Source: Dehalococcoidia bacterium
GTDB taxonomy: Bacteria; Chloroflexota; Dehalococcoidia; UBA2979
Length of the DNA stretch: 64,000 nucleotides
Reading direction: 5' to 3'
Assembly (NCBI GenBank): GCA_965219085.1
Contig: OZ244720.1
Coordinates: 128,001-192,000, forward strand
Below, piece after piece: positions 1 through 64,000 of the stretch. The position numbers and the translations under genes were made by a program. The first letter of the stretch is position 1, and every line of letters starts with the position of its first letter. Under the pieces are notes generated by a model. The model had not been told where the DNA came from. It did no database searches and saw only the letters and a program-made list of their open reading frames with translations.

Positions 1-1083
1 GTGCTCGCGTTCGGCGGGCCGGTCGCGCACATCGCGATGATGGAGGACGAGTACGTCCGCCGCCGCAACTGGCTGTCGAGCGAGTCGTTCTCGCGCGCCC
101 TCGCGGCGACGAACCTCGTGCCCGGCCCGAACTCGACGGAGATGGCGATCCACCTCGGCCATCGCCGCAAGGGCATCGCCGGCGGCCTGATCTCCGGCTT
201 CGCATTCATCGTCCCCGCCGCACTCATGGTGGGCGTGCTGTCGTGGGCGTACTTCGAGTGGGGCACGACCCCCCGAGTCGACGACCTCCTGACCGGCATC
301 CGGCCCGCCATCGTCGTGCTCGTTGCGCTCGCCGCGTGGCGGCTGCGCCGCCCCGCGATCCGCGGGCCGATGCCGATCGCGCTCGCCGCCGCGGCGTTCG
401 TCGTCGCCGTGCTCGCGGCGCCGTGGGTGCTGTTCGTGCTACTCGGCGCGGGCGTACTCGCGCTGCTCGTGCGCTGGGCGGGCTGGACGAAGCTGCTCGC
501 GGCGCTCCCGGCGATGCCGATGGCGCCGCACGGCTTCCAGATGGCCGCCTGGAGCGCGCCCGACGCGCTCGTGATCGCGCTCATCCACCTCAAGACCGGC
601 GCGCTGCTCTTCGGCGGGGGCTACGTCATGATCCCGCTGCTGCAGCCCGACGCCGTCGCGCAGGGCTGGGTCACCAACGGGCAGTTCCTTGACGGCATCG
701 CGATCGGGCAGTCCACGCCCGGCCCGATCGTGACGACGGCGACGTTCGTCGGCTACGCCGCTGCCGGCTGGTGGGGCGCGGCCATCGCCACGGCGGCCGT
801 CTTCGCCCCCGCCTTCGTGTTCGCCCTGTCGCTCGGCCGCGTGCTCGACCGTTTCTCCGACTCGCCGAACGCGACGGCATTCCTCGACGCGGTCGCGGCA
901 GCGGTGTTCGGCGCGATCGCCGGCGCGGCGCTGCTCCTCCTGCTCGAACTCGAGCTCGACGTGCTCAGCGTCGTCCTCGTTGCCGCGAGCGGGGTGGTGC
1001 TGCTGCGTGGACTTGTGCCGTCGTACGCGTGGATCGCCGCGGCCGGAGCGGCCGGGCTGCTCTACGGCGCCGTGGTAACGTAG
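1..1083 (+). CDS. chrA: Chromate efflux transporter ChrA (5' end probably just outside window)
   Basis: Two CHR half-domains: AFGGPVAHIAMM..NLVPGPNSTE and FGGGYV..GQSTPGP; hydrophobic. Confidence 0.9.
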   Translation: MLAFGGPVAHIAMMEDEYVRRRNWLSSESFSRALAATNLVPGPNSTEMAIHLGHRRKGIAGGLISGFAFIVPAALMVGVLSWAYFEWGTTPRVDDLLTGIRPAIVVLVALAAWRLRRPAIRGPMPIALAAAAFVVAVLAAPWVLFVLLGAGVLALLVRWAGWTKLLAALPAMPMAPHGFQMAAWSAPDALVIALIHLKTGALLFGGGYVMIPLLQPDAVAQGWVTNGQFLDGIAIGQSTPGPIVTTATFVGYAAAGWWGAAIATAAVFAPAFVFALSLGRVLDRFSDSPNATAFLDAVAAAVFGAIAGAALLLLLELELDVLSVVLVAASGVVLLRGLVPSYAWIAAAGAAGLLYGAVVT

Positions 1084-1087
1084 CCGC

Positions 1088-1861
1088 GTGCGCAGCGTCA
1101 ACGTCGAGGTCACCGAGTCGGCCCGCCTCTACGGGCAGACCCACGTGCTGTGGACCACCATGCCCGAGGGGCTGCGCCACGCCACCCCCGGACAGTTCGT
1201 CATGGCGTACGCCGGCGAGGACCTCGACCCGCTGCTCGGCCGCGCGTTCTCGTTCCACCGCGTGCGCGAGGGCCCGGGCGGGCCCGAGTTCGCCCTGCTC
1301 TTCGACGTCGTCGGCCGCGGCACGGACTGGCTCGCGCGCCGCGCGCCGGGCGACGCCGTGCGCGTCGTGGGACCGCTTGGCCGCGGCTACGAGCCGCGCG
1401 CGCGTGTCGGCCACATGCTGCTGGTCGCCGGCGGCATCGGCTGCGCGCCCCTCGTGTGGCTCGCCGACCGCTTCGTGGACGAGGGCCGCGCCGTGACGCT
1501 CCTCCTCGGCGGATCGTCCGAGGCGGCGATCTTCCCGCCGCGGTTGCTGCCCGAGGCCGTCGAGGTCGTCGTGGCGACCGAGGACGGATCGCTGGGCGAG
1601 CACGGGCTGGTGACGAAGCCGTTCGAGCGGCTCCTGCCGTGGGCGGATCAGGCGTTCGCCTGCGGCCCGAACGCGATGTTCGAGGCGCTGTTCGGCGTCG
1701 TGCGCCGGTCAGGACTACGCAAGCCGGTGCAGGGCCTGCTCGAGGAGAGCATGGCGTGCGGGATGGGCATCTGCTACGGCTGCGCGGTGTTCCCGCGTCG
1801 CGGCGGCGTCAAGCTCGTCTGCACCGACGGGCCGATGTTCGACCTGCGGGACATCTACTGA
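1088..1861 (+). CDS. pyrK: Dihydroorotate dehydrogenase electron transfer subunit
   Basis: PGQF, RAFS, GPLGRGY, AGGIGCAP, C-terminal MACGMGICYGC..VCTDGPMF 2Fe-2S motif. Confidence 0.9.
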   Translation: MRSVNVEVTESARLYGQTHVLWTTMPEGLRHATPGQFVMAYAGEDLDPLLGRAFSFHRVREGPGGPEFALLFDVVGRGTDWLARRAPGDAVRVVGPLGRGYEPRARVGHMLLVAGGIGCAPLVWLADRFVDEGRAVTLLLGGSSEAAIFPPRLLPEAVEVVVATEDGSLGEHGLVTKPFERLLPWADQAFACGPNAMFEALFGVVRRSGLRKPVQGLLEESMACGMGICYGCAVFPRRGGVKLVCTDGPMFDLRDIY

Positions 1862-1889
1862 TGGGACGTCGAGCGAGGCAGGTCGTGCG

Positions 1890-2159
1890 GTGATCGGGAA
1901 CATGTTCCGCCTGTACCTCCCCGTCCTCGGCGGGCTCGTGACCGGCGCCTGGATCGGGGGCGTCGTGCTCGACGCCGATCCGGCGCTCCTCGGCTGGATC
2001 TTCGGCGCTGGCGCCGGCCTGATGGGTGGAGCGTTCATCGCGGCCATCGTCGGCAACGTGCCGCTGGCCGGAAGCGGCGGCGGCGTCCGCCACGCGACGT
2101 TCCCCGGCGACGAGCTTGGCTATGACGACGATGACGAGTGGGACGACGATCGCGAGTGA
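1890..2159 (+). CDS. Small hypothetical membrane protein with acidic tail
   Basis: Two Gly-rich TM segments, high GC3, follows pyrK. Confidence 0.6.
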   Translation: MIGNMFRLYLPVLGGLVTGAWIGGVVLDADPALLGWIFGAGAGLMGGAFIAAIVGNVPLAGSGGGVRHATFPGDELGYDDDDEWDDDRE

Positions 2160-2171
2160 CCACCGGCGAAG

Positions 2172-2190
2172 TGCTATCATTGCGATAGCA
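2172..2190. promoter_or_regulatory. Putative antitoxin operator TGCTATC-N5-GATAGCA
   Basis: Perfect 7-bp inverted repeat about 20 bp upstream of the RHH antitoxin start, overlapping a TATCAT -10-like hexamer. Confidence 0.6.
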
Positions 2191-2209
2191 TTCGTGACGG
2201 GAGCCCCGC

Positions 2210-2473
2210 ATGGCAACAGTGAACGTACGACGCCTCGACGACGTCGTCGTCCGCAAGCTCAAGGAGCGGGCGGCCGCGAACAACCGCTCACTCGAGGCGG
2301 AGCTACGCCACATACTCGAACAGGTCGTGGCCGGGGACGACTATCAGGCGAAGAAGAGGGCGTTCCTCGAGTACTCGAAGAAGCTGCGCGCGCTCACGGC
2401 CGGCCGCGAGCACACTCGGGCGGAAGAACTGATCAGGGCGAGCCGGGATAGCGGCTACGGACGCGGAACATGA
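2210..2473 (+). CDS. FitA/Arc-like ribbon-helix-helix antitoxin
   Basis: MATVNVRRLDD..LKERAAANNRSLEAELRHIL; ATGA overlap with PIN gene. Confidence 0.85.
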   Translation: MATVNVRRLDDVVVRKLKERAAANNRSLEAELRHILEQVVAGDDYQAKKRAFLEYSKKLRALTAGREHTRAEELIRASRDSGYGRGT

Positions 2474-2898
2474 CGCAGTTGGTGGTCGACGCCAACGTCG
2501 CGGTCAAATGGCTCGTGGACGAGGAGCAGGTTGAGGAAGCCTCCCGCGTTCTGCTGGGCGACTCCGAGCTCCACGCTCCTCGGTTCATGGCTGCCGAGGT
2601 GGCTGACGTTCTGTGGCAAAAGGCGCGCCGAGGTGAGATCGAGCCCGCAACCGCCGGCACACTCGCCGACACCGTGCATGGTCTGCCCCTGCACTGGGCG
2701 AACGACGAGGCGTTCCTCAGCGACGCCGTGCGACTCGCCATCGAGCTCGACCACCCGGCGTACGACTGTATGTACCTCGCGCTCGCGCACGAACTCGGCG
2801 CGCCCCTTGTGACCGCGGATATGCGCTTCGTGAACCGCGTCGCCTTGACCACGCACGCCAGCGCGGTCATCAGCCTCTCCGAGTATCGCGGCCAGTAG
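2470..2898 (+). CDS. vapC: VapC/FitB-type PIN-domain toxin
   Basis: VVDANV, AYDCMYLALA, LVTAD PIN acidic motifs. Confidence 0.9.
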   Translation: MTQLVVDANVAVKWLVDEEQVEEASRVLLGDSELHAPRFMAAEVADVLWQKARRGEIEPATAGTLADTVHGLPLHWANDEAFLSDAVRLAIELDHPAYDCMYLALAHELGAPLVTADMRFVNRVALTTHASAVISLSEYRGQ

Positions 2899-2913
2899 TG
2901 GCGGGATGCCGCG

Positions 2914-4263
2914 TTACACCCCCACCTGGTCCATCATCGTCCCCACATCGATGTAGTGGTCGGCGAGGGCGCGCATCTCGATCGAGGTGCTGCCGCTGAA
3001 CGCGATCACCTCCACGCGCACGCCGCGGCTCTGCAGCAACTCCACCACGCTCGAGAAGTCCGCGTCGCCGGACACGAGCGCCACGACGTCGAGGCGCTCG
3101 GCCATCGTGACCATGTCGATGGCCATCTCGACGTCGAAGTTGCCCTTGATCGAGCCGTCGGCGAAGCGTTTGAGCGGCTTCGTGACGATGCGATAGTCGT
3201 ACGGGACGAACGGCGCGACGAAGCGCTGCCGCTCGACCGGCTCCCCCGGGTCGTCGGAGACGGGGGCGTAGGCCGCCGCACGGATCAGTTCACGGCCGGT
3301 CCTGAGGTAGTCGAGGAGCCTGCCCATGTCGACGGTGGCGCCGGCCGGCCCGCCCTCGCCACGCTCGGCGCCGTAAATGAGGTTCGGCACGTCCACGAAC
3401 ACACCGAGCCGCAGCTTGCGGCTGTTGCGCTCCTGCTGCTCGCGCAGCGCGTCCAGGGCCTGGGTCTGCGCCTCCATCACCGACTGCATCGCTCGCAACT
3501 GCTCGGCCAGAGCCGTGGCGTCTGGAGTGGCCTCGGCTGCAGCGGCCGCCGCCGTACTGCGCCGGCGTCGAGGCGCGGGCTTCGCCTCGGCCTGTTCCGC
3601 CTCGGCAGGCTCGGCCGCGGCTGCGGCACGACGGCGACGAAGCGCCGGCGTTGCCTCGGCCTGCTCCGCCTCGGCCGTCTCGGCCGCGGCTGCGGCACGA
3701 CGGCGACGAGGCGCCGGCGTTGCCTCGGCCTGCTCCGCCTCGGCCGTCTCGGCTGCGGCTGCGCCGCGGCGGCGTCGAGGCGCGGGCTTCGCCTCGGCCT
3801 GCTCCGCCTCGGCCGTCTCGGCTGCGGCGGCGCCACGGCGGCGTCGAGGCGCGGGCGTTGCCTCGGCCTGCTCCGCCTCGGCTGCCTCGGCAGCGGCGGC
3901 GCCACGCCGGCGTCGAGGCGCGGGCTTCGCCTCGGCCTGCTCCGCCTCGGCTGCCTCGGCGGCTGCCGCGCCGCGGCGGCGTCGAGGCGCCGGCGTTGCC
4001 TCGGCCTGTTCCGCGTCGGCGGGCTCGGCCTTGGCGGTGCTCCGGCGCGTCGAGGCAGCGCGCCTGCGTGTGGCCGGCTTTGCGGACTCCTCGGCTGGCG
4101 CGTCCTCGGCGGGTGGGTTGGCGGGCCGGCGGCCGGCGATGCGCGGGTCGTCGAGGACGCTGCCGCCGTCCCCGTCTCCCTTGGCGCGGTCGCGCGCGCC
4201 GCGTGTGCCGCGGCGCCGCGGCGTCGTGCTCTCGGGTTCTTGCTTCTCTTCGTCGGGGGCCAC
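2914..4263 (-). CDS. NYN/LabA (DUF88) PIN-like nuclease with long low-complexity N-terminus
   Basis: VFVDVPNL, KGNFDVEMAIDM, LVSGDADF, GVRVEV motifs in the C-terminal ~165 aa. Confidence 0.85.
   Translation of the reverse strand: MAPDEEKQEPESTTPRRRGTRGARDRAKGDGDGGSVLDDPRIAGRRPANPPAEDAPAEESAKPATRRRAASTRRSTAKAEPADAEQAEATPAPRRRRGAAAAEAAEAEQAEAKPAPRRRRGAAAAEAAEAEQAEATPAPRRRRGAAAAETAEAEQAEAKPAPRRRRGAAAAETAEAEQAEATPAPRRRRAAAAAETAEAEQAEATPALRRRRAAAAAEPAEAEQAEAKPAPRRRRSTAAAAAAEATPDATALAEQLRAMQSVMEAQTQALDALREQQERNSRKLRLGVFVDVPNLIYGAERGEGGPAGATVDMGRLLDYLRTGRELIRAAAYAPVSDDPGEPVERQRFVAPFVPYDYRIVTKPLKRFADGSIKGNFDVEMAIDMVTMAERLDVVALVSGDADFSSVVELLQSRGVRVEVIAFSGSTSIEMRALADHYIDVGTMMDQVGV
3545..4025 (-). repeat. 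69-bp (23-aa) intragenic tandem repeat, 7 copies: AEQAEA(T/K)PAPRRRR(G/A)AAAAE(A/T)AE
   Basis: Directly visible in DNA and translation. Confidence 0.95.
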
Positions 4264-4273
4264 AAGCGCCCTC

Positions 4274-5314
<1,041 letters not shown>

Positions 5315-5575
5315 GGTGGATCCTCACCTGGATATATCTTCGCGGTTTCCGGCCCGACGAGGAAACCCTCGGGGCGTCATATGCGTTGTACCTGATGTAG
5401 ACAGTATGCGCCGGGCGAGCCGAGGAACGCTCGATGGGCACGCTGCCGGAAGCGGTTGGAGCGGTCGGGATGCATGTACGTTCGTGGATCTGGTCCGTTT
5501 CGGGCGCGCGCAGGCGGTGTGGAGACGGGTCATCGGCGCTTTACCGCAGTTTACAACCATTTAATGGCTTTAAGC

Positions 5576-5605
5576 TTGACACGATACATTTTTCACCGCT
5601 ATAGT
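5576..5605 (+). promoter_or_regulatory. Sigma70-type promoter TTGACA-N18-TATAGT
   Basis: Near-consensus hexamers in an AT-rich patch upstream of 5719. Confidence 0.7.
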
Positions 5606-5718
5606 TTGGGTCGCAGGTCATCCGCCTGCGCTGCGATCCCACCGCAGACTGATTGCTATGGATGACGTCTCCGGCAGGCGTGGAGGGCCTGCATCGGCGT
5701 CGAAGAAAGGGGCGAGCG

Positions 5719-5970
5719 ATGGCAACCGTAATCGAGGCGAACACGCCGGCTATCGGGGTTTGCACCCACCACTGGGTGATCGAGCCTCCGAACGGCCGCA
5801 CGAGCCCGGGCATCTGCAAGCGTTGCGGCGAGCACCGCGACTTCGCGAATGCAAACGAGAGCGTGATGTGGGAGCAGACGAACACGCTTCGCACCTCCCC
5901 CACCGCCGGTCTCCGCAACATTCCGCGGCCGTCCGAGGTACGCCTCTCCGACGAGATCGTCACGAACTAA
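5719..5970 (+). CDS. Small Cys/His (zinc-ribbon-like) hypothetical protein
   Basis: AAAGGGG RBS; CTHHWVIE..CKRC motif; own promoter and terminator. Confidence 0.75.
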   Translation: MATVIEANTPAIGVCTHHWVIEPPNGRTSPGICKRCGEHRDFANANESVMWEQTNTLRTSPTAGLRNIPRPSEVRLSDEIVTN

Positions 5971-5993
5971 CCCGCTCCAACCGGGCGGTCACC

Positions 5994-6019
5994 GGGACGG
6001 CGCCTTCGGGCGCCGTCCC
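5994..6019 (+). terminator. GC hairpin (11-bp stem, TTCG loop)
   Basis: GGGACGGCGCC-TTCG-GGCGCCGTCCC just after the stop; weak U tail. Confidence 0.65.
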
Positions 6020-6086
6020 TGCGTGTCCGACCCCGCCGCTCCCAACCACCGCGCCCCGGCTATCATGACCTCGGGAGGATCGCGCG

Positions 6087-7022
6087 GTGCAGCCTGACCT
6101 CAGCGTCGTGATCGGCCGGCACGCCAAGCAGGAGTTGCTGATGCGCAACCCTGTCATGACGGCATCCGGGACCTTCTCGAACGGCCTCGAGTTCGCCCGC
6201 CGCTTCGACCTCGACGCGCTCGGGGGGCTCGTCTCCAAGGGCACCACGCTGCGCTCGCGCCAGGGCAACCCGCAGCCGCGCATCGTCGAGACGCCGGCCG
6301 GCATGATCAACTCGATCGGCTTCCAGAACATCGGCGTCGGCGCGATCATCAGCGAGGTCGCGCCCGTGTGGGCGCGCTGGGACGTCCCTGTCGTCGTCAA
6401 CATCATGGGCTACACCGTCCGCGAGTACGGCGTGCTCGCCGAGCGCCTCGAAGGCGTGCCCGGCGTCGCGGCCATCGAGGTCAACGTCTCCTGCCCGAAC
6501 GTCGAGTCGGGCGGGATCGAGTTCGGCCAGGACTGCGCCCTCACCGCCGAGGTGACGGCCGAGGTGCGCCGCCACACCTCGCTGCCGTTCGCAGTCAAAC
6601 TCACTCCGGCAGTCTCCGACCCGCGCCCATTCGTCGAGGCGGTCGAGGAGGCCGGCGCCGACGCGATCTCGCTCGTGAACACCGTGCCGGCGATGGCGAT
6701 CGACACCGTGCGCCGCCGGCCGGTGATCGCGACGGTGTTCGGGGGGCTCTCCGGGCCGGCGCTCAAGCCCATCGCGCTGCGCCACGTGTACCTCGCGGCC
6801 TCGGTGACCTCGCTGCCCATCCTTGCCGCCGGGGGCGTCTCGACCGGGCACGACGCGGTCGAGTTCCTGATGGCCGGCGCGAGCGCCGTGCAGGTGGGGA
6901 CGGCGACGTTCCGCGATCCCGCGACCCCGTGGCGCGTGCTCGACGAGCTGCGCGCCTGGTGCGAGGCCGAGGGCGTCACGCACCTGGACGAGATCGTGGG
7001 CGCGGCGCAGCGGCGCGACTGA
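6087..7022 (+). CDS. pyrD: Dihydroorotate dehydrogenase catalytic subunit (family 1B)
   Basis: NPVMTASGT, GNPQPR, NVSCPN, KLTP, GGLSGPALKP. Confidence 0.93.
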   Translation: MQPDLSVVIGRHAKQELLMRNPVMTASGTFSNGLEFARRFDLDALGGLVSKGTTLRSRQGNPQPRIVETPAGMINSIGFQNIGVGAIISEVAPVWARWDVPVVVNIMGYTVREYGVLAERLEGVPGVAAIEVNVSCPNVESGGIEFGQDCALTAEVTAEVRRHTSLPFAVKLTPAVSDPRPFVEAVEEAGADAISLVNTVPAMAIDTVRRRPVIATVFGGLSGPALKPIALRHVYLAASVTSLPILAAGGVSTGHDAVEFLMAGASAVQVGTATFRDPATPWRVLDELRAWCEAEGVTHLDEIVGAAQRRD

Positions 7023-7372
7023 TGGCGCGCGCAGCCTGGATCCTGCCGTGGCTGCTGCCGATCGCCTTCGCGGCCGGCGCGTGGTTCCTGGCGGCGTTCC
7101 GCATCATGCATCGCCTGGGCGCCGGGGAAGCGGCCGCGGCGGCCGGCCTCGTCGTCGCGCTCGCCGTGGCGACGACGCTGTGGCGGTGGGCCGAGCGTGA
7201 CCGCGTACAGCGAGCGATCGAGGCGGGCCGCTGCCCGCGCTGCGCCTCGATGCTGCTCGTGGAGCACGAACACGGGCGCACCGGGGCGAGCGGCGGCATG
7301 CAGCTGTGGGAGTGCCACGCGTGCGGGTATCGCCGGAGCGAGCCGTTGACGTGCGAGCACTGCCCGCCGTAG
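7022..7372 (+). CDS. Hypothetical membrane protein with C-terminal Cys-rich zinc ribbon
   Basis: ATG overlaps pyrD stop; 2 TM segments then CPRC, CHAC, CEHC. Confidence 0.6.
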   Translation: MARAAWILPWLLPIAFAAGAWFLAAFRIMHRLGAGEAAAAAGLVVALAVATTLWRWAERDRVQRAIEAGRCPRCASMLLVEHEHGRTGASGGMQLWECHACGYRRSEPLTCEHCPP

Positions 7373-7403
7373 CGTCAGATCGGCGGGCCTTCCTGCCCGC
7401 CTT

Positions 7404-7480
7404 CGGGGTGTAGCTCAGCCTGGTAGAGCGCTGCGTTTGGGACGCAGAGGCCCGCAGTTCAAGTCTGCGCACCCCGACCA
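7404..7480 (+). tRNA. tRNA-Pro (anticodon TGG)
   Basis: CGGGGTG acceptor, D-loop, CTGCG-TTTGGGA-CGCAG anticodon arm, GTTCAAGTC T-loop, encoded CCA. Confidence 0.97.
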
Positions 7481-7564
7481 ACCCACCACCCATCGGCAAT
7501 TCGACAGGCGAGGGCCGACTCGCGCGTTGAGGCCGGTCCGCGCGCTTGCTACGCTCGCGAGGTC

Positions 7565-7762
7565 ATGCAAGAGAACCTGCCGCCATACGTCCTCGTCGCC
7601 CGGATCGGCTCCATCCTCGGCATGTCGTTCGCGCTGGCGATCGGCTTGTTGCTGCTGCTCGGCGGGCTCGTGCTGCCCTCGCTCGTGGCGTTCGCCGCGT
7701 TCGTGCCGTCGCTCGGCATCATGGTCTACGCCGAACGCGTCGCCGCCTCGAACAACGAATGA
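7565..7762 (+). CDS. Small hypothetical membrane protein
   Basis: 65 aa, two hydrophobic helices, high GC3. Confidence 0.6.
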   Translation: MQENLPPYVLVARIGSILGMSFALAIGLLLLLGGLVLPSLVAFAAFVPSLGIMVYAERVAASNNE

Positions 7763-7782
7763 CGGCGGTTCACGCCTGGACG

Positions 7783-8664
7783 CTACTCGCCACCCTCGAT
7801 GATGTCGATGCCGAGGATGCGGTCGCCCGGCGGCTGACCGGGCGACTGCGGATCGCGCGGCGTGAGTGCGCGCAGCACGTCGAGCCCCCCGATCACGCGC
7901 CCAAAGACCGTGAACCCCGCCAGCTCGAGGTGTGGCGTCGGGGCGAGCGTGATGAAGAACTGCGAGCCGCTGACGCTGTTGCCGCCCTTCGCCATCGAGA
8001 GCACACCCTCGTCGAACGGCAGGTCGTTCAACTCCTCGACGAGGTCATAGCCGGACGAGCTGAATCCCGTCCCCGTCGGGTCGCCCGCCTGTGCGACGAA
8101 GCCGGGGATGACGCGATGGAACGTGATGCCGTCGTAGAAGCCGTCGCGGGCGAGGAACACGAAGTTGTTGACGTAGCCCGGCGCGTCGGCCGGCAGCAGC
8201 TCGATACGCACGTTGCCCTTCTCGGTGCGTATCAACGCCTCGTAGGAGCCCTCGGGGTCGATGGTCAGCGGCGGGGGCGCGCTGTAGGTGCGCCCATCGC
8301 TCTGCTCGCCGTCCTCGGTGGTCTCCGTATCGTCGCCGGGTGTCTCGGTCGCGTCCGCCGAGTCGCCAGCGCCCTCGTCGGAACCCTCGGCCGCGGCCTC
8401 CGACGTGTCGTCGCCGGCCTCGGCGGTGGCCTCCGGGACGGTGGGTGTCGGGCCGGCCGTGCCGAGCCCGCCACCGAAGAAGACGGCGCCGAGGCTCACG
8501 ACCAGCACGACGATGCCGATCGCGTAGAACGGGCGCTGGCGACGCTGCAACCAGCCGAACATACCGGGGAACTGCATCGGACCGACGGTTTCGAAGCCCT
8601 GACCGCGATCGCGCCGGCGGCGATCGCGCCGCTGGCGTCGTCTGCGTCGACGTTCGTCGCTCAC
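7783..8664 (-). CDS. Membrane-anchored cyclophilin-type peptidyl-prolyl isomerase
   Basis: FYDGITFHRVIPGFVAQAGDP, GSQFFITL, TVFGRV; N-terminal TM and acidic linker. Confidence 0.9.
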   Translation of the reverse strand: MSDERRRRRRQRRDRRRRDRGQGFETVGPMQFPGMFGWLQRRQRPFYAIGIVVLVVSLGAVFFGGGLGTAGPTPTVPEATAEAGDDTSEAAAEGSDEGAGDSADATETPGDDTETTEDGEQSDGRTYSAPPPLTIDPEGSYEALIRTEKGNVRIELLPADAPGYVNNFVFLARDGFYDGITFHRVIPGFVAQAGDPTGTGFSSSGYDLVEELNDLPFDEGVLSMAKGGNSVSGSQFFITLAPTPHLELAGFTVFGRVIGGLDVLRALTPRDPQSPGQPPGDRILGIDIIEGGE

Positions 8665-9157
8665 GTGTCTCCGGCCTCTCCAACCATGCGGTGTACGGCT
8701 GCAGCGAGCTCGTCCGGGCTCTGGCTATTCACGTAGTAGCGGCGTCCGTCCCTGGTGCCACGGCAACGCCGCCGCGGAGAAACGGCACGGAGCAGGCCCG
8801 TGCGGAGCGCCCGTCGCCCTTGCCCCAGCGCAGGCCCCGGCCACCGTACGCCAGCCAGCGGTACGGCGCGACGCGCACTTCCTCGATCGCCTGGCCGTCA
8901 AGCGTGCAGCCGAACGAACCGAGCCGTACTCGCAGCGGGCTCTCATCCACCGCGATGCGGACGACCAGGAACGCGCGCACCATGCCAGTCAGCACGCCGC
9001 CCGTGCCCGCGAGGATGACGCCTGTCAATATCTCGCCCGCGACGACGAAGAGCCACAGGCCGAGCAAGCACGTCGCGACCGTCGTCGCGAGTACGGCGAT
9101 GGTGAGCCAGCCTGGGCTGTGAACGTGCTCGGAGTACCGCATCAGTGGTGCACTCAT
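8661..9157 (-). pseudogene. Frameshifted hypothetical membrane protein
   Basis: ORF 8729..9157 continues after a shift near 8758 as TRDGRRYYVNSQSPDELAAAV to a TGA overlapping the cyclophilin GTG. Confidence 0.55.
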
Positions 9158-9278
9158 CCGACAGCGGCAAGCCGCGCTGGTTGACCGCCGACGACTGTGC
9201 TACGGGCATGACGTGCTCGCCGGGTGGCCAGGCGCCGGCCAACGACCGGCTGCAGACGAAGCGGATCGCGCCGGCGGG

Positions 9279-9719
9279 TTATTCCGCGGCGTCAGCGTTG
9301 AGCGCGCTGAAGTTCGCGAGGATCTTCGAGATCACTGCCAACGCCGCCGCTCGTTCGTCGTCGCTCACGCCGTCCAGGAGCTTGTCTTCGTACTCCTCGA
9401 CGCGTGCTACCACATCCCGCGCCGCGGTCCGGCCTTCGGCGGTGAGCAACAGTCTGACGACCCGCCGGTCGTCGGAGCGGCGACGCCTACGGAGCAGGCC
9501 TCGCGTAACGAGCGCATTCACCAGACGGCTGATCCGCGAGGCGTCGGCCGGAAGTACCTCCGACAACTCCGTAGCGGTCCACTCGTCGCGCTCGGCGAAG
9601 CACCTGAGCAGAATGAACTCGTTCGCGGTGAACCCGTGGGACGCGACGATGCGGTCGCGTCCCCCAAGGTACGCGTTCGCGAAGGCGGTGACGCTCCCAA
9701 CCAGGGTCGACGGAACCAT
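9279..9719 (-). CDS. MarR family transcriptional regulator
   Basis: ELSEVL..SRISRLVNALVTRGLL..DDRRVVRLLLTAEG winged helix; GGAGG RBS. Confidence 0.85.
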   Translation of the reverse strand: MVPSTLVGSVTAFANAYLGGRDRIVASHGFTANEFILLRCFAERDEWTATELSEVLPADASRISRLVNALVTRGLLRRRRRSDDRRVVRLLLTAEGRTAARDVVARVEEYEDKLLDGVSDDERAAALAVISKILANFSALNADAAE

Positions 9720-11428
9720 GTACCTCCCCCCCGTCGACTCAGCGGCCTGAAGTGACGGATCGTGAGTGATGTGTAATGTGGGTGACTCCACCATTGCGTT
9801 GTGCGGACACTATTCTGATTCCACACGTGATGAGACGCAACCGCGCTCAGCAACTACTGATGTCTAAGATAAGACGGTACAACGAAATCGCCACAGTACG
9901 GCTCGGAGCAGCACGATGTGGGCGATGGAGGGTCGGCGATGCCGCCCACCGCCCTGACGCGTACACATCCGTCTCGTGAGCATCCGCCGGGGATGACCGG
10001 CGCGGCTGCGCCGGGAGCGCTCGGGCCTACCACCCCTTGTGTCTGGAGCGACGGGCGCGGCAGGCCTGACCAGGTGGCCTTCACCAGGCCACGACGTGAC
10101 GCAGCCGGCCGGCGCAGGCGCCCGTCCCTCGCGCAGTGACCTCGATGGCCGTCCCGTCGGACCAACCGCCGATGAGCGAGATGCGTGCATCGTCAGGCCG
10201 TCCGGCGACGAGAGACTCCGACACCTCCCGTGTGCCCGATCACCCCATCGAGGATCGCCGGCCGCCGCCGGGCAAGCGACACACCGTGGTCGTGAAGATT
10301 GACGGCGCAGAGGCCGCAACGCGGGCTCTCTCATGGGGTAGCGGCGGTGTCCATGCCAGCCGGGGCACGGCCTCCGGAGCATGCGGGACAACCGTCGGGC
10401 AATACCGGGACCTGAACGGCGGAGTCGCTCGCGCCGGCCAGCGCCGCCTCCCGCGGGTTCCTCGGTAGAATCGCCCTGAACCAGGTACTCGGTAGGTTGA
10501 GCTGGCTGGTCACGGCCCACCCGTATCTCACGATCCTCGTCCTCGTCATCATCACCGTCGTGCTGGGCGCGGGGGCACTGCTGCGCCTGCCGCCGCCGGA
10601 GACCGAGGACACCCTTCCCCAGGGAGCGCCGTCGCCGAGGCGTGCACCAGATCGACGTGCTCTTCGGGGAATCCGGCGGGAGCAGCGTTGTCACGCTCCT
10701 GTTCCGCAGTGAGGCGCTCACGCCCGACGGGCTCTCGCAGATGGCCGCCCTGGTTGATGCTATCAAGAGCGACCCGAGTGTCGGAGGCTTGCTGGCGTCG
10801 AGCGATCCAGTCGTCGCTCGCGCGTCCCTGATCCAGACCATGCTCCGAGTGGACGGCTTCGAGTCGGTCACGCAGGCGGACATCGACTCCGCGCGCGGCG
10901 CTCCGCTGCTGCAGCCGGCGCTCGCCGCGATGACTGGTAGCGATACCGACGGAACGCCGGTCGCGATCGCCACCATCCGCCTGCGCGACACGGGCGACGA
11001 GCGCGTTGAGGACGCCGAACGGCTGATCCACGAGCTCGCGGCCGAAGATGAGGGCCCGCTGCGCGTGAGCAGCATCTCACCCACCGTGGTTGAGGACGCA
11101 TACCAGAAGGCGACCGAGGAGGGATGGCGCCGCTCATCGGGCTGGCCCCGTTGCTGATCGCGGCGCTGATCCTGCTCTTCATGCGCACGCTCTCGGATCT
11201 GCTGCTGACGCTAACGGGGCTGCTGTTCGCGCTGATCTGGATCATCCGGGGCGGAGGGGTGGCTCGGGCCGAACGGGCTGGGCGTGACCGGCCCGCCGAA
11301 CTCGCTCACGGCGCTGGTGCCGATCATCGTGATCAGCCTCACCGTGGACTACGCGATCCAGACGGTCTCGCACTACCGCGAGCAGCGCGTTGCCGGGGAT
11401 GACCGGACCCCCTTCGCGAGTCCACCGC

Positions 11429-12253
11429 TTATGAGAGTCCAGCGTGTAGCTGAGTCTCCCAGCGCTCGGCGTAGGCAGCCGGAGCGAGCCAGCCCAGGCT
11501 GCTATGCGGGCGCTTCGTGTTGTACTCGATCCGCCAGTCCTCAAGCAGCACCTGCGCCTCAAGCAGGCTGTCGAACTGCTCGACCGCCAGGAACTCGTCG
11601 CGCAGCCGGCCGTTGAACGACTCGACGTACGGGTTCTCCCACGGCGCACCGGGCTCGATGTAGCTGCTGCCCGTGCCGGAGAACCGGCACCAGTCGCGGA
11701 GGGCGTTGGCCGTGAGCTCAGGTCCGTTGTCGCAGCGGATATACCCGGGCGCCGTCCCGCGCCGGGCGACGATCCCCTCGAGCGTTGAGGCCGTGGCGTC
11801 GGCGTTGATGCGCCTGGCGGCCACGATCGCCAGCGCCTCCCGTGTGTGCTCGTCGACGATGTTGAGCAGCTTCAGGACCCGCCCGTCCGCGGTCTGGTCG
11901 AACTGGAAGTCCAGCGCCCAGACGTGGTTCGGCCGCTCAGCGCGCAGCCTGGCGGCGGGCACCGCCGAGTCCCCCAGGCGCTGACGCTTGCGTCGTTTCA
12001 CCGGGACGCGCAGCCCTTCCTCACGCCAGAGCCGTTGCACCCGCTTGCGATTCACGCCCCATCCCTCCTCGCGTAAGGTCGCCCAGGCCCGGCGGTACCC
12101 CCAGCGGGGGTGGCCACGCGAGAAGGCGTGGAGTTCCGCGCGCAGCGCGTCGTCGCCGCGGCCGCGCACCGGGAGGCGGCGCTGTGTGGAGCGGTGCTGG
12201 CCGGTGACCCGGCATGCCCGCCGTTCCGACAACTCGAGGCGGTCCTGCAACAT
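11429..12253 (-). CDS. IS3 transposase OrfB (DDE integrase core; probably fused to OrfA by programmed frameshift)
   Basis: WALDF, CDNGPE, ENPYVESFNGRLRDE, RPHSSLG. Confidence 0.93.
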   Translation of the reverse strand: MLQDRLELSERRACRVTGQHRSTQRRLPVRGRGDDALRAELHAFSRGHPRWGYRRAWATLREEGWGVNRKRVQRLWREEGLRVPVKRRKRQRLGDSAVPAARLRAERPNHVWALDFQFDQTADGRVLKLLNIVDEHTREALAIVAARRINADATASTLEGIVARRGTAPGYIRCDNGPELTANALRDWCRFSGTGSSYIEPGAPWENPYVESFNGRLRDEFLAVEQFDSLLEAQVLLEDWRIEYNTKRPHSSLGWLAPAAYAERWETQLHAGLS

Positions 12254-12282
12254 GCAGACTGCCTCGCGCCGGCGCGACGGGC

Positions 12283-12561
12283 TTACCAGTTTCCCCGGGC
12301 GATCTCCTTGAGCGCGTCGATCTCGAGTTCCTTGTCGGCGACGATCCGCTTCAGCCGGGCGTTCTCGCGCTCCAGCTCGCGCAGCCGTTTGGCGTCGTCG
12401 GCCTTCATCCCGCCGTACTGGTTGCGCCAGCGGTGGTAGGTCTGCTCCGAGATCTCGACCTGCTTCGCCGCCTCGGCGATCGTCTGCCCCTCACCGAGCA
12501 GCCGCTCCACCTCCCGCAGCTTCCGCACGATCTGCTCGGGCGTGTGCCTGCGTCGTTTCAC
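12283..12561 (-). CDS. IS3 transposase OrfA
   Basis: HTH: RHTPEQIVRKL..QTYHRWRNQYGGM; ends at GGGGAAAC-TGG-TAA frameshift window. Confidence 0.92.
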   Translation of the reverse strand: MKRRRHTPEQIVRKLREVERLLGEGQTIAEAAKQVEISEQTYHRWRNQYGGMKADDAKRLRELERENARLKRIVADKELEIDALKEIARGNW

Positions 12562-13375
12562 CGTGATGTCCTCCTCTGCCCACTTTCATGGGCCAAAGGA
12601 CTCTCATCAACGGTGGTCCCGTTTCAAGGGGTCGGGTCAGGGAGCCGGTCGTCAGCGCCGTTCGCATGGGACTGCGAAGCGTCACCATCCCACTGCTGCT
12701 GGCCGCCGTCACGACGATCGTGAGCCTGCTGGCGAGTCTGTTCTCCCCGATCGAGATCGTGGGCGACTTCGGCATCATCGCGGGGCTTGGCGTGGGCATG
12801 AGCCTGATCGTCATGCTCACGCTGATCCCGGCGGGACGGACGATCATCGACCGGCGGCAAGAGGCTCGCGGCACACTGGCGCCGCCCCGCCCAATCTCGA
12901 GCGCGTTGCCCGGCATCGAGCGGGGAGCGGAGCTGCTCGGGAGGAGCGTGACTCGCTGGCCGGTCCCCTACATCGTGGGCGTGCTTGCGGTGACGGTTGC
13001 GCTCGGGTTCGCGGCCACGGGGCTCAAGTCGGAGTTCAGCATCCGCGACATCCTGCCCAGAGGTGGGGGCTTGCTCACGGATATGGACACCCTCGAAGCG
13101 GCCGTCGGGGGCTCGACGGAGATGGCCAGCGTGCTCGTGCAGGCCGAGGCCACGGAGACTCCGCGAGATCCCGAGGCTCTCCGGCTCGCTGAGCGGGCGT
13201 ATGGACGCTCTGCACACGGTCGAGGAGCTTGTCGACGGTCTTCGCCTTCCGTCTCATTCCGGGGGTCTTGAGCATGAATTTGGGCAGGACCCTGAGGACG
13301 TGAGTACTGAGCGCTCGTGCAGGATCGCGGGAGTCGCGACCCTCAACTTCGATCTCTCCGCCAGGGCCAGCATCT

Positions 13376-13741
13376 ATGGGCTCGTTCGTGGAGATCCACG
13401 AACGTTCGATCGACATGGATCTGCGTCTCTGGGTACTGGCCACGCCGGTCGACGCTACGCTCATCGACCTCTCGCTGGTCTCTCAGGTCCGCGAGATACG
13501 GAAGCCGGGGCGGTGGATTGCAGGTCTCGGGTTCCTCCCGGTGAGGCTGCGCGCCCCCGTCATGAACAAGTTCATGTCGCTTCAGCAGAAGCATGACGTG
13601 CTCCAGGACGTGGCGATCTGGGGCCCCAGGCGGTACGTATCCGTCCCGCGTCTCAACCGTTCCGACGGCGAGGTCAGGAAGTATCGGGCCTACTGCGCCC
13701 AGTTCTATCCTGATCCCGGCGATTGCGGCTCCACTGCCTGA
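13376..13741 (+). CDS. Hypothetical protein, likely fragment
   Basis: Codon bias consistent with coding; no recognisable motif. Confidence 0.35.
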   Translation: MGSFVEIHERSIDMDLRLWVLATPVDATLIDLSLVSQVREIRKPGRWIAGLGFLPVRLRAPVMNKFMSLQQKHDVLQDVAIWGPRRYVSVPRLNRSDGEVRKYRAYCAQFYPDPGDCGSTA

Positions 13742-13834
13742 GCCTCGCCACCGGTCGTATGCGATCGAGGTAACACAGCCCGCCACAGGCTGGCGGGAGC
13801 GGCCGCGCTGTGGCCCGAACCGCTGCTCCGAACG

Positions 13835-16800
13835 CTATTCGTCTTCCGGGAGTAGCACGACGCGTACGTAGCGGTCATCCGGCAGGTAGCGTCGGGCTGC
13901 CGCCGCGACCTGCTCCAGCGTCAGCGCGTCCAGTCGCTCATCGAAGCGGTTGATCTCCGTGAACGACTCACCTCGCTCCGTCACAGCCTGGATTTGACCG
14001 AGCCAGAACCCGTTGTCACGCAGCTGTTCCTTCCGTGGCGTGCGGAGCAGTTCCCTGGCCGTGTCCAGGTACGACTGCTCACCCCCCGCGCGCAACCAAT
14101 CCAGTTCCACCGTCACCTCCCCTGTCAGCTCCTCCGCACGGGCAGGATCACTACCGAAGATGATGGCGACCTGGTATTCGGGATCCGGTAGCCGCTGGAG
14201 GCCGGCACTCACGCTGATGCTGTACGTTCCGCCCAGGGCTTCCCGCACTCGCTCGCGGAGACGGATCCCGAGCATCTCGCCTGCTACTCGCAGTGTCAGC
14301 GCTTCGGGGCGGCTCCACTCGGCGTCGCCGGCGAACACCAATATCGTGGTGCTGCGTGGTTCGATGCCGCTGAGGACGACGTGCTCCTCGATGCCGTCTG
14401 GTGGGTCGATCCCGACGTCGCGCCACTCCTCGGCACGCCCGGCGGTCGGCAAGCTGGCCAGGTATGTGGCGGTCAAGGAGCGCAGGTTGTCCCAGTCGAA
14501 GGCGCCGACGAACACGAAGGTGGCGTCGCCCAGGTCGGCAAACCGGTCGGCGTACACCGCTCCCGCTCGCTCCATGCTGAGTTCCTCCAACAGGTCGACG
14601 GTCAGCGGTCGCCGCCGGAAGTGATCCTGGGCGAGCACGGTGTTCGCAGTGTCGTAGAGCACGGCGTCCGGCTGGGCGCTGCGCGTCTCGGCGGCGCTGC
14701 GCAGCCTCGCCTCGTACGTCGAGAAGTAGGCCGGGTCGAGCCTCGGCGCGGTTGCATACAGCGTGATCAGCTGGAACAGGGTCCCCATGTCCTCCGGGGA
14801 GGCGCTGCCGCTGAGGCCCTCCGCCAGCTCCCCGATATAAGGCGAGACCGCCACCCGCTCGCCCGCTAGCAGCTTGTCTAGGCCGACACTGTCGTGCACA
14901 CCGGCGCCGCTGCCGGCAACCAGTGCGGCAGCGTAGAGCGCGGACACGAAGTCCGCGTCGGCGACCAGTGAATGCCCGCCCGGACTGAACGCGGTGAACA
15001 CCACCTCGTCACGGCGGAAGTCGGTCTGCTTGGCAATGACGGTAATGCCGTTCGACAGACTCCACCTGAGAGCGTCGATGGACTCGATTCGCTCCTCCTC
15101 GACGATGCTCCCCGGAGTCGGGAGCGTTGCCAGGAGCGGGACATCCTCGAACGTGTCCGCGTACGGCTGCACGACCAGTGTGTCTGCACCCTCAAGCTGC
15201 GTCCGCAACGCCGCGGCCAACTCCGCATCTGAGCTGGTCTCAGCTCCCTCGGGCTGCAAGACGAGGAGCACCGTGTTCTCGGGCTGCGTCCAGTACGCCG
15301 CTACGTCATCGATATCGGCCAGCGAGACGTGCGGCAGCACCTCCTGGTACAGCTCCCACTCGGCCTCGATGCCGGGAACCGGCGTCCCGCTGAGGAAGTG
15401 GCTCCGGTACGACTGGGCAAGCCGGCCCGACACCTGCTGGTCGCGCTGCTTGTACACACTCTCGACGGAGCTCGACAGGTTGACCTTCTCGCGAGCCAGC
15501 TCGGTGGCGGTAAAGCCATGCTGCCGAGCGCGCTGCAGCTCCTCCAGTAGCCCCGCGAATCCGCGCTCGACGCCGTCCTGCTCCACCAGGATGGTGAAAG
15601 TCAGGATGTCGAGCGGTTCGACGAACCCGGAGCGTCCGGTCTGAGACAACAGGTAGGGGGGATCGGCGACCTGGCCCCGCTCGAACAGCCGGGCGTTCAG
15701 CATCATGAACGCGAGTTGTTCCGTCGCGCCGCGCCGGAATGCTGCCACGTCCTGGCCGGCTTCAGGCGCAATCTTGCGTACCAGGGTCAGCTGCGTGACG
15801 GGCGCCTCGGGGTCGGTGAACACATCGACGAGCGGGGCCTCGTTGTCGGGCACGTCGAAGCTCGGCCGGTCGGTGGGATCCGCGACGGCAGCCCGCTCCT
15901 GGGAAGCCTCGCCCTCCGGGGGCGGCGCGAAGTGCTGCCGCACCTTCGCCTCGATCAGCTCCGCATCGAAGTCACCCACGGCGACCACGGCCATGAGGTC
16001 CGGCCGATACCAACGCTCGTAGTACGCCCGCAACTGCTCCACAGGCGTGGTCTCGATGATCTCGGTGAGCCCGATCGGGCTCCGTTCCGCGTAGCGCGAG
16101 GAGCCGAAGAGCAGCGGGAACAGGTTGGTCTGGAAGCGCGAGGAGAACCCCTGGTACACGCGCCACTCCTCCAGCACCACCTTGCGCTCCAGCTCCACCT
16201 CGTCGGTAGCGAAGCTGATCGCGTAGGCCCAGTCACTGAGAATCTGGAACGCCGTCTCGATCGTGTCGGGATCGTCCGTCGGGATCTCGAGCCAGTACGT
16301 GGTTGAGTCGTAGCCGGTCCCGGCGTTCAGGTCGGCGCCCAGGCTGCTGCCGATGGACTCGAGGTACTCGACGATTTCCTGCTTGGCGAAGCGTGCCGTC
16401 CCGTTGAAGGCCATGTGCTCCACGAAGTGGGCGAGCCCACGCTGCTCCTCTTCTTCAAGGACGGAGCCGGCCTTCACGACCAGCGACAGCTGCGCGCGGC
16501 CGCGTGGCTCCTCGTTGTGCCTGATGTAGTAGTCCAGACCGTTGCTGAGGGTGCCGCGAACCACCGCGGGATCGAAGGGGAGAGCAGCATCCGGCCCGGA
16601 TACGGGCGGTGCAGGCGTCGCCGTGGCCGTGGGTTCGGGAGTTGGAGTAGGCGCCTCGGCCGCGGGCGTAGCCGTAGCCGTGGCCGTGGGTTCGGGAGTT
16701 GGAGTGGGCGCCACGGCCGCGGGCGTAGCCGTGGCCGTGGGTTCCGGAGTTGGAGTGGGCGTCTCGGCAACAGGCGTAGCGGTGGCAGTGGGTTCGGGAG

Positions 16801-16999
16801 TTGGAGCCGGCGTCTCGACCGCAGGTGTAGCGGTGGCTGTGGGGGACGGAGTTGGAGCCGACGTCTCGACCGCAGGTGTAGCCGTGGCTGTCGGAGACGG
16901 AGTTGGCGTGGGGGTAGGTTCGGAAGTGCATCCCACCAATGCAGCCAACACCAGCGTGAAGAAGACAACGGCTAGCAGGGACTTCGGACTCGCGTTCAT
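13835..16999 (-). CDS. M16 family zinc metallopeptidase (PqqL-like) lipoprotein with Pro/Thr stalk
   Basis: [14 protein letters not shown] (HxxEH), [16 protein letters not shown]; lipobox LVGC; GAGAGG RBS. Confidence 0.9.
16615..16925 (-). repeat. ~54-bp Pro/Thr intragenic repeat ([17 protein letters not shown]), about 6 copies
   Basis: Visible in translation and DNA. Confidence 0.9.
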
Positions 17000-17979
17000 C
17001 CAATTCACCTCTCGGTACCCGTTCTATTACCGCGAGCGCCAGCCGACACGGGAACGCAGTCACGGGCAACGTGCGCGCCTGGAGCAGTAGCGGTCTTCTT
17101 CCGTTATGTGTGCAATCGGTACGTCTGACGGGACTGTACTAGGAACGCGCCTCCCATGAGGCTGTCGGCCTCAGCGCCGGGTGGCTTGCTTCCGCGTTGA
17201 AGGATCTCCGAGCGGGAGGGCGCGTCACGCAGGGCATTCGTGCCAGTCGATATCCCTGGGTCGTCCAACGGTATGTACACGCTTTCTGTACAAAGTGCAT
17301 CCATTTCTCTGCTAATTGTGGACGGATCGCAGTAAATTCATGGCCTCACAGAGATTGAACTCCGGAATTCCCGCGGGGTCGGCTCGCTCGGCCCTTCGTC
17401 TTGAGGTTCGCCACCCCCCATTACGAGAGGACCGGAGACGGCGTCCGGACTCGCGTCCGACCGAAAAAACGTTCGTTGATTTGACTTTCATTGATTTGAA
17501 CCACTTTGAAACGGTGGCGGGGAAGTTTGACATGCCAGTGCAGCACGTTCGGAACATTCGCCACAAGAGGCATCCCGCGCCGGCCGGCCTGACGTTCGCG
17601 CTCGCGGCCCTGGCCGCGATGCTGTGGATCATGCTCACGGTGGACGGAGGCGAACGCACCGCCGCGGCCAGGCCACCGTCCGGCACGGTGGGCTGGGTGC
17701 GCACCTCGAGCAGTCGGCGAGTTCTCCCCCTCGAGGGACGGCAAGTACTTCTTCGAGGTCAAGCCGTCGATCAGGTCAGGGGCGACGATCGGCGCCTACT
17801 ACGTCAAGATCGAGGACATCGGGGCGCAATAGCCGGCGCACCGCGGGCGGCCGCGGCCACGGAGGGTCGCGAGGACAGGCCGGCGACTGCAGGAGGGGCG
17901 ACGATCGGCGCCTGCTACAGCACGATCGAGGTTGCTCTGGGTCGCGGGATGTGCACATTGAGTGCGATTCCCCGCTGTC

Positions 17980-18392
17980 CGCTCGCAACACGCCCTCACG
18001 GAATCGAGCATCCGCGGCCTCGTGCCTCTGGTGGATGAGGAGATGGACGGGGTGGCGCGCGAACAGCGCCTGAGGGCTGGAGACTGCCGAGGAGGGACTG
18101 GCCGACGTTCGCCGGCGGATGGACCGGCGAGGCGAGAGTCGTGCTCGAAGACAGGCGGGCGATGCTGGACAGCGGCGAGGTCATCGCCGCCTACGCTCGC
18201 GAGCTGGACGAGTTCCCGCGGACGAGCGAGTGACCGAGTCGAGGGCCTTCATCCGTTCGTCAAGGAGATCGTGGTGCAGCCCGGAACGGCGACAATCCGC
18301 TACACCATCCCTACCCCGCCGGACAGCCCCACCGGAGGGAGGGATGCGTCGGAGTTCGGACTCCTGGGCCGAGCTATGAGGACAGTCTCGTC
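17980..18392 (+). pseudogene. C-terminal relic of a large serine recombinase
   Basis: Frame-broken segments LTESSIRGLVPLVDEEMDGVAREQR / LADVRRRMDR / VIAAYARELDEF / ESRAFIRS-VKEIVVQPGTATIRYTIPTPPDS abutting the tRNA 3' end; family recognised from memory. Confidence 0.55.
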
Positions 18393-18467
18393 TGGTACCC
18401 TCGGCAGGACTCGAACCTGCGCCCCCGGCTCCGGAGGCCGGTGCTCTATCCACTGAGCTACGAGGGC
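18393..18467 (-). tRNA. tRNA-Arg (anticodon CCG)
   Basis: GCCCTCG acceptor, CCGGC-CTCCGGA-GCCGG anticodon arm, GGTTCGAGTCC, encoded CCA. Confidence 0.97.
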
Positions 18468-18515
18468 ATGGCCTTCAGTGTAGGGATGCCCGCGCGCGCG
18501 GAGCAACCGAGGCCG

Positions 18516-19676
18516 TTACGTCAGCGTCGCGAAGAACGCCGCCACATCGTCCGCGAAGAGCTCGGGCTGCTCCAGCGCGGCGAAGTGCCCTCCGCGCTCC
18601 ATCTCGGTCCAGCGCTCGATGCGGTAGTCGCGCTCCATCGCTGCGCGGGGAGACGCCCACGGCTCGGCCGGGAAGCGCGCGAAGGCCGTCGGCGTCTCGA
18701 TGCGGCCGCGCGGCTGGTACGGCGGGTCCTCGTGCTGCCGTTCGTAGTAGGTGCGCGCCGCGGACAGCACTTTCCCGGTCAGCCAGTAGAGCGTGACGTT
18801 CGCCAGCACGTCGTCGCGGTCGAACGTCTCCCACAGGTCATCGCCGTGGTCGCTCCAGGCCCAGAACTTCTCGACGATCCACGCGAGCAGTCCGACCGGC
18901 GAGTCATTGAGCGCGTAGGCAAGCGTCTGCGGCTTCGTGCCCTGCAGCGCGCCGTAGGCGCCCTCGCGGGTGCGCCAGTCGGCCTGGCTGTTCCACCACT
19001 CGGACTCCTCGGGTGACAGTTCGGCGCCCTCGGCCACAGCGCGCAGCGGCGGGAAGTTGAGATGCAGCCCCGCGACGGCCTCGGGGTGCGCCCCGGCGAG
19101 GCGGCTCGCGATGATCGCGCCCCAGTCCCCGCCCTGCACGCCGTAGCGGTCGTAGCCGAGGGCGCCCATGAGGGCGTGCATCCGCTCCGCGATGCGGCCC
19201 GGGTGCATGCCCGGCGTCGGCGGCACGTCGGAGAACCCGTAGCCGGGCAGCGACGGCACGATCACCTCGAACGCGGGCCCGCCTCCCGCGCCCCGTGAGA
19301 GCAGCTCCGCCGCCGGGATGAGTTCGATGAAGGAGCCGGGCCAGCCGTGCAGCAGCAGCAGCGGGAACGGCGCGACCTCGCCAGCGTCGGGTTCGGGCGC
19401 GAACAGGAAGCAGTGCAGCTCGCCCTCGGGATCGCCGAGGGGGCCCCGCAGCTGGGCGTGGCGGTTGAGCCGCTCCTGCACGTCGAACCAGTCGAACTCG
19501 GTGCGCCAGTAGCGCACGAGGCTGCGCAGCACGGCGTCGTCCGTGCCTGCGGACCAGCCGGTGGCGAACGGCATCGCTGGCCAGCGAGTCGAGTCGATGC
19601 GGCGATGCAGGTCGGCGACGGCGCGCGTGCTGAACGCGATGCGGAACGGCAGCATCCGCATCTGCGCGGGGTTCAT
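18516..19676 (-). CDS. Epoxide hydrolase (EHN domain plus alpha/beta hydrolase)
   Basis: YWRTEFDW, HGWPGS, QGGDWG, GGHFAALEQP. Confidence 0.92.
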   Translation of the reverse strand: MNPAQMRMLPFRIAFSTRAVADLHRRIDSTRWPAMPFATGWSAGTDDAVLRSLVRYWRTEFDWFDVQERLNRHAQLRGPLGDPEGELHCFLFAPEPDAGEVAPFPLLLLHGWPGSFIELIPAAELLSRGAGGGPAFEVIVPSLPGYGFSDVPPTPGMHPGRIAERMHALMGALGYDRYGVQGGDWGAIIASRLAGAHPEAVAGLHLNFPPLRAVAEGAELSPEESEWWNSQADWRTREGAYGALQGTKPQTLAYALNDSPVGLLAWIVEKFWAWSDHGDDLWETFDRDDVLANVTLYWLTGKVLSAARTYYERQHEDPPYQPRGRIETPTAFARFPAEPWASPRAAMERDYRIERWTEMERGGHFAALEQPELFADDVAAFFATLT

Positions 19677-19706
19677 GGGGCGGCGACAGTTGCGCGCGCG
19701 ACGCCG

Positions 19707-20471
19707 CTAGCGGCCGTGGTAGACGGGCGTGCGCTTCTCGGCGAAGGCGTCGGCGGCCTCCTTCGTGTCCTCGAGCGCGTAGAGATAGTCCTGCGCCTGC
19801 TTCAGCCCGACAGCGTTCTGGTACTGCGACAGCCGCGGCCGCGCCATCAGCAGTTGCTCCTTCGTGACCTGGACGTGGCGAGGCGGCAGCGCGGCGATCT
19901 CCTCGGCGATCTCGCGCGCGACGCGCATCACGTCGTCGCGCGGCACGACGTGGTTGGCGAGGCCGATCTCGTAGCAGCGCTGGGCGCTGATCTGGTGGCC
20001 GCGGATCAGGATCTCGCTGGCCGCGAGCCACGGGATGTTGTTGACCACGCCGAAGTTCGTCGGTCCGATGGTGCCCGTGGGCACCTCGGACATGGCGAAG
20101 ACGGCATCGTCCGCCGCGACCACGATGTCCGAGTTGTACGCGAGCGCCCAGCCCGCGCCCCACGCGCCGCCGCGCACCGCGCAGATGACGGGCTTCGTCG
20201 TGTACGGCGAGGTCGTACGACCGCGCGCGCCGGTCGTGTGGCCGCCGAGTTCGGCCTGCTCCTTGATGTCGCGGCCGGCGCAGAAGATGCGGCCGGCGCC
20301 GGTGAGAATCACGACCCGCACGTCGTCGTCGTGGATCGCGACGTCCCAGGCCGCAACGAGGTCATCGGCGAGCTCGCTCCCGACGGCGTTGAGGCGCTCC
20401 GGCCGGTTGAGCGTGATAGTGGCGACGTGACCGTCCATCTCGTACTGCACGAACTGCAACTCATCTGCCAT
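19707..20471 (-). CDS. Enoyl-CoA hydratase/isomerase family protein
   Basis: LNRPERLNA, FCAGRD, KPVICAV, AFAEKRTP. Confidence 0.88.
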   Translation of the reverse strand: MADELQFVQYEMDGHVATITLNRPERLNAVGSELADDLVAAWDVAIHDDDVRVVILTGAGRIFCAGRDIKEQAELGGHTTGARGRTTSPYTTKPVICAVRGGAWGAGWALAYNSDIVVAADDAVFAMSEVPTGTIGPTNFGVVNNIPWLAASEILIRGHQISAQRCYEIGLANHVVPRDDVMRVAREIAEEIAALPPRHVQVTKEQLLMARPRLSQYQNAVGLKQAQDYLYALEDTKEAADAFAEKRTPVYHGR

Positions 20472-20543
20472 GACGGGCTCCCCTCGTGGTCGCCCGCACA
20501 CTAGCCGCCTGCTGCCCCGGCCCGCAACGCGCGGCCCGAGGAC

Positions 20544-22058
20544 TCAGTCGGCCCCGCGCCGCCGGTACTGGATCGCCTCGGCGAGGTGGGCGGCGCTGAT
20601 CGTCTCGCTACCCGCAAGGTCGGCGATCGTGCGGGCCACGCGCAAGATGCGGTGGAACGCGCGCGCCGAGAGCCCGATCTGCTCCATCGCCGCCGACAGC
20701 AGCGGCTCGGCGTCGGTCTCGAGCTGCTGCTGGCAGAACGCGCGTACCTCGGCCGGGCCCATCTCGGCGTTGGTCAGCTGCGCCGTCCCCGCGAGCCGCT
20801 CGCGCTGGAGCGAGCGCGCGGCCTCGACGCGTTCACGTACCGCCGCGCTCGACTCACCCGACGGTTCGCCCGACAGCTCGTGGTACTCGACGCGCGGGAC
20901 GCCCATGAACAGGTCGAAGCGGTCGAGCAGCGGGCCAGAGACACGTCGCTGGTAGCGCGACACGGTGGAGTCGTTGCAGGAGCAGGTGCGGCGCGAGTCG
21001 CCGTAGTAGCCGCAGGGGCACGGGTTCATCGCGGCGATGAGCAGGATGCGTGCCGGGAACGTCAGCGAGCCGCGCGCCCGCGAGATGGTCACGCTTCCGC
21101 TCTCCAGCGGCTCGCGCAACGCCTCAAGGGCGGCGCCGGGGTACTCGGGGAACTCGTCCAGGAACAGCACGCCGCGGTGCGCGAGTGAGATCTCGCCCGG
21201 GCGGATCGTACTCCCGCCGCCGACGAGGCCCGCGTGCGAGATCGTGTGGTGCGGCGAACGGAACGGTCGTTGCCGCACCATGGCGCGGTCCTGCCCCACC
21301 AACCCGGCGACCGAGTAGATCTTCGTCACGTCGAGGGCTTCGGACGCGCTCAGCTCGGGCAGGATGCCCGGTACCGCGCGCGCGAGGAGCGTCTTCCCGG
21401 CGCCGGGTGGCCCCTGCAGCATCACGTTGTGGCTGCCCGCCGCGGCCACCTCGAGCGCGCGTTTCACGTGCTCCTGGCCGCGTACCACCGCGAGGTCGAC
21501 AGCCGCCGGGTGCTCCTCGCGACCACCATCCGGCTCACAGTCGGCGAGCCACGTCTCCGGGTCCTCGCGCACGTTCGAGAGCGTATCTAGCCCTCGCACC
21601 TCGATCGTCTCTGCCAGTTGCGCCTCGGCCACGTCCTCGGGCGGCACGACGGCGGTCGCGATGCCCTGGTCCGCGCACATCGAGACCAGCGGCAGCACGC
21701 CGTTGACGTGCCGCAGGTGCCCGTCGAGCGAGAGTTCGCCGAGCATCGCCATCTCGCCGAACCGGTCCGGTACCTGCTTCGACGCGACGAGGATGGCGAC
21801 GGCGATCGGGAGGTCGTAGAGGGGGCCCTGCTTGCGCACGTCCGCGGGGGCGAGGTTGACGGTGATGCGGCGCAGCGGGAACTCGAACCCCGCGTTGCGG
21901 ATCGCGGCGCGCACGCGCTCACGCGCCTCCTGCACCGCGGCGTCGGGGAGCCCGACGATGTTGAACGCCGGCAGACCACTGCCGATGTCGACCTCGACGT
22001 CGACGGGGATGCCCTCGACCCCGACAACCGCGCCGCTTCGAACCTTCGCGAGCGTCAT
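20544..22058 (-). CDS. comM: YifB/ComM Mg-chelatase-like AAA+ ATPase
   Basis: VGLPD..ARERVR, NLAPAD, GPPGAGKT, LAHRGVLFLDE, AMNPCPCG. Confidence 0.93.
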   Translation of the reverse strand: MTLAKVRSGAVVGVEGIPVDVEVDIGSGLPAFNIVGLPDAAVQEARERVRAAIRNAGFEFPLRRITVNLAPADVRKQGPLYDLPIAVAILVASKQVPDRFGEMAMLGELSLDGHLRHVNGVLPLVSMCADQGIATAVVPPEDVAEAQLAETIEVRGLDTLSNVREDPETWLADCEPDGGREEHPAAVDLAVVRGQEHVKRALEVAAAGSHNVMLQGPPGAGKTLLARAVPGILPELSASEALDVTKIYSVAGLVGQDRAMVRQRPFRSPHHTISHAGLVGGGSTIRPGEISLAHRGVLFLDEFPEYPGAALEALREPLESGSVTISRARGSLTFPARILLIAAMNPCPCGYYGDSRRTCSCNDSTVSRYQRRVSGPLLDRFDLFMGVPRVEYHELSGEPSGESSAAVRERVEAARSLQRERLAGTAQLTNAEMGPAEVRAFCQQQLETDAEPLLSAAMEQIGLSARAFHRILRVARTIADLAGSETISAAHLAEAIQYRRRGAD

Positions 22059-22132
22059 ATGCGCCTCTCCGTCACCGCGTAACGGCACATCGGCCGTTAC
22101 GGCGCGGAGTCTAGCACATCAGTTCGTTCAAG

Positions 22133-22146
22133 AGAACAATCGTTTC
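22133..22146. promoter_or_regulatory. Candidate LexA box AGAAC-AATC-GTTTC upstream of comM
   Basis: One mismatch to GAAC-N4-GTTC; overlaps the -35 position of an extended -10 TGC-TAGACT (minus strand, 22108-22116). Confidence 0.45.
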
Positions 22147-22159
22147 AACACGGACGTTG

Positions 22160-24355
22160 TCAGCGCTCGGACCGTGCGACGGAGATAACGCCCCGGATAC
22201 CGTCGAGGCGCCCCATCAGTCTGGAGACCTGCGTGCGGCCTTCGGTCTCGAGGGTGAGGTGGATCGTGATGGTGCGGTCACCGTGGTCCTGCGTGCTCAC
22301 GTTGACCATGTTCACGCGCTCGGACGCCACGAAGGTGCTGATGTCGCGCAGCAGGCCGACCCGGTCCCAGGCGCGCACCTCCACGGCGGCTGCATACAAA
22401 GCGCCGCTGTGGCCCCAGTCGCACTCGACGAAGCGCTCGGACTCGGCCGCGTTGCGGGCGTTATGACAGCTCCGGCGGTGGATGGTGACGCCTCGCGCTC
22501 TCGTCACGTAGCCGATGATGTCGTCGCCCGGCAGCGGTCCGCAGCATCGTGCGAGGGTCACGTGCAGGCCGGCCGACCCGAGCACGCGCACGCTCGGCGC
22601 GCCGCTCGTGGCCGTGACGGTGGGCGCTGCGAGCTGTGGCGCCGGCGCGGACTCGACACCGTGGTCGGCGAGCTTGTTGCTCAGGTTCTGCACCGAGACG
22701 TCGCCGTAGCCGACCGCTGCGAGCAGGTCCTCGAAGCTCTCGTAGTTGAAGTCGCTGTGGAAGTCCTCAGGCACCGCGTCGATGCCCATGCGCTTGCGCT
22801 CGCGCTCCAGCAGCTCGCGGCCACGGGCGACGTTCTCGCCGCGCTCCCGGCGGCGGAACCACTGCCGGACCTTCTGCCGCGAGTGGCTCGATCCGAGGTA
22901 GCCGAGCTCCGCGCTCAACCAGTCGCGCGACGGCCCGTTGGAGCGCCGGCTGCTCAGGATCTCGACAATGTCGCCGTTCTGGAGCGGCGTGTTGAGCTGC
23001 GTGATACGCCCGTTGATGCGCGCGCCGGTGCAGTAATGCCCGAGGTCGGTGTGGATGCGGTACGCGAAGTCGATCGGCGTCGAGCCGGCCGGCATCACGC
23101 GCACATCGCCCCGAGGGGTGAACACGAAGACCTGGTCGCGGAACACGTCCGTCTTCACGGACTCGAGGAAGTCCTCGGTGCCCGACGCCTCCTGCTGCCA
23201 CTCGATGAGGTGGCGCAGCCAGGCCATGCGCTCCTCGTACTGGCGGTCGCCGGCGCCGGCGTCCTCCTTGTAGCGCCAGTGCGCCGCGACGCCGTACTCG
23301 GCAATCTCGTGCATCTCGTTGGTGCGGATCTGCACCTCGAACGGGCGCGCGCCCGGCCCCATGACGCTCGTGTGCAGCGACTGGTAGAGCGACTCCTTCG
23401 GGCTCGCGATGTAGTCGTCGAACGCGCCGGGGATCGGGTGCCATGTCTGATGCACCACGCCGAGCGCGTGATAGCAATCGCCGACGTTGCTCACGAGCAC
23501 GCGCAGCGCGACGAGGTCGTGGATCTGGTCGAACGATTTTCCCTCGGCGGCGTAGCGCTGCATCTTCTCGTGCGTCGAGTAGAGGTGCTTCACGCGCCCC
23601 GTCACGTTGGCCTCGACGCCGGCCTCGGTGAGCGTTTCGCGCAGCTGCCGCTCGATGCGCCGCACGAACCGCTCGCGCTGCGTGCGCCGCGAGGAGATCG
23701 CCGAGGCTGCCCGGCGGTACTGCTCGGGTTCGAGCAGGCGGAACGCGAGGTCCTCGAGCTGCCACTTCATCTGCCAGATGCCGAGCCGGCCGGCGAGCGG
23801 CGCGTAGATGTCCATCGTCTCGCGTGCGATCTCGCGCTGCCGGTGCGGTTCGAGGTGTTCGATGGTGCGCATGTTGTGCAGCCGGTCGGCGATCTTCACG
23901 ATCACGACCCGCACGTCCTCGGCCATCGCGAGCAGCATCTTGCGCACAGTCTCGGCGTCGACGGCGCCCTTGCCCCCGGGCGCTGCCGTCGAGGGGATGT
24001 GGTCGATCTTCGTGGCGCCCTCGACGAGTCTGGCGATGTCGGCGCCAAAGCCGCTGATCAGCTGCTCACGGCTGACGTCGCAGTCCTCCATGACGTCGTG
24101 GAGGAGCGCCGCCTGCACGGTGTGGGCGTCCATGTGCAGCTCGCCGACGAGTTTCGCGACGGCCACGGGATGCGTGATGTAGGGCTCGCCGGAGCGCCGC
24201 AGCTGCTCGCGGTGGCACTCGGCGGCGAACTCGTACGCGTGCCGGACTTCTTCGAGGCGGTCGTCGGGGAGGTACCCGCGCAGCGATTCAAGCAGCTCCG
24301 AGGAGCCGTCGTCGTAGGCCGTGCCGGTGCGTTCGTCCACGCTGGACGTCGTCAT
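22160..24355 (-). CDS. rel: Bifunctional (p)ppGpp synthetase/hydrolase (long RSH)
   Basis: HD hydrolase (LLHDVMED), YQSLHT, EVQIRT, TGS (DFAYRIHT), ARCC, ACT. Confidence 0.95.
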   Translation of the reverse strand: MTTSSVDERTGTAYDDGSSELLESLRGYLPDDRLEEVRHAYEFAAECHREQLRRSGEPYITHPVAVAKLVGELHMDAHTVQAALLHDVMEDCDVSREQLISGFGADIARLVEGATKIDHIPSTAAPGGKGAVDAETVRKMLLAMAEDVRVVIVKIADRLHNMRTIEHLEPHRQREIARETMDIYAPLAGRLGIWQMKWQLEDLAFRLLEPEQYRRAASAISSRRTQRERFVRRIERQLRETLTEAGVEANVTGRVKHLYSTHEKMQRYAAEGKSFDQIHDLVALRVLVSNVGDCYHALGVVHQTWHPIPGAFDDYIASPKESLYQSLHTSVMGPGARPFEVQIRTNEMHEIAEYGVAAHWRYKEDAGAGDRQYEERMAWLRHLIEWQQEASGTEDFLESVKTDVFRDQVFVFTPRGDVRVMPAGSTPIDFAYRIHTDLGHYCTGARINGRITQLNTPLQNGDIVEILSSRRSNGPSRDWLSAELGYLGSSHSRQKVRQWFRRRERGENVARGRELLERERKRMGIDAVPEDFHSDFNYESFEDLLAAVGYGDVSVQNLSNKLADHGVESAPAPQLAAPTVTATSGAPSVRVLGSAGLHVTLARCCGPLPGDDIIGYVTRARGVTIHRRSCHNARNAAESERFVECDWGHSGALYAAAVEVRAWDRVGLLRDISTFVASERVNMVNVSTQDHGDRTITIHLTLETEGRTQVSRLMGRLDGIRGVISVARSER

Positions 24356-24461
24356 GATCAGGCAGGTTAGCACTTCGGCGCTCCCGGAGACAGCGCGTGA
24401 TGAACGCGACCGGCGCAACGCGTACCCTCGTTCGAGCGACGGCGAGCGCGCCGGAGGGCGT

Positions 24462-25802
24462 ATGGCGGACCTGCAGGCTCCTCGCGGCATGAGCGACGTC
24501 CTCCCCGAGGACGAACCGCTGTGGCGCTTCGTCCGCGACACCGCGGAACGCGTCGCCCGCTCCTTCGACTACCGGCTCATCACCACCCCGATCGTCGAGG
24601 ATATGCGCGTCTTCGCCCGCACGGCCGGAGACGAGTCCGACATCGTCTCGAAAGAGATGTATGTCTTCGAGGACCGTGGCGGCGGCGAGCTCGCCCTGCG
24701 GCCCGAGGGCACCGCGGCCGTCTGCCGCGCCTACATCGAGCACGGCATGGGCAGCCGCCCGCAGCCGGTCCGCCTCTACTACTTCGGCCCGATGTTCCGC
24801 TACGACCGCCCGCAGGCGGGCCGCTACCGTCAGCTCTGGCAGTTCGGCGTCGAGTGCATCGGCGACCCCTCGCCGGCCGCCGACGCCGAGATCATCGAGC
24901 TGCAGTACACGCTCTTCCGCGAGCTCGGGCTGATTCGGACGGACACGGCGGCTCCCGGTCACGACCTCGTGCTGCGCATCAACTCGATCGGTACGGCGGA
25001 CACGCGCCGCACCTACGTCGACGTGCTGCGCGAGCACCTGCGCCCGCACCTCGACGGCCTCACGGCCGACTCGCAGCGCCGGTTCGAGACGAACGTGCTG
25101 CGCATCCTCGACTCGAAGGAAGACTCCGCCCACCCCGCGCTCACGAGCGCACCGAGCATCCTCGACTACCTCACCGACGACGACGCCCAACACTTCGCGG
25201 AGGTGCGCGCACTCCTCGACGCCTCGAGCGTCCCCTACGAGATCGCGCCGCACATCGTGCGCGGCCTCGACTACTACGCGCGCACCGTGTGGGAGTTCGA
25301 GCCGCCGGAAGCCGAGGGCTCAGCCTCCCCTGGACGCGGGGATGCCCCGCGGGGCGGTGGCGGCCAACAGGGCACCGTCAGCGCCGGCGGCCGCTACGAC
25401 GGCCTCATCGAGCTCCTCGGCGGCCCGCCGACGCCGGGCACCGGCACCGCGATGGGCGTCGAGCGCACGATCCTCAACCTCCGCGCCCGTGGCATCGAGG
25501 CGCCCTCGGACGCCGCGGTCGACGTGGTCATGATCCCGCTCGGCGAGCACGGCCCGGGGGCGGCGCTGCGCCTCGCGCAGGCGTTGCGCGCGGCGGGCCT
25601 CGTCGTGCGCGCGGGCATCCCGGGCCGCTCGATGCGCGCGCAGCTCCGCAGCGCCGGCGCCTCCGGCGCCCGCTACGCCGCCATCCTCGGCGACAACGAG
25701 GCGGAGCGCGGCGTCGTGCAGCTCAAGCACCTCGCCGGTGACGGGGAGCAGCGCGAGGTTGCACTGAGCGATGCGCCAAGTGTCGTCGGAGGCGACGAGT
25801 AG
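24462..25802 (+). CDS. hisS: Histidine--tRNA ligase
   Basis: LRPEGTA, FRYDRPQAGRYRQ, RGLDYY, GGRYDGL. Confidence 0.96.
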   Translation: MADLQAPRGMSDVLPEDEPLWRFVRDTAERVARSFDYRLITTPIVEDMRVFARTAGDESDIVSKEMYVFEDRGGGELALRPEGTAAVCRAYIEHGMGSRPQPVRLYYFGPMFRYDRPQAGRYRQLWQFGVECIGDPSPAADAEIIELQYTLFRELGLIRTDTAAPGHDLVLRINSIGTADTRRTYVDVLREHLRPHLDGLTADSQRRFETNVLRILDSKEDSAHPALTSAPSILDYLTDDDAQHFAEVRALLDASSVPYEIAPHIVRGLDYYARTVWEFEPPEAEGSASPGRGDAPRGGGGQQGTVSAGGRYDGLIELLGGPPTPGTGTAMGVERTILNLRARGIEAPSDAAVDVVMIPLGEHGPGAALRLAQALRAAGLVVRAGIPGRSMRAQLRSAGASGARYAAILGDNEAERGVVQLKHLAGDGEQREVALSDAPSVVGGDE

Positions 25803-25811
25803 GCGCTGACT

Positions 25812-26174
25812 TCAGTCGACTGGTGCCAGCCAGTGCTCGCCCTCGATAGTCTCGCCTGAACGCAGCAGCGCGTCGAGCGCGCGCACGAGGCGACCGACTG
25901 TGCGCGGATGCCCGCGCGGCCAGCGCCGGTTGCTCGTCAGGATCAGCCCGAGGTGCTGACCGCCGGACCGAACCTCGGCGGCGGCAAGCCGGCGGTAGTC
26001 GCCCCGATCCTCCGTCACGACCAAGCGATCGTCCGCACGCGCAACAGCGAGAATCCCGTGGTCCGGAAGGCCGCGCAGCGTGTGCACATCGCTCACGGCA
26101 ACAACGTCGTGGCCGCGCGCTTGCAACCCCGCTGCCACGGCCGGGTCCATCATTTCGTCGAGGAGCAGCTTCAA
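25812..26174 (-). CDS. DUF5615 PIN-like toxin
   Basis: KLLLDEM..GHDV..LPDHGIL..LVVTED; overlaps the partner gene. Confidence 0.8.
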   Translation of the reverse strand: MKLLLDEMMDPAVAAGLQARGHDVVAVSDVHTLRGLPDHGILAVARADDRLVVTEDRGDYRRLAAAEVRSGGQHLGLILTSNRRWPRGHPRTVGRLVRALDALLRSGETIEGEHWLAPVD

Positions 26175-26608
26175 GCGCGCTGGAGCTCGCGCTTACGCAG
26201 CCACTCGGCCTCCGCGCGTTCCGACTCGTCGTCGAGGACGCGCATCCATTCGTCAATCTCGTCGTGGTAGTCGATGTAGTACCCGATGGCGGCCAGCATC
26301 GTGTGGCGCGGCACGCTGCTGAGGAGCGCGATCGCGTGGTCGGCGGCGCGCTCAATCGCTTCATCGCTGTCGAGCGGGAGGTCGCGGAAGAGACGGGCCA
26401 CCATCCATACGTCCGGGCCGCCCATGAGTACCGGGCGCCGGCCTGCGGGCTCCGTGCGGAAGAATACCCACGGGTGCTTCGCCATGCGCAAGCCCTCGTC
26501 GAGGAGCCGCGCCGCCGCGTCCTCACGCGACTCGCCTTCCTCGCGGACGTGCTCATCGAGCGCCTGGAGCGCTGCGTCGTCGAGTTCGATCGAAAGATCC
26601 TTCTTCAC
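26171..26608 (-). CDS. RHH/DUF433-like antitoxin
   Basis: RHH-like N-terminus, HPWVFFR..GRRP..GPDVW, AIGYY..EIDEW. Confidence 0.7.
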   Translation of the reverse strand: MKKDLSIELDDAALQALDEHVREEGESREDAAARLLDEGLRMAKHPWVFFRTEPAGRRPVLMGGPDVWMVARLFRDLPLDSDEAIERAADHAIALLSSVPRHTMLAAIGYYIDYHDEIDEWMRVLDDESERAEAEWLRKRELQRA

Positions 26609-26725
26609 CCCTGAGCCTCCACCGCGTGGGAGCGGTCGACACATCGTAGCATCGCGGCCCGCGCGGGCTCCCCACGAGCGCCCCTGCTAAATGATCAGCG
26701 GTCGAACGCATCGCGAGGTGGGAGC

Positions 26726-26772
26726 AGGCACCGCTGGGTCGCGCGGTCGGACCGCGCGACCCAGCGGTGCCT
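26726..26772. repeat. Perfect 47-bp palindrome (23-bp arms, 1-nt centre)
   Basis: AGGCACCGCTGGGTCGCGCGGTC-G-GACCGCGCGACCCAGCGGTGCCT. Confidence 0.95.
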
Positions 26773-26863
26773 CCGACGACCGTCGCATGGCCGACCTCCC
26801 GCGCGAACGCTATGCTAGACGCATCACCCTGGCGCGCATTCTCCACAAGCCGAGAGGGACTCC

Positions 26864-28612
26864 GTGACCGACGCAGTAGCGCTGCACACCATCTTCGAGC
26901 CCGACCAGATCTTCGAGGCGCCTCTCTTCCAGCGCCGTTACCGGTGGTCCCCCACGGGATCTCGGCGCGAGTTGGCCCGGTTCTGGGACGACATTAGCGA
27001 CCTAGAGAATGAGACCACTGAATCCTTGTTCCTCGGCGCGATCATCACGAAGCCATCGCAACCGAGCTCGACGACCAGGGCTGCGCGGTTCTCACTGATC
27101 GATGGACAGCAGCGGCTCACTACCATCTTCTTAACGATACTGGCTGCCGCAGTCGAACTACTAGAACGAGGTTACGAAACGGATAGTGAGCGTCTGATCT
27201 CAAGCTACCTAGGGATCGCGAACCGGAGAGAAGACCGCGCCCTCCCAAAGATGATCGTTACTACACCTGATGTTGCCGAATACGCGGCCTTAATTCGAAA
27301 TGCTAAGAGCCAGAATATCCGCTTCGGTACGTTGCAACCGCACCGCCAAGGATTAATGACGAGATGTTTTGACTACGCGCGCCTTCAGATCAAAAATCGC
27401 ATCGTAAACAAAGCACCAGAGATCACCGACTCAGAGGCGATTCTCAATCTGATCGACCTAATTCTTGCGAAGGCCGAGCTCGTAGAAATCCAATTGGAGC
27501 CCAGACACGATCCCAGTGAAGTCTTTGATCGGCTCAACCGTGAAGGAGCTCCGCTCACTGTTGCCGACCTGGTCCGGAATCATGTCTTTGGGAAACTCTC
27601 GGGGAACCGGGTGCTCGCGCAGAACATACACTCGCAGCTATGGGAACCTTTCGAGCAACGTCTTGATGACGCTATAGATAACTATTTCTTTCCGTTCGCC
27701 CTCATACGCGATCCGCAAACTACAAAGTCGCGCTCAATGAACGCCCTCGAGCAGTATTGGAACGATCTCAATCGCGAAGAGGCCGATCACGAGCAGCAGA
27801 TTAAGAACATCGTTGACGATATCGAACTATTCGTCCCTGCGTTCCTGTGCCTGACGGCGGGCCGCGACTACGCTGGCCTCCCACGCGATGTGGCCGCGGT
27901 AGCACGGCGGCTTTACCGAATGAATCCGCCGTCAGTGATCCTTCCGTTCCCGATGCGTGTGCTGGAGGCTGCGGCCTCAGGTGAACTGGACCTTGAACAA
28001 GCAGCCGAATCATTAACGATTGTCGAAGCGTTCTTGGTTCGACGGGCGTTTGTCGGCCTGGAGCCGACAGGGCTGCACACAGTGTTCAAAGTCCTTTGGG
28101 ATCGATCAGCAGGAGCTGACCCAGCGAAGGTCCGCAAGGAACTCGAAGCTCGGAGCATGCGGTTCCCAGGGGACGATATCGTGCGTTCAAACATCATGCG
28201 GGAACCTCTATACGGCCGACGGCTCTGTCATTACATCATGGAAGAATACGAGGTTTCTTTGCGAAGAGGTGATCGGCTAAGCGCCACGCAACTGTCTGGG
28301 TTCACCATCGACCACGTAGCTCCACAGAGCCTCAAAGGGGAATGGGCTGACGTCTTCCGTGACGCCGAGGAAAAGCTCATCGGTAGCTGGGGCAACTTGG
28401 TTCCGCTCTCGCAGGCTGCCAACTCGACGAAGAGCACAATGTCTTGGTCGGACGCGCAAGACCTGCTGCGCAGAGATACGATCTATAAGTCGACGATGAC
28501 GATCTACGAAGACTACGAACAATGGACGCCAAGCGAAATCGAGGACCGTAACCGCGAGCTAGCTGAATGGGCCATAGGGCAGTGGCCTTCCTTCAGTCAT
28601 CACCTACCCTAG
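26864..28612 (+). CDS. GmrSD-type DUF262-DUF1524 restriction endonuclease
   Basis: FQRRYRW, IDGQQRLTT, FDRLNREG, TIDHVAPQ..GNLVPL..NSTKS (HNH); visibly lower GC. Confidence 0.88.
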   Translation: MTDAVALHTIFEPDQIFEAPLFQRRYRWSPTGSRRELARFWDDISDLENETTESLFLGAIITKPSQPSSTTRAARFSLIDGQQRLTTIFLTILAAAVELLERGYETDSERLISSYLGIANRREDRALPKMIVTTPDVAEYAALIRNAKSQNIRFGTLQPHRQGLMTRCFDYARLQIKNRIVNKAPEITDSEAILNLIDLILAKAELVEIQLEPRHDPSEVFDRLNREGAPLTVADLVRNHVFGKLSGNRVLAQNIHSQLWEPFEQRLDDAIDNYFFPFALIRDPQTTKSRSMNALEQYWNDLNREEADHEQQIKNIVDDIELFVPAFLCLTAGRDYAGLPRDVAAVARRLYRMNPPSVILPFPMRVLEAAASGELDLEQAAESLTIVEAFLVRRAFVGLEPTGLHTVFKVLWDRSAGADPAKVRKELEARSMRFPGDDIVRSNIMREPLYGRRLCHYIMEEYEVSLRRGDRLSATQLSGFTIDHVAPQSLKGEWADVFRDAEEKLIGSWGNLVPLSQAANSTKSTMSWSDAQDLLRRDTIYKSTMTIYEDYEQWTPSEIEDRNRELAEWAIGQWPSFSHHLP

Positions 28613-28616
28613 TCCC

Positions 28617-29684
28617 ATGCTCGAACGTATTGCCGAGATCGAAGCGCGGTTCGAGGAGCTCACGGCGCTCCTCGCCGACCCGGAGGTGATGTCCGACCAC
28701 CGCCGCATGGCCGAAATCGCCCGCGAACGCTCCCACCTCGAACGCACCGTCGACCTCGGCCGTCGCTTCCGCGACACCCGCGAGGCCCTCGACGACGCGC
28801 ACGACCTCCTGCGCTCCAACGACGAGGACGAGCGCGAGCTCGCCCGCGAGGAGGAGGAGCGGCTGTCACCTCTGTTCGCGCAGCTCGAGGAGGACCTGAA
28901 GGTCGCCCTGCTGCCTCGCGACCCCGCCGACGAGAAGGACGCCATCGTTGAGATCCGCGGCGGCGCCGGCGGCGACGAGGCCGCCCTGTTCGCCGCCGAC
29001 CTGTTCCGCATGTACTCGCGCTACGCGGAGCGCCAGGGCTGGCGGCTGGAGGTGCTCAACACCTCGGAGTCCGGCCCCGGCGGATACCGCGAGATCACGT
29101 TCGAGGTGAGCGGTCAGGACGCGTATCGACGCATGAAGCACGAGTCCGGCGTCCACCGCGTGCAGCGCGTGCCCGAGACCGAGTCGCAGGGGCGCATCCA
29201 CACCTCGACGGCTACGGTCGCCGTCCTGCCCGAGGTCGACGAGGTCGAGGTCGACATCGACTGGTCCGAGGTGCGGATCGACATCTTCCACGCGAGCAGC
29301 GCGGGCGGCCAGAACGTGAACAAGGTGGCCACGGCCGTGCGCTTCACGCACGAGCCGACGGGCACCGTCGTGATCTGCCAGGACGAGCGCTCGCAGGCCA
29401 AGAACCGCGCGAAGGCGGCAAGCGTGCTGCGCGCGCGCCTCTACGAGCTCGAGCGCGCGAAGGCCGACGCCGAGGTCGCCGACGCCCGCCGTACGCAGGT
29501 CGGCACCGGGGACCGCTCGGAGAAGATCCGCACCTACAATTTCCCGCAGGACCGCGTCACCGACCATCGCGTAAATGTCACGCTGCACAGCCTCCCGCGC
29601 ATCCTCGACGGCGAGATCGAGGCCCTCATCGACGCCGTCCAGCTCGATGAGCAGTCGCGCCTCCTCGCCGCCACCGCCGGCTAG
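28617..29684 (+). CDS. prfA: Peptide chain release factor 1
   Basis: GGDEA, VHRVQRVPETE (PxT), GGQ, SEKIRTYNFPQ. Confidence 0.97.
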   Translation: MLERIAEIEARFEELTALLADPEVMSDHRRMAEIARERSHLERTVDLGRRFRDTREALDDAHDLLRSNDEDERELAREEEERLSPLFAQLEEDLKVALLPRDPADEKDAIVEIRGGAGGDEAALFAADLFRMYSRYAERQGWRLEVLNTSESGPGGYREITFEVSGQDAYRRMKHESGVHRVQRVPETESQGRIHTSTATVAVLPEVDEVEVDIDWSEVRIDIFHASSAGGQNVNKVATAVRFTHEPTGTVVICQDERSQAKNRAKAASVLRARLYELERAKADAEVADARRTQVGTGDRSEKIRTYNFPQDRVTDHRVNVTLHSLPRILDGEIEALIDAVQLDEQSRLLAATAG

Positions 29685-29698
29685 CCACCCTCGACGTC

Positions 29699-30598
29699 GT
29701 GACCAGCAGCAGCGAGCCCGTCCCGTCGCTCAGTGAGCGGCTGCACGCGGCCGCCTCCGACCTGCTCGATCGAGGCGCCTCCGGCGACCTCGACGAGGCG
29801 CGACTCGAAGTCGAGCTGTTATACGGCGAGGCCGCTGGGTTGACGCGCGTGCAGGTCATCGCCGCGTCGCGTGAGCCCGCCGACGTTGCGCACCTCGCGG
29901 CGTTCGAAACGCTGCTGGAGCGCCGCCGCGAGCGCGAGCCGCTCGCGTACATCCTCGGGCGACGCGAGTTCTACGGGCTGACGTTCGAGGTCGGCCCCGG
30001 CGCGCTCATCCCGCGCCCGGAGACCGAGACGCTGGTGGAGGCGACGCTGGCGGCGATCCGCGCGCACCCCAACGCGCGCCGCCTCGTGCGCGTCGCCGAC
30101 GCGGGCACGGGCAGCGGCGCGGTCGCGCTCGCCGTCGCGCGGCACGCCCCGCAGGCGAAGGTCTTCGCCACCGACGCGTCGACCGAGGCGCTGGCGTGGG
30201 CGGGCCGCAACCGCACGCGCTTCGGACTGCTCGACCGCGTGGTGCTGCTCACCGGCGACCTCCTCGAACCCATCGGCGAGCCGCTCGACGTGGTCGCCGC
30301 GAACCTGCCGTACATCCCCACCGATGAGTTCGAGCGCCTCCCCGCAGAGATCCGCGCCGCCGAGCCCCGTCTCGCCGTCGACGGCGGTGAGACAGGCGTG
30401 GATGTCATCCGCGCGTTCGTCGACCAGCTCCCGGACCACGTCGCCGAGGGCCCCGTCGCCGTGCTGCTCGAGCTCGGCGGCGGCCAGTCCGGCCTTGTCG
30501 GCGACTGGGTGACGGCGGCGCTGGGTGGCGGGGAGACTGAGGTGCATCGCGACCTGGCGGGGAACCGGCGGGTGCTGGAGGTGCGGCGAGGGTATTGA
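29699..30598 (+). CDS. prmC: Release factor glutamine methyltransferase
   Basis: EPLAYILG, LIPRPETE, DAGTGSG, ANLPYI. Confidence 0.93.
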   Translation: MTSSSEPVPSLSERLHAAASDLLDRGASGDLDEARLEVELLYGEAAGLTRVQVIAASREPADVAHLAAFETLLERRREREPLAYILGRREFYGLTFEVGPGALIPRPETETLVEATLAAIRAHPNARRLVRVADAGTGSGAVALAVARHAPQAKVFATDASTEALAWAGRNRTRFGLLDRVVLLTGDLLEPIGEPLDVVAANLPYIPTDEFERLPAEIRAAEPRLAVDGGETGVDVIRAFVDQLPDHVAEGPVAVLLELGGGQSGLVGDWVTAALGGGETEVHRDLAGNRRVLEVRRGY

Positions 30599-30615
30599 GT
30601 ACCCGGAAACTGCAA

Positions 30616-31593
30616 CTAGGAGCGGCGCTCGACCACGAACTCGGCGAGGCGCTCCAGGGTGTGGCGCGGCTCACCGCCCGGCAGCGCGTCGAGGGCCTTG
30701 ACTGCCTCTCTGGCAAAGCGACGACCCGTCTCGAGCGACTCCTCGAGGAGCCCGGACGCGCGGATCTCCTCGATCGCGCGCTGCAGGTTGGCGCGCCTGC
30801 GCACGCCGTCGAACGCGCGGCGGATCGGATTGTCGTCGGGGTAGCGCTCCATGTACAGCAGCGCCGGCAGCGTGAGCGTGCCGGCGAGGAGGTCCGAGCC
30901 GACCGGCTTGCCGAGCTCCTCGGACGTGGCGCTGAAGTCGAGCACGTCGTCGACGATCTGAAACGCCATGCCGAGCTGCGCGCCGTAGCGGCGCGCGGCC
31001 TCGACGTGGGGCTCGGGCGCGCCGCAGACGATCGCGCCGCCCTCGCTCGCGGTCGCGAAGAGGGAGGCGGTCTTGCCGTAGATGCGGTCGAGGTAGCGCT
31101 GCACGTCGCGCGAGTACTCGTAGGCGGAAACGTCCTGGCTGAGTTCGCCGGTCGCCATCACGCGCAGCGTGTCGGCGAAGTTGCGGATCACGCGGATGTT
31201 GCCCGTGCGCGCCACGAACTCCGCAGCGTGCGCGAACATGTAGTCGCCCAGCATCACGCTCGGCGCGTTGTTGAACTGCGACGCCGCCGTCGGGCGGCCG
31301 CGACGCTCCTCGGCCATGTCGATCACGTCGTCGTGGACGAGCGTCGCCGTGTGCAGTAGCTCGACGCTCGCGGCCATCGGCACGAGCAGGTCAAGGTCGT
31401 AGCTGCCGAGGCGACCCGCGAGCAGGCTCACCGCGGGTCGCATACGCTTCCCGCTCCCGCCGAGCGCCGCCTCGAGCATCTCGCGCAGCCACGGGAAGTC
31501 GACGTCGTAGAGCGAGGCGAGCAGTTCGTCGACGGCCGGCAGGTCGTCGGCGACGGGGCCGTACAGCGCGAACTGATCGACGCGCGTCGTCAC
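30616..31593 (-). CDS. Polyprenyl diphosphate synthase
   Basis: GKRMRP, LVHDDVID..RRG, KTASLF, FQIVDDVLD. Confidence 0.92.
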   Translation of the reverse strand: MTTRVDQFALYGPVADDLPAVDELLASLYDVDFPWLREMLEAALGGSGKRMRPAVSLLAGRLGSYDLDLLVPMAASVELLHTATLVHDDVIDMAEERRGRPTAASQFNNAPSVMLGDYMFAHAAEFVARTGNIRVIRNFADTLRVMATGELSQDVSAYEYSRDVQRYLDRIYGKTASLFATASEGGAIVCGAPEPHVEAARRYGAQLGMAFQIVDDVLDFSATSEELGKPVGSDLLAGTLTLPALLYMERYPDDNPIRRAFDGVRRRANLQRAIEEIRASGLLEESLETGRRFAREAVKALDALPGGEPRHTLERLAEFVVERRS

Positions 31594-32405
31594 GATGGCA
31601 ACTCGAAGCTGAAGAGGCGCGCGGCGTTCTCCGCCGTGACGCGCGAGATGTGCTCCGGCGTGTCGCCGCGCAGCTGGGCGACGAACGCGATGGTCTCGAG
31701 GATGTAGGCTGGCTCGTTGCGGCTGCCGAGGTTCGACTGCGGCGTCAGCGCCGGAGCGTCGGTCTCCACGAGCAGCGACTCGAGCGGCGCGGTGCGGGCC
31801 ACGTCCTGGCGACGCGTGGCGCCGGGGTACGTGACGGGGCCGGGGATCGAAAGCAGGAAGCCGAGCGCGCGGTAGCGCTCGCCGAGCTCGGTGTCGCCGG
31901 CGTAGCAGTGCATCATCCCGATCTCGCGGTCCGGCCCGAGGTAGCGCCCGACGCGGCCCGCCCACTCGGCGATGACCTCGTAGGCCTCCTCGTCGGCGTC
32001 GCGGCTGTGGATGACGACGGGCAGCTCGGCCTCGCGCGCGAGTTCGAGCTGGAAGCGGAACGCCTCGTACTGGATGTCCTGCGGCGACAGGTTGCGATAG
32101 AAGTCGAGCCCCATCTCGCCAAGGCCGACGAAGCGCCCGCTGAGCGCCTGATCACGCAGTCGATCGCGCTCCTGCGGCAGGTCCTTCGCGCTGTGCGGGT
32201 GGAGGCCGGCGACGGCGTGGATGCGCTCGTCGCGGGCGGCGACGGCGTACGCCTCCTCGCTGCTCTCGGCGCTGCCGCCGACCTCGACGACGGCGACGAG
32301 GCCGGAGAGCCAGGCACGCTCCATTACCTCGTCGTAGTCATTGCGGAACGCCCGCGACCACGTGTGCGAGTGCGCGTCGACGATCGGTGCGTCGAGTGGG
32401 CTCAT
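31590..32405 (-). CDS. tatD: TatD family hydrolase
   Basis: DAHSH, GLHPH, GEMGLDF, IHSRDA, ETDAP, RNEP. Confidence 0.92.
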   Translation of the reverse strand: MSPLDAPIVDAHSHTWSRAFRNDYDEVMERAWLSGLVAVVEVGGSAESSEEAYAVAARDERIHAVAGLHPHSAKDLPQERDRLRDQALSGRFVGLGEMGLDFYRNLSPQDIQYEAFRFQLELAREAELPVVIHSRDADEEAYEVIAEWAGRVGRYLGPDREIGMMHCYAGDTELGERYRALGFLLSIPGPVTYPGATRRQDVARTAPLESLLVETDAPALTPQSNLGSRNEPAYILETIAFVAQLRGDTPEHISRVTAENAARLFSFELPS

Positions 32406-32442
32406 GGCGTGGTCCTCCGTACTGGCGACCGATCTGGGGCCT

Positions 32443-34110
32443 TCACTGGCCCAGCCTCGCCTCCTCCTCCTCGACGAGCGAGTCGTCGAGCTTGCGGAAC
32501 AGCGGCGCGGGCTCCGGCAGCGGCGTGCCCGCCGCGATCGGCGTGCGCTGCCAGCCGGCGGCCTGGATATCGCCCTCGCACCCGGCGAGCGCCCACGCGC
32601 GCGGCGAGGTGAACGGCAGGAACGGCTGGAACAGCGTGGCCAGCCCCGCGATCGCGTGGATCGCCGTCGACAGCGTCTCCGCCGCCGAGTCGCGATCCTC
32701 GCGCACGGCGACCCACGGCGCGCGCTCGTCGAGGTAGCGGTTCGCCTCCTGCGCCACGCTCATCGCCGCCTGCAACCCGGCTCGCAGGCGCAGCGCGTCG
32801 ATGTGCCCGCCAACCTCGTCGAAGGCCGCGTCGACGCGCGCGAGCAGCGCGGCCGACTCGGGCGCGAGCGTCGCAGGCGCCTCGGGCATGCGCGCGTCGA
32901 AGTGGCGGCGGGTGAGCGTGAGCACGCGGTGGACGAGGTTCCCCCAGCGCGCGACCAGCTCGTCGTTGTTGCGGCGCACGTACTCGGCCCACGTGAAGTC
33001 GGTGTCGGAGGTCTCGGGCATCATCGCGGTCAGCGCGTAGCGCAGCGGGTCCGGGTCGTGGCGGTCGAGGTAGTCCGGCATCCAGATCGCCCAGTTGCGC
33101 GACGACGATGCCTTCGAGCCGGAGATGGTGACGTACTGGTTGGCGGGCACGTCGTAAGGCAGGTTGAGGCCGCCGTAGCCGAGCAGCATGGCCGGCCAGA
33201 TCGTCGTGTGGAACGGGACGTTGTCCTTGCCCTGGAAGTAGACGATGCGCGACGCGGGGTCCTTCCACCACGCCTCCCACTCGTCCGGCTCGCCCGAGAT
33301 CTGCGCCCACTCCTTCGTCGCGGAGAGGTAGCCGATGACCGCCTCGAACCACACGTAGATGCGCTTCTCGTCCCAGCCGTCGAGGGGCACCGGGACGCCC
33401 CACTCGATGTCGCGCGTGATCGCGCGGTCGTGCAGGCCCTCGCGCAGCAGGCCGAGCGTGAAGTTGCGTACGGCCGGTCGCCAGTGCTCCAGCGGATCGA
33501 CCCACGCGAGCAGTTCGTCGTTGAAGGCGGTGAGGCGCAGGAAACAGTGGTTCGTCCGGCGCGGCTGCGGCGTCGAATCGGACAGTCGCGAGCGGGGATC
33601 GATGAGTTCGAGGGCGTCCATCGTGCGGCCGCACTGGTCGCACTGGTCGCCGCGCGCGTCGGTGTAGTCGCAGTACGGGCAGGTGCCCTCGACGTAGCGG
33701 TCGGGCAGGAAGCGTTCGGCCTCGGGGTCGAACAGCATCGTCATCTCGGCTTCGTAGATGTGCCCTTGCTCATGGAGGCGCAGGAACATGTCCTGCGTCA
33801 CCTCCGCGTGGTTCGGGGTGCCGGTCGACGTGAACAGGTCGAAAGAGATGCCGAAGCGCTCGAACGTGTCGAGGAACGACGCGTGGTTGGTCGCGATCAC
33901 TTCCTGGGGCGTGACGCCCTGCTGCTCGGCGCTGATCGTGACGGGCGTGCCATGCACGTCGGAGCCGGAGACCATGAGCATGCGGTCGCCGCGCATGCGG
34001 TGGTAGCGCGAGAAGATGTCGGCCGGCAGGTAGGCGCCGGCGATCTGGCCCGCGTGCAGGGCGCTGTTCGCGTATGGCCAGGCGACGGCGGCGAGGACGG
34101 TTTCGGGCAT
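32443..34110 (-). CDS. metG: Methionine--tRNA ligase
   Basis: PYAN..HAGQ, GSDVHG, CPYC..CDQC knuckle, YVWFEA, GKDNVPFH. Confidence 0.95.
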   Translation of the reverse strand: MPETVLAAVAWPYANSALHAGQIAGAYLPADIFSRYHRMRGDRMLMVSGSDVHGTPVTISAEQQGVTPQEVIATNHASFLDTFERFGISFDLFTSTGTPNHAEVTQDMFLRLHEQGHIYEAEMTMLFDPEAERFLPDRYVEGTCPYCDYTDARGDQCDQCGRTMDALELIDPRSRLSDSTPQPRRTNHCFLRLTAFNDELLAWVDPLEHWRPAVRNFTLGLLREGLHDRAITRDIEWGVPVPLDGWDEKRIYVWFEAVIGYLSATKEWAQISGEPDEWEAWWKDPASRIVYFQGKDNVPFHTTIWPAMLLGYGGLNLPYDVPANQYVTISGSKASSSRNWAIWMPDYLDRHDPDPLRYALTAMMPETSDTDFTWAEYVRRNNDELVARWGNLVHRVLTLTRRHFDARMPEAPATLAPESAALLARVDAAFDEVGGHIDALRLRAGLQAAMSVAQEANRYLDERAPWVAVREDRDSAAETLSTAIHAIAGLATLFQPFLPFTSPRAWALAGCEGDIQAAGWQRTPIAAGTPLPEPAPLFRKLDDSLVEEEEARLGQ

Positions 34111-34165
34111 CGGCGCGATCGTAGCACCTGCGCCCCGCACGGCCACGCACGGCCGGCGCCCCGCC

Positions 34166-34904
34166 ATGCGGTACGCTGCATCCCCGAGGACCTCACCATC
34201 ATCATCCCCGCCTACAACGAGAGGGCTTACCTCGCCTCCACCCTCGACGCCATCGCGGCCGCCGTCGCGCACCTCCGCGCGAGCAGCGGCGTCGAGGTCG
34301 AGACGATCGTCGTCGACAACCACAGCGGGGACGCGACCGCCTCGATCGCCCGCTCGAAGGGCGCGACGGTGAACCGGTGCAGGGCATCGGCCGCGCGCGC
34401 AATGCGGGCGCGCGCGCCGCGCGCGGCGAGGTGCTCGTCTTCATCGACTCCGACGTGATCGTGCCGCGCACGCTCCTCGATGCCATCCACAACGCGATGC
34501 GCGACCCGGCGTGCGTCGGTGGCGCGGTCGATGTCGACTACCGCCCACAACGGCGCTCGATGCGGCTCTACCTGCGCGCGTGGCGGCTGCTCGCACGCGT
34601 CACGGGCATGGCGCAAGGCGCGGCGCAGTTCAGCCGCGAGCGCGCGTTCGAGGACATCAGAGGCTACGACGAGCAGGTGTGGATCGGCGAGGACGTCGAC
34701 TTCTACTGGCGCCTGAAGCGCCTGGCGAAGCGCTCGAACGGCTCGACGCGCTTCATCTGGCAGCCGCGCGTGCGGCCGTCGTCCCGGCGGTTCGACCGCT
34801 GGCCGCTGTGGCGCGTGCTGATCTGGACGAACCCGCTCTTCATCGCGCTGCTGCGGCGCTGGAAACGGGCCTGGAGCGGCTGGTATGCGGACCCGGTGCG
34901 GTAG
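34166..34904 (+). pseudogene. Glycosyltransferase family 2, frameshifted
   Basis: TIIIPAYNE..VVDNHSGD in one frame, GRARNAG..FIDSD..GEDVDF in another; shifts near 34190 and 34370. Confidence 0.75.
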
Positions 34905-35030
34905 GCGGGCGAGGGGCCGGTCCTCGCTACGGCGTGGTCCGGCACGGATCGCATCAGAAGTCCTGTCACCAGGCGAGGGGATGGGCGTCACGAGTCCTGC
35001 CGACGCGCAACGCGCAAGGCGCATGTCACC

Positions 35031-35049
35031 GTAATGCAATATGCATTAC
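35031..35049. promoter_or_regulatory. Putative TA operator GTAATGCA-N3-TGCATTAC
   Basis: Perfect 8-bp inverted repeat overlapping a TACAAT -10 six bases before ATG 35059. Confidence 0.6.
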
Positions 35050-35058
35050 AATCGCAGC

Positions 35059-35334
35059 ATGCCGACGCGGGTGGCGCTCATCATCGAGGCGCGCGGCGAG
35101 CTGTTCCGCTTCTACTACGATCTGGAAGCGCCAGAAGTGCTCCACATCACGCTGCGGCACGGCGCCACGCCCCAGGACGCCATCCGCGCGTTCTTCGAAG
35201 GCGAGGGCGGATCGTGGGATGAGGCCAGGCAGCGATTCGAGACCATGAGCGAGACACACGGCCTCTACTGGACGCGCCACGCGCACGACCGCTCGGTGAT
35301 CGTAATCAGTTGCTTTGAACGGGAGAGGGAATGA
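35059..35334 (+). CDS. BrnT-like toxin (divergent)
   Basis: HITLRHGATPQDAIRAF..VIVISCF pattern; toxin-first, coupled to next gene. Confidence 0.5.
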   Translation: MPTRVALIIEARGELFRFYYDLEAPEVLHITLRHGATPQDAIRAFFEGEGGSWDEARQRFETMSETHGLYWTRHAHDRSVIVISCFERERE

Positions 35335-35657
35335 TGGCCAATCCACGAAAGCCCCTCGACATGAAGGTCGTCTCCGAGCGCGTCGAGGAGGACGCTCACG
35401 TTTCTGAGCTCGTCTCGCGCCTTGAGGCGGAGGCAGACCGCGAACTCGGAACAGGCAGCGTCAGCCTCCGTTGGGGCAAGGGGCAGATCGCCGTCGTCAA
35501 GCGAGCAGCCGCCATCCTCGGCGTGCCCTACCAGACCTATCTCAAGCAAGTGGTCTTCCGCCAGGCGCTCGCCGACATCGAGCAAGCCACGGCAGTGTTC
35601 GCCTCGGAGCGGCAGGAGCAGGACCCTGGCTGGCGATCCCGGTCGCGCACGAGTTGA
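35331..35657 (+). CDS. BrnA/CopG-like antitoxin
   Basis: VSLRW..VKRAAAILGVPYQTYLKQVV RHH motif. Confidence 0.65.
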   Translation: MMANPRKPLDMKVVSERVEEDAHVSELVSRLEAEADRELGTGSVSLRWGKGQIAVVKRAAAILGVPYQTYLKQVVFRQALADIEQATAVFASERQEQDPGWRSRSRTS

Positions 35658-35812
35658 CGTGGCGCCTGCGGGCGCCCTGCAACGCCTGGTTCGCGTCTCT
35701 CCACAAGGCGCACCGGCCGCTCGCGCAGTCACACCGAGGAGGGCCGGCAGTTCACCATGACCTGCGGCTGCCCTCCGCCCGGTAGCAGGTACTGTTGATG
35801 CACTACGCAGCG

Positions 35813-35950
35813 TTGACCCTCGATCCCGCTGGTTCTACCATTCACAAAAGCAGGGTGACCGTGGCGGGACCCATGCGACAGCCTGGCAACCGATCGTCCC
35901 GGGGTGTATCCCGGGCCAGACCCCTCCCGAGTGGCGGGGTCTTCGTGTAT
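35813..35950 (+). promoter_or_regulatory. Promoter TTGACC-N17-TACCAT plus structured attenuator-like leader of guaB
   Basis: Hexamers at 35813-35818 and 35836-35841; hairpins CCCGGG/CCCGGG and AGACCCC/GGGGTCT. Confidence 0.55.
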
Positions 35951-36041
35951 CCGCACCCCCGGATGCCATCCCCCAGCCGCCGTCTTCGCCGCCTGACGCC
36001 GATGGACCACGTGTGATCACGACGGAAGAGGGGATCCGGAG

Positions 36042-37190
36042 ATGATGGCCGAACGCAAGAGCCTCGAGCGCGCGTGGGGGTTCGACGATGTCGCGATCGT
36101 CCCCGGCGCCGTGACCACGAACCCCGACCTCGTCGAGCCCACCTTCACGCTGGGCGAGCACACCTTCGAGTTCCCGATCCTCGCCTCGGCGATGGACGCG
36201 GTCGTCGACCCATCGTTCGCAGGCGACCTCACGCGGGCCGGCGGCCTCGCCGTCCTCAACCTCGAGGGCCTGCAGACGCGCTACGAGGACACCGCCGCCG
36301 TCCTCGACGAGATCGCCGCGGCCACCCTCGAGCACGCCACCGAGATCATCCAGCACGTCTACTCCCAGCCGATCCGCGACGACCTCGTCGGCCGGCGCGT
36401 CGAGGAGATCCGCGAGCGCGGCGGCATCGCGGCCGTCAGCGCCACTCCGGCGAACACGAAGCGCCTCGCGCCGATCGCCAGGGACGCCGGCGCGAGCTTC
36501 TTCGCCGTGCAGTCCACCGTCACCACCGCGCGCCACGTCTCGCGCTCGCTACGCGGCCTGCAGCTCGACGAACTCGTCGAGCAGATCGCGCCGCTCCCGG
36601 TGCTCGTCGGCAACACGGTCGACACCGGCGCGGCGGTGGAGCTGATGGAGACCGGCGTCCACGCCATCCTCGTCGGAGTGGGGCCGGGTGCGGCGTGCAC
36701 CTCGCGCGAGGTGCTCGGCATCGGCATCCCGCAGGTCAGCGCCACCCTCGACACCGCCTACGCGCGCGACCTGTACTACGAGCGCACGGGCCGCTACGTC
36801 CCGATCATCACGGACGGCGGCATCCGCACGGGCGGCGACCTCTCGAAGTCGATCTGCGCGGGCGCCGACGCGGTCATGATCGGCTCGCCCTTCGCGGCGA
36901 CGAAGGAGGCCCCGGGCCGCGGCTACCACTGGGGCATGGCGACGCCGCACGCGGAGCTGCCGCGCGGCGTGCGCGTCCACGTCGGCCAGCCGCGCACCCT
37001 CGACACACTGCTCTTCGGCCCGACCTCACGCACCGACGGCACCGAGAACCTCGTCGGCGCGCTCCGCACGTCGATGGCGACATGCGGCGCGTCGACGATC
37101 GCCGAGTTCCACGCGGCGCGGATGGTGATCGCCCCGTCGATCAAGACGGAGGGGAAGATCTACCAGATGGCCCAGCGGACGCCCGGGTAG
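36042..37190 (+). CDS. guaB: GuaB3-type IMP dehydrogenase family protein
   Basis: FDDVAIVP, ASAMD, GVGPGAACTSR, ITDGGI, WGMA; no CBS domain. Confidence 0.88.
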   Translation: MMAERKSLERAWGFDDVAIVPGAVTTNPDLVEPTFTLGEHTFEFPILASAMDAVVDPSFAGDLTRAGGLAVLNLEGLQTRYEDTAAVLDEIAAATLEHATEIIQHVYSQPIRDDLVGRRVEEIRERGGIAAVSATPANTKRLAPIARDAGASFFAVQSTVTTARHVSRSLRGLQLDELVEQIAPLPVLVGNTVDTGAAVELMETGVHAILVGVGPGAACTSREVLGIGIPQVSATLDTAYARDLYYERTGRYVPIITDGGIRTGGDLSKSICAGADAVMIGSPFAATKEAPGRGYHWGMATPHAELPRGVRVHVGQPRTLDTLLFGPTSRTDGTENLVGALRTSMATCGASTIAEFHAARMVIAPSIKTEGKIYQMAQRTPG

Positions 37191-37204
37191 GCAGGGGCAC
37201 CCTG

Positions 37205-38026
37205 GTGGCGGAAGACCGATGGCTGCCACTGAGCGTCCGGAACGATCCGGAACGTGCGAGGGCGTTTGATGTTCTTCATAAGGGTGTGCCGGACTGGCTG
37301 CGAGGCGAATTCCTTAGGTGGATCGTCGATACCAGTCACCATCCTAGCTGGCGAGACCAGATGGATTCGCGGATCCGGGAGCCGATGCAGCTTGCCCTGC
37401 GTACGGTCATCCCCTCGTACTTCAGTCAGATCTCGGTCGAGTTGTATCTCGATGTGATCGACTACCTCCTCCACCATGCACGCGTCCCTGAGTACCGCAT
37501 TGGGGATCTCGAGCGCGTACTCTCGGACGGGGGCTCGGCGTGGCGCGCGACACCCCGAGGTCTAGAAGGCCGAGTCGACGAGACGCTGCAGGGCATCGCC
37601 GAGTCGGTCTTCGCGACGGACAGCCGCCCGGCGGACTACTTGAGGAGCGCGTGGCACAAGGCGTGGGGCCGAGAGCCCGATCCCACCGGTGCCTACCGTG
37701 AGGCTGTCCGTGCCGTCGAAGCGGCCTTCGCGCCCACTGTCTCGCCGAATAATGGACGGCCGACGCTCGGTACCATCATTGCCGATATCAACAACAAGCC
37801 GTCCAAGTTCTCTGTAAGGCTTCAGGCGGACACGCCCAACGCGAACGTCGAGCGGATCGTCGGCATGCTGCGGATGCTCTGGAAGTCGCAGCTCGACCGC
37901 CATGGGACTGCGGATGAATCTGTCCCGCTCAACGTGACCCTCGACGAGGCGCGGGACGCCCTCGCGCTCGCGACCACGCTCGTGCACCTCGCGCAGCAAG
38001 GCGGTTTCTCGGCGAACGGGAACTGA
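37205..38026 (+). CDS. Hypothetical protein, abortive-infection (AbiJ/Abi_C)-like
   Basis: AWHKAWGREPDPTGAYREAVRAVEAA..TLGTII..DRHG..EARDAL resembles Abi_C/HEPN-type C-termini (from memory); atypical codon use. Confidence 0.5.
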   Translation: MAEDRWLPLSVRNDPERARAFDVLHKGVPDWLRGEFLRWIVDTSHHPSWRDQMDSRIREPMQLALRTVIPSYFSQISVELYLDVIDYLLHHARVPEYRIGDLERVLSDGGSAWRATPRGLEGRVDETLQGIAESVFATDSRPADYLRSAWHKAWGREPDPTGAYREAVRAVEAAFAPTVSPNNGRPTLGTIIADINNKPSKFSVRLQADTPNANVERIVGMLRMLWKSQLDRHGTADESVPLNVTLDEARDALALATTLVHLAQQGGFSANGN

Positions 38027-38029
38027 GCG

Positions 38030-38065
38030 CTACCCGAGCAAGCTGACCACGGCCGTCACCAGCGC
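38030..38065 (-). pseudogene. 3' remnant of a DUF1640-like gene
   Basis: Encodes ALVTAVVSLLG-stop, nearly the same as the end of 40495..40741. Confidence 0.5.
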
Positions 38066-38289
38066 AGGTGTCGCTCCTAGGCGGGAAGTCCGAGGCGTCA
38101 AAACTGCACACCTGCTATACTTGTTGTGTCAAATACATGACGGATAGCAGGAAGTGTTCCCATTCCGGTAGAGAACCACGCTGACCCCACGCCCGATACG
38201 TGCGACATCTGCATGTATGCGGTCGAGCACCCGGGGACGGATCTTCGCTATGAGCGCGGGCTCGTCAATCTGGCAGGGGATCTCTAATG

Positions 38290-38490
38290 GGGCCCGACCA
38301 GCGGCCAGAGGTTCTCTGGCAGACTGGTTCTGGACCCTGCCAGCCGGTGAGCTCTCAGCTGATCCCTGCGGCTTCTGGACCGCTTCACGAAGACCGAGCC
38401 CCTGCTGGTATTCCGGGTTGTTCTGCAGCACTCATGGGGTGTCGTGCCATCGAGCACTGATCCATTAGGCCGTCGCAGGAACCAACCCGC
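38290..38490 (+). ncRNA. Predicted IS110 bridge RNA (boundaries approximate)
   Basis: Target loop guides GATCCCT / CACGAAGA and donor loop guides TGGGGTGTC / CCATTAG match target and donor junctions. Confidence 0.75.
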
Positions 38491-38535
38491 CGGGTCGCAC
38501 CGAGCAGCGCGAAGCGGGAGAGGAACTGAAACACG

Positions 38536-39759
38536 ATGGCCTTGTACCTGGGCGATGACTGGTCCGAAGACCACCACGACGTCCATCTCATGAACGACGC
38601 GGGCGAGCGGCTCGCCGCCCGGCGTCTGCCCGAAGGGGTGGAGGGCATCACTGCCCTGCACGGACTGGTCGCCGGGTACGCCTCAGGGCCGGGTGAGGTG
38701 ATCGTCGGCATCGAGACGGACCGCGGCCCCTGGGTCGCGGCACTGCTCGCGGCCGGCTACCACGTCTACGCCATCAACCCGCGCTCGGCGTCGCGTTACC
38801 GCGACCGCCACCACGTCGGCGGCGCCAAGTCCGACGCCGGCGACGCGAAGCTGCTCGCCGACCTCGTCCGCACCGACCGGCACAACCACCGGGAGGTCGC
38901 CGGCGACAGCGACGAAGCCGCCGCGGTGCGCATCCTCGCCCGCGCCCACCAGCAGTTGATCTGGGACCGCGTCCGCCAGACCAACCGGCTGCGCAACGCG
39001 CTCAGGGAGTACTTTCCGGGTGCGCTGGAGGCCTTCCCCGACCTCGCGCACGACGACGCGGTGGGCGTGCTGGCGACAGCGCCTGGCCCGCGCGAGGCGG
39101 CGCGGCTGAGCATCACCCAGATCCGCTCCGCGCTGCGCCGCGGCGGCCGCCGGCGCAACATCGAGCGGCGCGCCGCCGAGGTCCGCGACGCGCTGCGCTC
39201 ACCGCAGCTCGAGGCTCCGCCCGCGGTGAGCAAGGCATTCGCCGCGAGCACCAGTGCGGCAATGAGGGTGATCGGCGAGATCAACCGTCAGATCAAGGAG
39301 CTCGAGGCCGAGCTCGCGAGCCATTTTGAGCAGCACCCGGACGCCGGTATCTACCGTTCCCTGCCCGGTCTCGGCGTGGTCCTCGGCGCCCGGGTGCTTG
39401 GCGAGTTCGGGGATGACCCCGAACGCTACGAGTCGGCGAAGTCCCGCAGGAACTACGCCGGCACGTCGCCGCTGACGGTAGCATCCGGCCGCAAGCACAC
39501 CGTGAAAGCCCGCTTCGTCCGCAACCGGCGCCTCTACGACGCAGTCGACCAGTGGGCGCTGTGCTCCCTGCAGGCCAGCCCCGGCTGCCGCGAGTTCTAC
39601 GATCGGCGGCGCGCCGCGGGCGACCTCCACCACCAGGCGCTCCGCGCCCTCGGCAACCGTCTCGTCGGCTACCTACATGGCTGCCTGAAGCGCCGCTTGC
39701 CCTACGACGAGACGACCGCCTGGGGACACCGTTACACCCACGAGGACCTCGCTGCTTGA
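38536..39759 (+). CDS. IS110 DEDD recombinase/transposase
   Basis: LGDDWS, GIE, KSDAGDA; C-terminal SLPGLG..YAGTSP..ASG. Confidence 0.95.
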   Translation: MALYLGDDWSEDHHDVHLMNDAGERLAARRLPEGVEGITALHGLVAGYASGPGEVIVGIETDRGPWVAALLAAGYHVYAINPRSASRYRDRHHVGGAKSDAGDAKLLADLVRTDRHNHREVAGDSDEAAAVRILARAHQQLIWDRVRQTNRLRNALREYFPGALEAFPDLAHDDAVGVLATAPGPREAARLSITQIRSALRRGGRRRNIERRAAEVRDALRSPQLEAPPAVSKAFAASTSAAMRVIGEINRQIKELEAELASHFEQHPDAGIYRSLPGLGVVLGARVLGEFGDDPERYESAKSRRNYAGTSPLTVASGRKHTVKARFVRNRRLYDAVDQWALCSLQASPGCREFYDRRRAAGDLHHQALRALGNRLVGYLHGCLKRRLPYDETTAWGHRYTHEDLAA

Positions 39760-39954
39760 CCCCTTAGCGTCCTGGGGTGTCTTCGTGGATGGTCTCGCCA
39801 ATGCTGGAGACGAGCCGCTCATGCTCCGCTCGCTGGCAGTCAGCACTGTGGGCGTCGAGCCCGGCCCCGTGCATCGAATGGAGCCGCGGCACTGGTACTG
39901 GGCCATCTGGCATGAACGCGACGTAGTGTTGTCCCTGCGGAAGAGGTACAGACG

Positions 39955-40296
39955 ATGAAGGCCGGAGCAATGCTACGCGAAGCCTATCAGGAGTACCTCG
40001 AAGGCAAGCGCTCGCTCGATGAGGTGCTCGAGCTCGCAGAGCGGATGCGGGAGTCCATCCACGCCAGCCTGCCTCGTACCCCCGAGCCGACCCCCGAGGA
40101 GATCGAGGCCGAGGAGGCGGAGTGGGCACGGATGCGGGCGCGGAGCCGCGCGGCGCCGCTGTGGAAAGCCTACCAGCGCTACCTTGACGGCGAGTGCTCA
40201 CTCGATGACGTGCTCGACCTCGCCGACCGGATGCGCGCCGAGCGGCTCCGCGCCGACGTTCCCGCCGGCGAGGAGACTCAGCGCGTCTCGAACTGA
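39955..40296 (+). CDS. Hypothetical protein with internally duplicated helical motif
   Basis: AYQEYLEGKRSLDEVLELAERMR / AYQRYLDGECSLDDVLDLADRMR; GAGG RBS. Confidence 0.65.
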   Translation: MKAGAMLREAYQEYLEGKRSLDEVLELAERMRESIHASLPRTPEPTPEEIEAEEAEWARMRARSRAAPLWKAYQRYLDGECSLDDVLDLADRMRAERLRADVPAGEETQRVSN

Positions 40297-40478
40297 AGCG
40301 CGGTGAGGTTCAGCCCGGGGGAGCGCTTCGAGAGGCCGAGCAACACGACACCGACTACTTCGTTGGACGCGTTGTAGTCCAGCACGACGCCCGGCGAGAC
40401 CTCCTCGGACTCGACGATGGTCGAGTCGTCGAGCCCCAGGTAGAGGGCGTCGGCCTTCTGGTCCACGCGCAGCTTCAC
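40278..40478 (-). CDS. DUF2283 family protein
   Basis: DQKADALYL..ESEEVSPGVVLDYNASNEVVGV. Confidence 0.8.
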   Translation of the reverse strand: MKLRVDQKADALYLGLDDSTIVESEEVSPGVVLDYNASNEVVGVVLLGLSKRSPGLNLTALQFETR

Positions 40479-40494
40479 AGGGTGAGCCACGGCC

Positions 40495-40741
40495 CTATCC
40501 AAGCAGGCTGACGACCGCAGTTACCGCCGTCACGAGCGCAGCACTCGCGCCGAGGCTCCCGAGCACGATCCCGAACATCCACTTGATGAGACGAGCCTCG
40601 CTGCGCTCGAGCTCGGAGCGCAGGATGTCGCGTGTGACGAACGGGCTCAGCCTCGACGATGCCCTCCGCCTGTCGCTCAGTATGTCCCGCATCCCGCAAC
40701 CTGCGCACCGTGCCATGCGTGTCGAACGTATCCGAGGCCAT
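40495..40741 (-). pseudogene. DUF1640/CCDC90-like protein, frameshifted near 40651
   Basis: FDTHGTVRRLRDAGHTERQAEGIV then, in another frame, VTRDILRSEL..LIKWMFG plus TM. Confidence 0.7.
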
Positions 40742-40809
40742 GACGCACTTGTCCCCTCAAACCATTGTGTGCCGCAGGTGGGAGCGGTTGGCCTGAGCGG
40801 CAGTCTACC

Positions 40810-40929
40810 TCAATACCCCCGCCGCACCTCGAACACCCGCCGGTTCCCCGCCAGGTCCCCGACGCATCTCCGCCTCCCGCCGCCCACCGCCGCCGTCACC
40901 CAGCCGCCGACGACGCCGGACTGGCCGCC
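40810..40929 (-). repeat. Diverged inverted copy of the last 120 bp of prmC (30479-30598)
   Basis: Manual alignment, roughly 85-90% identity including GACCTGGCGGGGAACCGGCGGGTG and the GGGTATTGA stop. Confidence 0.9.
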
Positions 40930-41077
40930 TCGAACAGTGGCAGACCTTGCAGCAACGACCGACGCGGGAATTCCGCCTGACCAACTGCTCTCATTCCGCC
41001 CCGCCACACCGCCACATTGGGTACGCTGGATGTGTGGCTGATCGATATGCAGTCGCAACAACCGAGAGGAGCCGCAG

Positions 41078-42076
41078 ATGGCCATGACCACAGTGCTACC
41101 TCCAGATCGCGCCGACAGGCTCCGGCGCCTGTTACTCATCCTCGGCGGATTGGTCGGGCTGGCGACCGCAGCCTTTCTGCTGAGCAGCCAGCCCACGATC
41201 GACTTCCTGCGCGAGGGCCCCGCCCGCCTCCTGCCCTTCAAGGGCGACGCAGCACGCCTGGTGCTCGGCATCGGCGCGGGCATCGCGTCGATCGTCGGGG
41301 TGGCCGCGCTCTGGCGCGGCGTGACGATCACCTCACTGATCGTGGCGGCGATCGCGCTGGGCGCGGGGTTCTCGCTCGTCCACGTCGTGTTCACGCCGAC
41401 GCTCGGCCTCGTCGTGCTCGCCGTGGTCGTCGACCTCGCCGGCAGCGTCCAGCGCGCCCAACTGGCCGAGTTGGGACCGCGCCGGTACCCCGCTCGCTGG
41501 GCCGCGGGCGCGGTCGTGGGCGTGATCGGGCTGGTCGCGTTCGCCGCGATCTCGTGGTGGCTTGCCTCGCCCCTGTTCGACGAGGGCGAGCGCGTCGAGG
41601 AGGGCCTCGGCTTCCAGGTCGCCGGGATGCCTGCGACCGCGACCCCAACGCAGACGCCCGCCACCGCCGAGGCGAGCGACGACGCGACGGCCACACCCGC
41701 CGCGGCCACCACGACCCCGGACGCGGCGCAGTCCAGCGGCACCGGCGAGTTGATCGCGATGGGCGATCTCGAGGGCTCCGACTCGTTCCACACGGCGAGC
41801 GGTCAGGTGCTCCTCGTGCGCAGCCCGGAGGGCGACCTGGTTCTGCGCTTCCAGGACTTCGAGGTGCGCAACGGGCCGGACCTGTTCATCTACCTCACGC
41901 CCGACCCGGACGGTGATGTGCACGTCGACGGCGCCATCAACCTGAGTGAGATCAAGGCCACGAGCGGATCCGTCAACTACGAGGTGCCCGCGGACGTGGA
42001 CGTGGAGTCGTTCCGCTCCGCCGTCGTGTACTGCAAGGCGTTCTCGGTGATCTTCGCCACCGCCGACCTGCAGTAG
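41078..42076 (+). CDS. Membrane protein with C-terminal DM13 domain
   Basis: Several TM segments, Thr/Ala linker, HTASGQV..NGPDLFIYL..VVYCKAFSVIFA. Confidence 0.8.
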   Translation: MAMTTVLPPDRADRLRRLLLILGGLVGLATAAFLLSSQPTIDFLREGPARLLPFKGDAARLVLGIGAGIASIVGVAALWRGVTITSLIVAAIALGAGFSLVHVVFTPTLGLVVLAVVVDLAGSVQRAQLAELGPRRYPARWAAGAVVGVIGLVAFAAISWWLASPLFDEGERVEEGLGFQVAGMPATATPTQTPATAEASDDATATPAAATTTPDAAQSSGTGELIAMGDLEGSDSFHTASGQVLLVRSPEGDLVLRFQDFEVRNGPDLFIYLTPDPDGDVHVDGAINLSEIKATSGSVNYEVPADVDVESFRSAVVYCKAFSVIFATADLQ

Positions 42077-42099
42077 CGGCAACAGTACAGCCGCAGCAC

Positions 42100-42130
42100 C
42101 ATCGAGGCGGGCCCCAGGCCCGCCTCGATG
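42100..42130. terminator. Hairpin between convergent genes
   Basis: CATCGAGGCGGGCC-CCA-GGCCCGCCTCGATG, 14-bp perfect stem. Confidence 0.65.
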
Positions 42131-42153
42131 CGTGTGTGCCGGGGTGGTCGGGG

Positions 42154-42570
42154 TTACTCGCTCTTCGTCTCCGAGCGCTCGGCGAGCCTGCGGCCGCGCG
42201 ACTTGGAGCCCCTGGCGCGCTCGCGCACCTCGAGGGGCGGCGGGGCGCCGGCCGCGATCTCCTCGGGCGTGAGCTGCGTGCTCGCACGCCGCACTTTGTC
42301 CTCCTTGACGAGGAACGGCTCGATCTTCTTGAGGTCGCTGCTCGTCATGGGCTTCGTCGACTGGCCCTTGGTGGTCCAGAACAGGCCCTGGTCGGGGATA
42401 CGGCGCGGCATGCCGCCTCGTATTGTGAAGGCGTGGACCTGCGTCGGCATGAGGCGCTCGCCGTCGCCGTCGCAGACGGGACAGGGTTGCGAGTCCGAGG
42501 ACCGGCTGACCGGCCGGATCAACTCGAAGATGCCGTCGCAGGGTTCGCAGTAGTACTCGTACAGCGGCAT
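42154..42570 (-). CDS. FmdB-family zinc ribbon protein
   Basis: MPLYEYYCEPC..FE..CPVC. Confidence 0.85.
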   Translation of the reverse strand: MPLYEYYCEPCDGIFELIRPVSRSSDSQPCPVCDGDGERLMPTQVHAFTIRGGMPRRIPDQGLFWTTKGQSTKPMTSSDLKKIEPFLVKEDKVRRASTQLTPEEIAAGAPPPLEVRERARGSKSRGRRLAERSETKSE

Positions 42571-42600
42571 GGTGCCTCAGCTCCCCATATGCCCCGAAGC

Positions 42601-43446
42601 CTAGAGTGACTGTCGCTGAGTATACGTTACGTCGTCGGCAAGAGATTCCACTGCGTCCGCCGCCTCCCCGGTCTCGTCCGGGCGGGTGTGTCGCACCGCG
42701 GCGAGGAAGCGCGCGCTGCCGAGGTCGCGCTCGGCCATGGCGCGCACGAGGTCGTGCATGACGCCCTCCATGCCGGCGGCGACGCGCTGGTTGAGCCGCA
42801 CGCGTGCGGCCTCCTCGTACGGCGCGTCCTGGATCAGCCGCAGCACCTTCACGACCAACACGTCGATCGGCTCCGCCTCGGGGTGCGACTCGCGGCAGCG
42901 CTCGCAGAGCAGCCCGCCAGCCAGCGGCGACCACACAAGGCGGTCCGCGGTCACGTCGCTGCGACACGCGGCGCAGCGCTGCCACTCGGGGCGGAACCCC
43001 GTCGCTTCGAGCAGCGCGAGCTCGAAGCTGCGCACGAGCAGTTGCTGGCCGTCGCCGCGCAGCAGGCGCAGCAGCGCGGTCAGGAGCAGCACGTACGCGG
43101 CGTCCGCCTCGGCCTCCTCGACGGTGAAGCGGTCGGCGAGTTCGAGCAGATAGAGCCCGGCGCTGAGCCGTTCGAGGTCGTCGCGCAGCGCCGCGAACGG
43201 CTCGATCGTCTGCGCCTGCGTCACGATCCCGAGCGTGCGCCCGTGCGCCAGCACCACCTCGACGTGCGTCATCGGCTCGAGGTGGCCCCCGAGCTTGCTG
43301 CGCGGCCGCAGCGCGCCCTTCGCCACCGCTTCCAGTTTGCCGCGCGCGGGGGTGAGCAGCGTGACGATGCGGTCCGAGTCGCCGAAGCGGCGGCGCTTCA
43401 GCACGACCGCCTCGGTCTTGGTTACGCGCGGGACGCGGGCGGGCAT
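42601..43446 (-). CDS. recO: DNA repair protein RecO
   Basis: EAVVLK..GDSDRIVTLLT..AKGA..SKLGGHLEP, CAAC..CERC. Confidence 0.92.
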   Translation of the reverse strand: MPARVPRVTKTEAVVLKRRRFGDSDRIVTLLTPARGKLEAVAKGALRPRSKLGGHLEPMTHVEVVLAHGRTLGIVTQAQTIEPFAALRDDLERLSAGLYLLELADRFTVEEAEADAAYVLLLTALLRLLRGDGQQLLVRSFELALLEATGFRPEWQRCAACRSDVTADRLVWSPLAGGLLCERCRESHPEAEPIDVLVVKVLRLIQDAPYEEAARVRLNQRVAAGMEGVMHDLVRAMAERDLGSARFLAAVRHTRPDETGEAADAVESLADDVTYTQRQSL

Positions 43447-43451
43447 CGTGT

Positions 43452-44081
43452 CTACTCGACCGACTGCCGGAAGGTGAGCGCCCGTTCGAGCGTGACGTTG
43501 TCGACGTACTCGAGGTCGGCGCCGGCGGGCAGCCCCCGCGCGAGCCGCGTCACGCGCAACCCCAGCGGCTCCAGCAACCGCGCGAGGTACATCGCCGTCG
43601 CCTCGCCCTCGAGGTTCGGGTTGGTGGCGACGATCACCTCCGACACGGTATCCGTGTCATCGCCGCCCTCGGCGCCCAGGCGGGCGAGCAACTCGGAGAT
43701 CTTGAGATCCTCGGGCCCCACGCCGTCGGCGGGTGAGATGACGCCGTGCAGCACGTGGTACAGGCCGTGGTAGCCGTTCGTGCGCTCGATGGCGACGAGG
43801 TCGAGCGGCTCCTCGACGACGCAGATCATGGTGGGGTCGCGCTGGGAGTCGTCGCAGATCGCGCACGGGTCGGTGTCGCTGATCTGCTGGCAGGACGCGC
43901 ACAGCACGGCGCGCTGTTTCACGTCGAGCAGCGCCTCGGCGAGGGCGCGCGCCTCCGCCTCGGGCGCGCGCAGCACGTGGTAGGCGAGGCGTTGCGCCGA
44001 CTTCGGCCCGATGCCCGGCAGGCGGTGAAACGACTCGACGAGGCGAGTGATGGCCGAAGAGCCGTGCGGCGACTCGTTCAC
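43452..44081 (-). CDS. recR: Recombination protein RecR
   Basis: LPGIGPKSAQRLA, C4 zinc finger, ATNPNLEGEAT. Confidence 0.96.
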   Translation of the reverse strand: MNESPHGSSAITRLVESFHRLPGIGPKSAQRLAYHVLRAPEAEARALAEALLDVKQRAVLCASCQQISDTDPCAICDDSQRDPTMICVVEEPLDLVAIERTNGYHGLYHVLHGVISPADGVGPEDLKISELLARLGAEGGDDTDTVSEVIVATNPNLEGEATAMYLARLLEPLGLRVTRLARGLPAGADLEYVDNVTLERALTFRQSVE

Positions 44082-44117
44082 GGGACCGATCCCCGAGGGT
44101 GGGCGGCGCGCAGCGGT

Positions 44118-45899
<1,782 letters not shown>

Positions 45900-46015
45900 G
45901 GATACCCCAGGACCCGTCGGAGGAGCGCGACGGGGCCGCATGGCGCAGTGTACCAGCGGCGCGATGCGCCCGCCCCCGCCGGGGGCGTTCACGGGCCGCC
46001 GAAACGGGTGGGAGG

Positions 46016-46306
46016 TTACATGGAAGCGAGAATGGCGGTCGAGATCGCCATCGCTGCGAGGATGAGCGCGGTCGCGGTCGCGATCATGGCCCCTACCCGA
46101 ACGTTCACGTAGTGCTTCAACCGCTCCTCAAGGCGCTCCATCTGCTCTTCGAAGCGTTCTTCGAGGCGATCCAGGTCTTCCTTTGTTGCGACGCGCGGAG
46201 CCATATCGTCAGCGAACGCACCGACGATGGCCTCCGCTTGCCGCTCGTTGAAGCCGCCCTCGTCGCGGAGGCGCTGAGATGCCCTCAATGTGTCAAACAT
46301 CGCCAT
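46016..46306 (-). CDS. DUF1640/CCDC90-like coiled-coil membrane protein, copy A
   Basis: FDTLRASQRL..GFNERQAEAI..ATKEDL, coiled coil, C-terminal TM. Confidence 0.78.
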   Translation of the reverse strand: MAMFDTLRASQRLRDEGGFNERQAEAIVGAFADDMAPRVATKEDLDRLEERFEEQMERLEERLKHYVNVRVGAMIATATALILAAMAISTAILASM

Positions 46307-46340
46307 GCCCCGATGCTAGTGAACGGCGTCACAATTTGCA

Positions 46341-46456
46341 ATCAGCGAACGTGATCTTCCTGGCCGTGGCCGCCCGCGGCGTGGATGCCGGGGCCGAGCA
46401 TGGCTTCCTCGCGCTCGCCCATCACGAGGGCGTCCGAGGCGTCCTCGTGGTCGTAG
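46341..46456 (-). repeat. Exact 116-bp copy of the ybeY 3' end (46781-46896)
   Basis: Base-by-base identical by manual comparison. Confidence 0.95.
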
Positions 46457-46487
46457 GGCTCCGCAGACGGCCGAGGAGAGGGGGAGG

Positions 46488-46745
46488 CTAGCTGGAAGCG
46501 AGAATGGCGGTCGAGATAGCCATGGCCGCGAGGATGAGCGCGGTCGCTGCCGCGATCATGGCCCCTACCCGAACGTTCACGTGGTGCTTCAGACGCTCCT
46601 CGAGGTGATCGAGGTCTTCCTTCGTAGCAAGGCGCAGAGCCATGTCCTCAGCGAACGCGCCGGCAATTGCCTGCGCCTGCCGCTCGTTGAAGCCGCCCTC
46701 GTCGCGCAGGCGCTGGGATGCCCTCAATGTGTCAAACATCGCCAT
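46488..46745 (-). CDS. DUF1640/CCDC90-like protein, copy B
   Basis: Paralog of copy A lacking 11 aa of coiled coil. Confidence 0.78.
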   Translation of the reverse strand: MAMFDTLRASQRLRDEGGFNERQAQAIAGAFAEDMALRLATKEDLDHLEERLKHHVNVRVGAMIAAATALILAAMAISTAILASS

Positions 46746-46781
46746 GCCCCGATGCTAGTGAACGATGTCACAATCTGCAAA

Positions 46782-47270
46782 TCAGCGAACGTGATCTTCC
46801 TGGCCGTGGCCGCCCGCGGCGTGGATGCCGGGGCCGAGCATGGCTTCCTCGCGCTCGCCCATCACGAGGGCGTCCGAGGCGTCCTCGTGGTCGTAGCCGA
46901 GGAGGTGGAGCAGCGCGTGCAGCACCACGTGACGGAGCTCCTCGTCGAACGTCAGCCCGGCGTCGGCCGCCTGTCGCCGCACGATCCCGACCGAGACTGC
47001 GATGTCGCCGAGGTACGGCAGCTCCTCGTCGTCGCCGATGGGGAACACGTCGCCGGCGGCGGCGGGGAACGCGAGCACGTCGGTCAGCATATCGAGGCCG
47101 CGGTGCTCGCGGTTGAGGCGGAACAGCATCTCGTCGCCGGCGAGCAGCAGCGACACCGCGGCGTCCTCGACGCCGTCGGCTACGAGCGCTTGCTCGACGA
47201 AGGTGACGAGGGGGTCGGGGTCGACGGTGCGCGCGATGCCGTCGAGCTCGATCGAGATCTCGTAGGTCAT
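46782..47270 (-). CDS. ybeY: rRNA maturation RNase YbeY
   Basis: LNREHRG..TDVLAF, LGDI, HALLHLLGYDH. Confidence 0.93.
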   Translation of the reverse strand: MTYEISIELDGIARTVDPDPLVTFVEQALVADGVEDAAVSLLLAGDEMLFRLNREHRGLDMLTDVLAFPAAAGDVFPIGDDEELPYLGDIAVSVGIVRRQAADAGLTFDEELRHVVLHALLHLLGYDHEDASDALVMGEREEAMLGPGIHAAGGHGQEDHVR

Positions 47271-47478
47271 GGAGTGAAGGTACGCGATGATCAAGGCAGG
47301 GGCAGCAGCACCAGATCCAGTGCGAGCCTCCGTGATTCATAACGTGATTTGATTATTGCTACTATGGGTTCGATACTTCCACCGCGAGTGAGCGCTTCGG
47401 CTTCATGGGTGCCCTGCGCGCCAGCATCGAGGCGGCAGCCGCGAACCACGAGGCCGCCGAGCGCGAGGTGGTGCCAAC

Positions 47479-47841
47479 GTGACCCCAATTTATCGCTGGC
47501 TGGGCGTCATTGCGGTCGTAGCCGGTACCGTAATCTACTTCGCCACCGGCGGCGGAGACGGTCCGATAAGCTTCCTCGCCCGGGAATTGCTAGGCGTGAC
47601 CGAGCCAACCCCGACGCCAGCCGATGTGGTCGGTGCCAAGATTGGGATCGCGTTCACTGAGATCGAAGCCTGCGACTTCATGACCGGGGTCATGACAGCG
47701 GCCCTAGATCGCCATGGGGGCGACGTGGATCGCGCCTTCGGGTCCGTCGTGGCGACCTTCGCGCTAGACGGGGTCACCAGACCCGAACTGCTCGCAGTGA
47801 TGAACCGCTGCATCGAGTTGGGGGAGTGGGTTCTACCATAA
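47479..47841 (+). CDS. Hypothetical exported/membrane-anchored protein
   Basis: N-terminal TM, PTPTP linker, two Cys; opposite strand to neighbours. Confidence 0.5.
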   Translation: MTPIYRWLGVIAVVAGTVIYFATGGGDGPISFLARELLGVTEPTPTPADVVGAKIGIAFTEIEACDFMTGVMTAALDRHGGDVDRAFGSVVATFALDGVTRPELLAVMNRCIELGEWVLP

Positions 47842-47979
47842 CCTCGATCATTGAGCCTATCGAGGAGGTCAGTCCGGCGCGATCGCCCCCGGCGATGATA
47901 ACCGAGGCATTCGACTGACCTAGCACGGGACCGGTGAGCCCGCGGCGCGAGGTGTGGCGAGGAGCCTCTGTTGCGAGGG

Positions 47980-49443
47980 CTACAGCAGGTTCTCGGCTGC
48001 CCGCTGCGCCGCCTGTAGCAGCGGCGCCGGCCACAGGCCGAAGAACAGCACGCCGAGGGCGGCGAGGCCGAGCAGGCCCTGCACCGGCGTCGACGCGCGG
48101 AACGGCGTCTCGTCCACGGGCTCGTCGAGCACCATCGTGCGCGCCCACCGCAGGTAGTAGAAGGCCGACACCGCCGAGTTGAGCACCGCGACCGCGACGA
48201 GCACGACCATCCAGTCGAGGCCCGTCTGCACCGCGCTGTTGAACACGTACAGCTTCGCGAAGAACCCCGCCGTCGGGGGGATGCCGGTCAGCGAGAGCAA
48301 GCACAGCAGCAACACCACCGCCACCGCGGGCGAGCGCCGCAGCAGTCCCGCGTAGTCGGCGAGCCGCTCGGAGCCGATGCGCTCCGAGACCACGATCACG
48401 CACAAGAACGCGCCGAGGTTCGTCGCCGCGTAGGTGGCGAGGAAGAACAGCACCGCCGACGGCCCCGCCGCACCGCTCGCAGCAACCGCCGCGAGCCCGA
48501 CCGCGACGTTGCCGGCCTGGGCGATCGAGGAGTAGGCGAGCAGCCGCTTCACGTTCGTCTGGAGGATCGCGGCGGCATTCCCGAACGTCATCGACACGCC
48601 GGCGAGGACGGCGAAGAGGGCCGCCCAGTGATCGGCGATGAACGTCCCGTCGCCGCCGAGGCCCGTGTAGAAGAGGCGCAGCGCGATCGCGAACCCCGCG
48701 GCCTTCGAGGCCACCGACAGGAAGCTCGTGACCGTCGTCGGCGCGCCCTCGTAGACGTCGGGGACCCACGCCTGGAATGGCGCGATCGACATCTTGAAGC
48801 CGAGCCCGGCCGCCACGAGGACGAAGCCGAAGATCAGCGCGAGTTCGGTGCCCTGCGAGCCCGCGGCGACGAAGGTGGCGATGCCGGCCAGCGAGGTGGT
48901 CCCGGACAGTCCGAACAGGAACGCGAACCCGTAGAGCAGCACGGCCGCCGCCACGGCCCCGGCGAGCAGGTACTTCAGCCCCGCCTCCGACGACCGGTCA
49001 TCGCGGGCGATCCCGGCGAGCACGAACTGCGAGATGGAGGTGGTCTCCAGGAACACGAAGATCGCGATCAGGTCCTGCGCCTGCGCCAGCAGCACCATCG
49101 AGCCCGCCGAGGTGAGCAGGAGGGCGAAGAACTCGGGGCGCGGCTCGACGCGCGAGAGCCCCTCGGCGGTCGCGATCACGACCGCGGCGGTGACGCCGAT
49201 CAGCAGGAATGTGAAGAACAGTGCGAACTCGTCGACCACGACCGCGCCGGCGACGGCCGGCCCGCTCGTCCCCGTGATGACCTGCAAGATCGCCCACAGG
49301 AAGCCCGCGAGGAGGGAGAGCAGCGTCAGCGTCAGGACGGGCGCGCGCCCTGGCCGGATCAGGTCGGCGCCCATGACCACGCCCGCGCCGAGCAGCAGCG
49401 CGAACGCCGGGCCGATGTAGTGGATCTGGTCGAACCAGTTCAT
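47980..49443 (-). CDS. nuoN: NADH-quinone oxidoreductase subunit N
   Basis: EAGLKY, FKMSIAPFQAWVPDVYEGAP, KRLLAYSSIAQAG. Confidence 0.93.
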   Translation of the reverse strand: MNWFDQIHYIGPAFALLLGAGVVMGADLIRPGRAPVLTLTLLSLLAGFLWAILQVITGTSGPAVAGAVVVDEFALFFTFLLIGVTAAVVIATAEGLSRVEPRPEFFALLLTSAGSMVLLAQAQDLIAIFVFLETTSISQFVLAGIARDDRSSEAGLKYLLAGAVAAAVLLYGFAFLFGLSGTTSLAGIATFVAAGSQGTELALIFGFVLVAAGLGFKMSIAPFQAWVPDVYEGAPTTVTSFLSVASKAAGFAIALRLFYTGLGGDGTFIADHWAALFAVLAGVSMTFGNAAAILQTNVKRLLAYSSIAQAGNVAVGLAAVAASGAAGPSAVLFFLATYAATNLGAFLCVIVVSERIGSERLADYAGLLRRSPAVAVVLLLCLLSLTGIPPTAGFFAKLYVFNSAVQTGLDWMVVLVAVAVLNSAVSAFYYLRWARTMVLDEPVDETPFRASTPVQGLLGLAALGVLFFGLWPAPLLQAAQRAAENLL

Positions 49444-50921
49444 ACGGCCGCCTGTACCAGCAGCGCGACGATGGGCTCGACGCCGCTCTCAACCACATCG
49501 GTGAGCAGTCGCGGGTAGACGCCGACGCCGACGATGAAGATGAGCATGGCGGCCATCGCCGCGTACTCCCACCACTGGTCCGCGTCGGTGAGCCCGGTCC
49601 AGCGCTCGTCGGGCGGCCCCATGAAGACCCGCTGGACGGCCCAGAGGATGTAGCCCGCGGCGAGCACGACCCCGAAGACCGCGAGGATCGTCGCGGCCGG
49701 GTGCACCTGCAGCGTGCCCGCAAACACGGTGAACTCGGCGACGAACCCGCTCAGCGCCGGCAGCCCGAGCGACGCGAGGCCAGCGACGATCATGACCACG
49801 CCGAGGATCGGCATGCGGTGCAGCAGTCCGCTCATGTCGGCGATCTGCCGCGTGTGCGTACGGTCGTAGATGAGCCCGACGACGATGAAGAGCAGGCCGG
49901 TGATCGTGCCGTGCGTGAACATCTGGAGCGCCGCGCCCGACAGTCCGACGGCCCCCAGCGCCGAGACGCCGAGCAGCACGTACCCCATGTGCGACACAGA
50001 CGAGTACGCCACGAGTCGCTTCAGGTCCTTCTGCTGGAGCGTGAGGATCGCGCCCCAGATCACGGACGCGACCGCGATGATGGCGAGGATGACACCGAAG
50101 TCGCGCGCCTGCTCCGGCATGATCGGCAGCGCGATGCGCAGGATGCCGTAGCCGCCCATCTTCAGCAGCACGCCGGCCAGCATCACCGACACCGCCGTCG
50201 GCGCGTCGGTGTGGGCGTCGGGCAGCCAGGTGTGCAGTGGGACGACCGGCAACTTCACGAGGAACGCCGCCATGACCAGCCAGAACACGATCGAGAGCGG
50301 GATCACGGCATCCGCCGGCCGGCCCGCCTCGGTGGCGAGCACGGCGATGTCGAACGTCCCGGCCGTGAGCCCGAGCACGAGGAAGCCGACGAGCATGAAC
50401 GCCGAGCCGCCCATGGTGAAGAGCAGGAACTTCATCGCGCTGTAGCGCGGCCGTCCCGATCCCCAGACCGAGATGAGCATGTACATCGGGAGCAACTCGA
50501 GTTCCCAGAAAAAGAAGAACTGGATGAGGTCGAGCGAGAGGAAGACGCCGGCCACGGCCGTCTCGAGCACGAGCAGCCACGCGAAGTACTGCTTGCGCCG
50601 CAGCTCGATGTTCCACGACACGAGCACGGCGGCCAGCGAGAGCAGGCCGGTGAGCAGCACCAGCGGCGCCGACAGCCCATCGACGCCGAGCGCGTACTGC
50701 ACCGTGAACCCGGTGTCGGCCCCCTGGATCCACTCGAAGCGGTCGACGAACTGGTAGCCCGGGTTGTCCGGGTCGAAGCGAATGAAGATCGCGATCGAGA
50801 GGATGAACGTCAGGGCGCTGTAGAACAGCGCGACCCAGCGTGCGTCGCCCTCGCGCTCACGCGGGAGCGTCAGCAGCGTGAGGGCTCCGACGAGCGGCAG
50901 CAGCAGGAACACCGACAGCAT
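49440..50921 (-). CDS. nuoM: NADH-quinone oxidoreductase subunit M
   Basis: GVDGLS, FFWE, KLPVVPLHTWLPDAH, LLKMGGYG. Confidence 0.94.
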   Translation of the reverse strand: MLSVFLLLPLVGALTLLTLPREREGDARWVALFYSALTFILSIAIFIRFDPDNPGYQFVDRFEWIQGADTGFTVQYALGVDGLSAPLVLLTGLLSLAAVLVSWNIELRRKQYFAWLLVLETAVAGVFLSLDLIQFFFFWELELLPMYMLISVWGSGRPRYSAMKFLLFTMGGSAFMLVGFLVLGLTAGTFDIAVLATEAGRPADAVIPLSIVFWLVMAAFLVKLPVVPLHTWLPDAHTDAPTAVSVMLAGVLLKMGGYGILRIALPIMPEQARDFGVILAIIAVASVIWGAILTLQQKDLKRLVAYSSVSHMGYVLLGVSALGAVGLSGAALQMFTHGTITGLLFIVVGLIYDRTHTRQIADMSGLLHRMPILGVVMIVAGLASLGLPALSGFVAEFTVFAGTLQVHPAATILAVFGVVLAAGYILWAVQRVFMGPPDERWTGLTDADQWWEYAAMAAMLIFIVGVGVYPRLLTDVVESGVEPIVALLVQAAV

Positions 50922-52862
50922 CTAGCGCTCCAGTACGTCCGTGCCGAGGACCGCGATGGCGATGATCGCGATCACGACGCCTGCGAGGAAGAGTGAGGTG
51001 TAGCCCTGCACGTAGCCGGCCTCGACGCGTCGCATCGCGTCGCCCGCTCGCCGCACGCTCTCGGCGAACTGGTCCACGGCGAAGTCGATGATGTAGGTGT
51101 CGACGAGCTGCGCGGCGCGCTGGATCACGCCGTTCAGGATCCAGCGCACGATCAGCGTCTCGGCGACGAAGTCGAGGTAGTACTTCGCCTCGACGACCTT
51201 CGGCAGCGGGCCGAGCCGCGCGCGGATCTCGGAGGCGGCGGGCCGGCCGTAGTGATAGATCGCGCCTGCGACGCCGATGCCGCCGAGGGCGAACACCAGC
51301 GAGACCGCGACGATGCCGCCGGAGATGTCAGCCGCGCCGTGCCGGAGTTCCGCGGGCAGCGCGCCCTCGACGAGGTGCGAGAAGCCGCCGCCGATGTTGA
51401 AGAAGCCCGCGATCACGGCTGGCACGGCGAGGATCAGCAGCGGCAGCGCCATCGAACGAGGCGACTCGTGCGGCTCCCCGTGGATCTCGGCGTTAGCGTC
51501 CTCGGGCTCCCCGCCACCCTGGTACTGGCCCCAGAAGGTCAGGAAGATCGCCCGGAACATGTAGAGCGCGGTCATGCCCGCAACGAGCGCCCCGACCACG
51601 AACAGCGCCTTCTCGTGGTTCCACGCGTCGAGCAGGATCTCGTCCTTGCTCCAGAAGCCGGCGAGCGGGAACACCCCGGCCAGCGACAGCGAGCCGATCA
51701 CGAACGTCCAGTACGTGATCGGCATGTAGTTGCGCAGCCCGCCCATACGGCGCATGTCGAAGGTGCCGGTCGCGTGGTTGACGGAGCCGGCGCCGAGGAA
51801 CAGCAGTGCCTTGAAGAACGCGTGCGTGAACAGGTGGAAGATCGCCGCCGCGAACCCGAACACGCCAAGCGCGAGCACCATGTAGCCGATCTGCGAGATC
51901 GTCGAGTACGCGAGCACGCGCTTGATGTCGGTCTGCACGAGGCCGAGCGAGGCGGCCAGCAGCGCCGTGAACCCGCCCGTGTACGCGACGAGGTCGAGCA
52001 CCTGCGCCGGCGCCGACTCGAAGCTCGGGAAGAAGCGCGCGATCAGGTACACGCCGGCGACAACCATCGTCGCGGCGTGGATGAGCGCCGAGACGGGGGT
52101 GGGGCCCTCCATCGCGTCGGGCAGCCAGATATGCAGCGGGAACTGCGCGGACTTGCCGACCGCGCCGGAGAACAGGCCGAGCGTGAAGCCGGTCAGCACC
52201 GCGCTGCCGATCATGCCGTGGATGGCGAGGTCGTTGATCTCGGCGATGCCCAGCACGCCGGTCTTCGACCAGATCAGCAGCACCGCGAGCAGGAACGCGA
52301 AGTCGCCGAACCTGGTGACGATGAACGCCTTCTTCGCCGCCGCCGCCGCCGACGGCCGGTCGAACCAGAACCCGATCAGCAGGTACGAGGCGAGACCGAC
52401 GAGCTCCCAGTGCACGAACAGCTGGAGCAGGTTCGAGGCGAGCACGAGCCCGAGCATCGCCGCCGTGAACAGCGACATCGACGCGAAGTAGCGCGCGTAT
52501 CCGCGGTCGCCCTCCATGTAGCCGACCGAGTAGATCTGGATGAGTAGCGAGACGCTCGTGACGACGAAGACCATGATGCCGGCCAGGCCGTCGATGTGGA
52601 CGCCGACCGTGACATCGAGGTCGAACAGCGTCACCCACATGTGGGGCGCGAACCCAAGCGACTCGCCATCGTGGCCGATGGCGCTGTCTAGCGCCCACAG
52701 CGAGGCGAGCCACGCGATGCCGATCGCCGCGATGGTGATGCGGCCGGCCCACTCGTCCTGGAACCACGGCGCGCGGTGCAGCGCCACGATCAGCACGAAC
52801 GAGATCACCGGGGCGAAGTAGATCGCCCAGACGGCGGCTTCCGGGATCGTGCCGAGGATCAT
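50922..52862 (-). CDS. nuoL: NADH-quinone oxidoreductase subunit L
   Basis: GKSAQFPLHIWLPDAMEGPTPVSALIHAATMV, HAFFKALLFL. Confidence 0.95.
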   Translation of the reverse strand: MILGTIPEAAVWAIYFAPVISFVLIVALHRAPWFQDEWAGRITIAAIGIAWLASLWALDSAIGHDGESLGFAPHMWVTLFDLDVTVGVHIDGLAGIMVFVVTSVSLLIQIYSVGYMEGDRGYARYFASMSLFTAAMLGLVLASNLLQLFVHWELVGLASYLLIGFWFDRPSAAAAAKKAFIVTRFGDFAFLLAVLLIWSKTGVLGIAEINDLAIHGMIGSAVLTGFTLGLFSGAVGKSAQFPLHIWLPDAMEGPTPVSALIHAATMVVAGVYLIARFFPSFESAPAQVLDLVAYTGGFTALLAASLGLVQTDIKRVLAYSTISQIGYMVLALGVFGFAAAIFHLFTHAFFKALLFLGAGSVNHATGTFDMRRMGGLRNYMPITYWTFVIGSLSLAGVFPLAGFWSKDEILLDAWNHEKALFVVGALVAGMTALYMFRAIFLTFWGQYQGGGEPEDANAEIHGEPHESPRSMALPLLILAVPAVIAGFFNIGGGFSHLVEGALPAELRHGAADISGGIVAVSLVFALGGIGVAGAIYHYGRPAASEIRARLGPLPKVVEAKYYLDFVAETLIVRWILNGVIQRAAQLVDTYIIDFAVDQFAESVRRAGDAMRRVEAGYVQGYTSLFLAGVVIAIIAIAVLGTDVLER

Positions 52863-52896
52863 GCGGCCTCACTCGCGTGCATGCGCATCCGGCGGC

Positions 52897-53085
52897 TCAA
52901 ATCTTGTTCAGCACTTCGCGCGCCACGTGGGTCTTGCCGTCGGGCACCCACAGCTCGCGCGGGTCCGACATCGCGCCGATCTCGAGGGGCGGGACGATGC
53001 GCACCGAGACGGCCTCGGTCATGAACAGCTCCCACCACGTCGAGGCGGCGTAGCCGTCGGGCACATCCATGAACTTCACCCACAT
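52897..53085 (-). CDS. Small soluble hypothetical protein within nuo operon (DUF2007-like)
   Basis: 62 aa, GGGGG RBS, fills the nuoK-nuoL gap. Confidence 0.6.
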   Translation of the reverse strand: MWVKFMDVPDGYAASTWWELFMTEAVSVRIVPPLEIGAMSDPRELWVPDGKTHVAREVLNKI

Positions 53086-53098
53086 CGTGCGCGACCCC

Positions 53099-53425
53099 CT
53101 ACCACCGCAGCAGGTTGATGCGATCGAGGTCTACGGTCTCGCGGCGACGGTAGATCAGCACCGACAGCGCCAGCGCCACGGCCGCCTCGGCCGCCGCGAC
53201 GGTGAGCACGAACACCACGAAGACGTGCCCGTCCAGCGGCTCGTCCTTCACGGCGAACGCGGCCGAGAAGCGCGAGAACGACAGGAACGAGAGGTTGACC
53301 GCGTTCAGCATCAACTCGATGCCCATCAGCACCGCGATCGCGTTGCGCTTCGCCAGCGCGATGGCGATGCCGACGCCGAAGAGCAGGCCGGAAACGGTCA
53401 GGTAGTGCACCAGGTCGACGCTCAT
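53099..53425 (-). CDS. nuoK: NADH-quinone oxidoreductase subunit K
   Basis: MGIELMLNA, AAAEAAVALA. Confidence 0.94.
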   Translation of the reverse strand: MSVDLVHYLTVSGLLFGVGIAIALAKRNAIAVLMGIELMLNAVNLSFLSFSRFSAAFAVKDEPLDGHVFVVFVLTVAAAEAAVALALSVLIYRRRETVDLDRINLLRW

Positions 53426-53937
53426 GCGGGCTCATCCTCCCGCACGAGCACGATCGCGCCGATCAGTGCCGCCAGCAGCAGCACCGAGGCGACCTCGAAC
53501 GCCAGCACGTAGCGCCCGACGAGCGCGTCGCCGATGACGTCGGCGGTGGTCGCGAAGTCGCGCTCGGCCAACAGGCGGCCGGAGAGCGCGTTCCACTCGA
53601 CGTCGGCGGCGACGAACGCGACCGTCACGGCCACGGCAGCGCCGATCGCCAGGCCGGGCACGAGGAAGAGGCCATTGCCGTTGTTGCGTGCGGAGAGGGG
53701 CGCGAGCATGACCGCAAAGATGATGAGCACGGGGATGCCGCCTGCGTGGATCAGGATCTGCGCGACGGCGATGAAGTCGGCCGACAGCGTCACGAACAGC
53801 CCGGCCGTCGCCAGCAAGGAGAGCACGAGGAAGGCGAGCGCCCGGATCAGGTCGCTCGCGAGGAACACACCGATCGCCCCGCCGACCGCGATCGCGGAGA
53901 GCAGGTAGAAGGCGACGATGATGCCCAGCGAGTCCAT
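53422..53937 (-). CDS. nuoJ: NADH-quinone oxidoreductase subunit J
   Basis: LSADFIAVAQIL.AGG, FEVASVLLLAALIGAI. Confidence 0.9.
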   Translation of the reverse strand: MDSLGIIVAFYLLSAIAVGGAIGVFLASDLIRALAFLVLSLLATAGLFVTLSADFIAVAQILIHAGGIPVLIIFAVMLAPLSARNNGNGLFLVPGLAIGAAVAVTVAFVAADVEWNALSGRLLAERDFATTADVIGDALVGRYVLAFEVASVLLLAALIGAIVLVREDEPA

Positions 53938-55359
53938 CTAGGTCGCGGTCCCCATCCGTTCGGCTGCCTGGATGCCACCGACCTCCTGCGTCAGCTCGGC
54001 GCGGCGTGGTCCGCCCGCGTCGGGCTGGTAGCCGATGCGGCGCGCCCAGTCGCGGAACAGCACGATCGCCGCGCCCCAGTTCACCACCGTGAAGAGCCCG
54101 AGGCTGAGCAGCCCCGGCGCGTCCCAGCGCGCCAGCAGCGACGTCTCGACGGCGACGATGAGCAGGTTGAACAGCGAGAGTGGGATGAGGTACTGCCACG
54201 CGAAGCGCATCAGCTGGTCCAGGCGGAAGCGCGGCAGCGTGCCTCGCAGCCACACGAGCACGAAGTACGCGGCCGAGAGCTTGCCGAAGAGGATGAGGTA
54301 GCCGGGGATCCACTCCTCGAGGCCGAACAGCGACCACCCGCCGAGGAAGAACGTCGCGACGAGCGTCGACACGAGCAGTGCGTTGCCGAGCTCGACGGCG
54401 TAGAACAGCCCGAACTTCATCCCCGAGTACTCGGTGTGGAACCCCGCGACGATCTCGGACTCGGCCTCTGCAATGTCGTTGGGCGTGCGGTTCAACTCGG
54501 CGGTCGAGGAGAAGAAGTAGGTCAGCACCGCAATCGGCAGCAGCGCCGCGAGCCACAGGTTGTGGTCGGCCTGCCACTGCACGATCTCGGAGAGCTGCAT
54601 CGAGCCGGTGATGAGCACGACCGACAGGAGCGCGATCGAGAGCGGGATCTCGTAGGAGATCATCATCGCCACGGTCCGCATCGAGCCGAGCAGTGCGTAG
54701 TGGTTGTTGGACGACCACCCCGCGAGGAATACGGCGAGCGTCGTCAGCGAGCTGACGGCGATGAGGTAGAGCACCCCGACGTTGATATCGAGGTAGGCCA
54801 TGTTCGGGGCCCACGGCACCGGTCCCCACGCCGTCATCATCGGGATGAAGATGATCGCCGGTGGGAGCAGGAAGAGGATGCGATCGGCCCCATCGGGCAT
54901 CAGCACCTCCTTCTGGATGAGCTTGATGGCGTCGGCGACCGGCTGCAGCAGCCCGTACGGCCCGACGCGGTTCGGGCCGCGGCGAATCTGCATGCGCCCG
55001 ATGAGCCGCCGCTCGACCCAGATCAGCACCAGCAACATGCCGCCGATGAACGACAGGATGCCGATCGCGCCGATCAGCGCGCCGGCGGCGTACGACATCC
55101 AGTGCTGGCCGACGATGTCGTCGAGGAACGTCGGCTGCCTCGCGTTGATGGTGTCGAGCTGCACGCGCAGCTCCTCGACGGCGATGCCGAGGTCGCGGAT
55201 GTCGTACCACTGGCCGTCGAGGCGGCCGTCGATGACCACGTAGCCGATCGCGGCGTTCGCGGCGAGGAACCCGAGCGCAAAGACGGCGCCCACGATCATC
55301 AGCAGCAGCGGAACCCGCCGCGCCGGTCGCCTGCGGCCTTGCCGCAGGGTTGCGCTCAT
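53938..55359 (-). CDS. nuoH: NADH-quinone oxidoreductase subunit H with terminal extensions
   Basis: [58 protein letters not shown]. Confidence 0.93.
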
Positions 55360-56459
55360 CGGTCGATCTCCCCGACCACGATGTCGACGGAGCCGAGCGC
55401 GACGATGGCGTCCGGCAGCGACGCGCCGATGGCCATCTCACGCAGCAGCGAGAGGTTGATCAGCGAGGGCGCGCGGATGTGGAAGCGGAACGGAGCCGAG
55501 CCGCCGTCAGACACCACGTAGAAGCCGAGCTCGCCGCGCGGGCCCTCGACGCGCCCGTAGGCCTCGCCGGGCTCGGGCCGCAGCGCGAGCGGGGTCTCGG
55601 TCTTGTGCGGCCCCGCGGGCAGGGCGTCGAGCGCCTGGCGGATGATGCTCGTCGACTGGCGCACCTCCTCGAGGCGCACGAGGAAGCGGTCGTAGGCATC
55701 GCCGTTGCGGCCGACGGGGATGTCGAAATCCATGCGGTCGTAGACGCAGTACGGCTCCGCCTTCCGGAGGTCCCACGGCACGCCCGAGCCGCGCAGCATC
55801 GGCCCGGCGAGCGAGCCGTTGATGGCGTCCTCAGCGGTGATCACGCCGACGCCGCGGCTGCGCGCGAGCAGGATCTCGTTGTCGATCAGCAACTCGGCGT
55901 ATTCGCCGATGCGCTCCGGCATCTCGTCGATGAGCGAGTTGATGGCGGGGAAGAACTCCGGCGGCGGGTCGAACGCGACGCCGCCGATGCGCATGTAGTT
56001 CGTCGTCAGCCGCGCGCCGCCGGTCATCTCGAACAGGTCGAGGATGCGTTCGCGCTCGCGGAACATGTACATGAGCGGCGTCTGCCACGCGCCGGCGTCG
56101 TTGACGAACGTGCCGTTCGCCATCGAGTGGCTGGCGATGCGCTGTAGCTCGGCGAAGATCACGCGCAGGTACGACGCTCGCTCCGGCACCTCCACGCCCG
56201 CGAGGCGCTCCACGGCGAGGCAGTAGCCGAGGTTGCCGCTCATCGCGGCGAGGTAGTCGGCGCGGTCGGTGAACGGGATGTTCTGGGTGTAGGTGCGCTC
56301 CTCGGCCAGCTTCTCCATCGAGCGGTGGAGGTAGCCGACGACCATGTCCATGTCCTGGATGCGCTCGCCGTCCATGACGACGCGCAGGCGGAAGACACCG
56401 TGTGTCGAGGGGTGCTGTGGCCCGATGTTGAGGATGTATGGCTCGGTGGCGGTGGTCAT
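55356..56459 (-). CDS. nuoD: NADH-quinone oxidoreductase subunit D
   Basis: NIGPQHPSTHGV, GYLHRSMEK, DRADY, EGPRGE, GEIDR end. Confidence 0.95.
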   Translation of the reverse strand: MTTATEPYILNIGPQHPSTHGVFRLRVVMDGERIQDMDMVVGYLHRSMEKLAEERTYTQNIPFTDRADYLAAMSGNLGYCLAVERLAGVEVPERASYLRVIFAELQRIASHSMANGTFVNDAGAWQTPLMYMFRERERILDLFEMTGGARLTTNYMRIGGVAFDPPPEFFPAINSLIDEMPERIGEYAELLIDNEILLARSRGVGVITAEDAINGSLAGPMLRGSGVPWDLRKAEPYCVYDRMDFDIPVGRNGDAYDRFLVRLEEVRQSTSIIRQALDALPAGPHKTETPLALRPEPGEAYGRVEGPRGELGFYVVSDGGSAPFRFHIRAPSLINLSLLREMAIGASLPDAIVALGSVDIVVGEIDR

Positions 56460-56971
56460 CGCGCCTGCACCCCCGGCTCCTCGAACGGGAACTTGGGCAG
56501 ACCGGGGTGGTGGTCGGGAATCTGGAGGAAGTCCTTGCGCAGCGGGAAGCCCGGATAACCCTCCCACAGGAACATGCGACGCAGGTCCGGGTGCCCCTCG
56601 AAGCGGATGCCCATCAGGTCGTAGACCTCGCGCTCCTGCAGCAGCGCGCCCTTGTAGACGGGGTACGCGCTCGGGAGCGCCGGCTCCTCGTGGTCGCCGA
56701 CCACGGCCTTGATCACGATCTGGTGGTTCCGGTCCATCGACTGCAGGTGGTAGACGACCTCGAAGCGGTCGTGTCGGTCGACGGCGCAGAGGTTGGAGAG
56801 TTGCCTGGCGTCGAACTCGGCGTCGTCGTGGAGCCAGCGCAGCACCTCGAGGACGCGCTGCGGCTCGACCTCGACCCACTCGGCCGTGGCGCTCGCGACT
56901 ACGCCGGGGAGCGCGCCCGAAAGCGCCGAGGCGACGGTGTCGCCGGTCAGCTGGCGCGGTCCGGCCGGCAC
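56456..56971 (-). CDS. nuoC: NADH-quinone oxidoreductase subunit C
   Basis: EREVYDLMGIRFEGHPDLRR..FPLRKDF. Confidence 0.94.
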   Translation of the reverse strand: MPAGPRQLTGDTVASALSGALPGVVASATAEWVEVEPQRVLEVLRWLHDDAEFDARQLSNLCAVDRHDRFEVVYHLQSMDRNHQIVIKAVVGDHEEPALPSAYPVYKGALLQEREVYDLMGIRFEGHPDLRRMFLWEGYPGFPLRKDFLQIPDHHPGLPKFPFEEPGVQAR

Positions 56972-56972
56972 T

Positions 56973-57347
56973 TTAGCGCCAGTCCAGCGCGCGGCGGCGC
57001 CACGCATAGGCGAGCCCGAAGGCGAGCACGCCGACGAAGATGCCCGCCTTGAACAGCGCGTCGGTGTTGAGGTTCAGGTGCTCGACGGCCCACGGGTAGA
57101 GGAAGACGACCTCGACGTCGAAGATGACGAAGCCGAGCGCGAAGGGGTAGTAGCGGGCGTTGAACTGGCCCCAGGCATTGCCCTCGGCCTCGACGCCGCA
57201 CTCGTAGGTGGCGCTCTTGACGGGGTCGGGGTTCTCCGGCCGCAGCTTGAGCATGTAGAAGGCGTACGAAGCGACGAGCGGAATCGCGGGGAAGACGATG
57301 CCGAACAGGACGAGTACGCCGACGCGGCCGTACAGCTCAGGAATCAC
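56973..57347 (-). CDS. nuoA: NADH-quinone oxidoreductase subunit A
   Basis: KSATYECG, FVIFDVEVVFLYPWA. Confidence 0.94.
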   Translation of the reverse strand: MIPELYGRVGVLVLFGIVFPAIPLVASYAFYMLKLRPENPDPVKSATYECGVEAEGNAWGQFNARYYPFALGFVIFDVEVVFLYPWAVEHLNLNTDALFKAGIFVGVLAFGLAYAWRRRALDWR

Positions 57348-57535
57348 CCGGTGAGCTCCTCAGCATCCGTCGAGGCGGCCCGCCGCGCTTGCGGCCCAGC
57401 GTCGCGCCTCTGCGTGGGCGATGCGAGCGTACGCCACCGCCGGGCCCGATCGAGCCGGAATGTAGCACGGGCCTATACCCCGGACAATGCAACCAGCGCT
57501 GTGCCGGAGCTGGGACCGGTCGCGGGCCGCTGGCG

Positions 57536-57727
57536 TCACCCCAGCCGCGAGCGTCGCCACCGCCACAGCAGCACGCCGCCGAGGAGCATGAGCGCACTCA
57601 GCCCCGCGTCATCGAGCTCCGCGCGCACGAACGCTGCGATCACCGCGACGATCCCCACGAACACCAGGGCCACACCGAGCGTGAGCAGGAAATCGCGCTG
57701 GCGCCGACTCGGCCCGGGCTCGCTCAT
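57536..57727 (-). CDS. Small hypothetical membrane protein
   Basis: ATG overlaps GNAT stop; two TM helices. Confidence 0.55.
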   Translation of the reverse strand: MSEPGPSRRQRDFLLTLGVALVFVGIVAVIAAFVRAELDDAGLSALMLLGGVLLWRWRRSRLG

Positions 57728-58305
57728 GCGCCTCGCTCCGCCTCGCCGTTGCGTTCCGCCTCGAGCCACTCGTCGAGCTCCTCGCGCGAGATCTCCATGC
57801 GCTCGAACTGGTACCCGTCGCGTCGCACCTGGCGGGTGCGGCGGAACCCGGCGTTCTCGAACGCGCGCTGCGCCCGGATGTTGGACGTGAGCGTGTGGAG
57901 GTACATGCGCCGCAACTCCATCTCCTCGAACGCGTACCCGAGGAGCGTGCGCACGGCGTCGGTGCCGTACCCCCGGGCCCAGTAGGCGCGGACGCCGATC
58001 GTGATCCCGAGCTCCGCCTCGCGCAGCAGTGAGTCGTAGCCGTAGTACATGACGTTGCCGATGTGCGTCCCGCCCTCGATCTCCTCGATGGCGTACGTGC
58101 GGCGGTACTTCGAGGGACGGCGGAGTTCCTCCGACATCGTCTTCAGGAAGGTCTTGTAGCTCATCGTGATCGGGCGTGTGGCGTCGTAGGCGGCGAGCTC
58201 GATGTCCCTGCGCCACTCGTAGTCGCGCGGTGCGTCCTCCGCCTGCTTCTCGCGCAGCCGCACGAGCCGCCCCACGGCCACCACCCGCGGCGCCGTCGCC
58301 GTCAT
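57724..58305 (-). CDS. GNAT N-acetyltransferase (RimJ/RimL type)
   Basis: AELGITIG..YWARGYGTDA..NIRAQRAFENAGF. Confidence 0.88.
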   Translation of the reverse strand: MTATAPRVVAVGRLVRLREKQAEDAPRDYEWRRDIELAAYDATRPITMSYKTFLKTMSEELRRPSKYRRTYAIEEIEGGTHIGNVMYYGYDSLLREAELGITIGVRAYWARGYGTDAVRTLLGYAFEEMELRRMYLHTLTSNIRAQRAFENAGFRRTRQVRRDGYQFERMEISREELDEWLEAERNGEAERGA

Positions 58306-58775
58306 GAGGCGGCCACGCCGTCCGTGAGCATCAGACCCGCCCGTTCGACGATGCCGCGCTCGTTCGAGTAGGTCATGCGCTTCGTGGCCTCGTGGATGTC
58401 GTACCAGTCCACGAGGTCGTGCTCCGCGTCGTGGTGCGCGACGTCTCCGCCGAGGGCTCGCATGAGGAAGTGGTGCACCTCCTTGCGCACGCGCGGGACA
58501 CCGTCCGAAGCACCACCGTAGCGGTAGCTGATCGAGCCGATCCGGCCGTCGTCGCCGTTGCCGGCGTCGATGATGACCTCTAGGCCGGTCTCCTCGGCGA
58601 CCTCGCGCAGTGCCGTCTCCTCGACGGACTCGCCCGCGTGCGGCTTGCCCTTCGGCAGCGCCCACAGCCCCTCATCGGTCCGGGCGACGAGCACGATCTC
58701 GATGTGGCCCTCGGCGCGCCGGTACACGACGCCGCCCGCGGCCCAGACGTGACGATGCGCCTTCCGCTTGCTCAC
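58302..58775 (-). CDS. NUDIX hydrolase
   Basis: AAGGVV, LPKG..GESVEETALREVAEETG. Confidence 0.9.
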   Translation of the reverse strand: MSKRKAHRHVWAAGGVVYRRAEGHIEIVLVARTDEGLWALPKGKPHAGESVEETALREVAEETGLEVIIDAGNGDDGRIGSISYRYGGASDGVPRVRKEVHHFLMRALGGDVAHHDAEHDLVDWYDIHEATKRMTYSNERGIVERAGLMLTDGVAAS

Positions 58776-59821
58776 TGGAGCGCCTCCGCCTGGAAGTCGA
58801 CGGACATCATCTGCAGTTCCTCGATGGCGAGCTCGGCGGCCTCCGCGATGTATGGCTCGTCGCTCTCCAGCAGCCGCACGAGGATCGCCTCGGCCTCCTC
58901 GCCGCCGATCTCCCCCATCGCGCGGATCGCGGCGACCTGCACCTCCGGCTCCTGCTCCTCGTCCAGGAGCAGCGTGAGCGGCTGAATGGCCGCCTCGAGG
59001 AGCAGCTGACCGGCGGAGGTCGCCGCCACGGACCGCACTTCGTCATCCTCGTCCTCGAACGACTGGATCAGGATCGGCAGCCAGTCGTCGGAGCCGTGGC
59101 GGCCCATCGCCACCACCGACGCAACGCGCATGCGCGTGTTTCCGGTCTCGTACTGCTCCGCGATCAGCTCCGCGACCCACTCCTCAGAGGAGGCGCCCGC
59201 CGCCTCCAGGGCCACGCCGCGCACCTCGTCGTCCTCCGTCACGTCCTCGACGCGGTCGCGCAACGCCTCGGCGATGCGCTCGGCAAGCTCCGTCGGGACC
59301 ATGCCGAACTCGATACCGACCACGAACCCGCCGAGCCCGGCGGCCGCCTCGGCGCGGACAGCCCCGACCGGGTCGTCGGCGACGATGCCGCTGAGCAGCT
59401 CGGCGTACTCGAGGCGGTCGTGCTCGCGCAGGCCGTGCATCGCGAGGATGCGCGTCGCCACGTCCCCGTCGAGCAGGGCGGCGAGGTGGATGCGGTCGAA
59501 GTCGAGCGTGACGCTGTCCTCGACAAGCTGCTGCAGCGCGGCGAGCAGGTCGCGGCGGCGCTGCGCCGTGAGCTGCGGCAGCAGCGCCATCACCCGCCCA
59601 ACGACGCGGTCGTCGGGCGCGCTCAGCGCGGGCAGATCCGCGAAGGGCAGCCCGAACGCCTCGTCGGCGACAGCGTCGAGCACTTCGCCGGGAGGTGGCA
59701 AGCGGCGCGGCTCCTCGAGGCCGGGCGCCCCTGCTTCGAGGTCGCCCGCGGCGTCGTCGGGCAGTCCGCCGTTACCGCGTTCAGGCATATCAGCATCGCC
59801 GGTGTCTGAGGCGTGGGGCAT
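58772..59821 (-). CDS. HEAT/PBS-lyase repeat protein
   Basis: Repeated VRAEAAAGLG / VRSVAATSAG / VQVAAIRAMG units. Confidence 0.8.
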   Translation of the reverse strand: MPHASDTGDADMPERGNGGLPDDAAGDLEAGAPGLEEPRRLPPPGEVLDAVADEAFGLPFADLPALSAPDDRVVGRVMALLPQLTAQRRRDLLAALQQLVEDSVTLDFDRIHLAALLDGDVATRILAMHGLREHDRLEYAELLSGIVADDPVGAVRAEAAAGLGGFVVGIEFGMVPTELAERIAEALRDRVEDVTEDDEVRGVALEAAGASSEEWVAELIAEQYETGNTRMRVASVVAMGRHGSDDWLPILIQSFEDEDDEVRSVAATSAGQLLLEAAIQPLTLLLDEEQEPEVQVAAIRAMGEIGGEEAEAILVRLLESDEPYIAEAAELAIEELQMMSVDFQAEALQ

Positions 59822-59857
59822 CGGCGGTGAGTGTAGCAGGCGCGCCCCGAACGGCGA

Positions 59858-60886
59858 TCAGTCCCGCGCCTGCGAAGGGGTCGAGGAAAGCTCTGTCGTC
59901 GGGTCGCGCTCGAGCAGCGCCTCGGCCGCCTTGCGCGGCGGCACGCCGTGGTGGAGCACGCGGTCCAGCGCCTCGGCGATGGGCATCTCGACGCCGACGC
60001 GGGCGGCGAGGCGCAGCGCCGCGGGCGTCGTCGTGGCGCCCTCGGCGGTCTCGCCGATCTCGGCCAGCGCCTCGTCGAGCGAGCGGCCGCGCGCGAGCAG
60101 TTCGCCGAGGCGCCGGTTGCGTGACAGCGGGCTGTACGACGTGGCGATGAGGTCGCCGACGCCGGCCAGCCCCTGGAAGGTGAGCGGGTCGGCGCCGACC
60201 GCCACGCCGAGCCTCGAGATCTCGGCGAGCCCGCGCGTCATGATCGCGCCCTTCGCGTTGTCGCCGTAGCCGAAGCCGTCGACGAAGCCGGCGGCGATCG
60301 CGACGATGTTCTTGAGCGCCCCACCGAACTCGACGCCGACCACGTCGCGGCTCGTGTAGACGCGCAGCAGCGGGCCGTGGAACGCAGCGCGCAGCGCTTC
60401 GATCGGCGCGTCGCGCGAGGCGATCACGGTCGTGCCGGGCAGCCCCGACGCCACCTCGCGCGACAGGTTGGGGCCGGAGAGCGCGGCTGTCGGACGGCCG
60501 GGCAGGGCAGCGGCCAGCACCTCGGTCATGCGGCGGCCGGAGTCGTGCTCGATGCCCTTGGAGCCGCTCAGCACGATGGCGTCGGCGTCCACGGCGCCGG
60601 CGACCGCGCGGGCGTTCGCGGCCATCGTCTGAGAGGGCACGACGAAGCACACGAGTTGCGACCCGGCCAGACGCTTCGGGTCGGCGCTTGCCTCGAGTGC
60701 GGGCGGGAACGCGATATCCGGCAGCCGCCGACCGTTGCTTCGATCCGCCTCGAGCTGCGCCGCCTCGGCGGCGTCGCGCGCGAGCAGCGTGACGCGCACG
60801 CCGTTGCGGGCGAGCAACACCGCGAGTGTGGTCCCCCACGCGGTCGTCCCGACGACCGCTGCCGTCTCGATCGCGTCGCCGCTCAC
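59858..60886 (-). CDS. gpsA: NAD(P)H-dependent glycerol-3-phosphate dehydrogenase
   Basis: WGTTLA, SKGIE, SGPNL, GALKNIVAI, GDLIAT..SRN. Confidence 0.95.
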   Translation of the reverse strand: MSGDAIETAAVVGTTAWGTTLAVLLARNGVRVTLLARDAAEAAQLEADRSNGRRLPDIAFPPALEASADPKRLAGSQLVCFVVPSQTMAANARAVAGAVDADAIVLSGSKGIEHDSGRRMTEVLAAALPGRPTAALSGPNLSREVASGLPGTTVIASRDAPIEALRAAFHGPLLRVYTSRDVVGVEFGGALKNIVAIAAGFVDGFGYGDNAKGAIMTRGLAEISRLGVAVGADPLTFQGLAGVGDLIATSYSPLSRNRRLGELLARGRSLDEALAEIGETAEGATTTPAALRLAARVGVEMPIAEALDRVLHHGVPPRKAAEALLERDPTTELSSTPSQARD

Positions 60887-60893
60887 GGGCCTG

Positions 60894-61514
60894 CTAGCTT
60901 CCGGCGCTCGAGGCGCCGCCTTGCCCGAGCTTCGGCTCGACGCCGCGCAGCAGCCTGCGGATGTTCGGGAGGTGGTTCAACTCGATCGCGAGCGTCGCGG
61001 CGGCGCCGAACAGGAGGTAGTGCGGCGCCAGCCATCCGACCGCGACCGAGATGGCGATGAGCACGAACGCCACGGCAGTCGCAGTCATCGACATCACGGA
61101 GACGTAGCGCGTGATCGCGAGAACCGTGCCGCCGGCGATCAGCACCGCGACCGCCGGGCCTGGCGCGATCGCGATGAGCGCCCCGAACGCCGTCGCTACC
61201 CCTCGGCCGCCCCGGAAGCCAGCGAACACCGGGAACGTGTGCCCGATGACGGCCGCGACGCCGGTCAGCGCGGCCGCCCACGGGTCGTCGAACACGAGAC
61301 GCGCGATCAGCACGGGCGCGGCGCCCTTGGCGAGATCGGCCACGAGCACCACGATCGCCGCGCCCAGACCGAGCGATCGCAGCGTGTTCGTGAACCCCGT
61401 CTTGCCTGAACCCTGGTCACGCACGTCGACGCCGCGATACACGCGGCTGACGATCAGGCCCGATGGAATCGAGCCGAGCAGGTAGCCACCAACGACCATG
61501 AGTGCGGCGATCAT
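60894..61514 (-). CDS. plsY: Glycerol-3-phosphate acyltransferase PlsY
   Basis: YLLGSIP, GSGKTGFTN, GHTFPVF..FRGGRGVAT, HLPNIRRL. Confidence 0.94.
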   Translation of the reverse strand: MIAALMVVGGYLLGSIPSGLIVSRVYRGVDVRDQGSGKTGFTNTLRSLGLGAAIVVLVADLAKGAAPVLIARLVFDDPWAAALTGVAAVIGHTFPVFAGFRGGRGVATAFGALIAIAPGPAVAVLIAGGTVLAITRYVSVMSMTATAVAFVLIAISVAVGWLAPHYLLFGAAATLAIELNHLPNIRRLLRGVEPKLGQGGASSAGS

Positions 61515-62890
61515 GCGGGCGCCCCCACCCCCTCGGCCTGCTCAACCGGCTCGTCCGTCCCGCCTCGGGCGCGGAAGCGCAGCCGGATCGCGGCGCCCTC
61601 GAAAGCGAACGCGTCGCGGATGCGGTTCTCAAGGTAGCGACGATACGCGAAATGGAGCAGCTCCGGATCGTTGACGAAGAACACAAACGTCGGCGGCTGC
61701 ACCTCGGCCTGTGTGACATAGAGCAGCTTGAGACGCCGCCGTCCCACCGACCGCGGGGGGTGCTGGACGAACGCGCGGTGTAGCACGCGGTTGAGCTCCG
61801 AGGTCTGCACGCGGCGGCGGCGCACTTCGTCGACATGGACGGCGAGCTGCAGGAGGTCCGGGATGCCCATGCCGGTGAGCGCCGAGGTGAAGTGCACGGG
61901 CGCCCACGGCGCGAAGCGGTAACGGCTGTCGATCCCGCGCGCGTACGCGCCGCGCTCGGTGCCCGGCGGTGCGAGGTCCCACTTGTTGACCACGAGCACC
62001 ATGCCCTTGCCGAACTCCACGATACGGCTGGCGATGTGCATGTCCTGCGCCGCCGTCGGCTCGGACGGCTCGATGAGCAGGAACACCACGTCCGAGCGCG
62101 CGATGGCGCGCTCCGCCTGCTGCACCGAGTGTCGCTCGACGCCCCGGCCGATCTTGCCACGCCGCCGGATCCCGGCGGTGTCGACGAGCACCATCTCGTG
62201 ACCCTCGAACGCGAACAGGCTGTCGATGGCGTCGCGGGTCGTGCCCGGCAGGTCCGAGACGATCGTGCGCTCCTCGCCCAGGATCGCGTTCGCGAGCGAG
62301 GACTTCCCGACGTTGGGCCGCCCGACGATGGAGATCCGAATCGGCTCAGTGCGCTCCGATTCCTCGTTGCCCCCGGGGTCGGGCAGGCGCTCGACGACGT
62401 CGTCGAGCAGCTCGCCGGCGCCGAGCCCGTGGTAGGCGGAGATCAGGATCGGCTCGCCGAGGCCGAGCGCGTGCAGCTCGTGCACGTTCTCGCCCGCCTC
62501 ACGGCGGTCGGCCTTGTTGGCGACGACCAGCACGTCGCGTTCGGCGCGCCGTAGCTGATCGGCGAGCGCCTCGTCCGAGGAGGTCAGGCCAGCGGCGGCG
62601 TCGACGACGAACAGCAGCAGGTCGGCCTCGTCGAGCGCGAGTTCCACCTGCTCGCGGACCGGGTCGGCGAACGGCGCGCCCGCGAAGTCGTCGGGGCCCT
62701 CGAGGCCGCCGGTGTCGACGACGCGGAAGCGGCGCCCGCCCCAGCGGCACCAGCCGTACTGGCGGTCGCGCGTCGTGCCGGCGAGGCGCTCGACGAGCGC
62801 GCGGCGCGAGCGTGTCATGCGGTTGAACAGCGCAGACTTGCCAACGTTGGGCCGCCCAACGATGGCGACGAGCGGAGGTGGGGCGCTCAT
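61511..62890 (-). CDS. der: Ribosome biogenesis GTPase Der (EngA)
   Basis: Two GRPNVGKS G-domains, DTGG/DTAG, KH-like C-terminus. Confidence 0.96.
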   Translation of the reverse strand: MSAPPPLVAIVGRPNVGKSALFNRMTRSRRALVERLAGTTRDRQYGWCRWGGRRFRVVDTGGLEGPDDFAGAPFADPVREQVELALDEADLLLFVVDAAAGLTSSDEALADQLRRAERDVLVVANKADRREAGENVHELHALGLGEPILISAYHGLGAGELLDDVVERLPDPGGNEESERTEPIRISIVGRPNVGKSSLANAILGEERTIVSDLPGTTRDAIDSLFAFEGHEMVLVDTAGIRRRGKIGRGVERHSVQQAERAIARSDVVFLLIEPSEPTAAQDMHIASRIVEFGKGMVLVVNKWDLAPPGTERGAYARGIDSRYRFAPWAPVHFTSALTGMGIPDLLQLAVHVDEVRRRRVQTSELNRVLHRAFVQHPPRSVGRRRLKLLYVTQAEVQPPTFVFFVNDPELLHFAYRRYLENRIRDAFAFEGAAIRLRFRARGGTDEPVEQAEGVGAPA

Positions 62891-64000
62891 CCTTCATCCC
62901 CTGTCGGTAGAGGCGTGAGCGTAACGGAGAGCAGCGCCGGTCGCCATTCGCGGATGGTGATGTTGCGTGGCGCCACCACGACCACCTCGGCCAACCCGGA
63001 CTCGTCGCCGTCAAGCGCGCCGACGTCGACCTCGGCCACCACGTCCCCGGGCTCAAGCCCGTTCAGCGCCGGCAACGGTCCCTCGAGCACCACTGTGACG
63101 ATCTGGTCGCCCAGGTCCGCGACCATGCCGTCAGGGACGCCGTCCACCGCGGGCACGACGGTGAGCACGGTCGTACCCAGCACCGCCTCGACAGCGACGA
63201 CGACGCGCGCTGAAGAGCCGTCCGTCGCGGTGACCCCCGCGGGCAGCGTCGCCACGAGCGACAGCCGGATGTCGCCGTCGGCGCCGTCGAGCCGCACGAA
63301 GCCGAGACGCAGCTGCTCAAGGTCCTGCAAGACTTCCAGCGGGCCTTCGATGCGGGCGACGGCTGGACTGATGGTGACACCAGCGACGCGGTAGCCCCGC
63401 GACGGCTCGCCAAGCAATTCCACCGACAGCGGCACGATCTTCGAGACGGTGCTCTTCTGCACGTCCACGGTGACGCTGACGGAGGAGGGCTGCACGGACA
63501 GCCCCCGGATGCGACCGTCGCTCGCCCCGCGCGGGACCAGCTCGACGACCTGCTGGAACCCGACGGTGATCCCGGTCACGTTGATCTCGGCCACCGCGCG
63601 CTCGGCCAGCTCGACGAGCGACTCGGGCCCCGATATCTCGACGGTGACACGCTCGGGGACGGTCTGGACGATCTCGAACCCGCTTGGGGGCGCGCCCAAC
63701 AGCCGAGGCTCGACGGGGATGATCCTCGACACGACCTGCTCGAGGTTCACGGTGATCGCCGGCGGCTCGACCGCGAGGATGCGCACGCCGCGCGTCCCGG
63801 ACACGTCGACCCGCACCGGCACGGACTGCTCGCGCGCGGTGAGCCCGGCGAGGTCCACCGTGGCCTCGAAGTTCGCGGCGGTGAGACCTTCCCAGCGATC
63901 CTCGGACGCCTCGATGCGCAGGTCGACGGCGCCGAGGTTGTTGGCTACCGCGAGCTGGTCGCCGACGTTCACGAACGTCACGGGGATCTGGTTCGGGAAC
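62887..64000 (-). CDS. cdaR: CdaR/YbbR-domain protein (5' end outside window)
   Basis: Repeated YbbR-like beta-rich units (ATVDLAGL..VPV; P..VEISGP; GYRV..P..IEGP). Confidence 0.75.
   Translation of the reverse strand, partial: FPNQIPVTFVNVGDQLAVANNLGAVDLRIEASEDRWEGLTAANFEATVDLAGLTAREQSVPVRVDVSGTRGVRILAVEPPAITVNLEQVVSRIIPVEPRLLGAPPSGFEIVQTVPERVTVEISGPESLVELAERAVAEINVTGITVGFQQVVELVPRGASDGRIRGLSVQPSSVSVTVDVQKSTVSKIVPLSVELLGEPSRGYRVAGVTISPAVARIEGPLEVLQDLEQLRLGFVRLDGADGDIRLSLVATLPAGVTATDGSSARVVVAVEAVLGTTVLTVVPAVDGVPDGMVADLGDQIVTVVLEGPLPALNGLEPGDVVAEVDVGALDGDESGLAEVVVVAPRNITIREWRPALLSVTLTPLPTGDEG

What the first reader, a model, noticed from the sequence alone, without database searches (positions are those of the whole stretch)
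38284..39789. IS110 with a fully readable bridge RNA: all four guide segments match its own target and donor junctions
Seen: the reconstructed empty site is GGGATCT-CT-TCGTG and the circle junction is TGGGGTGT-CT-AATGG. In the left non-coding end, GATCCCT (38361-38367, 6/7 match to target-left plus core) and CACGAAGA (38386-38393, exact reverse complement of TCTTCGTG) flank a GCGG/CCGC hairpin. TGGGGTGTC (38435-38443, identical to the element right end) and CCATTAG (38462-38468, reverse complement of CTAATGG) flank a GTGC/GCAC hairpin. Established: IS110 bridge RNAs carry target- and donor-binding loops with this layout. Inference: this is a programmable bridge recombinase from a high-GC lineage, inserted at a site with one guide mismatch; the ideal target would be about GATCCCTTCGTG.
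Basis: partly seen in the sequence, partly recalled or inferred. Interest (0 to 1): 0.85.

Follow-up and report, generated by a model that had tools for sequence, protein, structure and literature searches.

The report
IS110 element with bridge RNA
This is an intact, recently active IS110-type jumping gene whose built-in guide RNA can be read from the sequence; it normally lands inside another jumping gene's transposase, and the copy in this window sits at an off-target site.

Summary
Window 38286-39780 is a 1,495-bp IS110-group element flanked by a CT core. It has a 250-nt left end, a 407-aa DEDD/Tnp recombinase and a 21-nt right end.

The left end holds a canonical bridge RNA: a 5' stem-loop, a target-binding loop and a donor-binding loop, with stems kept by compensatory changes in 20 homologues. 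Across 19 guide types (71 usable rows), target guides track their own flanks (0 of 20,000 permutations reach the observed match).

- The family's left target guide is 7 nt plus CT (CTGATCC-CT here).
- The genome has six near-identical copies. Five sit at CCGACCC-CT-TCGTG, which pairs 7/7 with two U:G wobbles, between codons 201 and 202 of an IS5-family transposase gene.
- No unoccupied cognate site remains in this genome.
- The window copy matches only 4/7 on the left arm and 5/5 on the right. It is a "half-match" off-target insertion that splits a small conserved ORF.

This is a new member of a known kind. No RNA data exist for this organism.

The parts
38284..38285 (+). Left copy of the CT core dinucleotide
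   Evidence: CT precedes AATGG in all six genomic copies and in the homologues whose left end was found.
38286..39780 (+). IS110-group insertion sequence, 1,495 bp
   Evidence: Six copies in the genome. Three are identical, two carry one extra G in the right-end G run, and one has +C and one G>A. The flanks are contiguous in a relative and in a contig of run X5.
38286..38535 (+). Left non-coding end (250 nt) encoding the bridge RNA
   Evidence: The long left end and short right end are the IS110-group pattern described in PMC11208160 (passages).
38296..38329 (+). 5' stem-loop of the bridge RNA
   Evidence: 80.8% of cells are paired, against 11-52% when partners are slid, and 6 pairs have changes on both sides. 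The structure was derived from the window sequence, so this comparison is biased in its favour.
38339..38409 (+). Target-binding loop module: basal stem 38339-38354 with 38396-38409, and inner hairpin 38368-38383
   Evidence: Helix 1 has 14 pairs at 98.2% paired, 4 of them with compensatory changes. The inner hairpin has 4 pairs, 3 with compensatory changes.
38359..38367 (+). Left target guide (LTG), CTGATCC + CT
   Evidence: Its aligned position covaries with the left flank in homologues. It pairs 7/7 with CCGACCC, using two U:G wobbles, at the five IS5 sites. It pairs 4/7 with GGGATCT at the window site.
38386..38392 (+). Right target guide (RTG), CACGA + AG, the reverse complement of CT-TCGTG
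   Evidence: Matches the right flank 5/5 at all six copies and covaries in homologues.
38425..38473 (+). Donor-binding loop module: stem 38425-38432 with 38467-38473, and hairpin 38444-38457
   Evidence: The pairs are almost invariant across 20 homologues, so they neither support nor contradict the fold.
38435..38443 (+). Left donor guide (LDG), TGGGGTGTC, identical to the right end plus the first core base
   Evidence: Chance of the 9-mer is 0.15%. The six rows with TGGGATGTC in the guide all have TGGGATGTCT at their right end.
38462..38468 (+). Right donor guide (RDG), CCATTAG, the reverse complement of CT-AATGG
   Evidence: Chance is 0.25%. Near-invariant in homologues.
38516..38523 (+). 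Purine-rich ribosome-binding-like site, GGGAGAGG
   Evidence: It lies 12 nt upstream of the ATG. This is an inference.
38536..39759 (+). IS110-family recombinase gene, 407 aa
   Evidence: PF01548 at 2.7e-37 and PF02371 at 4.1e-11. NF033542 at 191.6 bits against a cut-off of 140. The only solved relative is IS621. D8, E60, D100, D103 and S317-G318 are in place.
39756..39761 (+). TTGACC, a -35-like hexamer overlapping the stop codon. It would pair with a -10-like TCT|AAT that exists only when the right end is joined to the left end in a circle.
   Evidence: 77 of 78 elements with an identifiable right end have TTGACN 17-18 nt upstream of TCT|AAT. Junction promoters are described in PMC11208160 (passages). 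Its function here is an inference.
39760..39780 (+). Right non-coding end (21 nt)
39781..39782 (+). Right copy of the CT core
38213..38285 (+). 5' part (24 codons) of a small conserved ORF split by the insertion. The start codon is inferred.
   Evidence: The uninterrupted 80-aa ORF in relative L092 reads alike.
39783..39958 (+). 3' part (58 codons) of the split ORF. Its TGA overlaps the ATG of the 113-aa gene at 39955-40296.
   Evidence: A 25-residue stretch, VSTVGVEPGPVHRMEPRHWYWAIWH, is identical to the relative's.

Best explanation
Window 38286-39780 is an intact, recently active insertion sequence of the IS110 group.

Inferred mechanism, by analogy with IS621 and ISPpu10:
1. The recombinase excises the element as a circle.
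2. Joining the right end to the left end creates a promoter: TTGACC, an 18-nt spacer, then TCT|AAT.
3. This promoter transcribes a bridge RNA of roughly 180 nt from the left end.
4. The donor loop (LDG 38435-43, RDG 38462-68) pairs with the two strands of the circle junction TGGGGTGT-CT-AATGG.
5. The target loop (LTG 38359-67, RTG 38386-92) pairs with the two strands of a target shaped CYRAYCC-CT-TCGTG.
6. A DEDD/Ser recombinase tetramer then exchanges strands at the CT core.

The cognate target in this genome is CCGACCC-CT-TCGTG, between codons 201 and 202 of an IS5-family transposase gene. All five such sites are occupied. The window copy is a sixth insertion at a site that matches the core and right arm fully and the left arm only 4/7. 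It is a natural off-target (half-match) event that split a small conserved ORF.

Shown: the anatomy, the copy set, target specificity, guide-flank covariation and conservation of RNA structure. Inferred: transcription, RNA-protein binding and catalysis.
For: Protein:
- PF01548 and PF02371 both match.
- The NCBIfam equivalog 'IS110 family RNA-guided transposase' scores above its cut-off.
- The catalytic D/E/D/D and Ser-Gly align with IS621.

Copies and targets:
- There are 6 full-length copies at 100% identity by BLAST.
- 5 of the 6 sit at the same 14-nt target, which splits the IS5 transposase at residues 201/202.
- Their IS5 hosts are of three distinct forms, so there were at least three independent insertions.
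- 0 unoccupied CYRAYCCCTTCGTG sites remain in the genome.
- 8 uninterrupted IS5-type sites found at 8 or fewer substitutions all differ in the guide-contacting bases and are empty.
- The uninterrupted cognate sequence exists in 4 same-genus genomes. In those and one further genome with near-matches, the best left-end match is 88%, in G013; that G013 copy, the only one read, carries other guides.

Covariation, on 71 of 80 rows and 19 guide types:
- The left arm matches 5.15/7 for own pairs against 2.76 for swapped pairs.
- The right arm matches 4.63/5 against 2.05.
- 0 of 20,000 permutations reach the observed values.
- Target-guide columns are hypervariable (1.64 and 1.46 bits), while scaffold stems carry 0.23-0.36 bits and donor guides 0.10-0.17 bits.

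Structure:
- 97.1% of cells are paired, against 30-54% when partners are slid.
- 8 pairs have compensatory changes.

Other:
- The junction-promoter motif is kept in 77 of 78 elements.
Against: - There is no RNA evidence from this organism. The two metatranscriptome runs that touch the left end hold contigs about 93% alike, from a related element with other LTG letters. Both runs come from one study and could contain DNA.
- The single-sequence fold is no more stable than shuffles (z = -0.27).
- No Rfam family matched the left end.
- The left-arm match at the window site is weak: 4/7, with a mismatch next to the core. That position tolerated no mismatch in ISPpu10 (bioRxiv 10.64898/2026.03.19.712850, passages).
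- 39 of 920 genomic N7-CTTCGTG sites match the guide at least as well by exact letters, and 215 do when wobbles are counted.
- Some homologue types fit poorly on the left arm: L055/L056 at 1/7 and L090 at 4/7. This may be a register error in my alignment.
- In two uninterrupted relatives the second core base at the window site is C, not T.
Confidence: 0.93

Rival explanations
1. The internal matches to the ends and flanks are DNA-level features, such as sub-terminal recombinase-binding repeats, and no guide RNA is involved.
For: No RNA data exist for this organism. The donor-loop stems are invariant, so they carry no covariation signal. The single-sequence fold is unremarkable.
Against: The stems around the target loop keep pairing through 7 of their 18 pairs with changes on both sides, which only a folded single strand explains. 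The strand rule and core overlap match the solved IS621 mechanism. Target-side segments covary with flanking host DNA that is not part of the element.
Confidence: 0.03
2. The five IS5-embedded copies are not targeted insertions. They are one insertion followed by spread of the composite IS5::IS110, or by segmental duplication, so they say little about specificity.
For: L004, L005 and L006 have identical flanks over 300 nt on both sides. L004 and L005 share the extra G at the right end.
Against: L001, L002 and the L004-L006 group differ in their IS5 hosts: 5-6 and 11-15 mismatches within 100 nt, and different truncations of the transposase halves. The IS110 inserts, by contrast, are identical. 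That means at least three independent hits on the same 14 nt. Homologues with other guides hit other repeats just as precisely.
Confidence: 0.07
3. The window copy was inserted at a better-matching site, and the flank has mutated since. Alternatively it arrived by recombination between copies rather than by off-target bridge-RNA insertion.
For: The left arm matches only 4/7, with a core-adjacent mismatch (for ISPpu10 intolerance at that position). The relatives' core reads CC, so the site has changed in some lineage.
Against: The copy is letter-identical to two others, so the insertion is recent. Both junctions carry a clean CT and the flanks are contiguous in relatives. The relatives' left arms (GGGGATCT in X5, GGTGACCT in G007) are no closer to the guide. 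Insertion at sites matching the core and one arm is reported for IS621 (bioRxiv 10.64898/2026.08.31.748434, abstract and section 8).
Confidence: 0.1

Closest known systems
IS621 (E. coli), the type bridge recombinase and bridge RNA (PMC11208160; PMC11208158)
   Same: Two-domain DEDD/Tnp recombinase with aligned catalytic residues. Bridge RNA in a long left end. A 5' stem-loop followed by target and donor internal loops. The 5' guide reads the bottom strand and the 3' guide the top strand. CT core included in all four pairings. Promoter rebuilt across the circle junction.
   Different: The protein relationship is distant (phmmer E 5.6e-8), and the protein is longer (407 aa against the 328-residue IS621 chain in the PDB). 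The genome is 69.8% G+C. The RTG has 5 non-core nt, against 4 stated for IS621. The natural target is a coding sequence of another IS, not a REP element.
ISPpu10 (Pseudomonas putida), bioRxiv 10.64898/2026.03.19.712850 (listing abstract, and passages containing 'wobble')
   Same: IS110-group element with a bridge RNA. It has a U:G wobble at the LTG-LT interface, a junction promoter with -35 from the right end and -10 from the left end, and all insertions in copies of one repeat.
   Different: ISPpu10 targets an intergenic REP stem-loop and tolerates no mismatch next to the core. Here the cognate target is inside an IS5 transposase ORF, and the window copy carries a core-adjacent mismatch.
Homologous elements in Dehalococcoidia MAGs (L011-L079, L084, L087-L089), 67-86% protein identity
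   Same: Same scaffold, same donor guides, same CT core and same junction-promoter motif.
   Different: The target guides differ. Most relatives aim at a palindromic C-rich repeat (..CCCCCGCC-CT-CTCCC..). None of the 80 loci, and not the best-matching left end (G013) in the five same-genus genomes searched (the only one whose guides I read), carries the window's guide pair.
IS1111-group elements that target other mobile elements (IS4321/IS5075 into Tn21-family inverted repeats; attC-targeting members)
   Same: Members of the IS110 family whose fixed target lies inside another mobile element.
   Different: Those belong to the IS1111 group, with the RNA in a long right end and long sub-terminal inverted repeats. 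I saw them only as entries in the reference list of PMC11208160 and did not read those papers.

Membership tests
IS110 family (IS110 group) bridge recombinase system | [quoted passage not shown] | tested here: met
   E 2.7e-37 over profile positions 2-155 of 155. D8, D100 and D103 align with IS621 D11, D102 and D105. E60 sits in the GIETD motif, which phmmer placed two residues off, so its equivalence is read by eye.
IS110 family (IS110 group) bridge recombinase system | C-terminal Tnp domain (PF02371) with the conserved catalytic serine | tested here: met
   E 4.1e-11. S317-G318 align with IS621 S241-G242.
IS110 family (IS110 group) bridge recombinase system | Curated family model for the whole protein | tested here: met
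   NF033542 'IS110 family RNA-guided transposase', 191.6 bits against a cut-off of 140.
IS110 family (IS110 group) bridge recombinase system | Long left end and short right end, no terminal inverted repeats, and a 2-nt core at both junctions | tested here: met
   The left end is 250 nt, the right end 21 nt, and CT is present at both junctions. The empty site is confirmed in relatives.
IS110 family (IS110 group) bridge recombinase system | Left-end RNA fold: a 5' stem-loop plus two stem-loops, each with an internal loop | tested here: met
   on 20 homologues. 97.1% of cells are paired and 8 pairs have compensatory changes. The donor-loop stems are invariant and therefore uninformative.
IS110 family (IS110 group) bridge recombinase system | Target-loop guides complementary to, and covarying with, the two strands of the target | tested here: met
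   19 guide types, with 0 of 20,000 permutations reaching the observed match. Five of the six genomic copies sit at a fully pairing site.
IS110 family (IS110 group) bridge recombinase system | Donor-loop guides complementary to the circle junction | tested here: met
   The G-to-A change in the LDG is matched by the right end in 6 of 6 rows. L090 is an exception with one mismatch.
IS110 family (IS110 group) bridge recombinase system | Promoter reconstituted across the RE-LE junction | tested here: met
   At motif level only. TTGACC, 18 nt, then TCT|AAT; the motif is kept in 77 of 78 elements. Promoter activity was not tested.
IS110 family (IS110 group) bridge recombinase system | The RNA is made, binds the recombinase and is required for recombination | not testable with these tools
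   Only contigs of a ~93%-alike element in two RNA libraries of one study were found.
IS110 family (IS110 group) bridge recombinase system | Match to a curated RNA family | tested here: inconclusive
   no Rfam 15 family hit the left end at E up to 10. I do not know whether Rfam 15 holds a bridge-RNA model.
IS1111 group of the IS110 family | Bridge (seek) RNA in a long right end, with sub-terminal inverted repeats of 7-17 bp | tested here: not met
   The right end is 21 nt, and the guides lie in the left end.

The most novel reading that the evidence does not exclude
Within one genus of high-G+C Dehalococcoidia, a nearly constant bridge-RNA scaffold has been naturally re-aimed by a few guide substitutions. 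The aim moved from a palindromic genomic repeat to the coding sequence of a competing IS5-family transposase. In this genome the re-aimed element has disrupted every cognate IS5 copy (5 of 5) and then, with no cognate site left, spilled over to a half-matching site in a host gene. That site may even have lacked a CT core, since two relatives read CC there. If so, this is a natural case of one insertion sequence disabling a rival subfamily, and an in-vivo record of how bridge-RNA specificity fails once targets are saturated.
Probability: 0.25. Interest if true: 0.55.

Novelty: new member of a known kind. Interest (0 to 1): 0.35.

Why it matters
It adds a well-documented, apparently active bridge recombinase from a high-G+C, uncultured lineage. 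My one full-text search for IS110 together with Dehalococcoidia found 0 papers.

The element comes with its own natural specificity experiment:
- five on-target copies;
- eight near-target sites left empty;
- one off-target copy;
- a set of close relatives that differ almost only in the guide letters.

That set could serve as a test bed for guide rules (U:G wobbles, arm length, core-adjacent mismatches) and for half-match off-target insertion. It does not change what is known about how IS110 elements work.

Tried and rejected
- Single-sequence folding of the left end gave z = -0.27 and an MFE fold that does not show the loops. I replaced it with the consensus fold.
- The Rfam scan gave nothing in the left end. 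Its only hit above threshold is Ms_AS-4, antisense inside the CDS.
- The diverged in-genome relative (L007/L010) was examined as a covariation partner. It was dropped because it has no recognisable left end and its frame is broken.
- I first read the interrupted host ORF on the minus strand. Comparison with the relative showed the plus-strand frame is the conserved one. Pfam and NCBIfam found no family for either half, or for the 113-aa neighbour, above their cut-offs.
- Ungapped flank comparison beyond about 300 nt is distorted by indels. I used only the 100-nt and 300-nt figures, plus tblastn.
- RNA runs X21 and X22 have contigs on 38284-38476 and on much of the CDS, and none on 38516-38592. 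They are contigs of one study, about 93% alike, and cannot show a transcript end. I draw no conclusion from the gap.
- A rU:dG excess at non-identical left-arm positions (0.37 for own pairs against 0.17 for swapped pairs) is suggestive only, because the rows are related.
- Structure prediction, complex prediction and the large protein searches were not run. The family assignment did not need them.
The ortholog and target tables of PMC11208160 might already list this clade, and I could not check.
Full report
WHAT IS THERE. The sequence shows an element from 38286 to 39780 bounded by CT on both sides. The left junction reads GGGGATCT-CT-AATGG and the right junction TGGGGTGT-CT-TCGTGG. Inside it are a 250-nt non-coding left end, one ORF at 38536-39759 (407 aa) and a 21-nt right end. 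The protein has both IS110 domains: PF01548 at 2.7e-37 and PF02371 at 4.1e-11. It passes NCBI's equivalog model 'IS110 family RNA-guided transposase' at 191.6 bits against a cut-off of 140. Its only solved relative is the IS621 recombinase (E 5.6e-8). In that alignment D8, D100 and D103 fall on IS621's D11, D102 and D105, and S317-G318 on S241-G242. E60 sits in a GIETD motif that phmmer placed two residues off. The IS621 residues are taken from passages of PMC11208158, and the window positions.

CHECK OF THE OBSERVATION. I tested chance on 200,000 first-order Markov sequences of 250 nt.
- The right-target, left-donor and right-donor guide motifs occur in 2.0%, 0.15% and 0.25% of sequences.
- The left-target 7-mer with one mismatch occurs in 31%, and three times in the real left end, so that match means nothing on its own.
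- All four in the observed order and spacing occurred in 0 of 200,000.
The layout is the published one. [quoted passage not shown]

OTHER COPIES. The window lies in a 3.31-Mb single-contig genome of 69.8% G+C. A search with the element gave 8 matches: 6 full-length copies, one diverged relative (83% over the CDS) and one 25-nt fragment. Of the six copies, three are identical, two have one extra G in the right-end G run, and one has +C and one G>A.

The five copies outside the window all sit at ..GTCTGCCCCGACCC-CT-TCGTGTACAGCC... This repeat is the coding sequence of an IS5-family transposase (DUF772 + DDE_Tnp_1; NF033581). tblastn places the break between residues 201 and 202 in all five, with the IS110 antisense to the transposase gene. 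The IS5 hosts are of three forms. L002 has both halves whole, L001 has a truncated C-terminal half, and L004-L006 have a short N-terminal match. They show 5-6 and 11-15 mismatches within 100 nt of the junctions between forms, while the inserts are identical. The same 14 nt was therefore hit at least three times independently.

A fuzzy search for the empty site (8 or fewer substitutions in 50 nt) found 8 uninterrupted relatives in this genome. All have 5-7 differences. Seven read GCTCCCT-TTGTG at the guide-contacting bases, and none is occupied. No unoccupied CYRAYCCCTTCGTG is left in the genome.

In the genus (19 genomes searched, including the window's own), the uninterrupted cognate 19-mer occurs exactly in 4 genomes: 10 times in G012, 3 in G004, and once each in G015 and G013. 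It occurs with one mismatch in others, including one CCGATCCCT.. site in G004. In the five genomes searched with the left end (G012, G004, G017, G013, G015), the best match is 88%, in G013. I read the guides of that G013 copy only, and they differ.

HOMOLOGUES AND COVARIATION. A scan of one genome per species found 251 relatives. The best 80 were kept, at 66-86% protein identity. Most are in Dehalococcoidia MAGs, with a few in Actinomycetota. I aligned the 300 nt upstream of each start codon and read the guides at the columns of the window's guides. I read the flanks next to the conserved CTAATGG and TGGGGTGTCT ends.

Of 81 sequences (the window plus 80 loci), L073 lacks its 5' part and was not tabulated. 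Of the 80 rows tabulated, 9 were dropped before counting:
- L038 and L052: no recognisable left end.
- L063, L087 and L088: right end not found by the motif.
- L080-L083: flanks cut by contig ends.

The 71 remaining rows fall into 19 guide types.
- Own-pair matches average 5.15 of 7 on the left arm and 4.63 of 5 on the right.
- Swapped pairs average 2.76 and 2.05.
- 0 of 20,000 permutations of types reach the observed sums.
- Misfits are L055/L056 (left arm 1/7, possibly a register error of my alignment), L090 (4/7) and the window row itself (4/7).
This sets the family's left guide at 7 nt plus CT and the right guide at 5 nt plus AG.

The window's left guide is CTGATCC-CT. It pairs with the IS5 site CCGACCC-CT at 5/7 by identity and 7/7 if U in the RNA may face G in the bottom strand. 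U:G wobbles at this interface are reported for ISPpu10 and IS621 (bioRxiv 10.64898/2026.03.19.712850, passages). At non-identical left-arm positions rU:dG makes up 0.37 in own pairs against 0.17 in swapped pairs, which is suggestive only.

Donor guides hardly vary. Where the left donor guide reads TGGGATGTC (6 rows), the right end reads TGGGATGTCT in all 6.

Column entropy fits a fixed scaffold with exchangeable target guides (Mann-Whitney p = 2e-7 for target guides against the rest):
- 1.64 and 1.46 bits in the target guides;
- 0.23-0.36 bits in the stems;
- 0.10-0.17 bits in the donor guides.

RNA STRUCTURE. The single-sequence fold is uninformative (z = -0.27). On 20 distinct homologues, RNAalifold predicts two modules. 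In the first, a long stem encloses an internal loop with the two target guides either side of a 4-bp hairpin. In the second, a stem encloses the donor guides either side of a GTGC/GCAC hairpin. I omitted two doubtful RNAalifold helices (columns 3-6 with 239-242, and 179-181 with 209-211) before counting. On the remaining 31 pairs, 97.1% of cells are paired against 30-54% with partners slid, 8 pairs have changes on both sides, and 0 of 500 shuffles reach the covariation score. The donor-module stems never vary, so they say nothing either way. The 5' stem-loop (38296-38329) is kept in 80.8% of cells against 11-52% slid. It was derived from the window sequence, which favours it. Rfam 15 gave no hit in the left end.

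JUNCTION PROMOTER. The right end carries TTGACC (39756-39761, overlapping the stop codon). Eighteen nt on, the last right-end base plus the core plus the first three left-end bases would spell TCT|AAT, but only in a circle. Of 81 elements, 78 had an identifiable right end, and 77 of those have TTGACN at 17 or 18 nt from that hexamer. This matches the reconstituted promoter described for IS621 and ISPpu10. Its activity here is inferred.

THE WINDOW COPY. Its right arm is perfect (TCGTG). Its left arm GGGATCT matches the guide at 4 of 7, with a C-A clash next to the core.

Among 920 genomic N7-CTTCGTG sites (six of which are the copies' own right junctions), 39 match the left guide at least as well by identity, and 215 do when wobbles are counted. 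One 12-mer identical to the window's empty site stays unoccupied at genome position 2987402. So the site was not chosen for its left arm. It fits the 'half-match' class (core plus one arm) reported as a common off-target route for IS621 (bioRxiv 10.64898/2026.08.31.748434, abstract and section 8).

The flanks are contiguous in a same-genus genome (L092). They are also contiguous in one 481-nt DNA contig of run X5, which joins 38284 to 39783 with one C between. In both, the second core base is C. Either the window's lineage gained the T before insertion, or a CC site was used and both junctions were resolved to the donor's CT. I cannot tell which.

The insertion splits a small plus-strand ORF of about 82 aa. 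It reads MYAVEHPGTDLRYERGLVNLAGDL | F | VDGLANAG..RKRYRR. It is conserved in the relative and its stop overlaps the start of the 113-aa gene at 39955-40296. No Pfam or NCBIfam family passed a cut-off for either protein.

EXPRESSION. 22 runs were listed as holding at least a small part of the stretch, and four were laid. X1 holds both occupied junctions. X5 holds the empty site in a relative about 97% alike. The two metatranscriptome runs come from one study and hold contigs about 93% alike on 38284-38476 and on the CDS. Their letter differences and gaps fall in the left target guide (38360, 38362, 38367), so they come from a sister element. They do not show transcription of this element.

VERDICT. 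The element is a new member of a known kind, not a new kind. Bridge RNAs were predicted in 85.7% of catalogued IS110s (PMC11208160, passage). The points worth keeping are:
- the natural on-target, near-target and off-target set in one genome;
- the IS5 transposase ORF as cognate target;
- saturation of that target;
- the panel of sister elements that differ almost only in guide letters.

Noticed in passing
window 39360-39441 (-): The Rfam family Ms_AS-4 (Actinobacteria sRNA, RF02464) matches at 63.9 bits against a gathering score of 50, antisense inside the recombinase CDS. The match covers the conserved Tnp-domain coding region. It may only reflect CDS conservation with the mycobacterial IS from which the family was built, or it may be a real antisense RNA against the transposase mRNA.
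   Followed up: no
L010 3100-4720 (G000:C1:893100-894720): A degenerate sister IS110, 83% alike over the CDS. Its frame is broken (310-aa and 167-aa ORFs) and it has no bridge-RNA left end. Upstream there is instead a ~76-nt sequence repeated twice in tandem. It lies about 600 bp from an unoccupied IS5 copy of the non-cognate subfamily.
   Followed up: partly
window 39955-40296 (+) and the split ORF 38213-38285 / 39783-39958: A translationally coupled pair (overlapping ATGA) of small genes without any family match, conserved in the genus. The 113-aa protein is an internal duplication of a motif like REAYQEYLEGKRSLDEVLxLAxRMR. The pair sits downstream of an IMPDH-like gene in the relative, an impression from its printed translation only.
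   Followed up: partly
L016-L022, L033-L058, L064-L079 flanks: Most sister elements sit in one C-rich palindromic repeat (..CCCCTCACCCCCGCC-CT-CTCCCGCnAGGGGAGAGGGnGCCGGA..) that is present many times per Dehalococcoidia genome. It is a REP-like element of this lineage, used as the landing pad.
   Followed up: no
G000:C1:1204132 and 3276652 (copies L005, L004): Two copies have five Gs instead of four in the right-end G run, with identical IS5 flanks. This is either a shared origin by duplication of the composite, or a homopolymer error of the assembly.
   Followed up: no
L080-L083 (Smaragdicoccus niigatensis DSM 44881), L085, L086, L090: The same bridge-RNA scaffold, with the donor guide changed to TGGGATGTC and a longer 5' stem-loop, occurs in Actinomycetota at 66-69% protein identity. 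The clade therefore spans two phyla.
   Followed up: no
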